The notes under the pieces were generated by a model that saw only the letters and a program-made list of their open reading frames with translations, was not told the DNA's origin and ran no database searches. From NCBI GenBank assembly GCA_050246315.1, contig JBFWWG010000014.1, positions 1-64,000 of the forward strand: 64,000 nucleotides of DNA. The letters run 5' to 3'. The position numbers were made by a program, and so were the translations under genes. Source of the DNA: Nitrospiraceae bacterium (GTDB lineage Bacteria; Nitrospirota; Nitrospiria; Nitrospirales; Nitrospiraceae). How positions within the stretch are numbered: position 1 is the first letter of the stretch; every line of letters begins with the position of its first letter. Positions 1-64,000 of the stretch are shown one piece after another.

Positions 1-13057: not shown

Positions 13058-14770
13058 ACGAGGAAACCGCCTTCCCATATTTTGCGCGATATTCCTGGTA
13101 ACCCTCGAACGTAGCCTTGTAGAACTCCAGCAGCTTGGCCCTATTCTGCTCCCGAGGATCCGGCGCCTCACCAGCCATCCATCGCTGCTCACTCGCAATA
13201 ATCTGCGAGAACAAATTCTTGGCCATTTGTAAGAACTCCAGATCCTTGTCCGGCAATTGCTCCTTCAACGCCGGCGTGTCCAACAGGTATTGCGACCGCG
13301 CCACGATACTCGCATCCTGATGCTGAGCCATGTAAAACCTGACCAGCAGTGCCTGCATGGGGGCGTCCGTCCAGTCATCATAGGGCAAGCTGGTACCAGG
13401 TACCGGCTTGGGCTGATAGACAAACGCCGGAGCCGACTCTGGGCTGGGAAATAGCCGGGCTCGCAGCATCACGGCGAAGACGGTTTCCGCTGCAACCAGA
13501 TTTCCCCGTTTCGTCGGATGCACGTGATCCAAAAACAGATCAAACCCGGGAGCATAGGGCGCTGTGGCCCCACGGAAGGCCTCTACCAGATCGGCCACCG
13601 TCACGTTGGCGTGCCGGGCTGCAATGTTCCGCACTGTGTCGCCGAAGGCTGAGATTGCCCGAAACGGATTGCAGTCGTAGTCCCTCGCCAACACATAGTT
13701 CTCATAGGCAAGATCGAGTGACCGGAGGCCTTCATACGCTCTTCCCAGATAGAAGTACCCCTCGGCGTATTGGGGATCCACCGCGACGGCGGCGGTCAGT
13801 TCCTCGACCGCCGTTCGATAGTCGCCGCCAATCAACGCACGACGGCCATGATGGTATCGCGTCTCCCAGTGCGTCAGTTCCGCACCCTGCAGGAATGACA
13901 GGAGACTGCCGGGGTCCACTCCCGAAGATTTACCGGTACCGTCGCCAACACCACTGGGATTCCTCTGGACTCGGCCATCTCCACCATCGACTCGATGCTC
14001 GAAGCGTAATGGTGCTTCACTGCCTCGAATTGCTCCGGATCGGTCCGTAAGGCCACGGCGACCTGCTCCAGCTTGGACCACATGGTGTAGAGGTGATGCC
14101 CTCGCTCATGCGCGCTCAGAGTATTGTCGGGAAACAACCAGCGACCCACTCGGCTTCCCCTGACTCCTCGATACAGCAACGAATGCTTCGCCGCCGACGC
14201 CAGCGGCTCGACCCACGACTCCCCCGTTCGATACACCCGCTTCTCAAGAAACTCGTTATTGCCGCTCCAGATTACGAAGACATCGGGCTCAAACTGAAGA
14301 GCTTCTTCGAAAATCAGCCGTACCCGATAGGCGGCATAGGCATGGGCGCTCAGGTTCAGCACCTCGATGCGCCGATCCGGATACGCTCGTTGGAGTGCCT
14401 CCTGAAGGTAGGCCGAGTAGATTTCGCCTCCCTGATGTGGCCACCCTGCGCTGGCGGAGGCGCCAAGGCAAATCACGCGCAAGGTCTTCGGAGACTTCTT
14501 TGCGGTGAAGGCTGTCTCACGCTCGCTGTACACATCCCGGTGGATCACTTGGTAGTAGAGCGTGCCGTTAACGTTCTTTTTCATGAAGAATTCCGGAACC
14601 GTCCCGAAGCTCAGGAAAGGGTCCTGTGGAATCTGAAACCCGGCGACTCTCAATCCGATTTCGAGCAAAACGAGCGGAAAGACAATCCCCACAACAGCCA
14701 CGATGACATAGAAGGCAATCCTCTTGTGCGTGGACATCCTTCCGGCGATTTGAGAAGACGTTGGGGACAT
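13056..14770 (-). pseudogene. membrane-anchored SGNH/GDSL-like + TPR protein, split by a frameshift near 13890
   Basis: ORF 13874-14770 (TM, CLGASASAG, WSGNNEFLE) continues in ORF 13056-14081 (TPR, FLDHVHPT). One extra base in cattcctgcag restores ...SCHSLQGAELTHWE. Confidence 0.75.
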
Positions 14771-15354
14771 CGAGCAAGCACCTCCTCCTAACAGTATCTT
14801 TCGTCATCCGACGAAACATACCTCGCGAGAAATTCCCTTCCGATTTCGCTCATCTCATTACGATCCACCGCTGCGACTTTCATTCCCAATCTGAATGAGA
14901 ACCCAAGGAATAGTCTCTCATTTCAAACCATGCAATGGCACCCGTGACATAGAGCTTTCAAATGCCCGCTTCGTAACCAGATTGCTCCTGATTCGACTGA
15001 ACACCGAGCGGAATCGATCATCGTGCGCGATTACGATGTCCTACACAGTTCTGAACGGGAATGTGCGCGGTCGGACTCGCATCGATCATTCAACCGCGAT
15101 TCTCTATGAATGAGGAGATCGGAAGCCAAACCTCAGCACCAGACACAAGAAGACCGCTACACGGTGAGAGCGACGATTGGCCAAGACCGGAACGGACAAT
15201 CAGGAAGGGCCAACGGAATGGTAACCGGGGCGGGATGATTGAATGGTCCATTACACATGCGGCACGTGCGACGGGCTTCATGCCCCAAGCGCATAGTACC
15301 GCATCCTCAAACTGATGTCTCCTACAAGTCCGCATGGGGCAATCACACGCATGA

Positions 15355-16152
15355 TCATCTCGTCCCAGGCAGGGCTTGATAAAAGCCGTTGATTTGGATG
15401 AGCTCAACGGGCCTTTCATAGAGTTGCGTCAGCGCGGGGCCCGTCAGCACCTGCGTCTTGGGACCGTCGGCGGCAACCCGCCCGTCTTTCAGCAGTACGA
15501 CCCGCTCGACCTCCGGAGGAATTTCATGGATATGGTGAGTGACGAGTAGAACCGTCTTGCCTTCACGCATGAGCGCCCGCATCATCTCTAGGTAGGCAAA
15601 GCAGGCCGAGAGATCCAGCCCGCTGGTCGGCTCGTCGAAGACCAGCACGGCCGGATCATGCACCAGCGCCCGGCCTAACAGGAATCGCCGCTGTTCGCCA
15701 GTCGAGAGCGTCCCGAACCGGCGGACGACTAGGTCCTCGACGCCCAGCGCGCAGGCGATTTCCTGCGCCCTGGCGCGCTGCTCGATCTCGAAACGCTGGT
15801 GATCGTATGTGCCGATGCTCGCATAGTAGCCGGAGAGTATGACGTCGAGTCCCGTGACATGCTCCATGTATTGATTCTGAAGATCATTGGACACGAGACC
15901 CATATGCTTTCTCAACTCCCATACGTTCCAACGCTCCCTTCCAAACAGGCGCCGCACCGTTCCGTCGTGAGGAACAGGGTGCAGGTCGCAGGAGAGCAGC
16001 TTCAGCAACGTCGATTTCCCGGCTCCGTTGGGACCAAGGATCGCCGTATGCTCACCTCGGTGAAGCGAAAGCGTGAGGCGGTCGAACACCTTGGTGTCGC
16101 CTCTGAAGGCCGTGACATTCTGCAATTCGACGATCGGCGCACGATCGATCAC
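15355..16152 (-). CDS. ABC transporter ATP-binding protein (ModF/YlmA-like)
   Basis: GPNGAGKST, LSTGEQRR, VFDEPTSGLD, H-loop VTHH; GTG start after GAGGAG. Confidence 0.9.
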   Translation of the reverse strand: MIDRAPIVELQNVTAFRGDTKVFDRLTLSLHRGEHTAILGPNGAGKSTLLKLLSCDLHPVPHDGTVRRLFGRERWNVWELRKHMGLVSNDLQNQYMEHVTGLDVILSGYYASIGTYDHQRFEIEQRARAQEIACALGVEDLVVRRFGTLSTGEQRRFLLGRALVHDPAVLVFDEPTSGLDLSACFAYLEMMRALMREGKTVLLVTHHIHEIPPEVERVVLLKDGRVAADGPKTQVLTGPALTQLYERPVELIQINGFYQALPGTR

Positions 16153-16306
16153 AGTCCACGACTCCTCTTCATCTCGTCGGCTGAGCTTAGCCGCGAACCG
16201 ATCGATCCTGCAACCAAGGACGCAGCGGAGGCCGGCCCACGCTGGCTTGATCCCCAACTCGAAGTATGATGTGCTAGCCCCCGTTCCTCAACGAGGAGGT
16301 ACGGCC

Positions 16307-17173
16307 ATGCGATGGGAGGGGCAACGTCAAAGCGACAACATCGAGGATCGCCGCAGAATGGGTCCTGGTCGTCCCGGAGTCGGTATTGGCTTAGGCGGAA
16401 TCGTCCTCGTGCTCGCCGTCAGTTATTTCACCGGCACCAATCCTCTTCAGATTCTGAACATGATCGCCGGCCTCCAGGAGGGCGCCGAACCATCACCGGT
16501 GGAAACCTCCGGCCCGACGCAACGGCCGGAGGATCAATTGGGGCAATTCGCCTCGGTCGTGCTCGCCGACACGGAAGAGACCTGGCGGTCTCTCTTTTCA
16601 CAAAAGGGTCGCTCCTACAGGGAGCCTCGTCTGGTGCTGTTTACCGGAGCAGTCCGTTCGACCTGCGGCACGGCCTCGTCGGCGGTCGGCCCCTTTTACT
16701 GCTCCGGCGATCACAAGGTTTATCTGGACCTTTCCTTCTTCCAAGAGTTGTCCCAGCGGCTGGGTGCGCCCGGGGATTTCGCCCAGGCCTACGTGATCGC
16801 CCACGAGATCGGCCATCATGTGCAAAACCTGCTCGGCGTGGCGGAGCAGGTGGCCCATCGCCAGCGCCAAACCTCCACGGCCGAGGCGAATGCGCTGTCG
16901 GTGAAGATGGAATTACAGGCCGATTGTTTGGCCGGCGTGTGGGGTCACCATGCCCGCCGCGAGCGACGCCTGATCGAGCCCGGTGATTTCGAGGAAGGTC
17001 TGCGGGCCGCGGCCGCCATCGGTGACGACCGGCTGCAACACATGTCCCAAGGACATGTGCAACCGGAAAGCTGGACTCACGGGTCGTCGAAACAGCGGGT
17101 CACATGGCTACGGCGCGGCCTCGACTCCGGCGATCCGGCTTCCTGCGACACCTTCGCCGAGGGCGGCATCTAG
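16307..17173 (+). CDS. neutral zinc metallopeptidase (YpfJ-like)
   Basis: MRWEGQRQSDNIEDRR start, GPFYC, AHEIGHHVQ, ELQADC, HGSS; GGAGG RBS. Confidence 0.9.
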   Translation: MRWEGQRQSDNIEDRRRMGPGRPGVGIGLGGIVLVLAVSYFTGTNPLQILNMIAGLQEGAEPSPVETSGPTQRPEDQLGQFASVVLADTEETWRSLFSQKGRSYREPRLVLFTGAVRSTCGTASSAVGPFYCSGDHKVYLDLSFFQELSQRLGAPGDFAQAYVIAHEIGHHVQNLLGVAEQVAHRQRQTSTAEANALSVKMELQADCLAGVWGHHARRERRLIEPGDFEEGLRAAAAIGDDRLQHMSQGHVQPESWTHGSSKQRVTWLRRGLDSGDPASCDTFAEGGI

Positions 17174-17366
17174 CCTCAACCCTATCAGCCTGTAGCGCAA
17201 CCTGACTCGGTACCGTACAAGGATCGAGCCCGCCGGACTCCTGGCGCCCTCGCTTTTCCACGGCAGTGATGCCAACGACGACGGCGCCATCGGGGAGCAC
17301 CCCCTATTGCTCCCCGATGTCGAAGATGTTGCGTTTAGTGACACCAATCGCTAAACTACATTCCCT

Positions 17367-18506
17367 ATGGTTCATCGTCGATGGTGGCAACAAAAGATCG
17401 AGCAAGTGTGGAGGGAGCGTTCCATCATCTGGCTGTCCGGGGTCAGACGAGTCGGAAAAACCCTCCTGTGTCAGTCGCTCGACCAAATCGAGTATTTCGA
17501 CTGCGAACTTCCCCGAACCCGTCGCCTGCTCGATGACCCCGAGGCGTTTCTGGACCAGCACCGTAGAAAGCGCCTCATCCTGGATGAGGTCCATCGCCTG
17601 CCTAATCCCTCAGAGTTGCTGAAAATTGCGGCGGACCACTACCGAGACACCCAGATAGTCGCAACCGGTTCCTCGACGCTGGGAGCTTCCAGCAAGTTTC
17701 GCGATACCCTGGCTGGCCGAAAGGCTGAGGTCTGGTTGACGCCCATGACGTTGGAGGATCTCTCAGCCTTCGGAAACCCGGATCTGCGCCACCGCCTGCT
17801 CCACGGAGGATTGCCGCCACTGTTTCTCGCCGGCTCCATTCCCGAGTCGGCCTTCCAGGAATGGATGGACTCCTATTGGGCGAAAGACATTCAAAGCCTG
17901 TTTCGCTTGGAGAGGCGCCATTCCTTCGAGCGCTTTGCCGAACTCTTGTTCGCCCAGAGCGGGGGCCTCTTTGAGGCCACTCGCTTTACGCGCGCCTGTG
18001 AGGTCAGTCGCCAGACGATCATGAACTATCTCGCCGTGCTGGAAAGCACTTACCTGGTCCATGTCTTGCGCCCCTTTTCCACCCATCGAACCACTGAAAT
18101 CGTGTCCGCGCCCAAAGTCTATGCCTTCGATTCGGGATTCACCTGCTATTATCGAGGCTGGAATACCCTGAGGCAGGAAGATCTCGGCTATCTCTGGGAA
18201 CACCTGGTCCTTAACGAACTCCAGGCTTATTTGCAGACAAGACGAATCGGCTATTGGCGAGACAAACGTGGGCATGAAGTCGATTTTGTGCTGGCCCGCC
18301 GGGCACAGCCGCCGTTGGCGATCGAGTGCAAGTGGTCGGCGGAGGATGTCGATCTGGTCAACCTCAAAGCCTTTGCACACCAGTATCCCAAAGCGAAGAT
18401 CTACGTGGTGGCAGAGGATGTTGAGCGGACTTATCAGAGGCGCAGCGAGTCGATGACCGTGACCTATTGCAGCCTGTCGACCCTGCTGAAATCACTCACC
18501 GGATAG
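17367..18506 (+). CDS. AAA_14 ATPase with C-terminal DUF4143 (PD-(D/E)XK-like) domain
   Basis: GVRRVGKT, LILDEVH, ATGSS, KVYAFDSG, YWRDKRGHEVDFV...AIECKW. Confidence 0.88.
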   Translation: MVHRRWWQQKIEQVWRERSIIWLSGVRRVGKTLLCQSLDQIEYFDCELPRTRRLLDDPEAFLDQHRRKRLILDEVHRLPNPSELLKIAADHYRDTQIVATGSSTLGASSKFRDTLAGRKAEVWLTPMTLEDLSAFGNPDLRHRLLHGGLPPLFLAGSIPESAFQEWMDSYWAKDIQSLFRLERRHSFERFAELLFAQSGGLFEATRFTRACEVSRQTIMNYLAVLESTYLVHVLRPFSTHRTTEIVSAPKVYAFDSGFTCYYRGWNTLRQEDLGYLWEHLVLNELQAYLQTRRIGYWRDKRGHEVDFVLARRAQPPLAIECKWSAEDVDLVNLKAFAHQYPKAKIYVVAEDVERTYQRRSESMTVTYCSLSTLLKSLTG

Positions 18507-18725
18507 CCGGCCTCCGGCAGAAGGTCATCACCTGCTTCGACTCAAACTTGCCTAATTCCGGCGCAAGCGCGGAAACCTGTCCAGTTGCGGGATATGCCAC
18601 AGGAACAAGGCGTGACAGGATTGGACGGCTTGGGGAAGGCTGGTCGTCATGCCATCAACCTGAGTCTTCCAGCATTTTCTTTGCCATGGCCCTCGCTCGA
18701 TACGCTATCGGGCGAGGCCAGGGTA

Positions 18726-18765
18726 TTTCAGAAGTGCAAAGGGTCAAAGCACAATGAGCAAAAGG
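18726..18765 (-). repeat. 40-nt pyrimidine-rich tract after the stop of TIR-FGE gene 1
   Basis: ccttttgctcattgtgctttgaccctttgcacttctgaaa; 31/40 identical without gaps to 41733-41772. Confidence 0.8.
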
Positions 18766-20001
18766 TTAGGGGATGTCCTGGACTAGACGAAAGCCCAGGA
18801 AGTTGGAACGGTAGACAGCTCGCTGGCACTCCCGCCTCGACGCAGGCAGAAACCCCTTAGCGAAGTTCCAGGCCCCGCCCCGGATCACGCGGGACTCTTC
18901 TTCTTCGTCATACCAGCTGGCACACCATTCCCACACATTGCCGGCCATGTCATAGCAGCCATAGGGGCTGACCCCATCTGGGTACCGAGTTTTCGGGGTT
19001 GTACGACATATGGATGATTCGCCACTGTTGCACTTGTTCTTCTCAAACTCGTCACCCCATGGATAGATGCGGCCATCCGTGCCCCTCGCTGCCTTCTCCC
19101 ACTCCTGTTCGGTCGGCAACCGTTTGCCTGTCCATGTGGCATAGGCCTCCGCTTCGTAAAAGCTCACGCCAACCACAGGACGATTGGGCTTGTTCCATTC
19201 GATATCATTCCAAGAGACAGGAGACTGGACGCTGTTGTTCGTTTTCCATGCCCAGCCCTCTTGGGACCAGTGCACCTGATCTTGGTACCCACCCGCTGAG
19301 ATGAATACTCCAAATTCCTCATTCACGACGGGGAAGCTGTCGATCCAGTAGTCGTGGTCGATCGTCTCACGACGTTTCTCCTCCCCATATAGAAACGGTC
19401 CCCTCGGCACCAGGACCATGCCTGCGGGGGCCTCGGTTGATTGTGGCTCGATTCGCAGACTGACTGATTGAGTTTCTTTAACCTCCCTGCTGGGGACTTG
19501 GACCTCGGTGTGCTGTTCCGTGCGGTGCTCGTCGAAGAGCTGAATCTGTTTCTTCAGGTAGTCGATCAGCCGGTCCATATCCCGATGAAAATCCGGATCG
19601 GGTCGCACCGCGATGCCGTTGCGATAGGCCAAGTCTTCGATACTCTTGGGGAGTCGCTCAGCCGGTGGAATCGAGGCTCCTCCCACCAGTACCGGAATGA
19701 GTGGGATCCCGCGCTTCAGTGCTGACTCGATTTCGATGCGGACGAAATCCCGTGGGTCTTCCAACCTGGACTTGCCCTTCCCGCCCTTTGTTTTCATCCA
19801 GTCCCGCCCGATCACCGCAAGAAACACCTGGCACTTGGCCACCTGCTCATCCAGATAGGTTCGAAAATCGACACCCAGCGGAATGGAATCGACATCCTTA
19901 AACACTGATTCTCGATCAAATTGTTGGATGAGCCGGTCATACATGCGCCCGGTGACATCGGCGCTATCCTCACGACGGTAGGAAATCAGGATCTTGCTCA
20001 T
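18766..20001 (-). CDS. TIR domain + FGE-sulfatase (C-type lectin fold) protein, soluble; candidate DGR target
   Basis: N-terminus ILISYRREDS...VFKDVDSIPLGVDF...DFVRIEIESAL (TIR_2). C-terminus RLPTEQEWEKAARG, YDMAGNVWEW, RVIRGGAW...LGFRLV. The catalytic cysteines of true FGE are absent. Confidence 0.9.
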   Translation of the reverse strand: MSKILISYRREDSADVTGRMYDRLIQQFDRESVFKDVDSIPLGVDFRTYLDEQVAKCQVFLAVIGRDWMKTKGGKGKSRLEDPRDFVRIEIESALKRGIPLIPVLVGGASIPPAERLPKSIEDLAYRNGIAVRPDPDFHRDMDRLIDYLKKQIQLFDEHRTEQHTEVQVPSREVKETQSVSLRIEPQSTEAPAGMVLVPRGPFLYGEEKRRETIDHDYWIDSFPVVNEEFGVFISAGGYQDQVHWSQEGWAWKTNNSVQSPVSWNDIEWNKPNRPVVGVSFYEAEAYATWTGKRLPTEQEWEKAARGTDGRIYPWGDEFEKNKCNSGESSICRTTPKTRYPDGVSPYGCYDMAGNVWEWCASWYDEEEESRVIRGGAWNFAKGFLPASRRECQRAVYRSNFLGFRLVQDIP

Positions 20002-20063
20002 GGTCTACCAGCGCGTTCCCGGTCCACGAATATAACCACCATCGCAAGCATCGAGACGGCAAA

Positions 20064-20121
20064 AGGCTACTGGTTGCGCAGAAGTGTGTCAACAAGCAGG
20101 CCTGGAGAAATACCAGTATTT
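20064..20121 (-). promoter_or_regulatory. sigma70 promoter plus upstream palindromic box of TIR-FGE gene 1
   Basis: TTGACA-17-TAGCCT (20092-20064); AAATAC-ca-GTATTT at 20108-20121. Confidence 0.75.
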
Positions 20122-20247
20122 ACGAGGGGTGAGCGAGCTGTAGTCCGGCGCGGCCCTCACGAGAGGACCGGCTCTACTGCCCGCGTGTAACTGAGCACTC
20201 TGGAAATGGAATGGTTGGTCGAAGTCGGATAGTTCCGCAATACCACT

Positions 20248-20371
20248 CAGGGTGTTCAAAAAGGCCGTTCAGCGAGGCCGCAGTGAGCGAAGGTCCGAGG
20301 CGCACTCTTTGCCGTGCGTTGAGGGTCTGAAGGATGCGAGAACAAAGCTGGCGGACTTTTTCAACACCCTG
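20248..20371. mobile_element. MITE-like element, about 124 bp (family also at 56886-57006; half copy at 40246-40281)
   Basis: TIRs cagggtgttcaaaaag / ctttttcaacaccctg; the internal sequence aligns with the reverse complement of 56886-57006. Confidence 0.75.
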
Positions 20372-20372
20372 C

Positions 20373-20945
20373 CTAAAAGCCCGTGCCGATGCTGATGCCG
20401 CCGCCGGTTCTGACTCCCCCACCGCCGCCGACGCCCACCCCGCCGGAAATCCCCCACCAAGGACCAGCTCTCGCTCGCTCCGCATAATCACTTGCAGTCC
20501 AGAGGTGCAGGTGTTTGATGTCCAGCGTGGGATAGCGATATTCCACCTCGTCCAATCGCTCCGTCCTCGCCCCCGTCACCTGCCCCACGATCGTGATTCT
20601 GGCTCGGTCCCCGACCGTCGCCGGATCCAAAAAGCCGTCCTGCCGAGCGAGAAATCGCCCCTGGCTTTCCGTTCGCTCCCGGGCGGGCCGCTGCCCCCTG
20701 TCCAAGGGAAGCTGGAGAACTTCGAGCACCGTTCCGCCGTCGGCGCTGGTCGCTTTCAACACCTCGCCGCCCACCACGACCATTTTTCCCTGATACGAGT
20801 CCGGGCTCGCCAGCAGTTGTTGAAACGAGAGCGAGGAATCAATCTGCGGCGCGAGCGGCTCCGGCACGACGAATCCGGATGTTCCGCAGCCGCCGAGCAG
20901 CAGAGCTATCAGGAGTATGAGCAGTCTTCCGATATGGCCAGGCAT
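20373..20945 (-). CDS. Slp-family outer membrane lipoprotein
   Basis: LGGC lipobox; GGEVL, EVLQLPLD, SQGRFL, GFLDPA, YRYP...LHLW. Confidence 0.88.
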   Translation of the reverse strand: MPGHIGRLLILLIALLLGGCGTSGFVVPEPLAPQIDSSLSFQQLLASPDSYQGKMVVVGGEVLKATSADGGTVLEVLQLPLDRGQRPARERTESQGRFLARQDGFLDPATVGDRARITIVGQVTGARTERLDEVEYRYPTLDIKHLHLWTASDYAERARAGPWWGISGGVGVGGGGGVRTGGGISIGTGF

Positions 20946-21125
20946 GCCATACCTCCGATGATCACAAGGTCGTGATGTCGAGCGTCTACGTCGAGCCTAC
21001 ACGAGGCGACGTGCCTGAGCAAGGTTGGGCGATTCCGCTTTTGTGCCTTGACTTCAATCACCGCTCCATTGGACTATGCGCTCGTTTCGGCACTATTCAC
21101 CGCCCACAGGACATAGAGAGGGCCT

Positions 21126-21803
21126 ATGAGACGCGCTGATATTCCGAGCCGCATCCTGTTTCGCTTGTTGCCTTGTCTCCTGATAGGACTGCTACTGCCA
21201 GGCTGCGACAGTCTGTACATGGGTGCCATGGAAAAGATGGGCTATGCGAAACGCGATATCCTGAGCAGCCGCGTCAAGGCGGCGCGCGATGCCCAGCAAG
21301 ACGCCAAGCAAGAGATCCAGAGCGCGCTCGATCAGTTCGGCAAGGTCGTCAACTTTTCCGGGGGCGATCTCGAGGCCACCTATAAGAAATTGAACAGCGA
21401 GTTGGAATCGAGCGAGGAACAGGCCGAAACGGTCCGGAAGCGCATCGCCGACGTGGAGTCCGTCGCCGACGCCCTGTTCAAGGAATGGAAGAGCGAGCTC
21501 GATCAATATTCCAACAAAGATCTGCGCCGGAAGAGCCAGGAGAAATACACCCAGACCAAGGCCCGATACGGAGAGATGCTTGCGGCGATGAAGAAAGCCG
21601 AGCAGCGGATCGACCCGGTGTTGCAACCGCTGCGAGACCAGGTGCTCTACCTCAAGCACAACCTCAACGCTCAAGCGCTGTCGTCCCTGAAGGGCGAATT
21701 GGTCAAGGTGGACGCCCAAGTCGATCAACTCGTCAAGGACATGAACCGCTCCATCGCCGAGGCCGATAAGTTCATCCAAGGTCTGGAGAAGGATGCATCG
21801 TGA
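21126..21803 (+). CDS. DUF2959-family coiled-coil lipoprotein
   Basis: LPGC lipobox; MEKMGYAKRDIL, LFKEW, DQVLYLKHNLNAQA. Confidence 0.85.
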   Translation: MRRADIPSRILFRLLPCLLIGLLLPGCDSLYMGAMEKMGYAKRDILSSRVKAARDAQQDAKQEIQSALDQFGKVVNFSGGDLEATYKKLNSELESSEEQAETVRKRIADVESVADALFKEWKSELDQYSNKDLRRKSQEKYTQTKARYGEMLAAMKKAEQRIDPVLQPLRDQVLYLKHNLNAQALSSLKGELVKVDAQVDQLVKDMNRSIAEADKFIQGLEKDAS

Positions 21804-21886
21804 TTCGTCAATCGGTCCTGGTCCCGTATGATCTCTTCACAAACGATTGACGGACGACGATTGACGCATGCCGCCGATTGGAGACG

Positions 21887-22609
21887 ATGCAAGAACCAAG
21901 GCCGGGAGCCTATTTCGGCACAGTGATCGGTTTCGTGGTCCTGGCCGGAGCCCTGGGTCTCTCCGGGTGCATGTTGCCGGATCGTCCGAGCCGGCACGTG
22001 CAAGACCTGACCAAGACCGCCACGCAGGGCAATGTCCAATCGGCCTATGAACTCGGATTGGCCTATGAAAAGGGTCGTGGGGTCGGCCAGAATCTGAAAC
22101 AAGCCGAACAATGGTACAGGAAGGCGGCGGAGAAGGGCCATGCGGATGCGCAAGCCAACCTCGGCAGCCTATACCAAGATGGGATCGGCGTCGGACAAAA
22201 CTACAGCGAAGCCCTTCAGTGGTACCGGTTGGCCGCCGATCAGGGGCATCCGGGCGCCATCCGCAATCTCGGTTATCTGTATGACCATGGCCTAGGCGTG
22301 ACCCAAGACACTTCACGGGCCGCCGACCTCTATCGCCAGGCCGCGGAGAAGGGTGACCGTGGCGCCATGATCAATCTGGGCCTGCTCTATGCTGAAGGGC
22401 GCGGTGTTCCAAAAGATCCGGTGCAAGGCTACATGTGGCTGGATCTGGCGCAATCGCAGTCGCCGGAATCGTTAGGCGTTCAGACGAGGTGGCGCATTCA
22501 AGGGACATTGGAGCAATTGGCCGCCGGGATGAAGCCGGAGCAGGTCCAAGAGGCGAAGGCCCTGTCGAAACAATGGGTCGCTGCTCACTCCGGCGATCGA
22601 TCTCCGTAG
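21887..22609 (+). CDS. Sel1-like repeat lipoprotein
   Basis: LSGC lipobox; four LGxxYxxGxGVxQ/WYxxAAxxG repeats. Confidence 0.88.
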   Translation: MQEPRPGAYFGTVIGFVVLAGALGLSGCMLPDRPSRHVQDLTKTATQGNVQSAYELGLAYEKGRGVGQNLKQAEQWYRKAAEKGHADAQANLGSLYQDGIGVGQNYSEALQWYRLAADQGHPGAIRNLGYLYDHGLGVTQDTSRAADLYRQAAEKGDRGAMINLGLLYAEGRGVPKDPVQGYMWLDLAQSQSPESLGVQTRWRIQGTLEQLAAGMKPEQVQEAKALSKQWVAAHSGDRSP

Positions 22610-22625
22610 GTCCTCCGCCGCTCGA

Positions 22626-24068
22626 TTAGCCCCACACCTTCTTGCCCCGCTTCTCCAGCTTTTTCCAGATCGCGACAAATTCTCTTCTGGCCTGCTGCTT
22701 GCGCTGATGCTGACGCTCAACCATCCGACCCGCCGCAAAGGCCGCCGTTCGGCTCTGTGATCCATCCATGTACGATCTTACTCGTTCCTCCGCCACGACG
22801 GCATCCTGGTGCATGCCCAGGATGTCCTGTAGATCCTTGGCCCGCTGAATAAAACGAGAGGCCGGGCGCCCCACCGTGGTCTCAGCCAGTTCAGCGGCAT
22901 ACCGAGCCCGCTTTCCTCTGATCCGCACCTGGTGCAGGTCCTCATCCGACGGATGCTCCGGCAACGCGCGGACGGACTTTCGCAGCTTGCGAAATTCCGC
23001 CGCTGCGATCCCGGATAGGGCAACATCCGACTGTATCACCTGCGGCTGCCGGCTCCCCGCCTCCGCGAGGTCCAGTGCCGCAAGGTACCGATCCGTCCGC
23101 AACGCGGAGACCAGATCACCCTGAATCCCTGCTCGGTCGCGTATAAGTTTCTGGATCAATCGCCTGACCGGCGGCGCTTCTCGTCTCTCAAGCGAGGCCA
23201 ACTCCTGTTGAAAATACTCGATCAATACGTCCAGATCCCGCGCCGGACCCAGAACCCCGGCCAACCAGGAGAGCTCGCTCCGCACCTGTTCACTCCACTC
23301 CGGAACCAGCAGAGGCAGCGCAGCCCGTAGGAGCGCCCGCAGCCGTCTCGTCGCCACCCGCATCTGATGCACCGCCTCCACGCTCTTTCCGATCCGGACC
23401 AGCGGATCGTATCTCAACCACAAGGCCACTTGCGCGGAGAGCAATGCGCGCAAATGCTCGATGATCGGCGCGTCCTGCGCCACCGGCGGGACCGGCTCCG
23501 GCAAGGGCAGGTCCAGTACACGAAACATCTTGGGCCGGCCATCATGGTCGGCGGCCCCCGCTTGACGGAGCCGGTCTTCCAGCCGGTCGAGAACCGCTTC
23601 ATCCCCGTCGAGGAGCTCGATCTCCACCTCGCGAAAGTGCATGGCCACATGGCGATCCACGACCACGCTCACCGCATCGAGCACGACTTCGGCAACGGCC
23701 CGGCCGTCGGTCGCGATGCGCGTCCCCGTCCGCCACGTCCGCATCGTGACCACCGGCGCAACGGCCGCTCCTCTGAGGTGTGTGAACAACGGGTCCAGCA
23801 CCTGAGTGGGCGGCCGTCCCGGTCCGCCCTGTGCCTCGACTTCATATCGGCCTTCCGCACCGGGCAGTTTGAGTTGCCAGCAACTTCGTCGTTGCTGCAC
23901 TCGCCGGCGCAGCGTGATACCGGCCGTCGCCAATCGATACCCCTCTGTATCGAAGTAGGTGGAGGTCAAGAGACGTGGAGGAAGCAGGGTTCCCTGAAGA
24001 TCAGGCAGGCGAAAACCTCGCCCCACGGAGAGCTTCCGCTCCCGTTCCAAGGAGAGCGTCACCGTCAT
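22626..24068 (-). CDS. CYTH + CHAD domain protein (polyphosphate-related)
   Basis: ERERKL (ExExK), YFDT, REVEIEL; CHAD motifs VHQMRVATRRLR, RDLDV, KRARYAAE, QDILGMHQD. Start uncertain. Confidence 0.88.
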   Translation of the reverse strand: MTVTLSLERERKLSVGRGFRLPDLQGTLLPPRLLTSTYFDTEGYRLATAGITLRRRVQQRRSCWQLKLPGAEGRYEVEAQGGPGRPPTQVLDPLFTHLRGAAVAPVVTMRTWRTGTRIATDGRAVAEVVLDAVSVVVDRHVAMHFREVEIELLDGDEAVLDRLEDRLRQAGAADHDGRPKMFRVLDLPLPEPVPPVAQDAPIIEHLRALLSAQVALWLRYDPLVRIGKSVEAVHQMRVATRRLRALLRAALPLLVPEWSEQVRSELSWLAGVLGPARDLDVLIEYFQQELASLERREAPPVRRLIQKLIRDRAGIQGDLVSALRTDRYLAALDLAEAGSRQPQVIQSDVALSGIAAAEFRKLRKSVRALPEHPSDEDLHQVRIRGKRARYAAELAETTVGRPASRFIQRAKDLQDILGMHQDAVVAEERVRSYMDGSQSRTAAFAAGRMVERQHQRKQQARREFVAIWKKLEKRGKKVWG

Positions 24069-24293
24069 CGCACCCGCTTCTGAGGACTCGCGGGCCCGCT
24101 CCTTCGTCCGCATGGTACCTGTCGGAAAGTCTGTAACCGCGCCGGTCGCGGACCCGGACGGGTCGCCATGGTGACGGCCGGACTGTCGCGGCATACGATG
24201 TGGTTCCATGCACCTCGATGGGAGCATGAGGATACCGGTCGGGGCAAGAGAGTGCAACGGACGCGGGTAGTCGGTCAGGACAAGCGGCAGGCG

Positions 24294-25457
24294 CTACGCT
24301 TCGTCGGGGATCGGATTGCGTTTGACGGAACTGTGAGGTTCACTGAATGTCGCCGGATGCTGTGGCACGCCGGCCAGCTTGGGCGTCGGCGTGGACACGT
24401 CCGCGTTCTGAGCCCGATGCAGCAGCGCATGGTCCATCAGGACCAGCGCCATCATGGCCTCGACGATCGGGGTCGCCCTGATGCCCACACAGGGATCATG
24501 GCGTCCGAGCGTCTCGACCGTGACCGGACTGCCCTGCTTGTCGATCGACTGTTTGGGGATTCTGATGCTGGAAGTGGGCTTAATCGCAATCGTGACCACG
24601 ATGTCCTGTCCCGACGAAATGCCGCCCAAAATGCCACCCGCGTGGTTAGTGGCAAAGCCCTCAGGGGTCAGCTCGTCCCCATGTTCCGATCCTCGTTGGG
24701 ACACGGAAGCAAATCCGGCCCCGATCTCGACCCCCTTCACCGCGTTGATGCTCATCATCGCCGACGCCAGATCCGCGTCCAACTTGGCATAGACCGGATC
24801 GCCCCACCCGACCGGCACGCCTTCCGCCACAGCCGTGATCCTGGCCCCGACGGAATCGCCGGACTTGCGGAGATCGTCCATGAAGGATTCCAGTTTTTCC
24901 ACCATGGTCTCATCGGCGGCAAAGAACGGATTGCGTTGCACCGCATTCCAGGACACAAACGGAATCGCGATCGGTCCCAACTGAGCCAGGTACCCGTGGA
25001 CGAGTACGCCGTAGGTTTCCGCAAGCCATTTCTTGGCAATGGCGCCGGCCGCCACGCGGACCGCCGTTTCCCTGGCTGATGACCGGCCTCCGCCTCGGTA
25101 ATCCCGGATGCCGTACTTCTGCCAATAGGTGTAGTCGGCATGACCGGGCCTGAAGGTTTCCGCGAGATTGCCGTAGTCCCGGCTCCGCGCATCCTCATTG
25201 CGGATCAGCAGGGCGATCGGCGTGCCGGTCGTCTTGCCTTCGAAGACACCCGAGAGAATTTCGACGCGATCCGACTCCTGACGCTGCGTGACGTGCCGGG
25301 AGGTTCCCGGTTTTCGGCGATCCAGTTCCTGCTGGATGTCTTGGACGGTGAGGCTCAGGCTCGGAGGACAGCCATCGACCACGCAGCCGATCGCCGGCCC
25401 GTGGCTTTCGCCGAAGGAGGTGAGACAGAAGATCTTCCCGAAGGTGTTTCCAGCCAT
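24294..25457 (-). CDS. aroC: chorismate synthase
   Basis: [28 protein letters not shown]. Confidence 0.97.
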
Positions 25458-25543
25458 GTCCGCCTAGTATGCTCGGTGGGAACGAGTCCAAGCGAGTTCG
25501 TCGCGCTGGTCAATCATCCCGGACGAATTTCTTGATCTGGCTA

Positions 25544-25674
25544 GAAGTCATCTCAAAACCCTCCGTTCACCCTTCGACAAGCTCAGGGCGAACGGATATG
25601 CTCATGAAAACATTATGGTTCTTCGTTCGTGCTGAGCTTGTCGAAGCACGGTCATCGGGTTTTGAAATGACTTC
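25544..25674. mobile_element. MITE, 131 bp, flanked by TA
   Basis: TIRs gaagtcatctcaaaaccc / gggttttgaaatgacttc (1 mismatch), TA on both sides, internal hairpin cttcgacaagctcag...ctgagcttgtcgaag. The right TA is part of the aspS TAG stop. Confidence 0.8.
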
Positions 25675-27437
25675 TACTCGATCGTGTCGAGCTTGATGGA
25701 GAGTTCCTTCAACTGCTCCGCCGTGACGGCCGAGGGCGCGTCGGTCATGAGACACTGCGCCTTCTGGGTCTTGGGAAAGGCGATCACGTCGCGAATGGAA
25801 TCGGCTCCGCCCAGAAGCATCACCAGTCGGTCCAGACCGAACGCAATCCCGCCGTGCGGCGGCGCTCCATAGTCCAGCGCATCGAGCAGAAATCCGAACT
25901 GGCGTTGCGCCTGATCCTTGCCGATCCCCAACAGATCGAGAATCCGGAGCTGGATCTCGCGGCGATGGTTGCGGATGCTGCCGCCGCCGATTTCGTTGCC
26001 GTTCAGCACCATGTCGTAGGCTTTGGCTCGGGCCTGCCCGGGATTGCCGTCCAGGAGAGGCAGATCCTCATCCATCGGAGCCGCAAACGGATTGTGCATG
26101 AACACGTAGCGGCCGAGCTCCGGATCGTAATCCAGCAACGGAAACTCGATGACCCACACTGGCCGCCACTCATTCTCCCGGATCAGCCCCAGTTCCTTGC
26201 CGAAGTACAGTCGTAATCGTCCGAGCACGTCATGAACGACCTTCGGTTGATCCGCCACGAACAGCAACAGATCGCCCGGTTTGGCGTCCGGCACGGAGGC
26301 CAGAAACTGCTCGCGATGCAGGAATTTAGCGATGACCGATTCGAGCTGTCCCTCCCCGGTGAGCTTGACCCAGGCTAATCCTTTTGCACCGAACCCCTTG
26401 GCCAACTCGCCGATCGCGTCAATTCGACTTCTGGGAATCTCCGCCCCACCCTTGACGATGATCGCCTTGACGAGACCGCCCTTGGCCGCCGTCTCTCGGA
26501 AGACCTTGAACTCCGTTGTTTTCGCAAAGTCCGTCAAGTCGTAGAGCGGCATGTCGAACCGCAAATCAGGCTTATCGGACCCATAGCGCCCGACCGCCTC
26601 CTGGTAGCTCAAGCGAGGGAAGGGCGTCGGAAGATCCACGCCGCCCACGGCCTTGAAGGCCCGGCTGATCATCCGCTCCATCGTCGCCATGACCAGGTCG
26701 CGATCGACGAATGACATCTCCAGGTCGATCTGCGTGAACTCCGGCTGGCGGTCGTTCCGCAGGTCCTCGTCGCGGAAACAGCGGGCAATCTGGTAATACC
26801 GGTCGCAGCCGCTTACCATGAGGATCTGCTTGAACAACTGCGGCGATTGGGGCAGCGCGAAAAAATAGCCCGGATTGACCCGCGAGGGCACCAGATAGTC
26901 ACGGGCGCCTTCCGGTGTGCTCTTGGTCAGGATCGGCGTTTCAATTTCCAGAAACCCTTCTTGGTTCAAGAAGGCACGGACTTCTTGCGTCAACGCATGC
27001 CGGATCTGCAAGAGCCGTTGCATCGGGGGCCGGCGCAGGTCGAGAAACCGGTGCTTCAACCGCAGGGCCTCGGTGACGTCTCCCTCTCCGTCGATCATGA
27101 ACGGCGGCGTCTTGGCCTCGTTCAGGATCTCCGCCTCAGCGATCATGACCTCGATCTCCCCGGTGGCCAAATCGGGGTTGGCCGAACCTTCCGGGCGGCG
27201 CGCCACGGTTCCACTGACCGACACGACGAACTCGCTCCGCAGCACATGCGCCTGCCGGTGCGCGTCGGCGCTGATCTCGGGGTTGAACACCACCTGGGTC
27301 AGACCGTATCGGTCACGCAAATCGATGAAGATGACGTTGCCGTGGTCGCGCCGCCGGTGCACCCACCCGTTGAGCACGACAGGCTGGCCGACGTGCTGCC
27401 CCGTCAATTCACCGCAATGGTGTGTCCGAACCTTCAT
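25674..27437 (-). CDS. aspS: aspartate--tRNA ligase
   Basis: [47 protein letters not shown] and GSANP suggest the non-discriminating type. Confidence 0.97.
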
Positions 27438-28279
27438 GCGACACTCGCTTTCTTCGGCTGATATTTCCTGGTCTTGGCGGGCTTGGCCCAGCCCGCCCGC
27501 CTGACCGGCCGTTTGGCCCGTCGCGTGGGTGATTCTCCCCGCTCGACGGCCGCGACCCGTTCCCCGACCAGCTCACGGAGAGCATTGGCCTCTCCGTCGG
27601 TAAGAAACCGGTACTCGCCGGGCTCCAGATTGTCCAGCACCAACGGCCCCATTCGCACGCGGACGAGCTTGATCACCGGATGGCCGACGGATTCCAGCAT
27701 GCGTTTGACTTGATGCTTGCGCCCCTCTCGGATGGTGATCTCCAGCCAGGAATTCTGCTCGGCCTTTTTGACCTTCTTGACATGAGCCGGGCTGGTCATG
27801 CCATCATCCAGTTTCACCCCCTCCTCCAACCGCCCGATTTCCTCGTCCGTGAGCACACCCTTCACCTTGATGAGATAGGTCTTGGGGACATGGTACCGAG
27901 GGTGCAACAGCGCTTGAGCCAGCGCGCCGTGGTTCGTCAGCAGCATGAGGCCCTCGCTGTCAAAATCGAGCCGGCCGACTGGAAACACCCGCACGGACAC
28001 GCCGCGCAGATAGTCCTTCACGGTGGGACGTCCGCCAGGATCGTCCAGCGTGGACATCACGTGCTTGGGCTTATTGAGGACGAGATAGACGAACGGCTGT
28101 GCGGCGCTGAGATGCTTACCGTCCACCTTGACATGGTCGCGGGCCGGATCCACCTTCGTCCCCAACTCGGCGACCACCTTCCCATTGACCGTCACCCGGC
28201 CTGCCGCGATCAACGCCTCCGCTTTGCGTCGGGACGCGAGCCCGGACTCCGCGATTACTTTTTGCAGCCTCATCTCCAT
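27434..28279 (-). CDS. rluB: rRNA pseudouridine synthase with S4 domain (RluB-like)
   Basis: [39 protein letters not shown]. Confidence 0.85.
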
Positions 28280-28652
28280 ATGCCTATGGAATCCTGCTTC
28301 CAGTTTTCGACTTATTCCACTTCCAACCAACAACGAATCCCACAATCATCACGATGACGGCCAGTCCTACTGCCGTAGGACTATCTTCCGAAGAGGAAGA
28401 GCTGGCTATTGCAACAAACAATGCCAGCACGAAACATGTCCAAAGGCGCCAGGAGATACGCAGTTCGGAGAATCCGCCAATGCGTTCAAGCTATTCGAGC
28501 ATCGCGTTTCTGTTTTCTCCATCCCCCATCTTCGGCGGGTGGCCGGGCTAGCTCCTACTGCGCACGTCCACCGAGCACCGCCCTTAATCTTTCAATGCGA
28601 TCACACTTGCGTGCGCGGTGCGCGAGCAAGGGAGCTGCCTGGCCGCCTGCCG

Positions 28653-30209
28653 CTATTCCCACTCAATCGTGGCCGGCGGCTTTGAACTAATGTCATAGAC
28701 TACTCGATTGACACCGCGCACCTCGTTAATGATTCGGGAGGAGATGGTCGTCAAGACCCCACCGGGCAGCCGTGCCCAATCCGCAGTCATCCCGTCCAAA
28801 CTCGTCACGGCACGGATGGCGACGACGTGGTCATACGTTCGCTGATCGCCCATGACCCCGACGCTCTTGATCGGCAGAAGCACCGCGAAGGATTGCCAGG
28901 TCTCTCGGTACAACCCGGCGCGCTTGATTTCCTCCAAGACGATCACATCGGCCTCCCGCACGATCCGAAGCCGCTCTTCCGTCACCCTGCCGATGATGCG
29001 AATGGCGAGCCCCGGACCGGGAAAGGGCTGCCGCCAGACGATCTCGTCGGCAATGCCCAGTTCCTTCCCCAACACCCGCACTTCATCCTTGAACAATTCG
29101 CGAAGCGGCTCGACCAGGCGCAATTTCATCTTGGTGGGAAGGCCGCCCACGTTGTGATGGGTCTTGATCGTGGCCGACGGACCCTTGAAGCTGATGCTTT
29201 CGATCACATCGGGATAGAGCGTTCCCTGCACGAGGTAGGTCGCCTTGCCGTTTCGTTTCGCTTCCGCCTCGAAGAACTTGATGAACAGCCGGCCGATGAT
29301 TTTTCGCTTTCGTTCGGGATCCGTCGTGTGAGCCAGTGACGACACAAATTCTTTTCTCCGTTCCAGCACGCGCAAATTCATTTTGAACTGAGCGGCGAAG
29401 GTCTTGCGGACCTTCTCGGCCTCCCCTTGTCGCAAGAGGCCATTATCCACGAACACACAGGTCAGCCGGTCTCCAATCGCCCGGTGCGTCAAGACCGCCG
29501 CCACGGATGAATCGACTCCACCGCTGAGGGCGCAGATCACGCGCGCGTCGCCCACCTGCTCGCGAATCTGCTTCACCCCGGTCTCGACATAGGAACTCAT
29601 GGTCCAGGTCGGCCGGCATCCGCAGATGTCGAGCACGAAGTTCCGTAGCATCTGCGCCCCGTCCGGCGTATGGGCAACTTCAGGATGGAACTGCAAACAG
29701 TAGATCCGCCGCTTCGCATCCGCCGCCTTCATGGCCGCGACAGGGGAGTTCCCCGTATGCGCGATGGAACGGAATCCTTTCGGCATGCGCTCGATCCGAT
29801 CGCCATGGGACATCCAGACCGTCGTGGCCTGGCCCCCGCCGATGCCTTTGAAGAGATCGGAGGCGTCGTCCAGAACAAGCTCCGCGCGCCCATACTCCCG
29901 CTTGGCCGCCTTCGCCACTTCGCCGCCCATCAGATGCGTGACCAATTGCATGCCGTAGCAGATGCCCAGCACCGGGATCTGTTGATTAAGGACCTCAATC
30001 GACAACTTGGGTGCCTTCTTGCCATAGACGCTCGACGGCCCTCCGGAGAGAATAATGCCGCTGGGGCGATAGGCCAGAATGGTCGCGAGCGGGACGGTGC
30101 AGGGCAGGATCTGCGAATAGACCTGCGCCTCGCGGATACGCCGCGCAATGAGCTGCGTGTACTGGGATCCGAAGTCGAGAACCAGGATCCTATCGTGCCA
30201 CAGTTCCAT
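28653..30209 (-). CDS. guaA: GMP synthase (glutamine-hydrolysing)
   Basis: [38 protein letters not shown]. Confidence 0.98.
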
Positions 30210-30303
30210 TGGACATCAACAGTGGATCGTCATGTGTCTCGCGAGGAGATCGGAGGAAGGGCAAGCGAAGAAGCCGATTGACGGTTCCCGATTGACGCGA
30301 ACC

Positions 30304-31770
30304 TTACTCCCAATCCATGCGGTAGTTCGGGGCTTCTTTCGTGATAATCACGTCGTGCACATGACCCTCTCGCAAGCCTGCAACCGTCTGGCGGATGAAG
30401 CGGGCGTTCCGCTGCAATTCCGCAATCGTCTTGCACCCGCAATAGCCCATGCCGGAACGGAGGCCCCCGACCAATTGAAACACGACGTTCGAGAGCGGTC
30501 CTTTGTACGGGACGCGGCCTTCGATGCCTTCCGGCACCAGCTTGGATTCCGGCCGTCCGGCCTGACCGTACCGGTCTTTCCCTCCCCGCTCCATCGCACC
30601 GATGGAGCCCATGCCCCGATATACCTTGTACGTGCGGGCCTGATACAGCACGGTTTCACCCGGTGATTCTTCAGTGCCGGCGAACAGGCTCCCGATCATC
30701 ACCGCCGATGCGCCGGCGGCCAGCGCCTTGGTCACATCTCCTGAAAATTTGATGCCGCCGTCGGCGATGATCGGAACCCCCGATCCGGCAACGGCCTTTG
30801 CGCATGCGGCAATCGCCGTGAGCTGCGGCATACCGGCCCCGGATACGATCCGTGTGGTGCAGATTGACCCGGGCCCCACCCCGACCTTAATCGCGTCCAC
30901 CCCGGCCTTCAACAGGTCCTTCGCCGCCCCATCGGTTGCGATATTGCCGGCAACCACCTGCAAGCCGGAATATTTCTTCTTCAGCATCCGGACGCGGTCG
31001 AGCACCGCTTGGGAATGGCCATGGGCCGTGTCCACCACCACCAGATCCACCCCGGCCTTGGCGAGCAACTCTACCCGCTGATCCGTATCCGGCCCGACAC
31101 CAATGGCCGCTCCGACGCGAAGCCGTCCATGCTCGTCCTTGCATGCATTCGGGTACTTGATGCGCTTTTCAATGTCCTTGATCGTGATCAGGCCCTTCAG
31201 CTCGAATTGTTTGTTGACGACCGGCAGTTTCTCAATCCGGTGCTCGTGCAGAATCTCCCTGGCCTTCTCCAGCGTCGTGCCTTCCGGCGCCGTCACAAGC
31301 TTCTCCCGTTTCATGACCTGCGAGACCTTCAACTCCATCCGTGTCTCGAACCGGAGATCGCGGTTGGTGAGAATGCCGACCAGCTTCCCGTGCTTCGTCA
31401 CCGGAATGCCGGAAATGCGGTAGCGGGTCATCAGCTCATGGGCATCTCTGATGGTCTGATCCGGCGAGATCGTCACGGGATCGAGGATCATCCCGCTTTC
31501 CGACTTCTTTACACGATCCACCTCGGCCGCCTGGTCAACCGGCGAGAGGACGCGGTGGACGATTCCGATCCCTCCTTCGCGGGCCATGGCGATCGCGAGG
31601 CGGGCTTCCGTAACCGTATCCATCGCCGCGCTCATGATCGGGATGTGTACCCCGACGGTTCTCGTCACCATCGTGCCCGTTTCGACTTCATTGGGCAACA
31701 CGTTCGACCGTGCCGGCACCAGCACCACGTCATCAAACGTCAGACCGACGGGAGTATTGTCATCCAGCAT
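30304..31770 (-). CDS. guaB: IMP dehydrogenase
   Basis: [33 protein letters not shown] pair. Confidence 0.98.
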
Positions 31771-32114
31771 GAGTCACCTGTGGGAGCATGCGCCTCGGCG
31801 GCGCATCGACCTGTACCCCTGAATCCGCAGACCTCAGATCGAATGGAAACACGAAACTCCGGACCGGCCTGCCGTCAGCCGGACATTCAGGAACGCGACG
31901 CGCCGGCCGGTTAACCCGCATTGTTCACAAGAATTCGCGACGCAACAGCGGAGATCCCACGCGTTGGCCCCACGGTATGGAGAGGAACCATGAGCACTCC
32001 CACAGGAACCGCAAGGAAGGGAGGCAGACTTGCCGCAGTCTGTTGACCGACCGAGCGGCGAGTCCGCCCGGTTGGCCGCCCCGAAGTCGCGGCCCGCCTT
32101 GTCGCCGCCGGAGC

Positions 32115-32141
32115 ACCCGTTGCTCCTTGGCGGCAACGGGT
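32115..32141 (-). terminator. hairpin downstream of the NHL gene
   Basis: acccgttgc-9 nt-gcaacgggt; no U-tract, so the function is uncertain. Confidence 0.35.
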
Positions 32142-32182
32142 CGCACGGCGGTTGCAGTGAAAGACATCGTGACTAGTGCGAG

Positions 32183-35143
32183 TTAGGACGGTTGAACGGT
32201 TCGCGGATCGCTCAACGCCGCGGTCGCCTCCGCCTCCTCCCGCAGCCGCTCCTCCCCTTCTTCGGCCGGCATGAACTGTTGAATTCTGGAGTTGGCGCTG
32301 TCCACGACAAAAATGCTGCCGCGCGGGCCGACCGCAATCCCGTATGGGAAATTGAATTGTCCGTCGCCGTTGCCGAAGCCGCCCCATTGCGTGATGAAAT
32401 TGCCCTCCCGATCGAACTTTTCGATCCGGTGGTTGCCGGCGTCGGACACATAGACATCCGCGTTGGCATCAATCGCGATCCCCCATGGATTTCGAAGCTG
32501 TCCTGCCTCGAACGCGGTCACACTGCTGGCATGGCCGGCGTCGACGCTGCCGCCCCACTTGGTCAACAATTGGGGCAAGACGTTGGTGCTGGTATCGAAC
32601 TTCTGGATGCGGTGGTTGCCCATGTCCACGACGTAGACGGAGCCATCGGATTCATCGACGCAGATGCCGCGCGGGAAATAAAACTGCCCGTCGTGGTTCC
32701 CGAAGCTACCCCAGGCCATGATGAACTCGCCCGTGAGGTCGAACTTCTGCACGCGGAAATTCGCGCTGTCCACCACGTATACGTATCCTCGCACCCGATC
32801 GACGGCAATTCCCCATGGCGCGTTGAATTGCCCCTCGCCGTTGCCCCGCGATCCGAATTTCATGAGGTAGCCGCCCAGCTTGCCGTCAAATTTCTGCACA
32901 CGATGGTTGTTCGTATCCACGACCCAGACGTCGCCCTTCGCGTCGCAGGCAATCCCCGTCGGATTGTGAAAGCTCCCGTTGGCCGATCCGAACGATCCCC
33001 AGAGAATGATGAAATTGCCCGCGCTGTCGAATTTCTGGACGCGATTGTTGCCGTTGTCCACCACGAACACGCCGCCTTGCTGATCGACGGTCAGTCCGTA
33101 CATCGGCGGCATGAACTCGCCGCCATGTAATAAGGACGCCCCACGTCCCGGCTTGCCCCACTTCGACACGCACAGGTACCCCGACGTATTGACCAGGATC
33201 GTGGCGCTGGCCGGGACCGAAATGTTCTGTCCCACATCCTTGAACCACACATAGATGGTCTTCTGTCCGTCCCCCGGGGAGAGCACGAACGGAATCGTCG
33301 CCCCGAACTTCATGGCCGGCTCGACCTCGACCCATCCGGGGCTGCCCGCCATCGGGGCCATCGGATTTTCCGAAATGTAGTAGGCCCCAACGCCCGAATC
33401 CACATCGTTGGCCGAAATCGTCACGATGACTTCCGGCGTATTCGTCATGAATGCGCCGTGGTTGAGCACGGCAAAGGGGGTCTGCGGCGCAGTGATGTCG
33501 ATCAGCACCGGGGTCTCCGTCACTTCCGCGGAGAGTCCGCTCTCAAGCTCGCCGTCATAGACGGCCGTCAACGCGTAGTAATAGGTCGTATCGTTGCTCA
33601 ATCCGCTATGGACGTAGGGATTCTCCACTCCCTCGATCTTGGTGGCCCCCTCCTTCGTGAAGCCAGAATTGGTGCTGAAGTAGAGATTGTAGGAGACGGC
33701 GCCCGGCATCTCCATCCAGCTCACGGTGACCTCCGTATCACCGGCCTTGGCCACGACGCCGCGAGGCGTCTTGTCGTCGGCGGTTTCTTCCCGTTTTGCC
33801 TGGAGTGTCCGGTTCAGTTCTTCCTCCGTCGGCACGTACTTGATGATGCGATTGTTGCCGCTGTCCACCACGAACACATGGCCTTCCTTGTCGATGGCAA
33901 TGCCGGACGGAAAATTGAGCTGCCCCTCGCTCAGGCCGCGATTGCCCCAGGAGCAGAGAAAGGTCCCGTTGCCGTCGAACTTCTGGATGCGGTGATTCTC
34001 CTGATCCACGACGTAGACATTCCCCATGGCGTCGCAGGCCACGCCCCAGGGACGTTTGAATTGCCCCGGGCCGCTCCCCTCGCGTCCCCACTTCGTCAGA
34101 AAGCTGCCGCGGGCGTCGAATTTCTGAATGCGGTGGTTTCCTTCTTCCGACACATAAATATTGCCGACGAAATCAACCGTGATACCGCGGGGGTAGAAAA
34201 ATGCGCCGTCATAGCTGCCGTCGCGTCCCCACTTGAGAAGCGGCGTGCCGTCGTGAGTGAACTTCTGAATCCTGGCGTTGCTCGTGTCCGATACGTACAG
34301 GTTGCCTTCACGGTCGGTGGCCACGCCCCAGGGCACGTCGAAACGTCCGATATCGGCCCCGCGCCAGGCAAATCCGAATTTGCCCCAGGTGTGCATGTAG
34401 TTGCCGTCCCCATCGAACTTCTGAATGCGGTTGTTGCCGCTGTCTGCCACATACACTTCGCCGGCGGAGCCGACGGCCACACCCCGCGGATAGTAAAATT
34501 CCCCCTCAGCGGCCCCCGCACTACCGCCCCACCGAGCGAGAAACCTTCCCGTCTTGTCGAATTTTTGAATGGAATGATTGTCGGTGTCGCCCACGTAGAT
34601 GTAGCCGTCCTTGTCAAGAGCAACCCCGGTTGGGGAGTTGAATTCGCCGTCATCAACTCCTTCGCAGCCGATGATCTGGGCCACGAGGTACGGCGAAGGA
34701 ATCGTCATGACTTCTTGCGACTCCGGGCTCTCCCCTTTCTGCGTCACCACCGTCACGACGTAGTGATAGCAGGTACCGTTGGCGAGGTCCTCATGCAGGT
34801 AGGGTGAGGAGGGTCCTTCGATGCAAGTCCCTTTTTCTTTCGTCACGCCGATTTTGGTCTTGAAGTCCTGAGGGCCCGCAATCGGCCGCGTCAATTCCGA
34901 AAACTTGATCTGCACGCCCTTGGTCGTCATGTAGTAGACGTTGTAGTACATGGCGTCTGCAACAGAATCCCAGGTCAACAACACACGACCGTTCCCAGGC
35001 TGGGCCTTGAGGTTCATCGGCGCCGGTGGAAGTTCGTCTTCCGCCGTCACTTCGCCCGTCCCCCACTCCTCCGAGCTGGACTGGACGGAGAGTCGTAAAC
35101 GGGATCGGTGGTCTTCTTCCTCAAAAAGCCAGCTGAGCCTCAT
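32183..35143 (-). CDS. 986-aa protein: FN3 - NHL beta-propeller - FN3 - Ig-like - NHL beta-propeller
   Basis: About 12 repeats of GxFxxPxGxAxDxxGxxYVxDxxNxRIQKF; two FN3 modules (LTWDSVADAMYYNVY...YYVVT; VSWMEMPGAVSYNLY...YYYALTA). No signal peptide seen. Confidence 0.9.
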   Translation of the reverse strand: MRLSWLFEEEDHRSRLRLSVQSSSEEWGTGEVTAEDELPPAPMNLKAQPGNGRVLLTWDSVADAMYYNVYYMTTKGVQIKFSELTRPIAGPQDFKTKIGVTKEKGTCIEGPSSPYLHEDLANGTCYHYVVTVVTQKGESPESQEVMTIPSPYLVAQIIGCEGVDDGEFNSPTGVALDKDGYIYVGDTDNHSIQKFDKTGRFLARWGGSAGAAEGEFYYPRGVAVGSAGEVYVADSGNNRIQKFDGDGNYMHTWGKFGFAWRGADIGRFDVPWGVATDREGNLYVSDTSNARIQKFTHDGTPLLKWGRDGSYDGAFFYPRGITVDFVGNIYVSEEGNHRIQKFDARGSFLTKWGREGSGPGQFKRPWGVACDAMGNVYVVDQENHRIQKFDGNGTFLCSWGNRGLSEGQLNFPSGIAIDKEGHVFVVDSGNNRIIKYVPTEEELNRTLQAKREETADDKTPRGVVAKAGDTEVTVSWMEMPGAVSYNLYFSTNSGFTKEGATKIEGVENPYVHSGLSNDTTYYYALTAVYDGELESGLSAEVTETPVLIDITAPQTPFAVLNHGAFMTNTPEVIVTISANDVDSGVGAYYISENPMAPMAGSPGWVEVEPAMKFGATIPFVLSPGDGQKTIYVWFKDVGQNISVPASATILVNTSGYLCVSKWGKPGRGASLLHGGEFMPPMYGLTVDQQGGVFVVDNGNNRVQKFDSAGNFIILWGSFGSANGSFHNPTGIACDAKGDVWVVDTNNHRVQKFDGKLGGYLMKFGSRGNGEGQFNAPWGIAVDRVRGYVYVVDSANFRVQKFDLTGEFIMAWGSFGNHDGQFYFPRGICVDESDGSVYVVDMGNHRIQKFDTSTNVLPQLLTKWGGSVDAGHASSVTAFEAGQLRNPWGIAIDANADVYVSDAGNHRIEKFDREGNFITQWGGFGNGDGQFNFPYGIAVGPRGSIFVVDSANSRIQQFMPAEEGEERLREEAEATAALSDPRTVQPS

Positions 35144-35220
35144 AGGATTGCCTCGTTCCTTTGTTCAGGATTTCAACTGCTTAGCTTGCCGCTCCAGCCA
35201 TGATGCTGGTAAGACCTGGG

Positions 35221-35250
35221 AGTCTAGCAAAGGCTTAAGAATGGCGTCAA
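35221..35250 (-). promoter_or_regulatory. candidate sigma70 promoter for the NHL gene
   Basis: TTGACG-18-TAGACT with a TGn extended -10. Confidence 0.5.
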
Positions 35251-35386
35251 GGCAAGGGCCTGAGGGGTGGCTGGAGAGACTAGGAGGCTTGTCATGCCAA
35301 GGCATGAAGCCCTCTTCCGGCCACACATGATGTCGGCCCGTGAAGACCGGTTTCGAAGGCTGGGAGACTCCGCGACGGCGGAACGA

Positions 35387-36328
35387 TCAGGCGGTTGCCG
35401 ACTCCGGGACCAAATCCGGCATGGCCTCCGCTTCAACCGTCGCCTCGACTCGATCGCCGGATTCGTCCATTGTAAGGGGAGTCCCATCATGCAGGTCCGC
35501 CGTCAGCGAAGACGATGGGGCTATCCCCGTCGAATCCTCGGCCATCGCATCGGACAAACCCGGGTCGGGAGTGCGTTCGTCGTTCGTTCCATCCAACGCC
35601 GCTTCGCTCAAGAGCGACACTTGATCGCCTTCGCCGAGTTCTTTGAACTCGCGGAGCGGCGGAAGATCGGCCAAACTCTTGAGACCGAAATGTTCCAGGA
35701 AGTGCTTCGTCGTGCCGTACATGATCGGTCGACCCGGCTCTTCCTTGCGTCCGACCATCCGGACCAACTTGCGTTCCAACAGGGTCCGCAGCACACCGGA
35801 CGTTTCCACGCCGCGGATCTTTTCGATCTCTCCCCGGACGATCGGCTGGCGGTAGGCAATGATCGCCAACGATTCCACAGCCGACCGGGAGAGCTTCGCC
35901 GGCGTCTTCGCTTTCTCCAGACGTCTAATCCAGGGAGCAAACTGTTCTTTGGTCGCAAGTCGATATCCGCCGGCCACCTGTACGACCTGGAGTGCGCGTC
36001 CGTCGCGCAGGTAGTCTTGCTGGAGTTCACGAAGCGCCGTCACCACTTGGCTCTTGGTCACCTGCCCCAAGATCGTGGTGCACCGCTCGACCGAGAGCGG
36101 CTCACCCGCGACGAAGAGCAGCGCTTCCAGCACCGCCTTGACCTCCGCATCGACCGGCTCCACGTCATCCCGCTCTCCGGTCGCCTCCCGGTCGGTTTCC
36201 ACATCTGGATCAGGAGCCTTCATGACGCTCAGGTCGTCCATCGCAACAGCTTGCGCGCCTTCCTCATGTGATGCGATCTGTTCCGACAACGCCATCGGTT
36301 CGGTCATCGGCTCGATCAGGTCACTCAT
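35387..36328 (-). CDS. scpB: SMC-Scp complex subunit ScpB
   Basis: EALLFVAGEPL, LAIIAYRQPI, IRGV, GRPIMYGTTKHFLEHFGL. Confidence 0.95.
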   Translation of the reverse strand: MSDLIEPMTEPMALSEQIASHEEGAQAVAMDDLSVMKAPDPDVETDREATGERDDVEPVDAEVKAVLEALLFVAGEPLSVERCTTILGQVTKSQVVTALRELQQDYLRDGRALQVVQVAGGYRLATKEQFAPWIRRLEKAKTPAKLSRSAVESLAIIAYRQPIVRGEIEKIRGVETSGVLRTLLERKLVRMVGRKEEPGRPIMYGTTKHFLEHFGLKSLADLPPLREFKELGEGDQVSLLSEAALDGTNDERTPDPGLSDAMAEDSTGIAPSSSLTADLHDGTPLTMDESGDRVEATVEAEAMPDLVPESATA

Positions 36329-36349
36329 CGCCCCACCTCCTCATCCTGC

Positions 36350-37117
36350 TCAACTCTCCTCGACCAGGTCTTCGACATCCGACATGGCCGTAAAGGCCCG
36401 TGAAATCAAGATCGTGCCGAACAGCTCGGCTTGATACGCTCGGATAATTCGCAACCGGATCAATTCGAGCAAGGCCAGGAACGTCACGATGACCGTCACC
36501 CGCGTGACCGGCCCCTCGAACAACTCGCCGAACGTCGCGGATTCCTGTGCCTCCAGACGCTCCACGATCACATTCATTTGATTCCGCACCGTCAGGTGAT
36601 CCGGCACAATGTCCATCACGGTCGCGGCCGGCGTACGGGCCAGGATGTCGTGCAACGCATCGACCAGCTCAAACAGAGACACATCCTCTGCGAGATAGTC
36701 TTGGGGGTCGTTGGTGGGCAGCGGCTCAGGCGCCCTGGTGAAGACGTTCCGCCACCGCCGCGACTGATCTTCCAATTCAGTTGCCGCCTCTTTGAACTGC
36801 TTGTACTCCAAGAGACGACGGACCAATTCTTCGCGCGGATCGGGCCCGTCCTCGTCATCAAGGGCGCGCTCCTCCACCGGAAGCAACATGCGGGATTTGA
36901 TCTGCAACAGCGTCGCAGCCATGACAAGAAATTCTCCTGCCACGGCCAGATTCAACGACCGCATACTTTCCAGATAGTCGAGATACTGCTGGGCAATCAG
37001 CGCAATCGGGATATCGTAGATATTGATCTGATTCTGCCGGATGAGATGCAGCAACAGATCGAGCGGACCTTCAAACTTCTCAAGTCGCACCTGATAAGGA
37101 AGTTCGACCTGCTCCAC
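36350..37117 (-). CDS. scpA: segregation/condensation protein ScpA
   Basis: FEGPLDLLLHLI, FLVMAATLLQIKSRMLLP, TFLALLEL. Start 37117 (GTG) or 37165. Confidence 0.95.
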   Translation of the reverse strand: MEQVELPYQVRLEKFEGPLDLLLHLIRQNQINIYDIPIALIAQQYLDYLESMRSLNLAVAGEFLVMAATLLQIKSRMLLPVEERALDDEDGPDPREELVRRLLEYKQFKEAATELEDQSRRWRNVFTRAPEPLPTNDPQDYLAEDVSLFELVDALHDILARTPAATVMDIVPDHLTVRNQMNVIVERLEAQESATFGELFEGPVTRVTVIVTFLALLELIRLRIIRAYQAELFGTILISRAFTAMSDVEDLVEES

Positions 37118-37229
37118 AGTGTCCTTGGGCTTGATGGCTGAACGTTCGCGTGCAAGGCGGGACAATGGTGCTCTTATAGCAGCTTATTGGGGGTACCGGC
37201 AAGCCAAAACTCTATATGTGGTAGGTTTT

Positions 37230-38327
37230 TCAGCCGCTTCCGCGGGAGCGGCTTCTCGGACGATAGGTCTGCGCAAGAATCAAGAGTGTGAAAATGACGG
37301 CGACCGTGGCCACGAGAAAGATCGGCCACAAGACGGATTTGCCGGCGGGCAACCGTCGCTCCCCCTTGAATGTCGTTCTGCTGAATCCGGGCGCCTGCCC
37401 AAACTCGGCCGTGGAAAAATCGCCCGTCCCGTTGAAGACCGCATCCGCATAATCATTCACAGAACGGAAGACGGCTCCACGAAACAAGGCCGGTTGATCA
37501 AAGACCGTGAAGAGGAAATAGACCTCCCGTTCGAAGCGGCTCCGCGAGAAATCGGCGCCCGCTTGAAAATGGCTTCCGGAGAAGCCCGAACCCTGCCTGA
37601 ATTGGACGCCGGTGAAATTCGCCGGCCCACGGAAGGTCACTTCCAACAATTCCGCCAATCCGTTGAACGTCGCCTCGCGGAAGGACGCCGCCTCCTGAAA
37701 GACCGTCCGGTGAAATCGTGAGAGGACGTTGAACGTCGTCCGATCGAACAAGACGTCCCGCACGAACCTATCCTGAACAAAGAACCCTTCACGTGAAAAG
37801 ACGGCTCCGGACCAGTCTACGGGGCCGAGAAAGATGACACGCGACCAGTCTTGGAACCCCTCGAACCTCGTTCCGGTCATGGTCACGGCACCCTCGATCA
37901 CCAGATACCCATGCCGGCTGCGGTGAGTCATCGATCCGCGCACCGTGGAATCCCGGATCGTGATCCCGCCCTTCACGATGCGGATCTCCTCCGCGTCCTT
38001 CTGGGCGAGCCACTCGCGCACCAACACGGGTAGTTTCTGCCGCTCGCCGTCTAACGCAATCGGCAAGGCATCCAGGGTCAGGTCGCCGATCACCACAATT
38101 CCTTGGAGATCGAGCCCCTGCCCGTCCGTGAGCGCCTGCAGGAGATCTTGTGCGGCAACCGCCTGTTGCTGCCGCTCTTGCGGGGAACAGTCGGCACCAA
38201 GATGTCTGACAAAGACAGAGCGCTGTGATTCGAGGCCGACCGAGCGATCACAGGCCAGGGTTGGGCCGACGCCGCCCAGACCACCCAGCCAGACGATCAC
38301 AACACTGGCGAGTTGCAGGCCCCTCAT
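37230..38327 (-). CDS. exported pentapeptide-repeat protein with C-terminal membrane anchor
   Basis: Signal-like N-terminus, (F/A)xFxxxxF repeats (ASFREATF, ANFTGVQF, ADFSRSRF), C-terminal TM helix. Confidence 0.8.
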   Translation of the reverse strand: MRGLQLASVVIVWLGGLGGVGPTLACDRSVGLESQRSVFVRHLGADCSPQERQQQAVAAQDLLQALTDGQGLDLQGIVVIGDLTLDALPIALDGERQKLPVLVREWLAQKDAEEIRIVKGGITIRDSTVRGSMTHRSRHGYLVIEGAVTMTGTRFEGFQDWSRVIFLGPVDWSGAVFSREGFFVQDRFVRDVLFDRTTFNVLSRFHRTVFQEAASFREATFNGLAELLEVTFRGPANFTGVQFRQGSGFSGSHFQAGADFSRSRFEREVYFLFTVFDQPALFRGAVFRSVNDYADAVFNGTGDFSTAEFGQAPGFSRTTFKGERRLPAGKSVLWPIFLVATVAVIFTLLILAQTYRPRSRSRGSG

Positions 38328-38450
38328 GATTGGGCCATGGAAACTCCGACGAGGCTCCTCCCACGTCGGCGGTTGCTCGACCGGCGACGGTCGCGGACGT
38401 TTCCCATTTCTTCGAGATCGATTCACGGAATCTGCCCCACCGGCTACACT

Positions 38451-39398
38451 ATGGCCATGATGCCCTTCAGCCGCAAGCGGCTCTCCGGCATCGCGCAGAC
38501 CGAAATGCCGAATGCGCGTCCGCACGCCGCCTGGATGCCACCTGCCATTGTCCTGTCCCTGGTCCTCGCCTTGGCCTCGCCGACCGACGCACAGGTCGAA
38601 TCGGCGGTCGAAATTCCGCTGCTCGCTGCCTACCACGGCAACGACCGAGGGGTTCTGGAAATAGTGCTCATCCATTGGGACAGGAAGCCCTCGCCCAACC
38701 CGATCGCCCTCCGATGGATCGCACGGGATGTGGTCTATGGCCCGACTCACCTTCAGGCGATGGAAGCGGCGTTTCGGTATGCGATCCGGCGGACCTCTGC
38801 CTCGGCACGCGGCGCCCAGACCGGAACAGTTTCCGTGCGCGGCGATTCATACCTCCCCACGACCAGCGATGGCCCGAGCGCCGGGGCCGTGATGGCAGTG
38901 GGATTTCTTGCGTTGTTACGGGGAGACCCCATTCAACGGGGCATCGCCTTGACCGGCACGGTCGATTCGGATGGGCGGATTGGGCCGGTCGGGAACATTC
39001 CAGATAAGATCCGCGCCGCTGCCCGTGAGGGATTTCGGACGATTCTCATTCCAGGAGACCAGTACTATGATCCCCATTGGAATCTGGATCACTTAAGTGT
39101 GGAGTTGGGCGTCGCGATCCGGGAAGTGGCCACGATCGAAGAGGCCTACCATCTGATGACCGGCCGGCGTTTGTCGTCGACGGATCGGCCACCGGAAGCC
39201 TTGCTGAACGACGCCCTAGTCATCCTCTCGACTGAATTTCCTCCGCAGGAGCACTGCGGCGGTTTCGCCCCACCAAGGTGGACGGATGATCTGAGGGAAA
39301 CACGGAAGGAAACGTCTTGTCTCATGCCCGGGGCAGGCGCTGATCCATGGATCGGACAGCGGGTGGTACGAACAAGGGCTTCCTATCGCTCGTCGTAA
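38451..39398 (+). CDS. stand-alone Lon C-terminal (S16) protease domain protein
   Basis: DGPSAG serine motif; ALTGTVDSDGRIGPVGNIPDKIRAA lysine motif; no AAA+ domain. Start uncertain. Confidence 0.8.
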   Translation: MAMMPFSRKRLSGIAQTEMPNARPHAAWMPPAIVLSLVLALASPTDAQVESAVEIPLLAAYHGNDRGVLEIVLIHWDRKPSPNPIALRWIARDVVYGPTHLQAMEAAFRYAIRRTSASARGAQTGTVSVRGDSYLPTTSDGPSAGAVMAVGFLALLRGDPIQRGIALTGTVDSDGRIGPVGNIPDKIRAAAREGFRTILIPGDQYYDPHWNLDHLSVELGVAIREVATIEEAYHLMTGRRLSSTDRPPEALLNDALVILSTEFPPQEHCGGFAPPRWTDDLRETRKETSCLMPGAGADPWIGQRVVRTRASYRSS

Positions 39399-39880
39399 TC
39401 GTCTCCCGAATTTCCGAGAAGATCGTCCGATTTATCGAGATAGTCCACATCCTCGTCTTCGTCGTCCAGGGCAAGGTCCTCGGACATGTCATCTTCCAGC
39501 GGTTCTTCCCCGAGGTCGATCTCCTCCTCTCCCAGTTCCTCGTCCATCTCCTCCATTTCATCCGGTTCGAGAGGAGGGAGCGGTTTCCCCGTTGAAGCCG
39601 TCTTCTTTTCGGCCGGTGCTACGGCTTTCCCGGCCGCAACCGCCCTCTGTTCCGATTTGGATTCAGCCTTGCCCGGGCTTTTCTTTGCGGCAGACTTCTT
39701 GACAAACTTGGCCGACATTTTCGAGGGACCCTTTTTCGCCTTCTTCGTTGCAGGCCCAGCTTGACGTGCCGACGCTGTCTTTGCGGCTTTCTTTTTCATC
39801 GGCTTCTTGGCAGAGCTTGCGGCAGGCTTGCTGGTAGGTTTTTTCCCAGACTTCTTTCCGCCCTTCTTCGCAGGGGCCAT
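39383..39880 (-). CDS. low-complexity protein: Lys/Ala-rich (histone H1-like) N-terminus and Asp/Glu-rich C-terminus
   Basis: MAPAKKGGKKSGKK...; C-terminal EEMDEELGEEEIDL...DDEDED; GGGAGG RBS. Confidence 0.8.
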   Translation of the reverse strand: MAPAKKGGKKSGKKPTSKPAASSAKKPMKKKAAKTASARQAGPATKKAKKGPSKMSAKFVKKSAAKKSPGKAESKSEQRAVAAGKAVAPAEKKTASTGKPLPPLEPDEMEEMDEELGEEEIDLGEEPLEDDMSEDLALDDEDEDVDYLDKSDDLLGNSGDDYDER

Positions 39881-40245
39881 CGTTTGCGTTCCTCCCTCTT
39901 CACAAGCGATCGACGGTGATCACGAGGGCACCATCTAGCACGAATGAATAGCGGGTTTCAACCGCAGAATCATGCAGCCCTTATGCGGGCATCGTGCCCA
40001 ACGGGAGCACCGCGTGCACGGTCAAACCGGTCGTCGTCTCACCCGTCCGATCTAAGCGCATGTCTCTCACCCGCCCAACTCCGGTGCGGCGGGACACCTC
40101 GGTCTACGGGCGAGGTCGCGGCGAGCAGGAGCATGAATATCTGTCATTCGTCAAAAGTATTGGAGCGGCAACGCATCTCACCTTATCCATCTCATCGCAG
40201 TTCGATTGACAGGTGACAGTTGACGCATGACGGTCAAGCCCATCG

Positions 40246-40281
40246 GCGAGAACGAAGCTGGCAGGCCTTTTCGATAGCCTG
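40246..40281. repeat. half copy of the 20248-type MITE end
   Basis: gcgagaacgaagctggcaggccttttcgatagcctg vs gcgagaacaaagctggcggactttttcaacaccctg. Confidence 0.6.
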
Positions 40282-40303
40282 TCAGCTCCGACAGCGCAGC
40301 GGC

Positions 40304-40477
40304 GGGGCCGTCGGCCTGGCCGACCGGCCCCGATCGCCTCACCTAGGCCCTCTCTTCAACCTCCCCGATTTGTCGGGAGGCCGGGAAACAGGCTCATGGA
40401 CACCCGCTGCCTCACCCGGCCTGTCCGTGAATAGACCGGCTCTGGGCCGGTGCCATCCACTGAGCCGTGCGGGTGGA
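40304..40477 (-). ncRNA. structured spacer 3' of the template repeat (putative DGR-RNA priming region)
   Basis: Three stem-loops at 40416-40439, 40360-40380 and 40304-40331, directly after the template-like segment; no credible ORF. Confidence 0.6.
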
Positions 40478-40597
40478 CTGGATCAGACGGAAGCCGATGA
40501 TGTTGTTCCGGTAGTTGGCATCGCCCCAGCTCCGGTCTGACGTCCGCAGGTTCTCCGGTTTGTTGTTCCAGGACCCTCACCGGATCAGGCACCGGCC
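40478..40597 (-). repeat. DGR template-repeat (TR)-like sequence
   Basis: Reads GRCLIR*GSWNNKPENLRTSDRSWGDANYRNNIIGFRLIQ with six AAC codons. Non-coding (in-frame TGA, no upstream FGE body). Gaplessly collinear with the 3' ends of both TIR-FGE genes. Confidence 0.85.
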
Positions 40598-40824
40598 GAC
40601 TCTTGGCATGCCCTCCCATTGAACAGCGTAGACCGTTAGGCTGCCAGACCATCTGGTGCATCAGGGGCACCTGGACCAGATAGCATCCTCTGGCTACCAT
40701 GCGGTCTGCGAAGCGTTTGAGGGAGGACGTCTCCCATGTTAAAGGCAAGGCGAACAACAAGACCGTCGGGATCTCACGTGGAGTATGGGAGGGGGCGAGG
40801 ACTAATCCGAGATACGACACTCTT

Positions 40825-40947
40825 ATGGAGGAACTGGAAGACCTTGAGGATCTCCACCGGGAGAAGGCCAAGAAGGAGAAAGGATCTCCATTGGAGGAAG
40901 TGCTGAAGGAATATGAAGTGCCTCACCACGTCCAGCTTGATCGGTGA
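40825..40947 (+). pseudogene. antitoxin (Phd/RelB-like) C-terminal remnant
   Basis: MEELEDLEDL...AKKEKGSPLEEVLKEY; the stop overlaps (TGATG) the start of a RelE-like fragment. Confidence 0.55.
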
Positions 40948-41102
40948 TGGCTTACGAGGTCATCTTCACCCCTCGTACCAGACGAACGTTCCTTCACCTC
41001 CCGACGACTATTGCTCGCAAAATCGCACAAGCCCTTCAGACACTTGCGGACAATCCGAGATCACATCTGTCGATCAAATTGTCCGGCGGAGAAGGATACC
41101 GT
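40947..41102 (+). pseudogene. RelE/ParE-family toxin, 3'-truncated
   Basis: MAYEVIFTPRTRRTFLHLP...LADNPRSHLSIKLSGGEGYR, then runs into the antisense of brnA; the usual xRVGDYRIIY half is missing. Confidence 0.7.
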
Positions 41103-41381
41103 TCAGGCAACCATGATCCGTTTCATTCTCTTGACCTCCTGCTCCAGTCGATTCAGACGGGACTCCATCGTGGCTCGCCTGTGTTGGCCTGTTATCAAGA
41201 GGCGGCCCAGCAAGGTCTCATATGGCACACCGGTCTGCCGAGCAGCCTGTCTCAGGCCTCGGAAGCTGCTAGAATCGATATTGATTGTGATTCGTACAGC
41301 CTTCTGCCGCGCAAATGCAGCCCGCAGCTTGGCCGTGCCCGCCTCATCCACCTTCAGGCGTTCGAGCTTTGGTTCTCTCAT
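41103..41381 (-). CDS. BrnA/CopG-like ribbon-helix-helix antitoxin
   Basis: RITINIDS...LRQAARQTGVPYETLLGRLL; overlaps the end of brnT. Confidence 0.75.
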   Translation of the reverse strand: MREPKLERLKVDEAGTAKLRAAFARQKAVRITINIDSSSFRGLRQAARQTGVPYETLLGRLLITGQHRRATMESRLNRLEQEVKRMKRIMVA

Positions 41382-41640
41382 CGTACAACCTCCGAAACCT
41401 TCGCCATTCGGCTGATCCAATGATACGAATCTTGCTGCCCCTCATGGTAAACCGTGTGGTGAGGACCCGCCCCGTCGAGGTTTGCCCCAGCCAGAAAAAC
41501 CGATTCTCTTTCAGAGAATGCTTCGCGTCAACGAGCTGAACCCCCTTCTGATCGAAGAACGATTCCACCGCCTCTGAAAATGTCACGCCGTGTTTGCGGA
41601 TATTTATCAGCTCCTTTGATATATCCCACTCGAATTCCAT
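41344..41640 (-). CDS. brnT: BrnT-family (DUF497) ribonuclease toxin
   Basis: MEFEWDxxKxxxNIRKHGVTFSEA...F.D...HS..ENRF..LG...IRII. Confidence 0.88.
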   Translation of the reverse strand: MEFEWDISKELINIRKHGVTFSEAVESFFDQKGVQLVDAKHSLKENRFFWLGQTSTGRVLTTRFTMRGSKIRIIGSAEWRRFRRLYDERTKARTPEGG

Positions 41641-41732
41641 CTACGCAGCCATACTCGATTGGCATGGATCATACCATAGGCCACAGTGCCTCCGTCCTTC
41701 TTGTTCTCCTGAGAAATGGGCGGGGCAATTTC

Positions 41733-41772
41733 TTTCGGAAGGGTAAAGGGTAAAAGGACAAAGGGTAAAGGG
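41733..41772 (-). repeat. 40-nt cccttt(a/g) repeat tract after the stop of TIR-FGE gene 2
   Basis: ccctttaccctttgtccttttaccctttacccttccgaaa. Confidence 0.85.
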
Positions 41773-43185
41773 CTAGGGCTCAAGGTCCTGGACAAGACGG
41801 AATCCCAGGTTGAGGAACCGGTTGCCGGCACCGTCCCTGCTCCGGATCGACGCACGGAGGCCCTCCGGTACGTCGAACCAGGACCCGCCGCGGATCACAC
41901 GCCGGCCGCAATCGCCTTTGCCCCCCTCGAGCCAAGCTGAGCCATCAGTCGGCGCCCCCTGATAACTGTTGTGCCAGCAATCCTCCACCCATTCCCAGAC
42001 ATTGCCACTCATGTCATAGAGGCCGACGCTGTTGGGCTTTTTGCTCCCAGCCGGCGACGAGCGATCTGCCCTGAACACCGCATAGTCCGGCAGTAACTTT
42101 TCATCCGAGGTCCCAGCCCAGGTTTCTGCCTTGCCTCCGCTTCGCGCCGCATATTCCCATTCCGCTTCCGTCGGCAATCGATAGCGCTTGCCTGTCTGTT
42201 GCGACAACCACCCGCCATAAGCCTTGGCATCCTCCCACAACACATTGATCACAGGCCGTCGACCGCGGCCCCAAGCCTCATCGTGCGGCAGGGACCGCTT
42301 GGTCTCCTCGGCGAATCGGTCATACTCCTCAAACGTGACCTCGCAGGTACCAATGGCAAACGGTTTGACATTGACAGTGTGAACCGGTTGCTCATCAGTA
42401 CTGGCGCTCCCTGCGTCGGGCCCCATTTGAAATTCTCCGCCTTCTACCAGAATCATTTCCGGCTCGAACCCCGGAAGAGTTCCACAAGCTGAAGAATGGC
42501 GTGTCACAGTCGCCGACGCACTCAATTCATCCAGTCCCCACCGCGCCAATCCCCATGCGCCGAGCACAAGGATGATCAGCACCATCGCCAATGTGCCAAA
42601 CCTGACACCTCGGCCAATCCCCGTGCGCCAAGGGAGCCCTTTTTCGCCAGCCAGCAGAGCCGGCCCTGTTTCTTCGGCGCGGGCCGCATGCTGCGGCTTT
42701 GGAGTTTTCAGAGCCGGCTCCGGCTTATCCGACTCTTCTTGTAGTTGCGATGCAGTATGTGCTTCACGTCCTACCGAACGATCACGAATAGCTTGAAAGA
42801 GCTTCTGAATCGCCATGTCATCATCGAGACCGCTGCGCAGATCCACCCACTGGTAGATAGGAGAGCCGAACGGTTTCTCAGCGCCTGGCAGCAATACTGA
42901 AATGATGGGAAAGCGTTGGGCACCTCGGTTAGCCGCGTGATGCTGCAGCGCCAGATATAGTGCGACCTGCCGTGAGCCCATCTCTACCCGCCCAATGCAG
43001 AGAGCCACCACTCGGTATTGGGCCAGCATCTCCTCCAATTCCTGGGGCCAGGGCTTCCATGGCTCCCGACGCTCGGAAAGCACCACCTTGAGCCTCCGTG
43101 TACGCAACTGCCAGCCGAGTGCCTCTACCTGTGCACGATCGTACGGGTGGTAGCTCAGAAGGACATCGACCTGATCAGCCTCCAC
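41773..43185 (-). CDS. TIR - transmembrane - FGE-sulfatase (C-type lectin fold) protein; DGR target with variable region 41788-41907
   Basis: DVLLSYH...LxxxL...VVALCIG...PIISVLLPG...WVDLR (TIR_2-like); TM helix FGTLAMVLIILVLGAWGLA; RLPTEAEWEYAAR, YDMSGNVWEWVEDCWH, RVIRGGSW...LGFRLVQD. Confidence 0.9.
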   Translation of the reverse strand: MEADQVDVLLSYHPYDRAQVEALGWQLRTRRLKVVLSERREPWKPWPQELEEMLAQYRVVALCIGRVEMGSRQVALYLALQHHAANRGAQRFPIISVLLPGAEKPFGSPIYQWVDLRSGLDDDMAIQKLFQAIRDRSVGREAHTASQLQEESDKPEPALKTPKPQHAARAEETGPALLAGEKGLPWRTGIGRGVRFGTLAMVLIILVLGAWGLARWGLDELSASATVTRHSSACGTLPGFEPEMILVEGGEFQMGPDAGSASTDEQPVHTVNVKPFAIGTCEVTFEEYDRFAEETKRSLPHDEAWGRGRRPVINVLWEDAKAYGGWLSQQTGKRYRLPTEAEWEYAARSGGKAETWAGTSDEKLLPDYAVFRADRSSPAGSKKPNSVGLYDMSGNVWEWVEDCWHNSYQGAPTDGSAWLEGGKGDCGRRVIRGGSWFDVPEGLRASIRSRDGAGNRFLNLGFRLVQDLEP

Positions 43186-43234
43186 GTGTTTTCTACCAGT
43201 TCAATCCGGTCTGAAGATGATCGAAATTGGCACA

Positions 43235-43292
43235 AGGCTACTTTTTAGGCAAGGTCATCTCAACTAGCAGGTCCGTGGAAATACCAGTATTT
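43235..43292 (-). promoter_or_regulatory. sigma70 promoter plus upstream palindromic box of TIR-FGE gene 2
   Basis: TTGAGA-17-TAGCCT (43263-43235); AAATAC-ca-GTATTT at 43279-43292, with the same spacing as at gene 1. Confidence 0.75.
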
Positions 43293-43346
43293 AGCGGAGC
43301 TTCGGCGAATAGAAGGGATTGAATGGCCTTACCTGCTCAAGGCCTC

Positions 43347-43560
43347 TAGCAGGCTGCGGGAAAACCTTCCGTTCATCTTTCGAGAGCCTCAGGACGATTG
43401 GAGCGGTCGTTGAATGCACTGGGGTTTTCCGATCCTGCTGCGACCTGTCGAACCCTGCGGTGAGCTCAGTCGAACCGCATGAACGGAACTCCTGGAAAGT
43501 GGGCGCCCTTCGATACGCTCAGGGCGAACGGATGATTACCGGAACTTTCGGGATGCAACA
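43347..43560. repeat. composite MITE/REP-like region
   Basis: Begins tagcaggctgcgggaaaa; contains cccttcgatacgctcagggcgaacgg (43506-43531), nearly identical to 25570-25595. Confidence 0.6.
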
Positions 43561-44547
43561 CTACGGCTCGACCCAAATATTGAGATAGGCCGGCAGACTA
43601 TCGGCCCCCTTTACCGTATCGGGACCGATCATGTCAGTCACTTGCAATCGGAAACGGATTAGTCGCTTCGCGGCGACCTTGGGGGCGATGAACGACGCCT
43701 TGGCTTCATTTGGTCCGGTCAGATCGACCTTGAGGCCGCGAACCTGGCTCCACTCGTACCGCAGGGGATCGCCGTCTGGGTCTACGCTCTGGACCCCGCT
43801 CAACACGACCCGAGCCCCGCCTTTCACCGTCTGGTCTTCACCCGGGTTGGCCGAAGGGGGTCGGTTTGGTTCGTCGTCGCCGATCGCCTGAATATCGAGC
43901 GTTCCGACCTTGCCGCGGTTGACAACCTGCAGCGAGGCCCGGCCTGGCCTCTCGACTCGAATCCATCCGTCATCGAGCACTCTCGCGATATTCGGATCGC
44001 TCGACTGAAATTGGCTGCCGGCCGACGGGGAATCGATCGACCGCACCAGTCCGTCCTGGAATAACCCCACTGCCGGCACCCGCGTGAGCTTGCCGATGGG
44101 TTGGACTATCCAGGGTTTCTCGGCTTCAAATTCGATGGTCTCAATCGGAGCGGGGGGCTCCACCTGCACGACGACCTCATCAAAGTCGGGCCTGGTCCCC
44201 AATCGTCCCTGTGTCACCTCCGCCACGGCCAGCAGGCGCATCCGCCCGGCCGCGACCAACGGCACAGTCAGATTGCCTCCGAACGGCGGCGTGGCGGACA
44301 TATCGGCCACCAGCGCCGCTTCGGCCAGTTGCGGCGGAAGCGGCTCCTCCTCAGCTCGATACCAGTAATAGGTGATCTTGCGAATCCCCGCCTCGCGCTC
44401 GACCTTGACCGTGACGGGGATGGATTGCCCTCCGGTCACCACCGCCGATGAGCGCGGGGCGGTTAACTCAAAGGCACCGGTTGTGGCCACGTTCAGGCCG
44501 AAGGCGCCCAACCAGAACAGACCCCAGTAGACCAGCCGGAGTCGCAT
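43561..44547 (-). CDS. exported Ig-like/PKD-domain protein
   Basis: Signal-like N-terminus; FQSSDPNIARV (Big_2-like); NRPPSANPGEDQTV...SVDPDGDPLRYEWSQV (PKD-like). Confidence 0.8.
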   Translation of the reverse strand: MRLRLVYWGLFWLGAFGLNVATTGAFELTAPRSSAVVTGGQSIPVTVKVEREAGIRKITYYWYRAEEEPLPPQLAEAALVADMSATPPFGGNLTVPLVAAGRMRLLAVAEVTQGRLGTRPDFDEVVVQVEPPAPIETIEFEAEKPWIVQPIGKLTRVPAVGLFQDGLVRSIDSPSAGSQFQSSDPNIARVLDDGWIRVERPGRASLQVVNRGKVGTLDIQAIGDDEPNRPPSANPGEDQTVKGGARVVLSGVQSVDPDGDPLRYEWSQVRGLKVDLTGPNEAKASFIAPKVAAKRLIRFRLQVTDMIGPDTVKGADSLPAYLNIWVEP

Positions 44548-44611
44548 GTGCGAGGACGATTCCCCCGGTCGTCGTGGGGGTGCTTCACGCTGGTGCGGGC
44601 CGAAGGGTGTG

Positions 44612-45799
44612 TCAGAGACCGGCGCCCGACGGCGCCACGAAGGAGAGAAACCGCTCGATGGCATAGGTTGTCACCTGGCCGCATGGACCATGGAAGTTAC
44701 TGTCGCACCCATGCGTGGCCCAGGGCAGTTTGACATAGACATGCGGAACCCGCAATTGATGCAGCCGCTCGGCCAGCCGGTCGCTCTGGGTCGCCGGCAC
44801 CACCGGATCGCGGAGGCCGTGAATCAGCAACGTCGGAAGGGCTCCATCGGCGAACGTGCGTGGTGAGGCGCTTTCATAGAGGGCGCCGGCCCCGACCATC
44901 TCATAAGAAACACCGAGATGACTCTGAAGCACTCTCCTGGCATCCACCACGGCCTGGTTCCCCGGATTCAGATACCAATAACCCAGGTCGGTAGGAGGAG
45001 ACATGGCAATCACCCCGACGATCGCAGGATCGAGTCGTCGATAGGCCGCCAACAGCGCCAGTTGGGCGCCGCTTCCCCGTCCCAGGAGAATGATCCGCCG
45101 CGCATCGAATCCCGTATTGAGCGCCATGTTCTTGAGGTATTGGATCGCCTCAGACAGATCGTCGAGCGCCGCAGGATAGGGAGCGGAGGGGCCCTGTCGG
45201 TAGTCGACCGCGGCGACCACATACCCATGGTTGGTCAGATACACGTTCAGGTTCATCTGCTCGGTGCGGGAGCCGGATTCCCAGTTACCGTCATGCAGCA
45301 CCACGACCAAGGGACGCCTGATCGGCGTCCCTGAGCCGGGAGCGTTGGTCGGAGGACTGTAGAGGTCCACCTCCAAGACAATGTCTTCTCCGCGCTTCGC
45401 ATAGCTCAGTGCGTAGGACTCGACCTGCGGCAAGCTGACGCCTTGGAACAAGTCCTGCCAGACGAGCGGGGCGCGGCGCGCCGGGTGCTCGCCGTTGGCG
45501 CGCGGGGTGACGTGGCCCATTACGACAGCCATATCTGCATCTAAGACCTTCCCATAGGCCCAGGCCTTTAAGACCGGGGCGCTCAGCAGCACCAGCGCGA
45601 AGAGTCCCAAACAGGCTCCCATCCGGCCCGCCGCGCTGCCCCGCCATCCTGGCAGCCAGAGCAGCAGAACCGGGATCAGAAACCAATACCCCCATTCCAT
45701 CCCGACCAATGAGACGAACCACAGGGGGCGGTTGGGCGGGGGGACCAGTGTGAGGACTCCGATCCCGACCAAGAGCAGTCCCCAAACTAAGCGTCCCAT
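44612..45799 (-). CDS. membrane-anchored alpha/beta hydrolase (HSL/BD-FAE-like) with an atypical nucleophile elbow
   Basis: Three N-terminal TM helices; VDYR, TLLIHGLRDPVV, HGCD; GRGSG in place of GxSxG. Confidence 0.8.
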   Translation of the reverse strand: MGRLVWGLLLVGIGVLTLVPPPNRPLWFVSLVGMEWGYWFLIPVLLLWLPGWRGSAAGRMGACLGLFALVLLSAPVLKAWAYGKVLDADMAVVMGHVTPRANGEHPARRAPLVWQDLFQGVSLPQVESYALSYAKRGEDIVLEVDLYSPPTNAPGSGTPIRRPLVVVLHDGNWESGSRTEQMNLNVYLTNHGYVVAAVDYRQGPSAPYPAALDDLSEAIQYLKNMALNTGFDARRIILLGRGSGAQLALLAAYRRLDPAIVGVIAMSPPTDLGYWYLNPGNQAVVDARRVLQSHLGVSYEMVGAGALYESASPRTFADGALPTLLIHGLRDPVVPATQSDRLAERLHQLRVPHVYVKLPWATHGCDSNFHGPCGQVTTYAIERFLSFVAPSGAGL

Positions 45800-45875
45800 C
45801 GAAAGAATCCTTCTCCTCAGCGAGGTCTCTCATGTAGTAGAATAGCATGTGGTCGAAGGAGGCCAAGGAGATTTC

Positions 45876-46259
45876 ATGAAATCACGGATCGTCCCGAGTT
45901 GTGTGTTGGCCATGAGCGTGATGGGCTTGGTTGGATATTCCTTGGAGGCCGGCATGCCGCCGCTCCACATCACGATCGACAGCGGAGCGCCATATTTCGT
46001 ACCTGTTTCGGCCAATGTGCCATCGGGAACCGCAATCCATTGGAGCAATCCGACCGCCTCTCCCCATACGATCACCCATATGGCCTGTGTGGACGAGGAA
46101 GGCCGGTGCATGTTCGACTCCGGGACCATCCTACCGGATGGGCAATTCACTGTTCCGGCCCTGCCTCCCGGGCGCTACCCCTACTACTGCCAACTTCATC
46201 CCATCATGCGCGGTGTGCTCATCGTGACCGATTCCCAATCCGGATCGTCGGAAACGTAA
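45876..46259 (+). CDS. exported cupredoxin (type 1 copper protein)
   Basis: Signal peptide; PHTITH and YYCQLHPIMRG (Cys/His/Met ligands); AAGGAG RBS. Confidence 0.88.
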   Translation: MKSRIVPSCVLAMSVMGLVGYSLEAGMPPLHITIDSGAPYFVPVSANVPSGTAIHWSNPTASPHTITHMACVDEEGRCMFDSGTILPDGQFTVPALPPGRYPYYCQLHPIMRGVLIVTDSQSGSSET

Positions 46260-46395
46260 TCATCTGTCCATAGCCTCCCGCCTGTTCGCCTCATGCCTAC
46301 CGAGTTTGTTCTACCAACTCGGCTTGCGCCGATAAAACGTCATCGTGTAGGCTGGCTCCGCTCGCGAGCATCCATAAGACCTGACGCACGGCACG

Positions 46396-47886
46396 ATGAA
46401 ACCATCCGTCGTTCTCCACGATCCGCTCACCTTTACGGATGACATCCTCGTCCAACGGGCCTGGCGCATCCCCGACCTAGTGATCTACCAACAGGGAGAG
46501 GACGAATGGTGGGTCGCGCCCCTCGACGATAACCTTCCGCTGGTCCGCCTGAATCGGGTCGGCATGGAAATGCTTGGCTCGATGACCGGCCATATCACGG
46601 TTGCCGCCTTGGTAGAGAAATACGCGAAATGGATCTGCGGACCGGACGGCCAGCCGGGCCTCTGGCATCTCCAGCGTTGGGCCCTACCTAACTACTCCCT
46701 CTGCTACTTCGGCACGGAACCGCCCGGCGGCCATCGGCACAAGGCCAAGTGGGATGTCCTCTTACAGCAGATCCGGGAAGGTTGGTCCGGCCAAGAGGGA
46801 TTCGAAGGGGAAGCGCACCTCGCCGATTTCCATGTGGAGGAGCTCAAGGAAGCGGCCGAGGACGACGGCCATTTCGACCTCATCGAGACCACCGTCTCCC
46901 ACCTGTTTCGCGAACCGAGCGAGGCGCTGGCGGGGCTGACCTACGGCCGGTTGTTGATCAAGCAACTGCGCCGGCTCGGGTGGTTCACGCCGAAGCCCAA
47001 AGTCATCCTCGAAGTCGGCGGCGGGCTTGGCTATGTCGCCCGGGAAATGGGCAAGGATCTGTTGCCCTTCGAGAAGCAAGGCATCCAGTATCTGTCGCTC
47101 GATGTGACAAGGCCCTTCCTCTCGTTGCAGCAGCGACGTGCAAAGGAAGGCGGGTGGGCCTGCACCGGAACCCAGGCCAACGGGGAGTTCCTTCCGTTGA
47201 AGGACCACTCGGTCGATCTCGTGATTGACAACGAGAACATGGCCGATATGACGCCCGCGAAACTGTCGCGACAGGAACTCCTGACCGGAATAGGTGAGAC
47301 GCCGTTGCATCAGGAGGCGCTGGACTGGATTCGCCGGCTGAGGCTGCCGATCGAAGCCGATCCGCCCGAAGAGGTCATCTTCAACCTTGGGCCATTCCGA
47401 TTTGTTGCGGAACTCTGGCGGGTCCTCAAGCCGGGGGGACGGGCGTTTCTGACCGAGTTCGGCATCGAGGAAGGTTGGCCGGCTCCAGTCAAACTCCCCG
47501 GCCATACGGAATATGAAGTGCAATACACCCATTTGCGGCAGGCCGTGCGATGGCTAGGTTTTCAGGAACGGTATCTGCCGCTGCCGCCATTCCTCGGCAT
47601 CAAACCGGATACCAAGGTACTCTGCACGGGCGCGGCCTATACGATTCAACGGTTTTGCCAGGCCTTAGGGAAACCCTTTGCAGTCCGAGCCTACACTGAA
47701 CAAGAGCTTGCCGCCACGATCAAAGACATGCTGCCGAAGGTCATCGGCTGCCATTACCACGACATCGCCGACCCGGCCTGGTTCGGCCTGATCGATTTCA
47801 AGGTCCTGCTGCTGGAAAAGCCCGGCGGCGCGCCGCGTCCCGCCTATCAGAACGCCTCAGGCTATCGGTGGTATTCGCAGAAATAG
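46396..47886 (+). CDS. class I SAM-dependent methyltransferase with N-terminal extension
   Basis: ILEVGGGLG, LPLKDHSVDLVI, WRVLKPGG. Confidence 0.85.
   Translation: MKPSVVLHDPLTFTDDILVQRAWRIPDLVIYQQGEDEWWVAPLDDNLPLVRLNRVGMEMLGSMTGHITVAALVEKYAKWICGPDGQPGLWHLQRWALPNYSLCYFGTEPPGGHRHKAKWDVLLQQIREGWSGQEGFEGEAHLADFHVEELKEAAEDDGHFDLIETTVSHLFREPSEALAGLTYGRLLIKQLRRLGWFTPKPKVILEVGGGLGYVAREMGKDLLPFEKQGIQYLSLDVTRPFLSLQQRRAKEGGWACTGTQANGEFLPLKDHSVDLVIDNENMADMTPAKLSRQELLTGIGETPLHQEALDWIRRLRLPIEADPPEEVIFNLGPFRFVAELWRVLKPGGRAFLTEFGIEEGWPAPVKLPGHTEYEVQYTHLRQAVRWLGFQERYLPLPPFLGIKPDTKVLCTGAAYTIQRFCQALGKPFAVRAYTEQELAATIKDMLPKVIGCHYHDIADPAWFGLIDFKVLLLEKPGGAPRPAYQNASGYRWYSQK
47780..47882 (+). repeat. 103-bp direct repeat, copy 1 (3' end of the methyltransferase)
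   Basis: Matches 48885-48987 with 2 mismatches. Confidence 0.95.
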
Positions 47887-48229
47887 AAAGATTGAACCAG
47901 CACCCATGCTGGTCCCCTGCTCCCGGAGCGCGCGCCCTCAGAAGGGCGCCGGGGGACCCGATGCGCTTTCGTATATGCAACGGGTCGTAACGGCCGCAAT
48001 AGGACCACCATGGGTGTGGTCCACAGAGGGGACAATCACCAAGCGCGGAAGAAGCATTTTATCGTCCAAGGCAGGTACGCCGAGCAGGTCAACCCGAACC
48101 ACCCTTCGTGCTCGCGCAACGTGCATACCTCAGAAGGATGCAACAGGAGACGCCAGACTATCCTTCTTTCTCGCAGAACGTGGAAGATAGAACGGCAGGT
48201 CACCACGTGTGTGAAGGGAGTGGATCAGA

Positions 48230-48258
48230 TTGACAGCCTTTTGATCGACGGAGATAAT
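48230..48258 (+). promoter_or_regulatory. sigma70 promoter for hicAB
   Basis: TTGACA-17-GATAAT. Confidence 0.65.
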
Positions 48259-48325
48259 GCGTTCAATAATTTGAGAATGGCCGAGCTATGATTCGTCGCT
48301 CCCATCGCAGTGCGCAAGGTTATGC

Positions 48326-48511
48326 GTGAAGTTTTCCGAGGTGGTGAGGTTGTTGGAACACAATGGGTTCACCCTGATCAAGGAAAAGGGTTCCATTCGT
48401 TACTACGGCAAGCCAGGTATCGACCGGTTGGTGCGGATTGATTATCATGGTTCCAAGGAAGTGCCGACGGGGACCTGCCACGCCATCCTGAAAGCAGCAG
48501 GGATCAAATAG
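48326..48511 (+). CDS. hicA: HicA-family mRNA interferase toxin
   Basis: 61 aa; EVVRLLEHNGF...KGS...YHGSKEVPTGTCHAILKAAGI. Confidence 0.85.
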   Translation: MKFSEVVRLLEHNGFTLIKEKGSIRYYGKPGIDRLVRIDYHGSKEVPTGTCHAILKAAGIK

Positions 48512-48524
48512 CGGGAGGCGTCAC

Positions 48525-48773
48525 ATGATCAACCTCAAATACTCTCTCGTCATCGAGGCGACGGATGATCCCACCTTCTTTGGTTTTTACTCCCCCGACC
48601 TCCAAGGATTTACGGGAATTGGCCATTCCATCGAGGATTGCCTGTACCAGGCCAGGTGGGGGATGGAGGAACACCTGGCGCTTCTAAAGGAAAAAGCGCT
48701 GCCTGTTCCTGCGCCGAGTACCAATCCCACCATCGTGATTCAAAACGAAAAACGAGTCGGCCAAGCGGTGTAA
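48525..48773 (+). CDS. hicB: HicB-family antitoxin
   Basis: YSLVIE...YSPDLQGFTGIGHSIEDC...LPVPAP; GGGAGG RBS. Confidence 0.85.
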   Translation: MINLKYSLVIEATDDPTFFGFYSPDLQGFTGIGHSIEDCLYQARWGMEEHLALLKEKALPVPAPSTNPTIVIQNEKRVGQAV

Positions 48774-48884
48774 TAATAGTTGCGTCGGATCGCGGTTTCT
48801 TGGCTGCCGGCCGACAAGCTTCAACACGATTCCTGTTCCTGCCGACATTCGACATTTCCTCCGAGTCATCTGCCCACCGCCCCC

Positions 48885-48987
48885 GGTTCGGCCTGATCGA
48901 CTTCAAGGTCCTGCTGCTGGAAAAACCCGGCGGCGCGCCGCGTCCCGCCTATCAGAACGCCTCAGGCTATCGGTGGTATTCGCAGAA
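48885..48987 (+). repeat. 103-bp direct repeat, copy 2 (displaced gene 3' end)
   Basis: Encodes the same FGLIDFKVLLLEKPGGAPRPAYQNASGYRWYSQK peptide and ends in TGA at 48991. Confidence 0.95.
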
Positions 48988-49152
48988 GTGAAGCAGGAGG
49001 CCGGGCTCGCCGGCTTCCTTGCTCCCGGAACCCGCACGATCAGAATGTGCTCGTTCGACGGCCGCAGTTGAAGCCAGCGAGTCCGGCCCCAAAATAGTGC
49101 CAGGAAGAAAAGATGTGGACTCCTGGACGCTCGCACTCAAGTGCGGCTCGCT

Positions 49153-49317
49153 TTATGCGGCGAACTCCACACGTACCTCGCGCCCAAGTCTCGCTTGAAG
49201 CGTGATGAGCATTTCCAGGCTGAACTTGTCCCATTTGCCGCGCATGAGATCGGACACTTGGGATTGTGCGATACCCAGGCGCTCGGCTGCCTCAAACTGG
49301 CCGAGCCTGTAAGTCAA
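49153..49317 (-). pseudogene. XRE/HigA-like HTH antitoxin, 5'-truncated (not in the ORF track)
   Basis: Manual translation: ...GQFEAAERLGIAQSQVSDLMRGKWDKFSLEMLITLQARLGREVRVEFAA*. Confidence 0.75.
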
Positions 49318-49357
49318 TACTCATGCCAGACCCCATCTCTCGACTTAATCCATCAAT

Positions 49358-50212
49358 TCACTTGCACCTCCACAGTTCAGGAAAGATCTCATAAGCCTCC
49401 TGTTCAAACGGCAGTGTATTACCGAGGTAAACCTTATCGAATGGGAGCTGCCGCCTCCGGGAGCACGCTCCCACTATCCCACTGGCTAACTTCGCAACAT
49501 CTTGGAAGCGAGAGGTTATTTCATCCATGAAGGGTGCATTATAGGTCAAGGCATCGGCTCCATAATGAATTAGCAGCGATACCGGCTGCCTCACAATATT
49601 CCCATAGTGGCCGGCCTTCTTGAGAATGATGGTTTGAAGTGCCGCTCTCGCCGATTCCCCCGAATAGGAGCCTCCTCTCGATTTGACATTTATCCATGGC
49701 ATCCCTGGCCCTTTGGGTTGCCTGGTGACCATGCCTTTGACTCTGGAGATGAAGCGGACTTTTCCCAAGTATTTTCCCAGCGTCGGCAAGCCTGAAAAAT
49801 CCTTATCGTGTCGCTCCGTTGGCCAATGACTGTCCGTCTCTTCGATCAATTTAAGTAGTTCTTCTCGGAAACTTTGGCGATCGTGCCCATCGCACCTTGT
49901 GCACTCCTTCTTAGGTGCGAGTAGAACACTATGGATATGCTTCGTCTTATTATCGGATTGCTGACCAATTGTTTCCCTAATACTTGAATCAAGCTGCTCC
50001 TGCCGCTTTCCCTGCGCTATCTCATCCTCGACCAGCCATTCCCCAAGCTCAAAACCGATCTTGCTACCGTCCTTCAACGTTGCAAGTACATCAGGAAATG
50101 CCCCTGCTTCGTCCTGGACATTCCAGTGACCTGCTATGTCGCTGGCAAGGGAAGGGTATGCCCGAAGGAATGCCTCAAACGCCTCACGTTCTTTCTCCTT
50201 CTGAGGATCCAT
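49358..50212 (-). CDS. hypothetical protein, AT-richer than its surroundings, possible PD-(D/E)XK-like fold
   Basis: 284-aa ORF; FPDVLATLKDGSKIGFELGEW resembles a PD...ExK-type core. Confidence 0.6.
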   Translation of the reverse strand: MDPQKEKEREAFEAFLRAYPSLASDIAGHWNVQDEAGAFPDVLATLKDGSKIGFELGEWLVEDEIAQGKRQEQLDSSIRETIGQQSDNKTKHIHSVLLAPKKECTRCDGHDRQSFREELLKLIEETDSHWPTERHDKDFSGLPTLGKYLGKVRFISRVKGMVTRQPKGPGMPWINVKSRGGSYSGESARAALQTIILKKAGHYGNIVRQPVSLLIHYGADALTYNAPFMDEITSRFQDVAKLASGIVGACSRRRQLPFDKVYLGNTLPFEQEAYEIFPELWRCK

Positions 50213-50254
50213 ATTTCACTTGGCTCCAATCTTTCAAGCTCAAGACATCATTGA

Positions 50255-51211
50255 TCACTTCATCATCCGGACTGCCAAGTCAATCAACACGCCTTCGCGC
50301 AAGCCCAGGTCGCTCACCAGAACGCTCGGCATCCCCAGAGTCTCCATGATGGTTCGGAGCATGATCGTGCCGGAGACGATGACGTCCTCGCGGCCACGTT
50401 CGAGGCCGGGCAGCCCCACTCGCTGCGCTTTGATGCGACTAAGCAGCATCTGCTCGATCTGCTGGACGGTGGCGAGCGTCAACCGATAATTGTGAATCCT
50501 CGCCGGTTCATAGGCAGGCAGTTGCTGGGCCATGGCCGCAAGCGACGTGATCGTGCCGGCCGTACCGACGAACGTGAGGTCGGATGGTCTCGGCATACCA
50601 GCGACAACTCCCTCCATTTCTTTCCGAATCCACTCTCCCGCCCGCTCCACTTCCTCGACCGTCGGCGGATCATGGTGCAACAGCCGCTCGGAGAGACGCA
50701 CCACCCCGATATCGATCGAGCGGACGATCGGCTGTCGCCCCGGCCGGTCGAGAATGAACTCTGTACTCCCACCCCCGATGTCGAGCGCCAGCATGTCCGC
50801 CACGCCGGGCGGCAAACCCGATCGAATGCCCAACATGGTCCGGCGGGCTTCTTCCTCTCCCGAGATCAACTCGACTTCGAAGCCGGCCTCTTTCTTGGCC
50901 AGATCCAGAAACTCGTCTCGATTGGCGGCATCCCTCACGGCGCTGGTCGCCACAGCCGTCACCGCGTCCGGCCGGTACATCTCGACGACTCTGCTCCATT
51001 CCTTCAAGGTCTCGACGACTCTGGCCATCGCCTCCGCCGCCAGCCTTCGAGTCTCATCCACTCCCTGGCCGAGACGAAGAATCCGGCGGTCCGAACGTAG
51101 CTCGTGCAACTTCCCCTGTTCGTCCAACCGCGCAACCAAGAGCCGGCAGGTCAACGTGCCGATATCAACACCGGCAAGGATTCGTTCTGTCCTCTTGCGC
51201 TGATCGTTCAT
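50255..51211 (-). CDS. ppx: Ppx/GppA family exopolyphosphatase
   Basis: GVDIGT, VATSAVRDAAN, ISGEEEA, DIGGGSTE, GLREG. Confidence 0.92.
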   Translation of the reverse strand: MNDQRKRTERILAGVDIGTLTCRLLVARLDEQGKLHELRSDRRILRLGQGVDETRRLAAEAMARVVETLKEWSRVVEMYRPDAVTAVATSAVRDAANRDEFLDLAKKEAGFEVELISGEEEARRTMLGIRSGLPPGVADMLALDIGGGSTEFILDRPGRQPIVRSIDIGVVRLSERLLHHDPPTVEEVERAGEWIRKEMEGVVAGMPRPSDLTFVGTAGTITSLAAMAQQLPAYEPARIHNYRLTLATVQQIEQMLLSRIKAQRVGLPGLERGREDVIVSGTIMLRTIMETLGMPSVLVSDLGLREGVLIDLAVRMMK

Positions 51212-51531
51212 CTCATATTCCGAATGCTGTCCATGTCCGCCTCGATCCGCGCCCGTTCGTCGTGCATCTTGCGGACCTGATTGATCCATGCGGAAATCTC
51301 TCGATCCATCTTGATCGCACCCAGCGTGCTCCCTTGCTCGACCAAGCGGACGGTGCGTTCCCCGATGTCTTCATGTATCTGATCCAGTTGATCTTGAATC
51401 TTTCGCAGTTCCAGTCGCAGCTTGAGCAACTCGGACTCTTCCATCGCACGGTTCGCGGCCTCAGCCGTTCCCTGCCGGAGCGTCGCCCATCCTGCCTTGA
51501 GATCTAACTTGAGACGTTGCAACAGACCCAT
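51208..51531 (-). CDS. hypothetical coiled-coil protein
   Basis: 107-aa ORF, translationally coupled (ATGA overlap) to ppx. Confidence 0.75.
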   Translation of the reverse strand: MGLLQRLKLDLKAGWATLRQGTAEAANRAMEESELLKLRLELRKIQDQLDQIHEDIGERTVRLVEQGSTLGAIKMDREISAWINQVRKMHDERARIEADMDSIRNMR

Positions 51532-51575
51532 CGCCGTTCCTTCTTCGCTGTCACCCCGTTATCCCAGCTCCTTCG

Positions 51576-54155
51576 TCAACCGACATCCCCGAGCGCCAGT
51601 TTCGCCTGCCATCGTCGCATCATGGCATCTCGCAACGCTTGATGCTCCGGCGCCGACAACCTCGGATCCTGCTGCAACAGCGCAAAAGCCTCCTTGCGCG
51701 CCTGCTCCAACAAGGCTGCGTCGCGCACGAGGTTGGCGACGCGAAAATCCGGAAGCCCCCATTGGCGTGTGCCGAACAGTTCGCCCGGCCCGCGAATCCG
51801 AAGATCTTCCTCCGCGATCACAAACCCGTCGGTCGAGCGGAGCAACGCGTCCAGCCGCTGGCGCGCCGGTGAAACCTGGTCACGCGGTTGCGGTGCGTCA
51901 CTCCGGCCGCCCATGTGGGCTCCTGCAGCCCCACTGAGGAGCAGGCAATAGGATTGTTGTGCGCCTCGACCTACTCGGCCGCGCAGTTGATGCAATTGGG
52001 CCAGCCCGAAGCGCTCGGCATGTTCGATCACCATCACCGAGGCGTTCGGTACATCCACCCCCACTTCAATGACGGTTGTCGCCACTAATACCTGGATTTG
52101 CCCGGCCTTGAACGCTGCCATGGTCGCGGTCCGCTCCTCTGCCTTCAATCGGCCATGGACCAGGCCCACGCGATGGTCTGCAAATTCCTCTTGTTGCAGA
52201 CGATCGGCCGCTTGTATCGCGGCCTCCAGATCGAGCTTTTCGGATTCCTCGACCAAGGGATACACCACATAGGCCTGGCGACCCGCCTTGATCTCATCTC
52301 GAACCACCTGATAGGCCCGGCGCCGGTGGGATTGATGAAAGGCCAAGGTCCGAATGGGTTTGCGTCCCGGCGGCAAGCTGTCGATGACCGAGACATCCAA
52401 GTCACCGTAAACGGTCATCGCGAGAGTCCGAGGAATCGGCGTGGCCGTCAAGACCAGCACGTCCGGTTGATAGCCCTTCTCGGTCAAAGTTTTTCGCTGT
52501 AACACCCCGAACCGATGCTGCTCATCGATCACGACGAGCCCCAATCGCGAGAACCGGACATGGGATTGGACCAGCGCGTGTGTCCCGATGACGACCTGCG
52601 CCCCGCCGTCGGCAACCTGTGCAAGGCGCTCCTTCCGCAATTGCCCTCGCTCCTTGCCGCATAGGAGGACGGAGGACAGCCCGAGGCGATCGAGCAACCC
52701 TCGTAAATTCAGATAGTGCTGTTCGGCCAGCAGTTCGGTCGGCACCATCAGAGCCGCCTGGTGACCCGACGCACAGGCGGCCACCAGGGCATGCAATGCC
52801 ACGACCGTCTTCCCGCTGCCGACATCGCCTTGGAGCAGCCGATTCATGGGCTGGGGTGAAGCCATGTCTGCAAGAATGTCACGAATCACCCGCTCCTGCG
52901 CGGTCGTCAGTCGGAAGGGCAGGATGGCTCGCAGACGTTGCAGGATCGCAGGAGCCTCCTGGCTGCGCAGCAGCTTCTCCTCCCGCCGTACCTCTTGATG
53001 CCGATCGGCAAGCGCCAATTCCAGCAGGAAAAGTTCCTCGAACGCCAACCGCCGATGGGCTGGACTGATGCCTCGATCCAGTTCCTCCAGCCGCAGCGGC
53101 TCCACCGGACGGTGCACCCATTGGAGCGCATCGGGCATCCTCATGAGCTTCTGTCTGGCTTCGATTGCGCGCGGAAGAATGTTGATAACATCCGCCAGAC
53201 TGGCGTGAAGCACCTGATCGATCAGCGCCCGCATCTGGCGCGAACTCCAGCCGCGGGTCTCGTGGTAGATGGGTACGACACGGCCGATATGGAGAGTGGC
53301 GGGACTCGTCGGCAGGCTCATGTGATCGATCGGCCCAGTTGGATTGACCGATTCGATCCGCTCGTACTCCTCTACTTCCATACGGAGATCCAGCCAACCT
53401 CGCCTCCCGATCACAACCCGGCCGAGCAACAACACAGGAGTACCGGCGGCCAACTGCTCTTCCAGATAGGGTTGATTGAAGAAAAGGGCGATGAGCTGAC
53501 CGGTCGCGTCCTCGACTGAGACTTCCAAAATCGACAATCGCCGGTGGGGGATTTTCTTGAGGTGGGTCCCTCGAACCGTTCCGCAAATGATCCCGCGCGT
53601 ACCGGGCGTCAGCCGGTTGATGCGGGTCAGCCGAGACCGGTCTTCATACCTCCAAGGGAGAGACCAGCACAGGTCCTCCACGGTGACGATGCCCAAGCGA
53701 CTCAGCACGCTGGCTCGCTTGGGACCCACCCCCTTGAGAAATTGTACGGCCCGTTCCCAGAGGGAACGTCGGGGCCCTGACACCTCGTCGGAAGAGTTCG
53801 CGACGGTCACCGGAGGCAAGGCAGTGCCTTCCAGAGCCACCTCATCCCGTCCCGATCTCAACTGACGTACTAAGAGCCGCCCCTGTTGGACTCGTCGTTT
53901 GCGCTCTTCAGAATCGGCCGTTTGATCGAAATCCTCGAAGAGTTGCCTGAGGACCAAGAGCTTGATCTCCACCGGCACGGCATGCGGTCCTTTCGCCAAC
54001 GCCTGCAAGACCTGCTCGCAGACAAAAGGCCCAAGGCTCTTGACTCCGTGAACATGTGCGTAATTATCGCGCGCCGCAAACTCGATCGGCCGAGTCAACC
54101 GGTGGAGAATCTCATTTAGCTCTGTTGCGGACGCTGGAGATGTGGGCGGCTGCAC
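51576..54155 (-). CDS. recG: ATP-dependent DNA helicase RecG
   Basis: LKGVGP wedge domain, QGDVGSGKT, DEQHRFG, TATPIPRTL, QLHQLRGRVGRG; N-terminal extension. Start uncertain. Confidence 0.96.
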   Translation of the reverse strand: MQPPTSPASATELNEILHRLTRPIEFAARDNYAHVHGVKSLGPFVCEQVLQALAKGPHAVPVEIKLLVLRQLFEDFDQTADSEERKRRVQQGRLLVRQLRSGRDEVALEGTALPPVTVANSSDEVSGPRRSLWERAVQFLKGVGPKRASVLSRLGIVTVEDLCWSLPWRYEDRSRLTRINRLTPGTRGIICGTVRGTHLKKIPHRRLSILEVSVEDATGQLIALFFNQPYLEEQLAAGTPVLLLGRVVIGRRGWLDLRMEVEEYERIESVNPTGPIDHMSLPTSPATLHIGRVVPIYHETRGWSSRQMRALIDQVLHASLADVINILPRAIEARQKLMRMPDALQWVHRPVEPLRLEELDRGISPAHRRLAFEELFLLELALADRHQEVRREEKLLRSQEAPAILQRLRAILPFRLTTAQERVIRDILADMASPQPMNRLLQGDVGSGKTVVALHALVAACASGHQAALMVPTELLAEQHYLNLRGLLDRLGLSSVLLCGKERGQLRKERLAQVADGGAQVVIGTHALVQSHVRFSRLGLVVIDEQHRFGVLQRKTLTEKGYQPDVLVLTATPIPRTLAMTVYGDLDVSVIDSLPPGRKPIRTLAFHQSHRRRAYQVVRDEIKAGRQAYVVYPLVEESEKLDLEAAIQAADRLQQEEFADHRVGLVHGRLKAEERTATMAAFKAGQIQVLVATTVIEVGVDVPNASVMVIEHAERFGLAQLHQLRGRVGRGAQQSYCLLLSGAAGAHMGGRSDAPQPRDQVSPARQRLDALLRSTDGFVIAEEDLRIRGPGELFGTRQWGLPDFRVANLVRDAALLEQARKEAFALLQQDPRLSAPEHQALRDAMMRRWQAKLALGDVG

Positions 54156-54364
54156 CGGGTGCTTCCAGGAGCGTGAGCCTCAACCATCTTGGTTGGGACC
54201 GCATCGTAGCATAGGGTCGGAGGCTGTACAACGAGACCGTCCGCCAGGCGCCAGAGGAGGATGGAAGATTGCGTATGAGGCCGGGCGTGCATCCTCATTT
54301 CGGAGATTTGTTCGACAGGTGCAGAAACATTGCTACACTACGGCACAGATCAGTAGGAGTCCTC

Positions 54365-55828
54365 ATGTATCGACGGAATATTTCACACATCCTCAGTTCA
54401 GTGGGGATCGTCTTGGTTCTGTTCGTCGTGTATCATGCGTGGGTCAAGCCGGTCTATCTTCCTCCATCCGAACCGACTCCCGCTCCGCCGTCGGCAAGCG
54501 ACAAGCCGGAGACGGATTCGCCCCCTCCTCCTTCCTCGATCGAGCAGGATCAGGTCCGCGAACAACGGAGACAGATGCGTCTGCTCGCTCCCGGCAATCC
54601 GCCGGCCAATCACCAGTACGCCGAGCTCTTACAAGAAGCGCAGGAGGAGTTGGAGAAGCGTCAGGCTCGCAGCGCACAGACCAAACTAATGACATTGCCG
54701 CCGACGGCCTTGGCGGAGGCCAAGGTCGCGCGGTATGCGGCGGCACTCTGGAATAACCTCGGCCTGGAGCATGAGCGGACCGGGAATATGAAGGCAGCGG
54801 CACAGGCCTACGCCAAGGCCGTCTCGATCGAACCGGCCAACCGAATAGCCCTGCTCAATCTGGCCCATGCCTATTGGGTCCAACGAGACCCACAGCTCAC
54901 ACGCGAATTGCTCGATCGCATCATCGCCCTCGCTCCGGATGAGCCCTTCCCACACATGGCCCTGGCGGACCTGTTGCAGGAACAGGACCGGCTTGCAGAG
55001 GCGGCTGAACATTTGGATCAGGCCGCCAAGCGAGCGCACCAGGACCCCGGCTTACACTCCTATCTGAAAGCGGTGACCGCCAAGGTGAACCGGACAGTAC
55101 AGGTCGAACAGCCGTTCGCGACTCAGTCGTCCACCCACTTCACCGTGAAATGGGATGGAGAGGAAGACCAGACCACCTGGATGGCGGTGCTGGATATTCT
55201 CGAAGAGGCCTATCGGGAGATCGGGCAACGTCTGGGCTATTTCCCTCAGAAGCCGATCCTCGTCGTGCTCCACACCAAAGCCACCTTTCAAGCGGCCACG
55301 GGCAGTCCGGCCTGGGCGGACGGACTCTTTGACCCTACTCTAGGGCGCATTCAGATCCCCACTCGAGGGGCACTGATGGACCGACCCTGGCTGACGCGGG
55401 TGGTGAGGCACGAGTTTGTCCATGCGTTGCTGCACGAACGGTTGGGCCCGGAAGCCGGCGGTCTCCCGACCTGGCTGAATGAAGGCCTGGCGATGCAGCT
55501 CGCTGGCGACCCCTGGCCCGATCTCGATCAGGTGCTGAGCGGCGTCGCCGCCGGCGAGATTAAGCTGATCCCGTTGAACATGCTGGAGGGGGGCTGGAGC
55601 CGTTTTCCGGGAGAACTGGCACTTGTCGCCTACCTGGAAGCTAACTCAGCAACCGGCTACCTGATTGACCGCTTTGGAATGGAAAAGGTCCGAGAGTTAC
55701 TCGCGGTCCTCAAATCACACCAAGGTTTCTCAGGTGCAATCGAGGATCGCCTCTACCTTCCCTACGATCAGTTCCAACGCCAATGGGTTGATTCAATCAA
55801 CGCACGGATAGGCAAAGCCAACGGGTAG
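54365..55828 (+). CDS. TPR + peptidase MA-like (HExxH) membrane-anchored protein
   Basis: N-terminal TM helix, TPR motifs, RHEFVHA...PTWLNEGLA. Confidence 0.85.
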   Translation: MYRRNISHILSSVGIVLVLFVVYHAWVKPVYLPPSEPTPAPPSASDKPETDSPPPPSSIEQDQVREQRRQMRLLAPGNPPANHQYAELLQEAQEELEKRQARSAQTKLMTLPPTALAEAKVARYAAALWNNLGLEHERTGNMKAAAQAYAKAVSIEPANRIALLNLAHAYWVQRDPQLTRELLDRIIALAPDEPFPHMALADLLQEQDRLAEAAEHLDQAAKRAHQDPGLHSYLKAVTAKVNRTVQVEQPFATQSSTHFTVKWDGEEDQTTWMAVLDILEEAYREIGQRLGYFPQKPILVVLHTKATFQAATGSPAWADGLFDPTLGRIQIPTRGALMDRPWLTRVVRHEFVHALLHERLGPEAGGLPTWLNEGLAMQLAGDPWPDLDQVLSGVAAGEIKLIPLNMLEGGWSRFPGELALVAYLEANSATGYLIDRFGMEKVRELLAVLKSHQGFSGAIEDRLYLPYDQFQRQWVDSINARIGKANG

Positions 55829-56702
55829 GTCGCTCGCAAGCCGCACCGCGATGATCATCCATAACGCCGATATTCCATGCCCACAATTTACCTGGACGGG
55901 ACTGCCGAACCGGCCAACCAGGGATGAGTTGCGCACGCTCCGGCTCATCCGCAGCCACCCCCTCCACCTCATCGCGGGTAGACAGCCTATCCGTCCAGAT
56001 CAGCTCCTCCGTTTCTCGATCATAAGATCGGACGATCACCTCATAATCTCGATTATCTGATTCCGTCTCATTTCGATCCGTTTGCGACTCCGACGCCACG
56101 CGTTCCGACTGGTCCTTCCTCGGCGTGAACGTCTGGCGCCACACCGGCTGACCACTGAGGCGATCCACGGCCTGGACGATCAGGCTCGATTCCACTGTTG
56201 AGAGGGACGCATCCCTGATCAGTCTCAACCGGCGGCTTGGCCTCAGACCGCCGGCCCCGGTTTGTTGGCGAGGATCGCCGCTGCCCGGTGTGACAAAGTT
56301 GAGATTGCCTTGCCAAAGATAGCCTCCGCTGCGCGCGTCATACACCCGCATCGGAAACTCCGAGATCGTCTGCGAATCCAAGTAGGCCGCCCCGGCAAAG
56401 ACCCTGTCGCCGCTCGTGTCGCTCTTCTTGGGATCTTCCCCCACGACATTCAGCTCGAACCGTTCCTCCGAAAGCGGATCCCCGGTCCCTGCATCGTACG
56501 TACGGATTCGGATCAGAGATGTACTCCCCTGCTGATACCCGAATCCTACAGCGACGACACGGGCCGGCATCGCTCCCTCGTGCACGGATTCTGATTTCGT
56601 CTGGGTCGCAAGAGCCGGAGCAAGCGTTGGTCCCGCCCACGCGGGAGCGGTGAGCAGCACCAGGACCGGCAGGATCCGAAAGACTGTGAGCCAGTTTCGC
56701 AT
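55797..56702 (-). CDS. exported hypothetical protein
   Basis: Signal peptide ending AWA; repeated YDAxxGxxLW motifs. Confidence 0.7.
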   Translation of the reverse strand: MRNWLTVFRILPVLVLLTAPAWAGPTLAPALATQTKSESVHEGAMPARVVAVGFGYQQGSTSLIRIRTYDAGTGDPLSEERFELNVVGEDPKKSDTSGDRVFAGAAYLDSQTISEFPMRVYDARSGGYLWQGNLNFVTPGSGDPRQQTGAGGLRPSRRLRLIRDASLSTVESSLIVQAVDRLSGQPVWRQTFTPRKDQSERVASESQTDRNETESDNRDYEVIVRSYDRETEELIWTDRLSTRDEVEGVAADEPERAQLIPGWPVRQSRPGKLWAWNIGVMDDHRGAACERPTRWLCLSVR

Positions 56703-56885
56703 GGCCGAAGCCTTTCTGTTTGGAGTTGTCCCAAAGGTCATGGCGTCTACCGCGCCTCTCACTGAATGGGAATAAGGCTCAGTGTGCCCGGACGCGCACC
56801 ACAGGGTAAATTCCACCGAGGTACGTTCTCCACCTAGAAAGGGCTATGCGTCGGCAGTCAGACCGAAGGTGGATGGAACACCTGA

Positions 56886-57006
56886 CACGAGGTTGAAAAA
56901 GTCCGCCAGCTTTGTTTTCGGATCACTCTGAGGCTCAACGTACGAAGAGTGTGCCTCGTCTCCTCACTCGCTGCTGCCTCGTTGGACGGACTTTTTGACC
57001 ATCCTG
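56886..57006. mobile_element. MITE-like element (20248 family, inverted)
   Basis: gttgaaaaagtccgccagctttgtt...ggactttttgaccatcctg. Confidence 0.7.
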
Positions 57007-57155
57007 CAGGGGGATTTCTGAGGTCGCCCGTGGTCGCTCGCCGTACCGGCCTTCACAGGTGCTCGGAAGGCATTTCAACAGCCTACAAGATCGGCATTCT
57101 TGGAAATTCCTCAAAAGTACGGGGTGGCAGACGCGAATGCTGGGATCGAGTCGCG

Positions 57156-57557
57156 TCAGGCCGAACTGGGGGGCTTCACAGCACCAAACCAACGGTATCG
57201 GTGGCGAGCCAGCAGACGATAGGCCATCAGGGCGAGCCTTCGGATCGGGCGGAGTCTCAGCACCTGGGAGAGGAATCGACCATTCTGAAGATGCGGGAGC
57301 AATTCGACAAACGCATCAAGACCTTGATGAACGGTACCATCTCCAGCGATGAACAAGGCGACCTCTGGACGGGCGCGCCCTACTAAATCGCCCAACAGGA
57401 TCCCCGCATCTCGGCCCTGGTAGGGAAGATAGACAATGCGGCGCCCATCCCTCTTGCGCCAGCCTTCGAGATGAGTCTTCGCGGCGACACACATGCGGCA
57501 TTCGCCGTCATAGATCAAGACGCATGTCTGGGAGTGATCCGGCAGGTCGGAGGGCAT
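57156..57557 (-). CDS. DCC/DUF393 thiol-disulfide oxidoreductase family
   Basis: LIYDGECRMC; AYRLLARHRYRWFG. Confidence 0.88.
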   Translation of the reverse strand: MPSDLPDHSQTCVLIYDGECRMCVAAKTHLEGWRKRDGRRIVYLPYQGRDAGILLGDLVGRARPEVALFIAGDGTVHQGLDAFVELLPHLQNGRFLSQVLRLRPIRRLALMAYRLLARHRYRWFGAVKPPSSA

Positions 57558-57669
57558 GTGTCAGCATGACAGACCGGTTCATCGACCCGCAAGACTTGGG
57601 AACGAGCCGCTGGTTGATCGAGACGCCGATGCCTTGCGGTACGCGGGCCCTCCCCGGTAGCATGCGTCC

Positions 57670-58080
57670 ATGACTACCAGGCATGTCGTGATGGCTGTTC
57701 TGGCGGCATTGATGGCAACGGCCGGCCTAGTGCGATTCAGTGCTCCCGTCCCAGCCGGGCAGGCTCCGATCGTACTGACAATGTGGAATATGTTCCTCTT
57801 CGGCATCCCGACTCTCTTGATCGGGGCCCTGTTGGCGCGGCAACGGTGGGCGTTGATGGCCGCTGTGATCTATGGAACGGTGGGATTGGCCCTGGATATC
57901 TCCACCCTCGTGTATGTGCTGACCCACGAGACGGAAGGCCAGTTCTACGGTTTGGCGGTCAGCCTCTCCGCACTCCTGAATTTCCTGTTGATCGCCTACG
58001 GCGGCAAGGGATTCCTCTCCGTCATCGACTCAGGGACGCTTCCAAGAGACCGCCCTCCCAGTCACCCGTCCCCCTTTTGA
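57670..58080 (+). CDS. small integral membrane protein
   Basis: About four hydrophobic helices in 136 aa. Confidence 0.65.
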   Translation: MTTRHVVMAVLAALMATAGLVRFSAPVPAGQAPIVLTMWNMFLFGIPTLLIGALLARQRWALMAAVIYGTVGLALDISTLVYVLTHETEGQFYGLAVSLSALLNFLLIAYGGKGFLSVIDSGTLPRDRPPSHPSPF

Positions 58081-59041
58081 CGTTGATCGATTTGATCCGT
58101 CTGAATCCGGCCTGTCGCAACCATCCCGCCGTCTCCGACAACGAGTAGGTATCGCCCTGCTCGGTGCAGAGCAACATCGTCCCGGCAAACAGATTGGCCT
58201 CCGTCGGGCGCAGTCCTTCTCGATCCAACAAAAACGCGTCCTGAATAATCAGACGACCACCAGGATTCAGAGCCGGCACCAATCGCTTGAACAGGGCCTG
58301 ATTCTCTTCGGGCGAATAGATGTGCAACACATTCGAATACCAGATGACGTCGTATTGCCCCGGCACCTCGGCCTCCATGAAGTTCAACGGCAGGTAGGAG
58401 AGCCGAGCGCCACCCTTGTGTGTGGCGGCAATCTCCCTGGCGACCTCCAAGGCCGGAGCCCGATCGCAGAGGGTAGCGCGCAAGCGAGCCTGACGTGCAA
58501 GGAACTCCAGGGCATACGTGCCGGGACCTCCACCCAGATCCAGCAGGGTCTTGACTCCTTTCAACGGCACGTGGGCAGCCACCCGCGGAGCGGTGTCCAC
58601 CGATCGATAATGCATGGCCCAAGTGAACTGCCGGCGATAGACCGGATCGTCCGGACTCGTATCCGGATCGACCTCCCGGCCGGTTCTGACCGCTTCCGTC
58701 AATCGAGACCAGGTCGCCCATCCCTCGCGAAGCAATTCGAGATAGGCCTGCCGGTACTGTGGGCTCTTCGCGTTGAGCTCGACGGCCCCCACACGGCTGT
58801 TGCGATAGCGGTCCCCTTTCTTGATCAAGAGTCCGGCGCTGGCCAGGTTTCGGCACAGGATGCGCAGGCCCCGTTCGCTTGCCGACACCTGTTTCGCCAA
58901 CTCCGGGATCGACCAGATCCCCGTTCCAATGTGGGTAAACAGGTCCAATTCGAGCGCCGTCAGAATCAGGCGAGGCAGACGATATTCGGTGACGGCAACG
59001 CGAAAATCCTCGAACGTCCGAATACCGGGCTCATGTTTCAT
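58022..59041 (-). CDS. O-methyltransferase (dimerisation + Methyltransf_2 domains)
   Basis: ALELDLF, LLDLGGGPG, SNVLH, LNPGGRLII. Confidence 0.88.
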   Translation of the reverse strand: MKHEPGIRTFEDFRVAVTEYRLPRLILTALELDLFTHIGTGIWSIPELAKQVSASERGLRILCRNLASAGLLIKKGDRYRNSRVGAVELNAKSPQYRQAYLELLREGWATWSRLTEAVRTGREVDPDTSPDDPVYRRQFTWAMHYRSVDTAPRVAAHVPLKGVKTLLDLGGGPGTYALEFLARQARLRATLCDRAPALEVAREIAATHKGGARLSYLPLNFMEAEVPGQYDVIWYSNVLHIYSPEENQALFKRLVPALNPGGRLIIQDAFLLDREGLRPTEANLFAGTMLLCTEQGDTYSLSETAGWLRQAGFRRIKSINVKRGTGDWEGGLLEASLSR

Positions 59042-59126
59042 GTGCATCCTCACAAATCCGTCCACTATTACAAGGCGTCTGCGATCGAAAGGCGGGAGCT
59101 ATCTTGAGTCGTGGGCTCAAGGGCAT

Positions 59127-59564
59127 TCATGCGCGGAGTTGTTGGCGGCACCAGCGAAGCAGATCGAACACCGCCTCCGGCTTCTGGAAATCGACGGAGC
59201 GGGAGAACTGCACCGCGACAAAATGTTCGTTGATCTCCGTCCGCTCAGCGAATCCCGATTGCAGCAGCAGCGCACGATACTTCGAGACCGTGCGATTCAT
59301 CAAGGTCTTGGCCTGCTTGGCCAGCTCGTCGGTCGGGAGATCCTCACAGGTGCCTTCCGAGAGCAGACTTTTCAGGTCATCCAAATCCATACCGGTTTGG
59401 CAGATGAGCTGCCCGTCCGGCAATAGTTCAAGCATCCATCCTTCGGCGTTCAAGTCCAGAGCCAGCGCGCCGTCGGGCCCCAGTTCATACACAGCCGGTT
59501 CGGCCTGCACCAACCTCGTCCGCACGTGTTCCCAATCTACTGCATGAGCAGACTCGTGGCTCAT
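59127..59564 (-). CDS. hypothetical protein
   Basis: 145-aa ORF coupled (ATGA overlap) to the upstream TPR gene. Confidence 0.75.
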   Translation of the reverse strand: MSHESAHAVDWEHVRTRLVQAEPAVYELGPDGALALDLNAEGWMLELLPDGQLICQTGMDLDDLKSLLSEGTCEDLPTDELAKQAKTLMNRTVSKYRALLLQSGFAERTEINEHFVAVQFSRSVDFQKPEAVFDLLRWCRQQLRA

Positions 59565-60382
59565 GCCAAAGACCCTGTGCCCGACTGGTGTGGTTCGACG
59601 GATGACTCGGCCAATCGCTGTCGGAGCGCATGCAATCGCCGCGTGTTTTCATCCAGTTTGGGCAAACGATATTTCCGGTCCATGGCGACGACCTGCTCCA
59701 GCAGCTCTGCGGCCTCCCGCAGATGGCCTCGCTCCTCTTGACACTGCGCCATCACATATCGGGCGCCGCCCGCGCGCAATTCATCGCGATGACGCTCCGC
59801 CATCGCGAGACTCGTCCGGCAACAAGCCAGGGCGTCCTCGTAGCGACGTTGAGCCAGATAGGTCCGCCCCTTCATCCGCCAGACATCAGCGATCCCGCCG
59901 AAATTCCCCATGCGCTGCATCAACGCCAGCGATTGCTCATAGTAGTCGAGGGCGCCGATCATGTCGCCGGTTTCTCTGGCAACCAGCCCCAAGTCGGACA
60001 GCAGAACCGCTTTCGCTGCGTAATCCTGGGTCCGATTCATGATATCCAGCGCTTCCAGATAATAGGCGCGTGCACGATCCCACTCCCCTGCATCCGCGCG
60101 CAGGTTGCCCAGATTAGCTAAGGTCGTGCCAATCCCCCGCTCGTCCCCGAGAATCTTTTGTAGCTCCAAGACCTCTTGATAATACGCCTGCGCCGGATCC
60201 CGCCGCCCGCTCACCGCGCAAATGTTTCCAAGATTCCCGAGCGTGGCGACCAACGAACGCCGGTCTCCCGTCAGGCGATGAGACTCCAACGCCTTGATGT
60301 AACAAGTGTAGGCCTCGGTATAACGACCCGCGGCGAAGTACTCGTTCCCTCGTCGATTTAGCTCTTCAGATCCCGTGTGCAT
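59561..60382 (-). CDS. tetratricopeptide repeat protein
   Basis: About six TLxNLGxx...A..YY..AL repeats. Confidence 0.88.
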   Translation of the reverse strand: MHTGSEELNRRGNEYFAAGRYTEAYTCYIKALESHRLTGDRRSLVATLGNLGNICAVSGRRDPAQAYYQEVLELQKILGDERGIGTTLANLGNLRADAGEWDRARAYYLEALDIMNRTQDYAAKAVLLSDLGLVARETGDMIGALDYYEQSLALMQRMGNFGGIADVWRMKGRTYLAQRRYEDALACCRTSLAMAERHRDELRAGGARYVMAQCQEERGHLREAAELLEQVVAMDRKYRLPKLDENTRRLHALRQRLAESSVEPHQSGTGSLA

Positions 60383-60394
60383 GGAGACCGCCGT

Positions 60395-60994
60395 TCAGGC
60401 GTTGAGGCAGGTTTCCACGGCCGTTTTGGCTCCGGTCATGAGCGACATGCCGTCACCGACGAGGATCGTCTCAAATTGGTACTTCAACAGACGCCGCAAT
60501 CCCTCTTTCGCCAAATTGGGATCGGCATATTTCTCGGTCGGAAGCATGGATAACGACCCGGGCGGCCTCCCAATCAAGGCATCGCCGACGATCATGATCC
60601 CCGCGTGCTGTTGAATAAACAGAGCGCACTCCCCGGGGGATTTCTGATCCCGAAGATGCACGGCCCAGATGCCTCCCGGCAAGAGCTCGCCGTCTTTGTA
60701 TGTCCGAGTCGGTGTCACATCCATCTGAGACGCATCGAGTTCCGGCACATACAAATGGCATTGCCAGTCCCTCTGGTAAGCCACGGCCTCGCGAAGATGG
60801 TCGCGGTTGGTCACGACGATGTAGTCGATTCGGCCACCGCGCCGCACTTGGCCGCCCTCCTCAGGAGCGAGAGGAGGCGGATCCACCACAACACGATGTT
60901 CTCCGACAGCGAGCAGCAGGCCGTTGAAATCGAGCTGCTTCTCCGGCGAAAACCAGGACCACTGCCACACGTTCGGAAGAATCGGTTTCAACAT
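60395..60994 (-). CDS. metallo-beta-lactamase-fold protein with degenerate metal site
   Basis: VVVDP, VVTNRDH, KSPGE, VGDAL, ILVGDG. Confidence 0.75.
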   Translation of the reverse strand: MLKPILPNVWQWSWFSPEKQLDFNGLLLAVGEHRVVVDPPPLAPEEGGQVRRGGRIDYIVVTNRDHLREAVAYQRDWQCHLYVPELDASQMDVTPTRTYKDGELLPGGIWAVHLRDQKSPGECALFIQQHAGIMIVGDALIGRPPGSLSMLPTEKYADPNLAKEGLRRLLKYQFETILVGDGMSLMTGAKTAVETCLNA

Positions 60995-61011
60995 GGCATG
61001 ATGTCGGTCGC

Positions 61012-61254
61012 TTACCCCAGTGTGGCCACGGCGTCCCGCACCATCTTCGTCACCTTGGCGCGGATGTCCTGTTCCGCTGCCAGATCGATGATGTCGTCCT
61101 CCGGCACCGTGATGAATTTGCGCGAAGTTCCCTTGGTGAGAGAGATCAAGAACAGGCTGTTTGACGAAGTCGTCGGAATCACAACCTGAACCCCCGCATC
61201 GACATCCCGCACAAGCTCAAGAAACTGTTGTTTCCCCTCATCCATCTCGCTCAT
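61012..61254 (-). CDS. hypothetical protein
   Basis: 80-aa ORF with AAGGA RBS within a minus-strand operon. Confidence 0.7.
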   Translation of the reverse strand: MSEMDEGKQQFLELVRDVDAGVQVVIPTTSSNSLFLISLTKGTSRKFITVPEDDIIDLAAEQDIRAKVTKMVRDAVATLG

Positions 61255-61300
61255 GCAGTTCCTTTCGCTCCGGTCGGTCGAGGGTACCTCACCACGATAC

Positions 61301-61828
61301 TCAGACTCCACCACCGGCCAACAGCTTCTCGACCTCCTGGAGAATCACATCGGCGCCGGCCAAATCCATATTTCCCACACGTTGCCAGCGAATCACTCCT
61401 TGCGGATCAATGACGTAAACGTTGGGGATGAACTTGCCTCCCCCGTACAGCTTGTCCGTGACCTTCTTGGGATCGAGCAAATAGGGGTAGGTGACCTTGA
61501 CAGGAAACTGGGTCAGGAACTCCGCCACATCATTCTTGGAGTTTCCCGAGGAGTTCACCCCGATCACGGCGACGTTCTTGCCATTGGTCGCCTCATGGAC
61601 CTTCTGTAGATTCGTGCCCTGCATCAAGCAGGGTTCGCAGATATGAAACAGACCCAGCACGACGACTTTTCCCTTGAGCGCATCCAAACTCACCGCCTCG
61701 CCAGTGATCGAGGTAAGTGAAAACGCCGGGGCCTTCTCGCCGACCTTGAACAATCCGGCGGCTAACAACGGATGCGCGGCAACGATCGAGAATAGAACCA
61801 CGCTCAGTATGAGGGCGATACGTCTCAT
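61301..61828 (-). CDS. exported TlpA/AhpC-TSA thioredoxin-fold protein
   Basis: Signal peptide; APAFSL, KGKVVVL, CEPC, YVIDPQGVIR; GGAGG RBS. Confidence 0.88.
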   Translation of the reverse strand: MRRIALILSVVLFSIVAAHPLLAAGLFKVGEKAPAFSLTSITGEAVSLDALKGKVVVLGLFHICEPCLMQGTNLQKVHEATNGKNVAVIGVNSSGNSKNDVAEFLTQFPVKVTYPYLLDPKKVTDKLYGGGKFIPNVYVIDPQGVIRWQRVGNMDLAGADVILQEVEKLLAGGGV

Positions 61829-62008
61829 GGCAGCCTCCGATCTGAAGAAGTGATGAGTTCTGCAGGCTGGAGCCTTCCAACTCAACACTCACACCTCCAC
61901 GCTCGGCACTCCGATGAGGGCTATCCTACCATGCAGTTTTTTTCCGGAGCAATGGCGACAGGGCGGGGCGGAGCAGGCGCTGCCGCAAGAAAAGGGAATG
62001 ATCGGTTA

Positions 62009-63283
62009 TCAGTCGGCTTGTATCCATCGTCCGATCGCACGACGGACGGCTGGTAGCGGCATGCACGTGCAGATCACGGCTCGCAGGAATCGAATTGCTC
62101 GGTTCAGCCGCCGCAAGTGCGGCTTCCAGCGAAACCACGAAGGTGGTCGGGCAACAACTGGATGATCAGCATGGCACAGCGCCAATCCATACCGCCACCG
62201 ATCCCACCAATCGTCCTTCAGTGTGAAATAGAGCGCCGCTCCATCGTGCTCATCAATACCGTGTTGTGTCTGGGCCAGCAGACTCTTCGGCATGCGTTCC
62301 GCCAACTCCGGGATTTCAAATTCCGAAGAGACTGCGCTCACAATTTCGGATGGCAGGGAGATGCTCATCACCCGATGAGCAAGACTCAACCCAAGCAGAA
62401 GCATCCTGCGACAGTTCCACTTCTCTGCCGTGGCGAAGACGCGCGCCCAATCCAATCGTTTCGCGCGGACCAGTTCGGCAACGTCAACGATCCACTTGAG
62501 ACGCTCCCAGGCATGCTTCGAACCATGCACGCACAAAATATTCAACAATTCCTCAGGGGCGAGGGTCTCAACCTGTTGACCATCGATCGGGACGCGAATA
62601 CGCCGATCCCATACATCCGCCCGGTCCAGACGAAATGAAAAGTGTTGGTGTGCCATGACCCATTGCAAATCGACGAGTATGCGGCTCTTTTCGCCCAAAA
62701 ACAGATGATACGGCTGATCAAAGTCTGACACCTGACATTCGTCTTGCGAGGGATTCAGTGGGCGGTACCCCTGCGACAGCAAGACATCTCTGGCATCCGA
62801 CAACCGGGACTGCGGCACGATAAAATCCAGATCATCGAAGTCCCTCAGATTCCTATCCTCGTAGGCCATGATTCCCAAGGTCACGCCTTTGAAAGACACG
62901 ACCGGCACCCCACTCTCGTTAAAGGCTCGGCAGAGTCGCACCAGCTCTTGCGCCAACACGCGATTCAACAGCGTGCCCACCAAAGTGGACCGGCGCAGCG
63001 CACCGAGCGACGCCTGGGGTACCAGGTCGTCGCAGACCGTACCGATCGTCCGAGACACCAGCGGTCCTACCCCGTGGTAGCGGGCGAGATCCAGCACGAA
63101 CGGCCAGTCCATCGGCTGTTGCGCCGCTTCTCGGATACGACGCCCCACCGCCTCACTCACGGTCGTACGTGCGCACAAGATGACGAACCGGGCTTCCGGA
63201 AACCATGTCGGCGGCAGACGGGTTCCCTTGTCGAATATCGGGACCTCGCTAGGCATGACCGACATGGCTTGTGCGCGCATCAT
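62009..63283 (-). CDS. uncharacterised nucleotidyltransferase family protein (NTP_transf_5-like)
   Basis: FKGVTL...Y....RDFDDLDFIV; VDLQW; LCVHGSKHAWERLKWIVDV. Confidence 0.82.
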   Translation of the reverse strand: MMRAQAMSVMPSEVPIFDKGTRLPPTWFPEARFVILCARTTVSEAVGRRIREAAQQPMDWPFVLDLARYHGVGPLVSRTIGTVCDDLVPQASLGALRRSTLVGTLLNRVLAQELVRLCRAFNESGVPVVSFKGVTLGIMAYEDRNLRDFDDLDFIVPQSRLSDARDVLLSQGYRPLNPSQDECQVSDFDQPYHLFLGEKSRILVDLQWVMAHQHFSFRLDRADVWDRRIRVPIDGQQVETLAPEELLNILCVHGSKHAWERLKWIVDVAELVRAKRLDWARVFATAEKWNCRRMLLLGLSLAHRVMSISLPSEIVSAVSSEFEIPELAERMPKSLLAQTQHGIDEHDGAALYFTLKDDWWDRWRYGLALCHADHPVVARPPSWFRWKPHLRRLNRAIRFLRAVICTCMPLPAVRRAIGRWIQAD

Positions 63284-64000
63284 CCTTTCCTTTCGAGCGG
63301 CATCGTGACGGCTCCGAAGGCTTCCACGAAAGGACGGAAATACAGGTGGCTCACCTTCCTGAACTCACGAGCCACAGGTTCCTGCAGCCCGACTCGAAGA
63401 GGTTCCCGGACTTGGGGTACGTACAGGGTCCCGAACAACACATCCCACACGGCCAGTTTGACGCCAAAATTCCTGTTCACGTGTTGAGGATCGACACTGT
63501 GGTGGATCTGATGCATGACGGGACTGATAAACAAGCGGCTGACGACGGGGCCAAACGACACCCAGAGGTGTGAGTGATGCCAATGATGACCCAAGAATCC
63601 CAGTGCAAAGGTGATCACGCTGATGCCGAAGACCATGGTCAATTCCATGTCGTGGGGGACGAGGTTTTGGGAGAAGACGGAGGCCATCCCGAGGAACGGA
63701 GCCTGCAAGACGGCCGGCAGCAGGAGTTCCACCGGATGCGCCCGATAGGCGGTGATGGGAGTCAACACTTCGGCCGAGTGATGCACTCGGTGGAACGCCC
63801 ATAGCACGGGAATCTTGTGAAACAAGACATGTGTCAGATAGTTCACGAGATCGTAGACGACAAAGAACCCCGCCGCGACGGCAAACAGCGCAGTGGGCGG
63901 CAGGGTTCGGGGAGGTTCCCATGCGAAGTACCCGATCATCACAGCCGTCATCGCTTTGTAGCCGACCATGCCGACCCCGCCCATGACAGGGATGAGGAGC
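63280..64000 (-). CDS. sterol desaturase / fatty acid hydroxylase family, 5'-truncated by the window edge
   Basis: His boxes HVLFH, FHRVHHS, HHSH, HQIHHS; NFG...WDVLFGT. Confidence 0.88.
   Translation of the reverse strand, partial: LLIPVMGGVGMVGYKAMTAVMIGYFAWEPPRTLPPTALFAVAAGFFVVYDLVNYLTHVLFHKIPVLWAFHRVHHSAEVLTPITAYRAHPVELLLPAVLQAPFLGMASVFSQNLVPHDMELTMVFGISVITFALGFLGHHWHHSHLWVSFGPVVSRLFISPVMHQIHHSVDPQHVNRNFGVKLAVWDVLFGTLYVPQVREPLRVGLQEPVAREFRKVSHLYFRPFVEAFGAVTMPLERKG

What the first reader, a model, noticed from the sequence alone, without database searches (positions are those of the whole stretch)
40304..40597. Orphan DGR template repeat plus structured spacer, with no reverse transcriptase beside it
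Seen: a non-coding 120-nt segment (40478-40597, minus) translating as GRCLIR*GSWNNKPENLRTSDRSWGDANYRNNIIGFRLIQ, rich in AAC codons and gaplessly collinear with the end of the TIR-FGE gene at 41788-41907. Over the 99-nt core (GSW to IQ) I count 29 mismatches, 19 of them at adenines of this segment (e.g. aac->ttc, gac, ggc, ctc). Three stem-loops follow immediately, then half a MITE end (40246-40281) and an unrelated gene. Known: DGRs diversify C-type-lectin-fold variable regions by adenine-specific mutagenic reverse transcription of a TR RNA; TR is normally followed by a structured spacer and the RT gene. Inference: this is either a stand-alone template cassette served in trans by an RT elsewhere in the genome, or a relic whose RT was deleted at the MITE junction. 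Trans-served satellite templates would be an unusual DGR architecture.
Basis: partly seen in the sequence, partly recalled or inferred. Interest (0 to 1): 0.88.

Follow-up and report, generated by a model that had tools for sequence, protein, structure and literature searches.

The report
Leftover template of a hypermutation cassette
This is the worn-out template RNA gene of a bacterial hypermutation cassette that lost its enzyme, while the sensor gene beside it is now rewritten by a different, intact cassette elsewhere in the genome, a known kind of decay.

Summary
In detail: a DGR template repeat (TR, 40478-40598) plus structured spacer, no reverse transcriptase (RT) beside it. The interpretation needs correcting. 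The genome holds two complete DGRs (C3, C5) in the order target-avd-RT-TR-spacer, so the RT was lost upstream of the TR, not at the downstream repeat; toxin-antitoxin genes fill the avd-RT slot and about 27 nt of the RT end remain. The neighbouring TIR-TM-FGE gene matches the C3 template at all 89 non-adenine sites but this TR at only 78 of 93: it is a remote target of C3, and a second allele is seen in one DNA run. The orphan TR has no cognate target in the genome, in 370 relatives or in viral contigs, breaks 13 of 86 columns invariant in 14 intact TRs, and has lost the predicted leader-spacer duplex. Best reading: a relic (about 0.72), apparently scarred by an adenine-specific patch. One RNA contig joins its leader to an intact fourth template that fits the C5 target; chimera or true allele is open. 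Degenerate loci with trans-served targets are in print (Dore 2024), and this scan noted RT-less templates before on other DNA.

The parts
41773..43185 (-). DGR target gene, 470 aa: TIR_2 (8-129), one hydrophobic segment (about 196-214), FGE-sulfatase / C-type-lectin-fold domain (242-465)
   Evidence: ORF; Pfam; hydropathy
41788..41908 (-). Variable repeat; adenine-only copy of the template on contig C3 (18 of 32 A, 0 of 89 non-A); a second allele in run X6
41733..41787 (-). Pyrimidine-rich tract after the VR shared by all six VR-bearing genes of the genome (candidate IMH region, inferred); the strong downstream hairpin of the other five loci is weak here (150-nt DNA fold -13.4 against -20 to -30 kcal/mol)
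41344..41640 (-). BrnT-family toxin gene, in the slot where avd begins in complete cassettes
   Evidence: Pfam PF04365, E 1.7e-18
41103..41381 (-). Probable antitoxin (CopG_antitoxin, E 0.01, below cut-off)
40699..41102 (+). Small ORF (82 aa, no family) followed by a ParE-like start (E 0.17, below cut-off) that runs into the antisense of the antitoxin gene; probably a broken second toxin-antitoxin pair (inferred)
40599..40625 (-). Remnant of the RT gene's 3' end (leader of the DGR RNA); 13 of 20 identical to the consensus at 40598-40617 against a mean of 18.7 in intact cassettes; background identity further upstream
40478..40598 (-). Template repeat without a cognate target; in-frame TGA at 40577-40579; 13 of 86 invariant columns broken
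40517..40537 (-). Adenine-specific patch inside the TR: 6 of 9 adenines and 0 of 12 other bases differ from the C3 template
40281..40477 (-). DGR spacer, 83-84% identical to the C3 and C5 spacers, 58 of 64 consensus pairs kept
40200..40281 (.). Piece of a dispersed genomic repeat; abuts the natural end of the spacer
39972..43560 (.). The whole 3.6-kb island; the flanking genes are adjacent in 2 of 2 congeners that hold both (G001, G003)

Best explanation
The island is a degenerate copy of the Nitrospiraceae DGR cassette target-avd-RT-TR-spacer. Toxin-antitoxin genes replaced avd and all but the last few codons of the RT (shown by position and homology; the event itself is inferred). The template and spacer stayed behind. 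The target gene did not go silent: its VR is now kept in step with the template of the complete cassette on C3, acting in trans (shown by the 121-nt adenine-only match; ongoing change suggested by a second allele). The local template, freed from its job, has drifted and has probably been partly overwritten by adenine-mutagenised sequence, either a stray cDNA or gene conversion from a VR (inferred). It no longer templates any gene that could be found.
For: Two complete cassettes with Avd above the NCBIfam cut-off and 360-aa RTs, RT upstream of TR. Neighbouring VR: 0 of 89 non-A mismatches to TR_C3, 15 of 93 to the local TR. Genome-wide scan: longest stretch without a non-A mismatch to the local TR is 34 nt, against 121 nt (two genes) for TR_C3 and 114 nt (one gene) for TR_C5. 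Its adenine-masked middle motif is found in 0 of 370 other family genomes with up to 2 mismatches and not in viral contigs. 13 of 86 invariant columns broken against 0-2 for each of 14 intact TRs left out in turn. Predicted leader-spacer duplex -12.5 kcal/mol against -19.3 to -24.7 in 15 of 15 intact cassettes with a whole spacer; median of unrelated windows -11.5. Decay is common in the family: of 36 distinct spacer-bearing loci 16 have an intact RT reading frame, 12 have neither RT nor whole TR, and this is the only one with a whole TR and no RT body. Three further relic loci in this genome keep avd or RT scraps (C4, C14:18558-18650, C18). Degenerate loci with trans-served targets are described (PMC10907252).
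Against: The spacer is not visibly decayed: 58 of 64 pairs, inside the range of intact ones (58-63), 8 near-invariant columns changed against 0-8. TR positions 23-54 are almost untouched and the 99-nt core has no stop or indel, so divergence is patchy, not uniform. The unit was identical to the window in both DNA runs laid (X12, X6; either may be the source of the assembly). An RNA contig (X17 record 19) carries this unit's leader on an intact template that fits VR_C5 at 68 of 68 non-A sites. The assembly has 30 contigs, so a target could be missing. The role of the leader-spacer duplex is taken from BPP-1 and is untested in this family.
Confidence: 0.72

Rival explanations
1. The RT-less unit is a stand-alone template gene served by the C3 or C5 RT-Avd in trans. 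The window holds a damaged allele; other strains hold an intact allele that templates the C5 target.
For: X17 record 19 spans 40389-40616 with all 25 differences inside 40432-40544 and none in the 72 nt 40545-40616; read as a template it fits VR_C5 with 15 of 31 A and 0 of 68 non-A mismatches, and VR_C5 has no cognate template in the assembly (8 of 88 non-A mismatches to TR_C5). Spacer structure kept; C3 and C5 RTs are 79% identical with similar spacers, so cross-use is plausible.
Against: The join lies in a 32-nt block shared by both templates, just over the assembler's word length, so the contig may be a chimera; X17 also holds a fourth spacer 3' end at similar depth (record 18, 12 differences, unlike C3's 21 or C5's 16), which points to a separate cassette. 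Not seen in the two DNA runs among the rows shown. The leader would still have the weak duplex. One run of four, contigs only; no second RT-less whole TR among 36 loci.
Confidence: 0.15
2. The unit is kept for a non-templating role: a decoy RNA that binds RT-Avd through its intact spacer and damps mutagenesis, or a silent donor for gene conversion into VRs.
For: The spacer is better kept than leader and TR. In BPP-1 an RNA lacking the upstream segment still binds RT and Avd but is not copied (bioRxiv 2023.10.23.563531, passage). Spacers without TR or RT recur in the family, several with 61-63 of 64 pairs (L027, L032, L042, L061).
Against: Other RT-less spacers are clearly eroded (L062 50, L063 46, L039 55 pairs), as recent relics of different ages would be. 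Changes in this spacer are mostly G>A and C>T at near-invariant columns. The one sigma-70-like site found is at chance level (1 against 0.7 expected). Island absent from 2 of 2 congeners with both flanks.
Confidence: 0.08
3. It is the decayed 3' end of an FGE gene, or an assembly chimera, and not a template.
For: The middle of the repeat is VR-like and VR/TR fusions exist in relatives (L018, L060).
Against: Upstream DNA has no similarity to the FGE body (all 200 shuffles score as high) but matches RT 3' ends; a DGR spacer follows, not the VR's pyrimidine tract; contigs of two DNA runs match it with 0 differences across 40402-41762.
Confidence: 0.03

Closest known systems
Degenerate DGR loci of Thiohalocapsa PB-PSB1 (Dore et al. 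2024, PMC10907252; passages and sections 5 and 7 read, supplements not opened)
   Same: Several DGR loci per genome; CLec targets with TIR, nSTAND and TM domains; RT replaced by foreign DNA at DGR 4 and 5, whose VRs match the template of a remote complete locus at all non-adenine sites.
   Different: There MITE-like arrays replace the RT; here toxin-antitoxin genes replace avd and RT. Here the local template is shown to have no target and to carry an adenine-specific patch; the text read does not discuss the state of the templates left at DGR 4 and 5.
Remote DGR targets (Wu et al. 2018, PMC5758913; Treponema denticola, PMC4891356; passages read)
   Same: Targets far from the RT recognised by A-to-N-only differences (45 of 372 DGRs in Wu et al.); leftovers of lost core cassettes in T. 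denticola.
   Different: The T. denticola leftovers lack both RT and TR; here a non-cognate TR and spacer remain next to the remote target.
Bordetella phage BPP-1 DGR RNA (avd 3' end - TR - Sp; bioRxiv 2023.10.23.563531, passages read)
   Same: TR followed by a structured spacer; an 11-bp complement between the sequence upstream of TR and the spacer, like the essential 'cPRT Stop' duplex.
   Different: Gene order is avd-RT-TR-Sp, so the upstream strand is the RT gene's 3' end, not avd's; no sequence match to any Rfam family (0 hits at E <= 1); the duplex is only predicted here.
TR self-mutagenesis in engineered E. coli DGRs (bioRxiv 2026.07.21.739853, passages read)
   Same: Loss of adenines from the template itself.
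   Different: Reported for synthetic, recombineering-assisted systems; here a natural template, and the cause (cDNA or conversion from a VR) is not resolved.
STAND NTPase-FGS / TIR-FGS conflict systems linked to DGRs (Kaur et al. 2021, PMC8195603; passages read)
   Same: FGS lectin-fold domain joined to TIR, with DGR parts next door or elsewhere in the genome.
   Different: The window's target has TIR-TM-FGE with no NTPase domain; function untested.

Membership tests
DGR template repeat (by descent) | Gapless homology to the VR of a CLec/FGE target with mismatches concentrated at template adenines | tested here: met
   19 of 26 A against 10 of 73 non-A, p = 5e-8
DGR template repeat (by descent) | Followed by the family's structured spacer | tested here: met
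   83-84% identity to C3 and C5 spacers; 58 of 64 consensus pairs
Functional DGR template | A target that differs from it only at adenines | tested here: not met
   Best gene has 10 of 73 non-A mismatches; longest clean run 34 nt; motif in 0 of 370 relatives and not in viral contigs
Functional DGR template | Upstream RNA segment able to pair with the spacer (cPRT Stop, shown in BPP-1) | tested here: not met
   Predicted duplex -12.5 against -19.3 to -24.7 kcal/mol in 15 intact cassettes; prediction only
Functional DGR template | Transcribed on the template strand | tested here: inconclusive
   Only unstranded contigs of RNA runs; the leader is in one RNA contig, the window-type middle is in none of the pieces listed
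Functional DGR template | Yields adenine-mutagenised cDNA with RT and Avd | not testable with these tools
   needs biochemistry or cDNA sequencing
Complete DGR cassette | RT and avd in cis | tested here: not met
   None in 40560-41800; about 27 nt of the RT end only
Degenerate DGR locus with trans-served target (Dore et al. 2024) | Key machinery missing while other parts remain | tested here: met
   avd and RT absent; target, TR and spacer present
Degenerate DGR locus with trans-served target (Dore et al. 2024) | [quoted passage not shown] | tested here: met
   0 of 89 non-A mismatches to TR_C3; C3 has Avd (NF033474 above cut-off) and a 360-aa RT
Degenerate DGR locus with trans-served target (Dore et al. 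2024) | Variation in the population at template-adenine sites | tested here: inconclusive
   One alternative 127-nt contig with 17 differences in X6; the 5 shown all face TR_C3 adenines, 12 were not displayed
DGR clade 5 (Roux et al.) | RT falls in clade 5 of the RT tree | not tested
   No reference tree built; cellular location and TM-CLec targets fit the description read
MITE (40200-40281) | Terminal inverted repeats, target-site duplication, matching transposase | not tested
   Only its repetition in the genome was shown

The most novel reading that the evidence does not exclude
The RT-less unit is a transcribed, exchangeable template gene: some strains carry an intact allele that templates the C5 TIR-STAND receptor through a borrowed RT-Avd, so that each of three targets next to a template in this genome could be cross-wired to a template elsewhere, and the window's allele has been switched off by the system's own adenine mutagenesis. 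That would be a natural DGR network with stand-alone templates and self-inactivation.
Probability: 0.13. Interest if true: 0.68.

Novelty: new member of a known kind. Interest (0 to 1): 0.3.

Why it matters
As a relic it is ordinary, but the locus is a clean record of how DGR networks rewire: a target outlives its own machinery and is taken over by another cassette, while the old template drifts. Two side results are testable and of some use to DGR specialists: a predicted 11-bp RT-end/spacer duplex that may play the part of BPP-1's cPRT Stop in cassettes with the RT upstream of TR, and a natural template that seems to carry an adenine-mutagenesis scar. The organism is abundant in public reactor samples (16 of 24 listed runs hold half of the stretch's words or more), so the open point can be settled from raw reads.

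Tried and rejected
Rfam at E <= 1 over 39800-43700: 0 hits. RT deleted at the downstream repeat: rejected, the RT lies upstream of TR in both complete cassettes here and in all 14 other loci with an intact RT frame. Longer RT or avd remnant upstream: only chance-level scores (81-180 of 200 shuffles as high); gapped global alignments that seemed to extend further were not trusted. Metagenome scan for this unit's TR-spacer junction: 0 matches (the tool may leave out records of this genome). Spacer motif in viral contigs: 0. Promoter scan: chance level; no terminator. Depth of RNA contigs was not used to rank expression, and lack of cover in RNA runs is not taken as absence. Spacer structure does not separate live from dead units. 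Whole-RNA folds did not reliably form the leader-spacer helix even in intact cassettes (0.0 to 8.7 expected pairs in 4 intact, 11.1 in a shifted register for the window), so only the two-strand energies are used; two rows (L043, L064) had a wrong anchor, L043 was corrected and L064 dropped. X15 record 12 (window-type spacer start, 24-nt shorter TR, 1090 nt of unlike upstream DNA, about the length of an RT gene) hints at a sister strain with the RT in place, but its letters were not displayed, so it is not counted. Literature searches for a described stand-alone TR served in trans found remote targets and degenerate loci but no paper devoted to an RT-less template; 'partial DGR' in PMC6642488 means TR plus RT without VR. 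The library lacks most subscription journals.

Full report
1. The observation. The segment 40478-40598 (minus) aligns without gaps to 41788-41908, the end of a 470-aa TIR-TM-FGE gene. Over the 99-nt core there are 29 mismatches, 19 of 26 adenines and 10 of 73 other bases (Fisher p = 5e-8). The downstream 191 nt fold far better than shuffles (z = -3.61) and match no Rfam family.

2. The genome. G000 (4.39 Mb, 30 contigs, 100% complete) has two RTs, on C3 and C5, each behind an Avd that passes the NCBIfam and Pfam cut-offs. Both cassettes run target - pyrimidine tract - hairpin - avd - RT - TR - spacer, with the RT stop codon inside the first 14 nt of the TR. Named relatives carrying the same spacer motif are Nitrospira, Nitrospiraceae or Nitrospirota (8 of 8 records). 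The window unit is a third TR-spacer, 77-78% identical in the TR and 83-84% in the spacer. Because the RT sits upstream, the loss happened between the target and the TR. That 1.1-kb slot now holds BrnT (E 1.7e-18), a probable antitoxin and a broken ParE-like pair on the other strand. Homology to RT ends stops near 40625; further upstream nothing exceeds shuffled controls for RT, avd or FGE body. The downstream repeat simply abuts the normal end of the spacer. The whole 3.6-kb island is absent from 2 of 2 congeners that hold both flanking genes (the third congener gave no match for one flank).

3. Who templates whom. All three TRs were compared with all six VR-like genes and scanned along both strands of the genome. 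TR_C3 fits its own target and the window's gene over all 121 nt (17 and 18 of 32 adenines changed, 0 of 89 other bases). TR_C5 fits a remote gene on C4 over 114 nt and a gene on C18 less well (3 of 68 non-A mismatches in the core); it does not fit its own neighbour (8 of 88). The window TR fits nothing: 14-30 non-A mismatches of 93, longest clean run 34 nt. Its adenine-masked middle was found in 0 of 370 other family genomes at up to 2 mismatches and not in viral contigs. In DNA run X6 the VR forms two 127-nt contigs with the same ends, one identical to the window and one with 17 differences; the 5 displayed all face TR_C3 adenines and two of them are in neither TR_C3, VR_C3 nor the window; 12 were not displayed. 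Run X12 showed only the window allele among the pieces listed. Both DNA runs may be sources of the assembly.

4. Is the template still fit? I gathered spacer-bearing loci (five weak hits L068-L072 and three matches without a locus were left out; duplicates collapsed) and obtained 36 distinct loci: 16 with an intact RT frame, 6 with a whole TR and a damaged, partial or undecidable RT, 1 VR/TR fusion, 12 with neither RT nor whole TR (one of them, L066, a weak hit, one, L033, short), and the window, the only whole TR with no RT body. Against 14 intact TRs of equal length (L028 and L036 left out for indels) the window breaks 13 of 86 invariant columns; each intact TR left out in turn breaks 0-2. 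It has an in-frame TGA where all others read GG, and has lost the invariant NRNRN run. In BPP-1 a duplex between the segment upstream of TR and the spacer is required for cDNA synthesis (bioRxiv 2023.10.23.563531, passages). An 11-bp complement between the RT 3' end and the spacer is present here, with an A-U to G-C change on both sides in C3, L030 and L031; its two-strand energy is -19.3 to -24.7 kcal/mol in 15 of 15 intact cassettes with a whole spacer and -12.5 in the window, near the median of unrelated windows (-11.5). Whole-RNA folds do not form it reliably, so this is a prediction by analogy. Against decay: the spacer keeps 58 of 64 consensus pairs, within the intact range, though several spacers with no TR or RT do as well.

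5. The adenine patch. Of the 13 broken columns 7 are adenines (7 of 25 against 6 of 61, p = 0.047), while in the spacer adenines are not favoured (1 of 14 against 7 of 113). A scan finds 40517-40537 differing from TR_C3 at 6 of 9 adenines and 0 of 12 other bases; permutation p = 0.0025 for this, the best-scoring of 14 references, and 0.015-0.037 for the three others permuted. This is what a VR looks like. Overwriting by a mutagenised cDNA or conversion from the direct-repeat VR 1.3 kb away would both explain it (inference). VR x TR recombination products exist in relatives (L018, L060), and loss of template adenines is reported for engineered DGRs (bioRxiv 2026.07.21.739853, passages).

6. The loose end. 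RNA run X17 gave a contig over 40389-40616 whose 25 differences all lie in 40432-40544. Read as a template it fits the C5 target, which has no template in the assembly, at 68 of 68 non-adenine sites of the core. A fourth template therefore exists in that population, and it is the window unit's nearest relative at the TR 3' end and spacer start. Whether it truly follows this RT-less leader is open: the join runs through a 32-nt block common to both, about the assembler's word length, and the same run holds a fourth spacer end at similar depth. This is the reason the trans-served reading keeps 0.15.

7. What is known. Dore et al. [quoted passage not shown] Wu et al. 2018 (passages) count 45 of 372 DGRs with non-adjacent targets; T. 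denticola keeps targets of lost cassettes (PMC4891356, passages); Kaur et al. 2021 (passages) link TIR/STAND-FGS proteins to DGRs; a downstream hairpin helps but is not strictly required for homing (PMC12875486, passage), which fits a served target with a weak hairpin. Five searches found no paper on a stand-alone template served in trans. Earlier notes of this scan, unchecked here, report RT-less templates in other genomes, some read as relics and some as trans-served, and treat the C3 and C5 cassettes of this genome.

8. Verdict. A real DGR template by descent, most likely dead; a new member of the known class of degenerate DGR loci with a trans-served target. Interest 0.3.

Noticed in passing
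G000:C5:67032-67152 (L004) and window 40389-40616 in run X17: The target next to the complete C5 cassette does not match its own template (8 of 88 non-A mismatches) but matches a fourth template seen only in an RNA contig (0 of 68); TR_C5 instead fits a remote gene on C4. A third working cassette may be missing from the assembly or templates were swapped.
   Followed up: partly
L027, L032, L033, L038, L041, L062, L063, L065; L030; window 40699-41640: In Nitrospiraceae DGR relics the avd-RT slot is repeatedly filled by toxin-antitoxin-like gene pairs: one inverted pair shared by eight loci (83-96% identical), another in L030, a third in the window. The eight keep the spacer but no TR.
   Followed up: partly
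L002 and L001 (RT 3' end and spacer of C3, C5) and 13 other intact loci: Conserved 11-bp complement between the last codons of the RT gene and the spacer, a candidate analogue of the BPP-1 cPRT Stop for cassettes with the RT upstream of TR.
   Followed up: partly
L018 (G001:C1:1807933-1808062) and L060: Reciprocal products of VR x TR recombination: avd-RT followed by a TR 5' half fused to a VR 3' half, and a target gene ending in TR sequence followed directly by the spacer.
   Followed up: no
L028 and run X15 record 12: The same 24-nt in-frame deletion between two internal repeats of the TR occurs in an intact cassette (L028, whose VR shares it) and in a contig with a window-type spacer start.
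   Followed up: partly
window 18558-20001 (minus): A second DGR relic in the window: a 411-aa FGE gene with VR-like end, pyrimidine tract, hairpin and the first 31 codons of avd; its VR fits none of the three templates (22-30 non-A mismatches).
   Followed up: partly
G000:C4:21481-22144 (L005), G000:C18:30402-30665 (L006): The remote targets of TR_C5 are themselves relic cassettes with RT or avd scraps behind them, and share a further 139-nt segment at 90% identity.
   Followed up: no
window 43345-43560 and 40200-40281: Both ends of the island carry pieces of dispersed repeats (30-40 BLAST hits for the two pieces at the left end, 10 for the right); no target-site duplication was evident.
   Followed up: no
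window 41743-41925 in run X17: Two different contigs (17 and 21 differences) share the five displayed VR letters, including three that are not the template's; possible conversion between the C3 and window targets, which share 29 identical bases upstream of the VR.
   Followed up: no

What the first reader, a model, noticed from the sequence alone, without database searches (positions are those of the whole stretch)
41773..43185. Toll-like-receptor-shaped protein: TIR - TM helix - hypervariable lectin-fold domain
Seen: an N-terminal TIR_2-like domain, a single hydrophobic helix (FGTLAMVLIILVLGAWGLA) and a C-terminal FGE-sulfatase domain lacking the FGE catalytic cysteines. The variable-region codons opposite template AAC positions all retain third-position C (ttc, gac, ggc, ggc, ttc, ctc), the footprint expected of AAC mutagenesis. 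The TIR segment that normally carries the NADase glutamate reads MGSRQVALYLAL with no Glu. Known: TIR-containing DGR targets are described in some bacteria, and bacterial TIRs often act in immunity as NADases. Inference: a transmembrane sensor with a diversifiable periplasmic binding site and a non-catalytic, adaptor-type cytoplasmic TIR. It could pair with a catalytic TIR such as the one at 18766-20001.
Basis: partly seen in the sequence, partly recalled or inferred. Interest (0 to 1): 0.8.

Follow-up and report, generated by a model that had tools for sequence, protein, structure and literature searches.

The report
Hypermutating membrane receptor with dead TIR
A Nitrospira-like bacterium carries a membrane-anchored receptor whose outer binding pocket is rewritten by a retroelement encoded elsewhere in the genome, while its inner TIR signalling domain has lost the residue needed for enzyme activity; the general kind of system is already described, but this version has unusual details.

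Summary
ORF 41773-43185 (-) encodes 470 aa: a TIR_2 domain, one strongly hydrophobic helix, and an FGE-sulfatase/C-type-lectin (CLec) domain that lacks the FGE cysteines and ends in a variable region (VR 41788-41908).

The window has no reverse transcriptase. The nearby TR-like copy (40478-40598) differs from the VR at 35 sites, 15 of them not adenines. The real template lies on another contig (C3), beside intact bAvd and RT genes: 18 of 18 mismatches fall at template adenines (P about 4e-13).

A second recorded version of the protein is identical except at 12 residues, all in adenine-bearing template codons. The gene is therefore a remote (trans) DGR target inside a decayed cassette that keeps an orphan TR; avd-RT is replaced by a BrnT toxin-antitoxin pair.

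The TIR has Ala75 where 156 of 162 related TIR domains have Glu, and Arg72 where 153 have Trp, so it is probably non-catalytic.

The gene at 18766-20001 is also a TIR-CLec paralog, not a plain soluble TIR.

TIR- and STAND-CLec DGR sensors, trans targets and periplasmic CLec topologies are already in print (Doré 2024; Kaur 2021). I rate this a new variant of a known kind.

The parts
41773..43185 (-). Gene for the 470-aa TIR - TM - CLec variable protein (GTG start)
   Evidence: ORF. Pfam TIR_2 and FGE-sulfatase. AlphaFold model with mean pLDDT 77.5. A version identical outside the VR is on record elsewhere (P0001).
42766..43167 (-). TIR domain (about residues 7-140). The codon for Ala75, at the position of the family's catalytic-type Glu, is 42961-42963.
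   Evidence: Pfam E 5e-12. Alternating strand/helix pattern in the model. A profile of 27 relatives hits solved TIRs: 3h16 at 3.4e-10, plus 7uxr, 6wt6, 3jrn, AbTIR and SARM1. Glu is present in 156 of 162 related TIR domains and Trp in 153 of 162; the query has Ala75 and Arg72 plus a 1-residue deletion.
42544..42600 (-). Predicted single transmembrane helix (residues 196-214). Three Arg lie just before it on the TIR side.
   Evidence: Kyte-Doolittle 19-mer mean 2.30. Isolated helix 192-224 between low-pLDDT linkers. Hydrophobic helix and juxtamembrane motif are conserved in relatives P0005, P0006, P0019 and P0026. The N-in topology is inferred from the positive-inside rule.
41791..42462 (-). 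C-type-lectin-fold (FGE-sulfatase) domain, non-enzymatic
   Evidence: Pfam E 9.6e-56. Foldseek: PvdO 5hha 2.4e-21, FGE 2q17, TvpA 2y3c 5.1e-15. The FGE Cys pair is absent.
41788..41908 (-). Variable region (VR), templated by the TR on contig C3 (C3:244824-244944, minus strand)
   Evidence: 18 of 18 mismatches at template A, P 3.7e-13. 12 of 12 residue differences to P0001 lie in template codons with A at position 1 or 2. 7 of 7 listed contig variants lie at template A sites.
41731..41772 (-). Conserved element 3' of the VR (four CCCTTT-like repeats), shared with all paralog targets. The GC-rich 16-bp hairpin that follows in 5 of 6 paralogs is missing here.
   Evidence: Flank alignment. DNA folds: -12.8 kcal/mol here against -19.8 to -27.8 in the other five.
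41103..41640 (-). BrnT toxin gene (41344-41640) and an overlapping small ORF (41103-41420) that occupy the place of avd-RT in the relic cassette
   Evidence: Pfam BrnT_toxin E 1.7e-18. No similarity to the C3 avd-RT between window 41731 and 40625. The small ORF has no Pfam hit.
40303..40625 (-). Orphan template repeat (TR-like core 40478-40598) with its conserved 3' flank. It is not cognate to any VR in the assembly.
   Evidence: 80% identical over 325 nt to TR_C3 plus flank. Against the five VRs of intact DGR targets it shows 14-27 non-A mismatches; the decayed VR of the 411-aa paralog shows 30. Exact-match contigs in runs X5 and X7.
43229..43293 (-). Shared upstream element with the palindrome AAATAC-NN-GTATTT (43279-43292), also found upstream of four other CLec-target loci
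   Evidence: Repeat D9. Alignment of upstream regions. 11 genomic copies against 0.04 expected. The simple sigma-70 scan does not call it a promoter.
18580..20121 (-). Paralog locus: 411-aa TIR-CLec gene (18766-20001) without a TM helix, a decayed VR, a relic of hairpin plus the first ~70 nt of avd (18580-18799), and the same upstream palindrome (20108-20121)
   Evidence: Pfam. KD maximum 1.18. 78% identical over 226 nt to the C3 cassette. 44-51 mismatches to any TR. Palindrome.

Best explanation
The gene encodes a membrane-anchored variable protein of a diversity-generating retroelement (DGR) and is served in trans.

Shown:
- An intact bAvd-RT-TR cassette sits on contig C3 of the same genome.
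- Its template matches this gene's VR at every non-adenine position.
- Two recorded versions of the gene differ only at adenine-templated codons.

Inferred mechanism: RT and Avd copy the C3 TR RNA into adenine-mutagenised cDNA. That cDNA replaces the last ~120 nt of the gene and rewrites about 12-18 codons of the lectin-fold binding surface.

Inferred topology: the TIR is cytoplasmic, one TM helix follows, and the CLec domain lies outside the cytoplasmic membrane. The variable pocket would then sample extracytoplasmic ligands such as phage or foreign-cell surface molecules.

The TIR has lost the Glu and Trp that nearly all its relatives keep at the catalytic motif. It most likely cannot hydrolyse NAD+ on its own. 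If it signals, it does so as an assembly or adaptor surface.

The locus is a decayed cis cassette: target - (avd-RT replaced by BrnT/A) - orphan TR. The VR probably became compatible with the C3 template through gene conversion with the 3' end of the C3 target.

The protein is one of six CLec paralogs in this genome. The others are STAND, TIR-STAND and DUF4062-STAND forms and a TM-less TIR form. They share a 3' recognition element and an upstream palindrome.
For: Template and machinery:
- TR_C3 to window VR: 18 of 18 mismatches at A. TR_C3 to VR_C3: 17 of 17.
- RT_C3 is 360 aa with YVDD and IGNLTSQ. A bAvd gene (Pfam 9.4e-17) lies between it and the C3 target.
- No RVT_1 among the 62 window ORFs scanned. 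The whole genome has two RT matches, both on other contigs.

Variation:
- P0001 is identical to the window protein except at 12 residues, and all 12 lie in A-bearing template codons.
- In DNA runs X5 and X7, contigs match both flanks with 0 differences, while 191-nt contigs over the VR carry 17 differences. 7 of 7 listed variant sites are TR_C3 adenines.

Architecture: Pfam, hydropathy, the structure model and fold search agree.

TIR: Ala75 and Arg72 against Glu in 156 of 162 and Trp in 153 of 162 related domains. The family's Glu aligns with the Glu of the W..E motif in solved TIRs 3jrn and 6wt6.

Relic cassette and conversion tract.

Paralogs:
- Pfam architectures of the paralogs.
- TM-like helices in the C3, C4 and C5 targets.
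- The C4 target is a clean trans target of TR_C5.

Same type elsewhere:
- Nitrospira MAG loci L025 and L028 have avd-RT-TR cassettes with 23 of 23 and 18 of 18 A mismatches.
- 17 of 21 listed TIR+CLec homologs have a hydrophobic helix between the domains.
Against: - Only two VR alleles are firmly on record. The P0001 allele recurs in several data sets, so diversification may be rare or past, not ongoing.
- The runs were assembled contigs, which drop rare variants and include paralogs. Within-population A-site heterogeneity is not shown.
- The window VR lacks the 16-bp hairpin present beside 5 of 6 paralog VRs, which may lower homing efficiency.
- Topology rests on hydropathy, flanking charges and an isolated model helix. 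No dedicated TM predictor was run.
- The TIR's loss of activity is inferred from sequence. Glu68 lies three residues before helix C, and its possible role was not evaluated.
- PADLOC has no model matching the protein.
- No close ortholog of the TIR-linker-TM half was found in the 40 related genomes searched.
- Any immune role is inferred from the domain repertoire and from published proposals. It has not been tested.
Confidence: 0.8

Rival explanations
1. Cis DGR: the TR-like copy 1.3 kb downstream (40478-40598) is the template for this VR.
For: It is the only VR-like repeat in the window (D8). 20 of its 28 adenines are mismatched to the VR, a significant A bias (P 8e-8). It keeps the conserved TR 3' flank.
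Against: 15 of the 35 mismatches are at non-A positions. No RT or Avd lies in the window. TR_C3 explains the VR with 0 non-A mismatches.
Confidence: 0.03
2. Decaying relic: the protein no longer signals. Its VR is still overwritten only because it retains sequence matching TR_C3, so the diversification is a by-product.
For: The TIR has lost two near-invariant residues. The local avd-RT is lost and a toxin-antitoxin pair sits in its place. The hairpin is lost. No orthologs of the N-terminal half were found in the 40 relatives searched. The neighbouring 411-aa paralog shows what full VR decay looks like.
Against: The 470-codon frame is intact in both recorded alleles, with no other substitution. 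The TIR still gives a confident fold (blocks with pLDDT up to 94). The upstream shared element is retained. Contigs from an RNA library match the gene body exactly, though this is weak because DNA carry-over is not excluded.
Confidence: 0.17
3. The TIR is still an enzyme. It would use another acidic residue (for example Glu68), or it would be active only in a composite site with a second TIR, so the protein is a self-sufficient sensor-effector.
For: The fold and most other conserved positions (G65, G70, A79, L80) are kept. TIR active sites in solved assemblies are formed across subunits (recalled, not tested here).
Against: Glu occupies the motif position in 156 of 162 relatives, and none of those 162 related domains has Ala. 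The adjacent Trp is also lost and a residue is deleted.
Confidence: 0.1
4. The hydrophobic helix is not a membrane span, and the CLec domain senses ligands in the cytoplasm, as proposed in print for STAND-FGS sensors.
For: Kaur et al. 2021 describe FGS sensors as intracellular (PMC8195603, passages read). Two paralogs (the 411-aa protein and the C18 target) have no hydrophobic helix.
Against: The 19-mer hydropathy of 2.30 is typical of a membrane span. The helix is isolated between disordered linkers. It is conserved in position in 17 of 21 TIR+CLec relatives. Doré et al. 2024 also predict periplasmic CLec domains for some targets (PMC10907252, passages read).
Confidence: 0.07

Closest known systems
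DGR-diversified STAND/TIR 'antigen sensors' of multicellular bacteria (Thiohalocapsa PB-PSB1 and relatives; Doré et al. 2024, PMC10907252, passages read)
   Same: Both have a C-terminal CLec domain with a DGR VR and N-terminal conflict-system domains, including TIR and nSTAND1. [quoted passage not shown] Some CLec domains are predicted to be periplasmic. A PB-PSB1 CLec protein is 50% identical to this CLec domain (L052).
   Different: This protein has no STAND NTPase and no MoxR/vWA context. The TIR joins the CLec through a single TM helix and lacks the catalytic-position Glu. The host is a Nitrospira-like nitrifier. I did not see their SI figures S10/S11, which may show similar architectures.
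NTPase-FGS counter-invader systems (Kaur, Iyer, Burroughs, Aravind 2021, PMC8195603; Kaur 2020, PMC7159879; passages read)
   Same: An FGS (lectin-fold) sensor is fused to N-terminal effectors such as TIR. The RT and four-helix accessory protein lie nearby or elsewhere in the genome. One organism carries several paralogs with different N-termini, as in this genome.
   Different: Those papers describe the sensing as intracellular and centre on the NTPase. Here four of the six paralogs have a TM-like helix before the FGS domain, and the window protein has no NTPase.
Cyanobacterial DGR variable proteins and remote variable proteins (Vallota-Eastman et al. 2020, PMC7517822, passages read)
   Same: Multidomain CLec variable proteins, some with TIR-like N-termini and some with TM or signal sequences. 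Remote targets exist outside the cassette.
   Different: Those proteins are mostly cytosolic kinases or caspase-like proteins. No Glu-less TIR and no decayed cassette with an orphan TR is described in the passages I read.
Treponema denticola TvpA (PDB 2y3c), structural archetype of a CLec/FGE-fold DGR variable protein
   Same: Same fold (Foldseek E 5.1e-15; phmmer 1.2e-20). The VR is at the C-terminal end after the 'RGGSW' motif. No FGE cysteines.
   Different: TvpA has no TIR domain. From recall, it is a surface lipoprotein. Here the anchor is an internal TM helix with a cytoplasmic domain.
Animal Toll-like receptors
   Same: Ligand-binding ectodomain, single TM helix and a cytoplasmic non-catalytic TIR that signals by assembly (recalled knowledge). 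The profile of this TIR family also hits TLR1, TLR2, TLR6, MyD88 and MAL TIR structures weakly.
   Different: The orientation is inverted (TIR N-terminal). The ectodomain is a lectin fold, not LRR. Diversity comes from a retroelement, not a germline repertoire. Only the TIR is homologous, and no adaptor is known.

Membership tests
DGR variable (target) protein | VR/TR pair whose mismatches fall at template adenines | tested here: met
   TR_C3 against the window VR: 18 of 18 mismatches at A among 32 A in 121 nt, P 3.7e-13.
DGR variable (target) protein | DGR-type reverse transcriptase, usually with an Avd accessory gene, in the same genome | tested here: met
   RT_C3 is an intact 360-aa ORF with RVT_1 (8.1e-19), YVDD and IGNLTSQ. 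bAvd scores 9.4e-17. The labelling of GxxxSQ as a DGR-RT hallmark is recalled. Both genes lie on contig C3, not in the window.
DGR variable (target) protein | VR at the C-terminal end of a CLec/FGE-sulfatase fold | tested here: met
   The VR covers residues 427-466 of 470.
DGR variable (target) protein | 3' recognition elements: an IMH-like identical 3' end and a downstream hairpin/cruciform | tested here: inconclusive
   The last 24 nt of the VR are identical to TR_C3, and the CCCTTT-repeat element is shared with all paralogs. The 16-bp GC hairpin present in 5 of 6 paralogs is missing here.
DGR variable (target) protein | Observed variability restricted to A-templated sites | tested here: met
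   12 of 12 residue differences to P0001. 7 of 7 listed contig variants. Only two alleles are firmly documented.
TIR-domain NAD+ hydrolase | TIR fold | tested here: met
   Pfam TIR_2 5e-12. The family profile hits solved TIRs, 3h16 at 3.4e-10. The model shows the alternating strand/helix pattern.
TIR-domain NAD+ hydrolase | Conserved catalytic Glu in helix C (W..E motif) | tested here: not met
   Ala75 sits where 156 of 162 relatives have Glu, and Arg72 where 153 have Trp. The column aligns with the Glu of SSWCLDEL in 3jrn and SEWSKFEM in 6wt6. That this Glu is the catalytic one is recalled from the plant and SARM1 TIR literature.
TIR-domain NAD+ hydrolase | NAD+ cleavage activity | not testable with these tools
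   Needs an enzyme assay.
Formylglycine-generating enzyme (FGE/SUMF1) | Catalytic, copper-binding Cys pair | tested here: not met
   In the alignment to 6muj and 2q17, the 'LCHDSYC' stretch falls on a 3-residue gap and Cys-free VR sequence. The last Cys of the protein is C426.
STAND-CLec antigen sensors (nSTAND1/NACHT + CLec) | Central STAND NTPase domain | tested here: not met
   Pfam finds only TIR_2 and FGE-sulfatase in the 470-aa protein. nSTAND1 is present in the paralogs on C3, C4, C5 and C18.
Toll-like receptor | LRR ectodomain, type I orientation, TIR at the C-terminus | tested here: not met
   The ectodomain is a lectin fold and the TIR is N-terminal. The resemblance is in layout only.

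The most novel reading that the evidence does not exclude
The Glu-less TIR is not debris. It would be a bacterial adaptor-type TIR on a hypermutating outward-facing receptor. When ligand binds the periplasmic CLec pocket, these TIRs would cluster and nucleate or gate the catalytic TIR-STAND-TM-CLec paralogs of the same genome. The closest is the C4 target, 45% identical in the TIR and with Glu intact. That would be a receptor/adaptor division of labour like TLR-MyD88, joined to an anticipatory repertoire supplied by a retroelement. A corollary is that DGR target sets are rewired by gene conversion, so that one RT-TR can adopt orphaned receptors.
Probability: 0.15. Interest if true: 0.85.

Novelty: new variant of a known kind. 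Interest (0 to 1): 0.55.

Why it matters
DGR-diversified lectin-fold sensors fused to immune-type domains have been proposed as bacterial analogues of adaptive antigen receptors, but none has a demonstrated signalling mechanism.

This locus offers a minimal version: TIR, one TM helix and a CLec domain, 470 aa in all. Four things make it useful:
- The template is defined.
- Two natural alleles exist.
- The predicted topology is outward-facing.
- The TIR is naturally 'dead'. That makes one question testable: is TIR catalysis needed in these sensors, or does the TIR act as a scaffold?

The locus also documents how a target survives loss of its own RT. It has apparently been re-tuned to another cassette's template, and it appears to remain a substrate without the usual hairpin.

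Limits: the class itself is already published, and every functional statement here is an inference.

Tried and rejected
- Solved structures: the TIR segment as a single sequence gave nothing useful (only a stathmin-like chain at E 6.2). The 27-sequence profile was needed.
- Earlier scan notes: one note was returned, about an integron element. It is unrelated.
- Rfam at E up to 1 on the window TR region and the C3 cassette: only sub-threshold chance-type matches (miRNA, antizyme FSE, P10). No family covers the conserved TR 3' flank.
- PADLOC: no model matches the 470-aa protein.
- Simple sigma-70 scan: it does not call the shared upstream element a promoter.
- Repeat D7 (47767-47882 / 48872-48987, 94%): tested as a second TR/VR pair and rejected. 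The 7 mismatches are not A-biased.
- Orphan window TR as template for another target: rejected as a clean template, with 14-27 non-A mismatches to the five VRs of intact targets and 30 to the decayed paralog VR.
- P0001's cluster, searched for further alleles: one member is the window's own protein and the other is a fragment with the P0001 allele.
- Read laying: all four runs were assembled contigs. Depth, rare variants and transcript ends cannot be read from them. Contigs also break at the VR edges, which could reflect either multiple alleles or repeats shared with paralogs. RNA run X15 had no cover over 41223-41648.
- Related genomes: the N-terminal 240 aa found only TIR-level matches (44-49% identity) in 2 of the 40 other genomes searched. 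The Glu loss could not be dated.
- Complex prediction of TIR-TIR pairs was considered and not run. A generic TIR-TIR pass would not discriminate between partners.
Full report
**What is at the coordinates**

The minus-strand ORF 41773-43185 is real. It is 470 codons long with a GTG start. Pfam assigns TIR_2 to residues 8-129 (E 5e-12) and FGE-sulfatase to residues 242-465 (E 9.6e-56).

It has the highest 19-residue Kyte-Doolittle mean in the protein, 2.30.

I built an AlphaFold2 model from a 47-sequence alignment. Mean pLDDT is 77.5. The model shows:
- an alternating strand/helix TIR at about residues 7-140;
- a low-confidence linker at 143-195;
- an isolated helix at 192-224;
- a confident lectin-fold domain, with 10-residue blocks mostly above pLDDT 85.

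Foldseek places the C-terminal domain with PvdO (5hha, 2.4e-21), formylglycine-generating enzymes, and the DGR protein TvpA (2y3c, 5.1e-15). In the sequence alignment to FGE 6muj, the enzyme's Cys-x4-Cys stretch falls on a gap and Cys-free sequence of the query. The domain is therefore the non-enzymatic CLec form used by DGR targets.

The window holds one VR-like repeat pair, 40478-40598 against 41788-41908, at 71% identity. Of its 35 mismatches, only 20 are at adenines of the TR-like copy.

None of the 62 window ORFs of 90 aa or more has an RT domain. The whole assembly (30 contigs; the window is contig C14:1-64000) has two RVT_1 matches, on contigs C5 and C3. Each lies next to TR-like sequence.

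I put all eight copies in register. The copy next to the C3 RT (C3:244824-244944) differs from the window VR at 18 positions, and all 18 are template adenines. It differs from its own neighbouring VR at 17 positions, and all 17 are adenines. The hypergeometric probability of 18 of 18 falling on the 32 adenines in 121 nt is 3.7e-13.

The C3 cassette is complete:
- a SIR2_2 gene (ThsA-like in PADLOC);
- a 639-aa nSTAND1-CLec target;
- bAvd (Pfam 9.4e-17);
- a 360-aa RT with YVDD and IGNLTSQ;
- a TR whose 5' end overlaps the last 14 nt of the RT ORF, stop codon included.

The window gene is therefore a remote target served in trans.

**Direct evidence of A-site variability**

The large protein collection holds a 470-aa protein, P0001, that is 97% identical to the window's protein. 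Setting aside the GTG-start artefact at residue 1, it differs at 12 residues between 437 and 459. All 12 lie in codons where TR_C3 has A at position 1 or 2. The other 457 residues are identical.

I laid contigs of three DNA runs from three studies and one RNA run on 40300-42400. In X5 and X7:
- contigs match 40547-41762/41764 and 41908-42400 with 0 differences;
- the VR interval is covered by 191-nt contigs carrying 17 differences.

The seven best-supported variant positions listed inside the VR are all TR_C3 adenine sites. Together they reproduce the P0001 allele.

There are limits to this evidence:
- These are assembled contigs, laid at 80% likeness, and paralog contigs are mixed in.
- 270 further differences were not listed.
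- P0001's cluster adds no third allele.

What is shown is at least one adenine-specific rewriting event between otherwise identical strains. Continuous hypermutation is not shown.

**The locus is a decayed cassette**

I compared the C3 cassette with the window:
- C3 246992-246441 (the CLec 3' half plus the element after the stop codon) matches window 42282-41731 at 76%.
- C3 244971-244655 (TR plus 3' flank) matches window 40625-40303 at 80%.
- The 1.47 kb of hairpin, avd and RT in between has no counterpart in the window.

In that position the window carries a BrnT toxin gene (Pfam 1.7e-18) and an overlapping small ORF.

The window's TR-like copy is thus a true but orphaned TR. It shares the long conserved flank that follows TR_C3 and TR_C5. 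Against the five VRs of intact DGR targets it has 14-27 non-A mismatches, and 30 against the decayed VR of the 411-aa paralog, so it matches no VR of the assembly cleanly.

All six CLec paralogs share a run of CCCTTT-like repeats after the stop codon. Five of them follow it with a 16-bp GC hairpin. The window VR lacks the hairpin's 3' arm and folds weakly, at -12.8 kcal/mol against -19.8 to -27.8 for the others. Both recorded alleles sit on identical hairpin-less flanks. This suggests, but does not prove, that homing works without the hairpin.

Identity between the window gene and the C3 target rises from 40-70% to 83-100% from about 42015 to the VR end. The TR homology ends at 41908, so the tract extends roughly 100 nt beyond it. 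I read this as a gene-conversion tract that made the VR compatible with TR_C3. This is an inference.

**The TIR**

A search of 1.84 billion representative proteins with residues 1-150 found 1348 relatives at E up to 0.001. The best are about 45-48% identical, and many are N-termini of 800-1500-aa proteins.

An alignment with 23 short relatives and three TIRs from this genome shows the motif G-x-G-P-W-Q-x-R-E. The query reads G-S-R-Q-(gap)-V-A at that place.

Across 162 TIR domains from the 150 best representative proteins, Glu occupies the query's position 75 in 156 domains, and Trp occupies position 72 in 153. The query has Ala and Arg.

A profile of the 27-sequence alignment hits solved TIR structures: 3h16 at 3.4e-10, 7uxr, TIR-STING 6wt6, plant 3jrn, AbTIR and SARM1. 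The family's W..E aligns with SSWCLDEL of 3jrn and SEWSKFEM of 6wt6. That this Glu is the NADase catalytic residue is recalled from the plant TIR and SARM1 literature and comes from no call here.

In the TIRs of 17 related CLec proteins from other genomes, the automatic alignment shows Glu in 12. Three more (L033, L051, L061) are an insertion-bearing type, and by eye they carry W/F-x3-E a few residues on. The other two, L058 and L090, are misaligned or truncated and could not be read.

The 411-aa paralog is of that insertion-bearing type and reads F-V-R-I-E. It probably keeps its Glu, but its TIR is only 22% identical to this one. The closest TIR in the genome is that of the C4 target, 45% identical with the motif intact.

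The loss of Glu and Trp is therefore specific to this protein. I infer that it is not a stand-alone NADase.

**Family context**

This genome has six CLec paralogs:

| Location | Length | Architecture |
|---|---|---|
| C3 | 639 aa | nSTAND1-CLec |
| C5 | 962 aa | TIR-nSTAND1-CLec |
| C4 | 869 aa | TIR-nSTAND1-CLec |
| C18 | 905 aa | DUF4062-nSTAND1-CLec |
| window | 470 aa | TIR-TM-CLec |
| window | 411 aa | TIR-CLec, no TM |

The C3, C4 and C5 proteins also have a hydrophobic 19-mer (KD 2.0-2.3) between the STAND and CLec domains. An outward-facing CLec domain is therefore predicted for four of the six.

TR_C5 explains the C4 target cleanly: 15 A mismatches and no non-A mismatch after the first 7 nt. 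It explains the C18 target with 4 non-A mismatches in the core. It explains its own neighbouring VR with 8 non-A mismatches.

Other observations on relatives:
- Among the 120 best homologs listed, 21 combine TIR_2 and FGE-sulfatase, and 17 of those have a hydrophobic helix between the domains.
- 79 related loci were kept from the genome collection, mostly Nitrospira and Nitrospirales MAGs but also Nitrosomonas and Thiohalocapsa PB-PSB1. In 17 the target has a TIR, and 18 have an RT within 4 kb.
- Five are short TIR-TM-CLec proteins without STAND: L033, L047, L056, L058 and L061.
- Nitrospira loci L025 and L028 have local TR/VR pairs with 23 of 23 and 18 of 18 adenine mismatches. The Methylococcaceae TIR-TM-CLec locus L047 has 21 of 30.
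- With the N-terminal 240 aa as query, only TIR-level matches (44-49%) appeared, in 2 of the 40 other related genomes searched.

**What is already known**

I searched the paper library three times and read passages, not whole papers.

- Doré et al. 2024 (PMC10907252) describe DGRs that diversify CLec targets carrying nSTAND1/NACHT, TIR, CHAT and other domains. [quoted passage not shown] They predict cytoplasmic, periplasmic or secreted locations.
- Kaur et al. 2021 (PMC8195603) describe STAND-FGS proteins with N-terminal TIR and other effectors. The RT and four-helix accessory gene lie nearby or elsewhere, and there are several paralogs per organism. They call the sensing intracellular.
- Kaur et al. 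2020 (PMC7159879) and Vallota-Eastman et al. 2020 (PMC7517822) give related accounts. The latter lists TIR-like N-termini and some TM predictions among cyanobacterial variable proteins.
- The Roux et al. preprint (10.1101/2020.04.01.020958) notes that most cellular targets are membrane-anchored.

In these passages I did not find a STAND-less TIR-TM-CLec target, a Glu-less TIR on such a target, or a decayed cassette with an orphan TR. Their supplementary figures and tables were not seen and may hold such cases.

**Verdict**

The feature is real, and it is a DGR target.

The most likely mechanism is a type-II-oriented membrane receptor. Its extracytoplasmic lectin pocket is rewritten in trans by the C3 retroelement, and its cytoplasmic TIR acts, if at all, as a non-catalytic assembly surface.

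I rate it a new variant of a known kind. It is of moderate interest because it gives a compact, testable case for how these sensors signal and how targets are re-adopted after losing their own RT.

Noticed in passing
window 43279-43292 and 20108-20121; also G000 C5:64179, C18:27652, C3:249525: The palindrome AAATAC-NN-GTATTT occurs 11 times in the genome against 0.04 expected. Five copies lie 94-239 nt upstream of CLec-target loci. In four of those (both window genes, C5 and C18) it is followed by a conserved TTGACA-like hexamer (TTGAGA at 43279) and GTAGCCT. The other six lie near a caspase+CHAT pair, a pentapeptide protein, a PIN/RHH pair, a secretin, an IS integrase and a DUF2914/ppk region. 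This looks like a shared operator for a conflict-gene regulon. The simple sigma-70 scan does not call a promoter there.
   Followed up: partly
window 41103-41640 (-): A BrnT-family toxin gene and an overlapping small ORF sit exactly where avd and RT lie in the intact paralogous cassette. A toxin-antitoxin module has apparently replaced the retroelement's enzymes.
   Followed up: partly
window 40303-40625 (-); G000 C3:244655-244971; C5:68706-69014: All three TR copies are followed by about 200 nt of conserved, GC-rich sequence, 77-80% identical between copies. This may be the structured part of the DGR RNA. No Rfam family matches it.
   Followed up: partly
G000 C5:67032-67152 (VR of the C5 target) against window 40478-40598: The last ~23 nt of VR_C5 match the window's orphan TR (one mismatch, at an A) better than the adjacent TR_C5 (3 non-A mismatches). 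Overall VR_C5 has 8 non-A mismatches to its own TR. This could be ancestral polymorphism or past use of another template.
   Followed up: no
window 47767-47882 and 48872-48987: A 116-nt direct repeat at 94% identity duplicates the 3' end of the methyltransferase-like gene 46396-47886 into the end of a short ORF, 48638-48991. The mismatches are not adenine-biased, so it is not a DGR pair.
   Followed up: partly
G000 C3:248399-249286 (L011:8399-9286, -): A SIR2_2 gene (ThsA-like in PADLOC, 2.1e-23) lies directly upstream of the nSTAND1-CLec target of the C3 DGR, with 4 nt of overlap. It is a likely effector partner of that sensor.
   Followed up: no
window 32183-35143 (-): A 986-aa protein with about 12 NHL repeats and an fn3 domain produces the many 141-147-nt direct repeat families D1-D6. 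These are ordinary repeat-protein periodicity.
   Followed up: no
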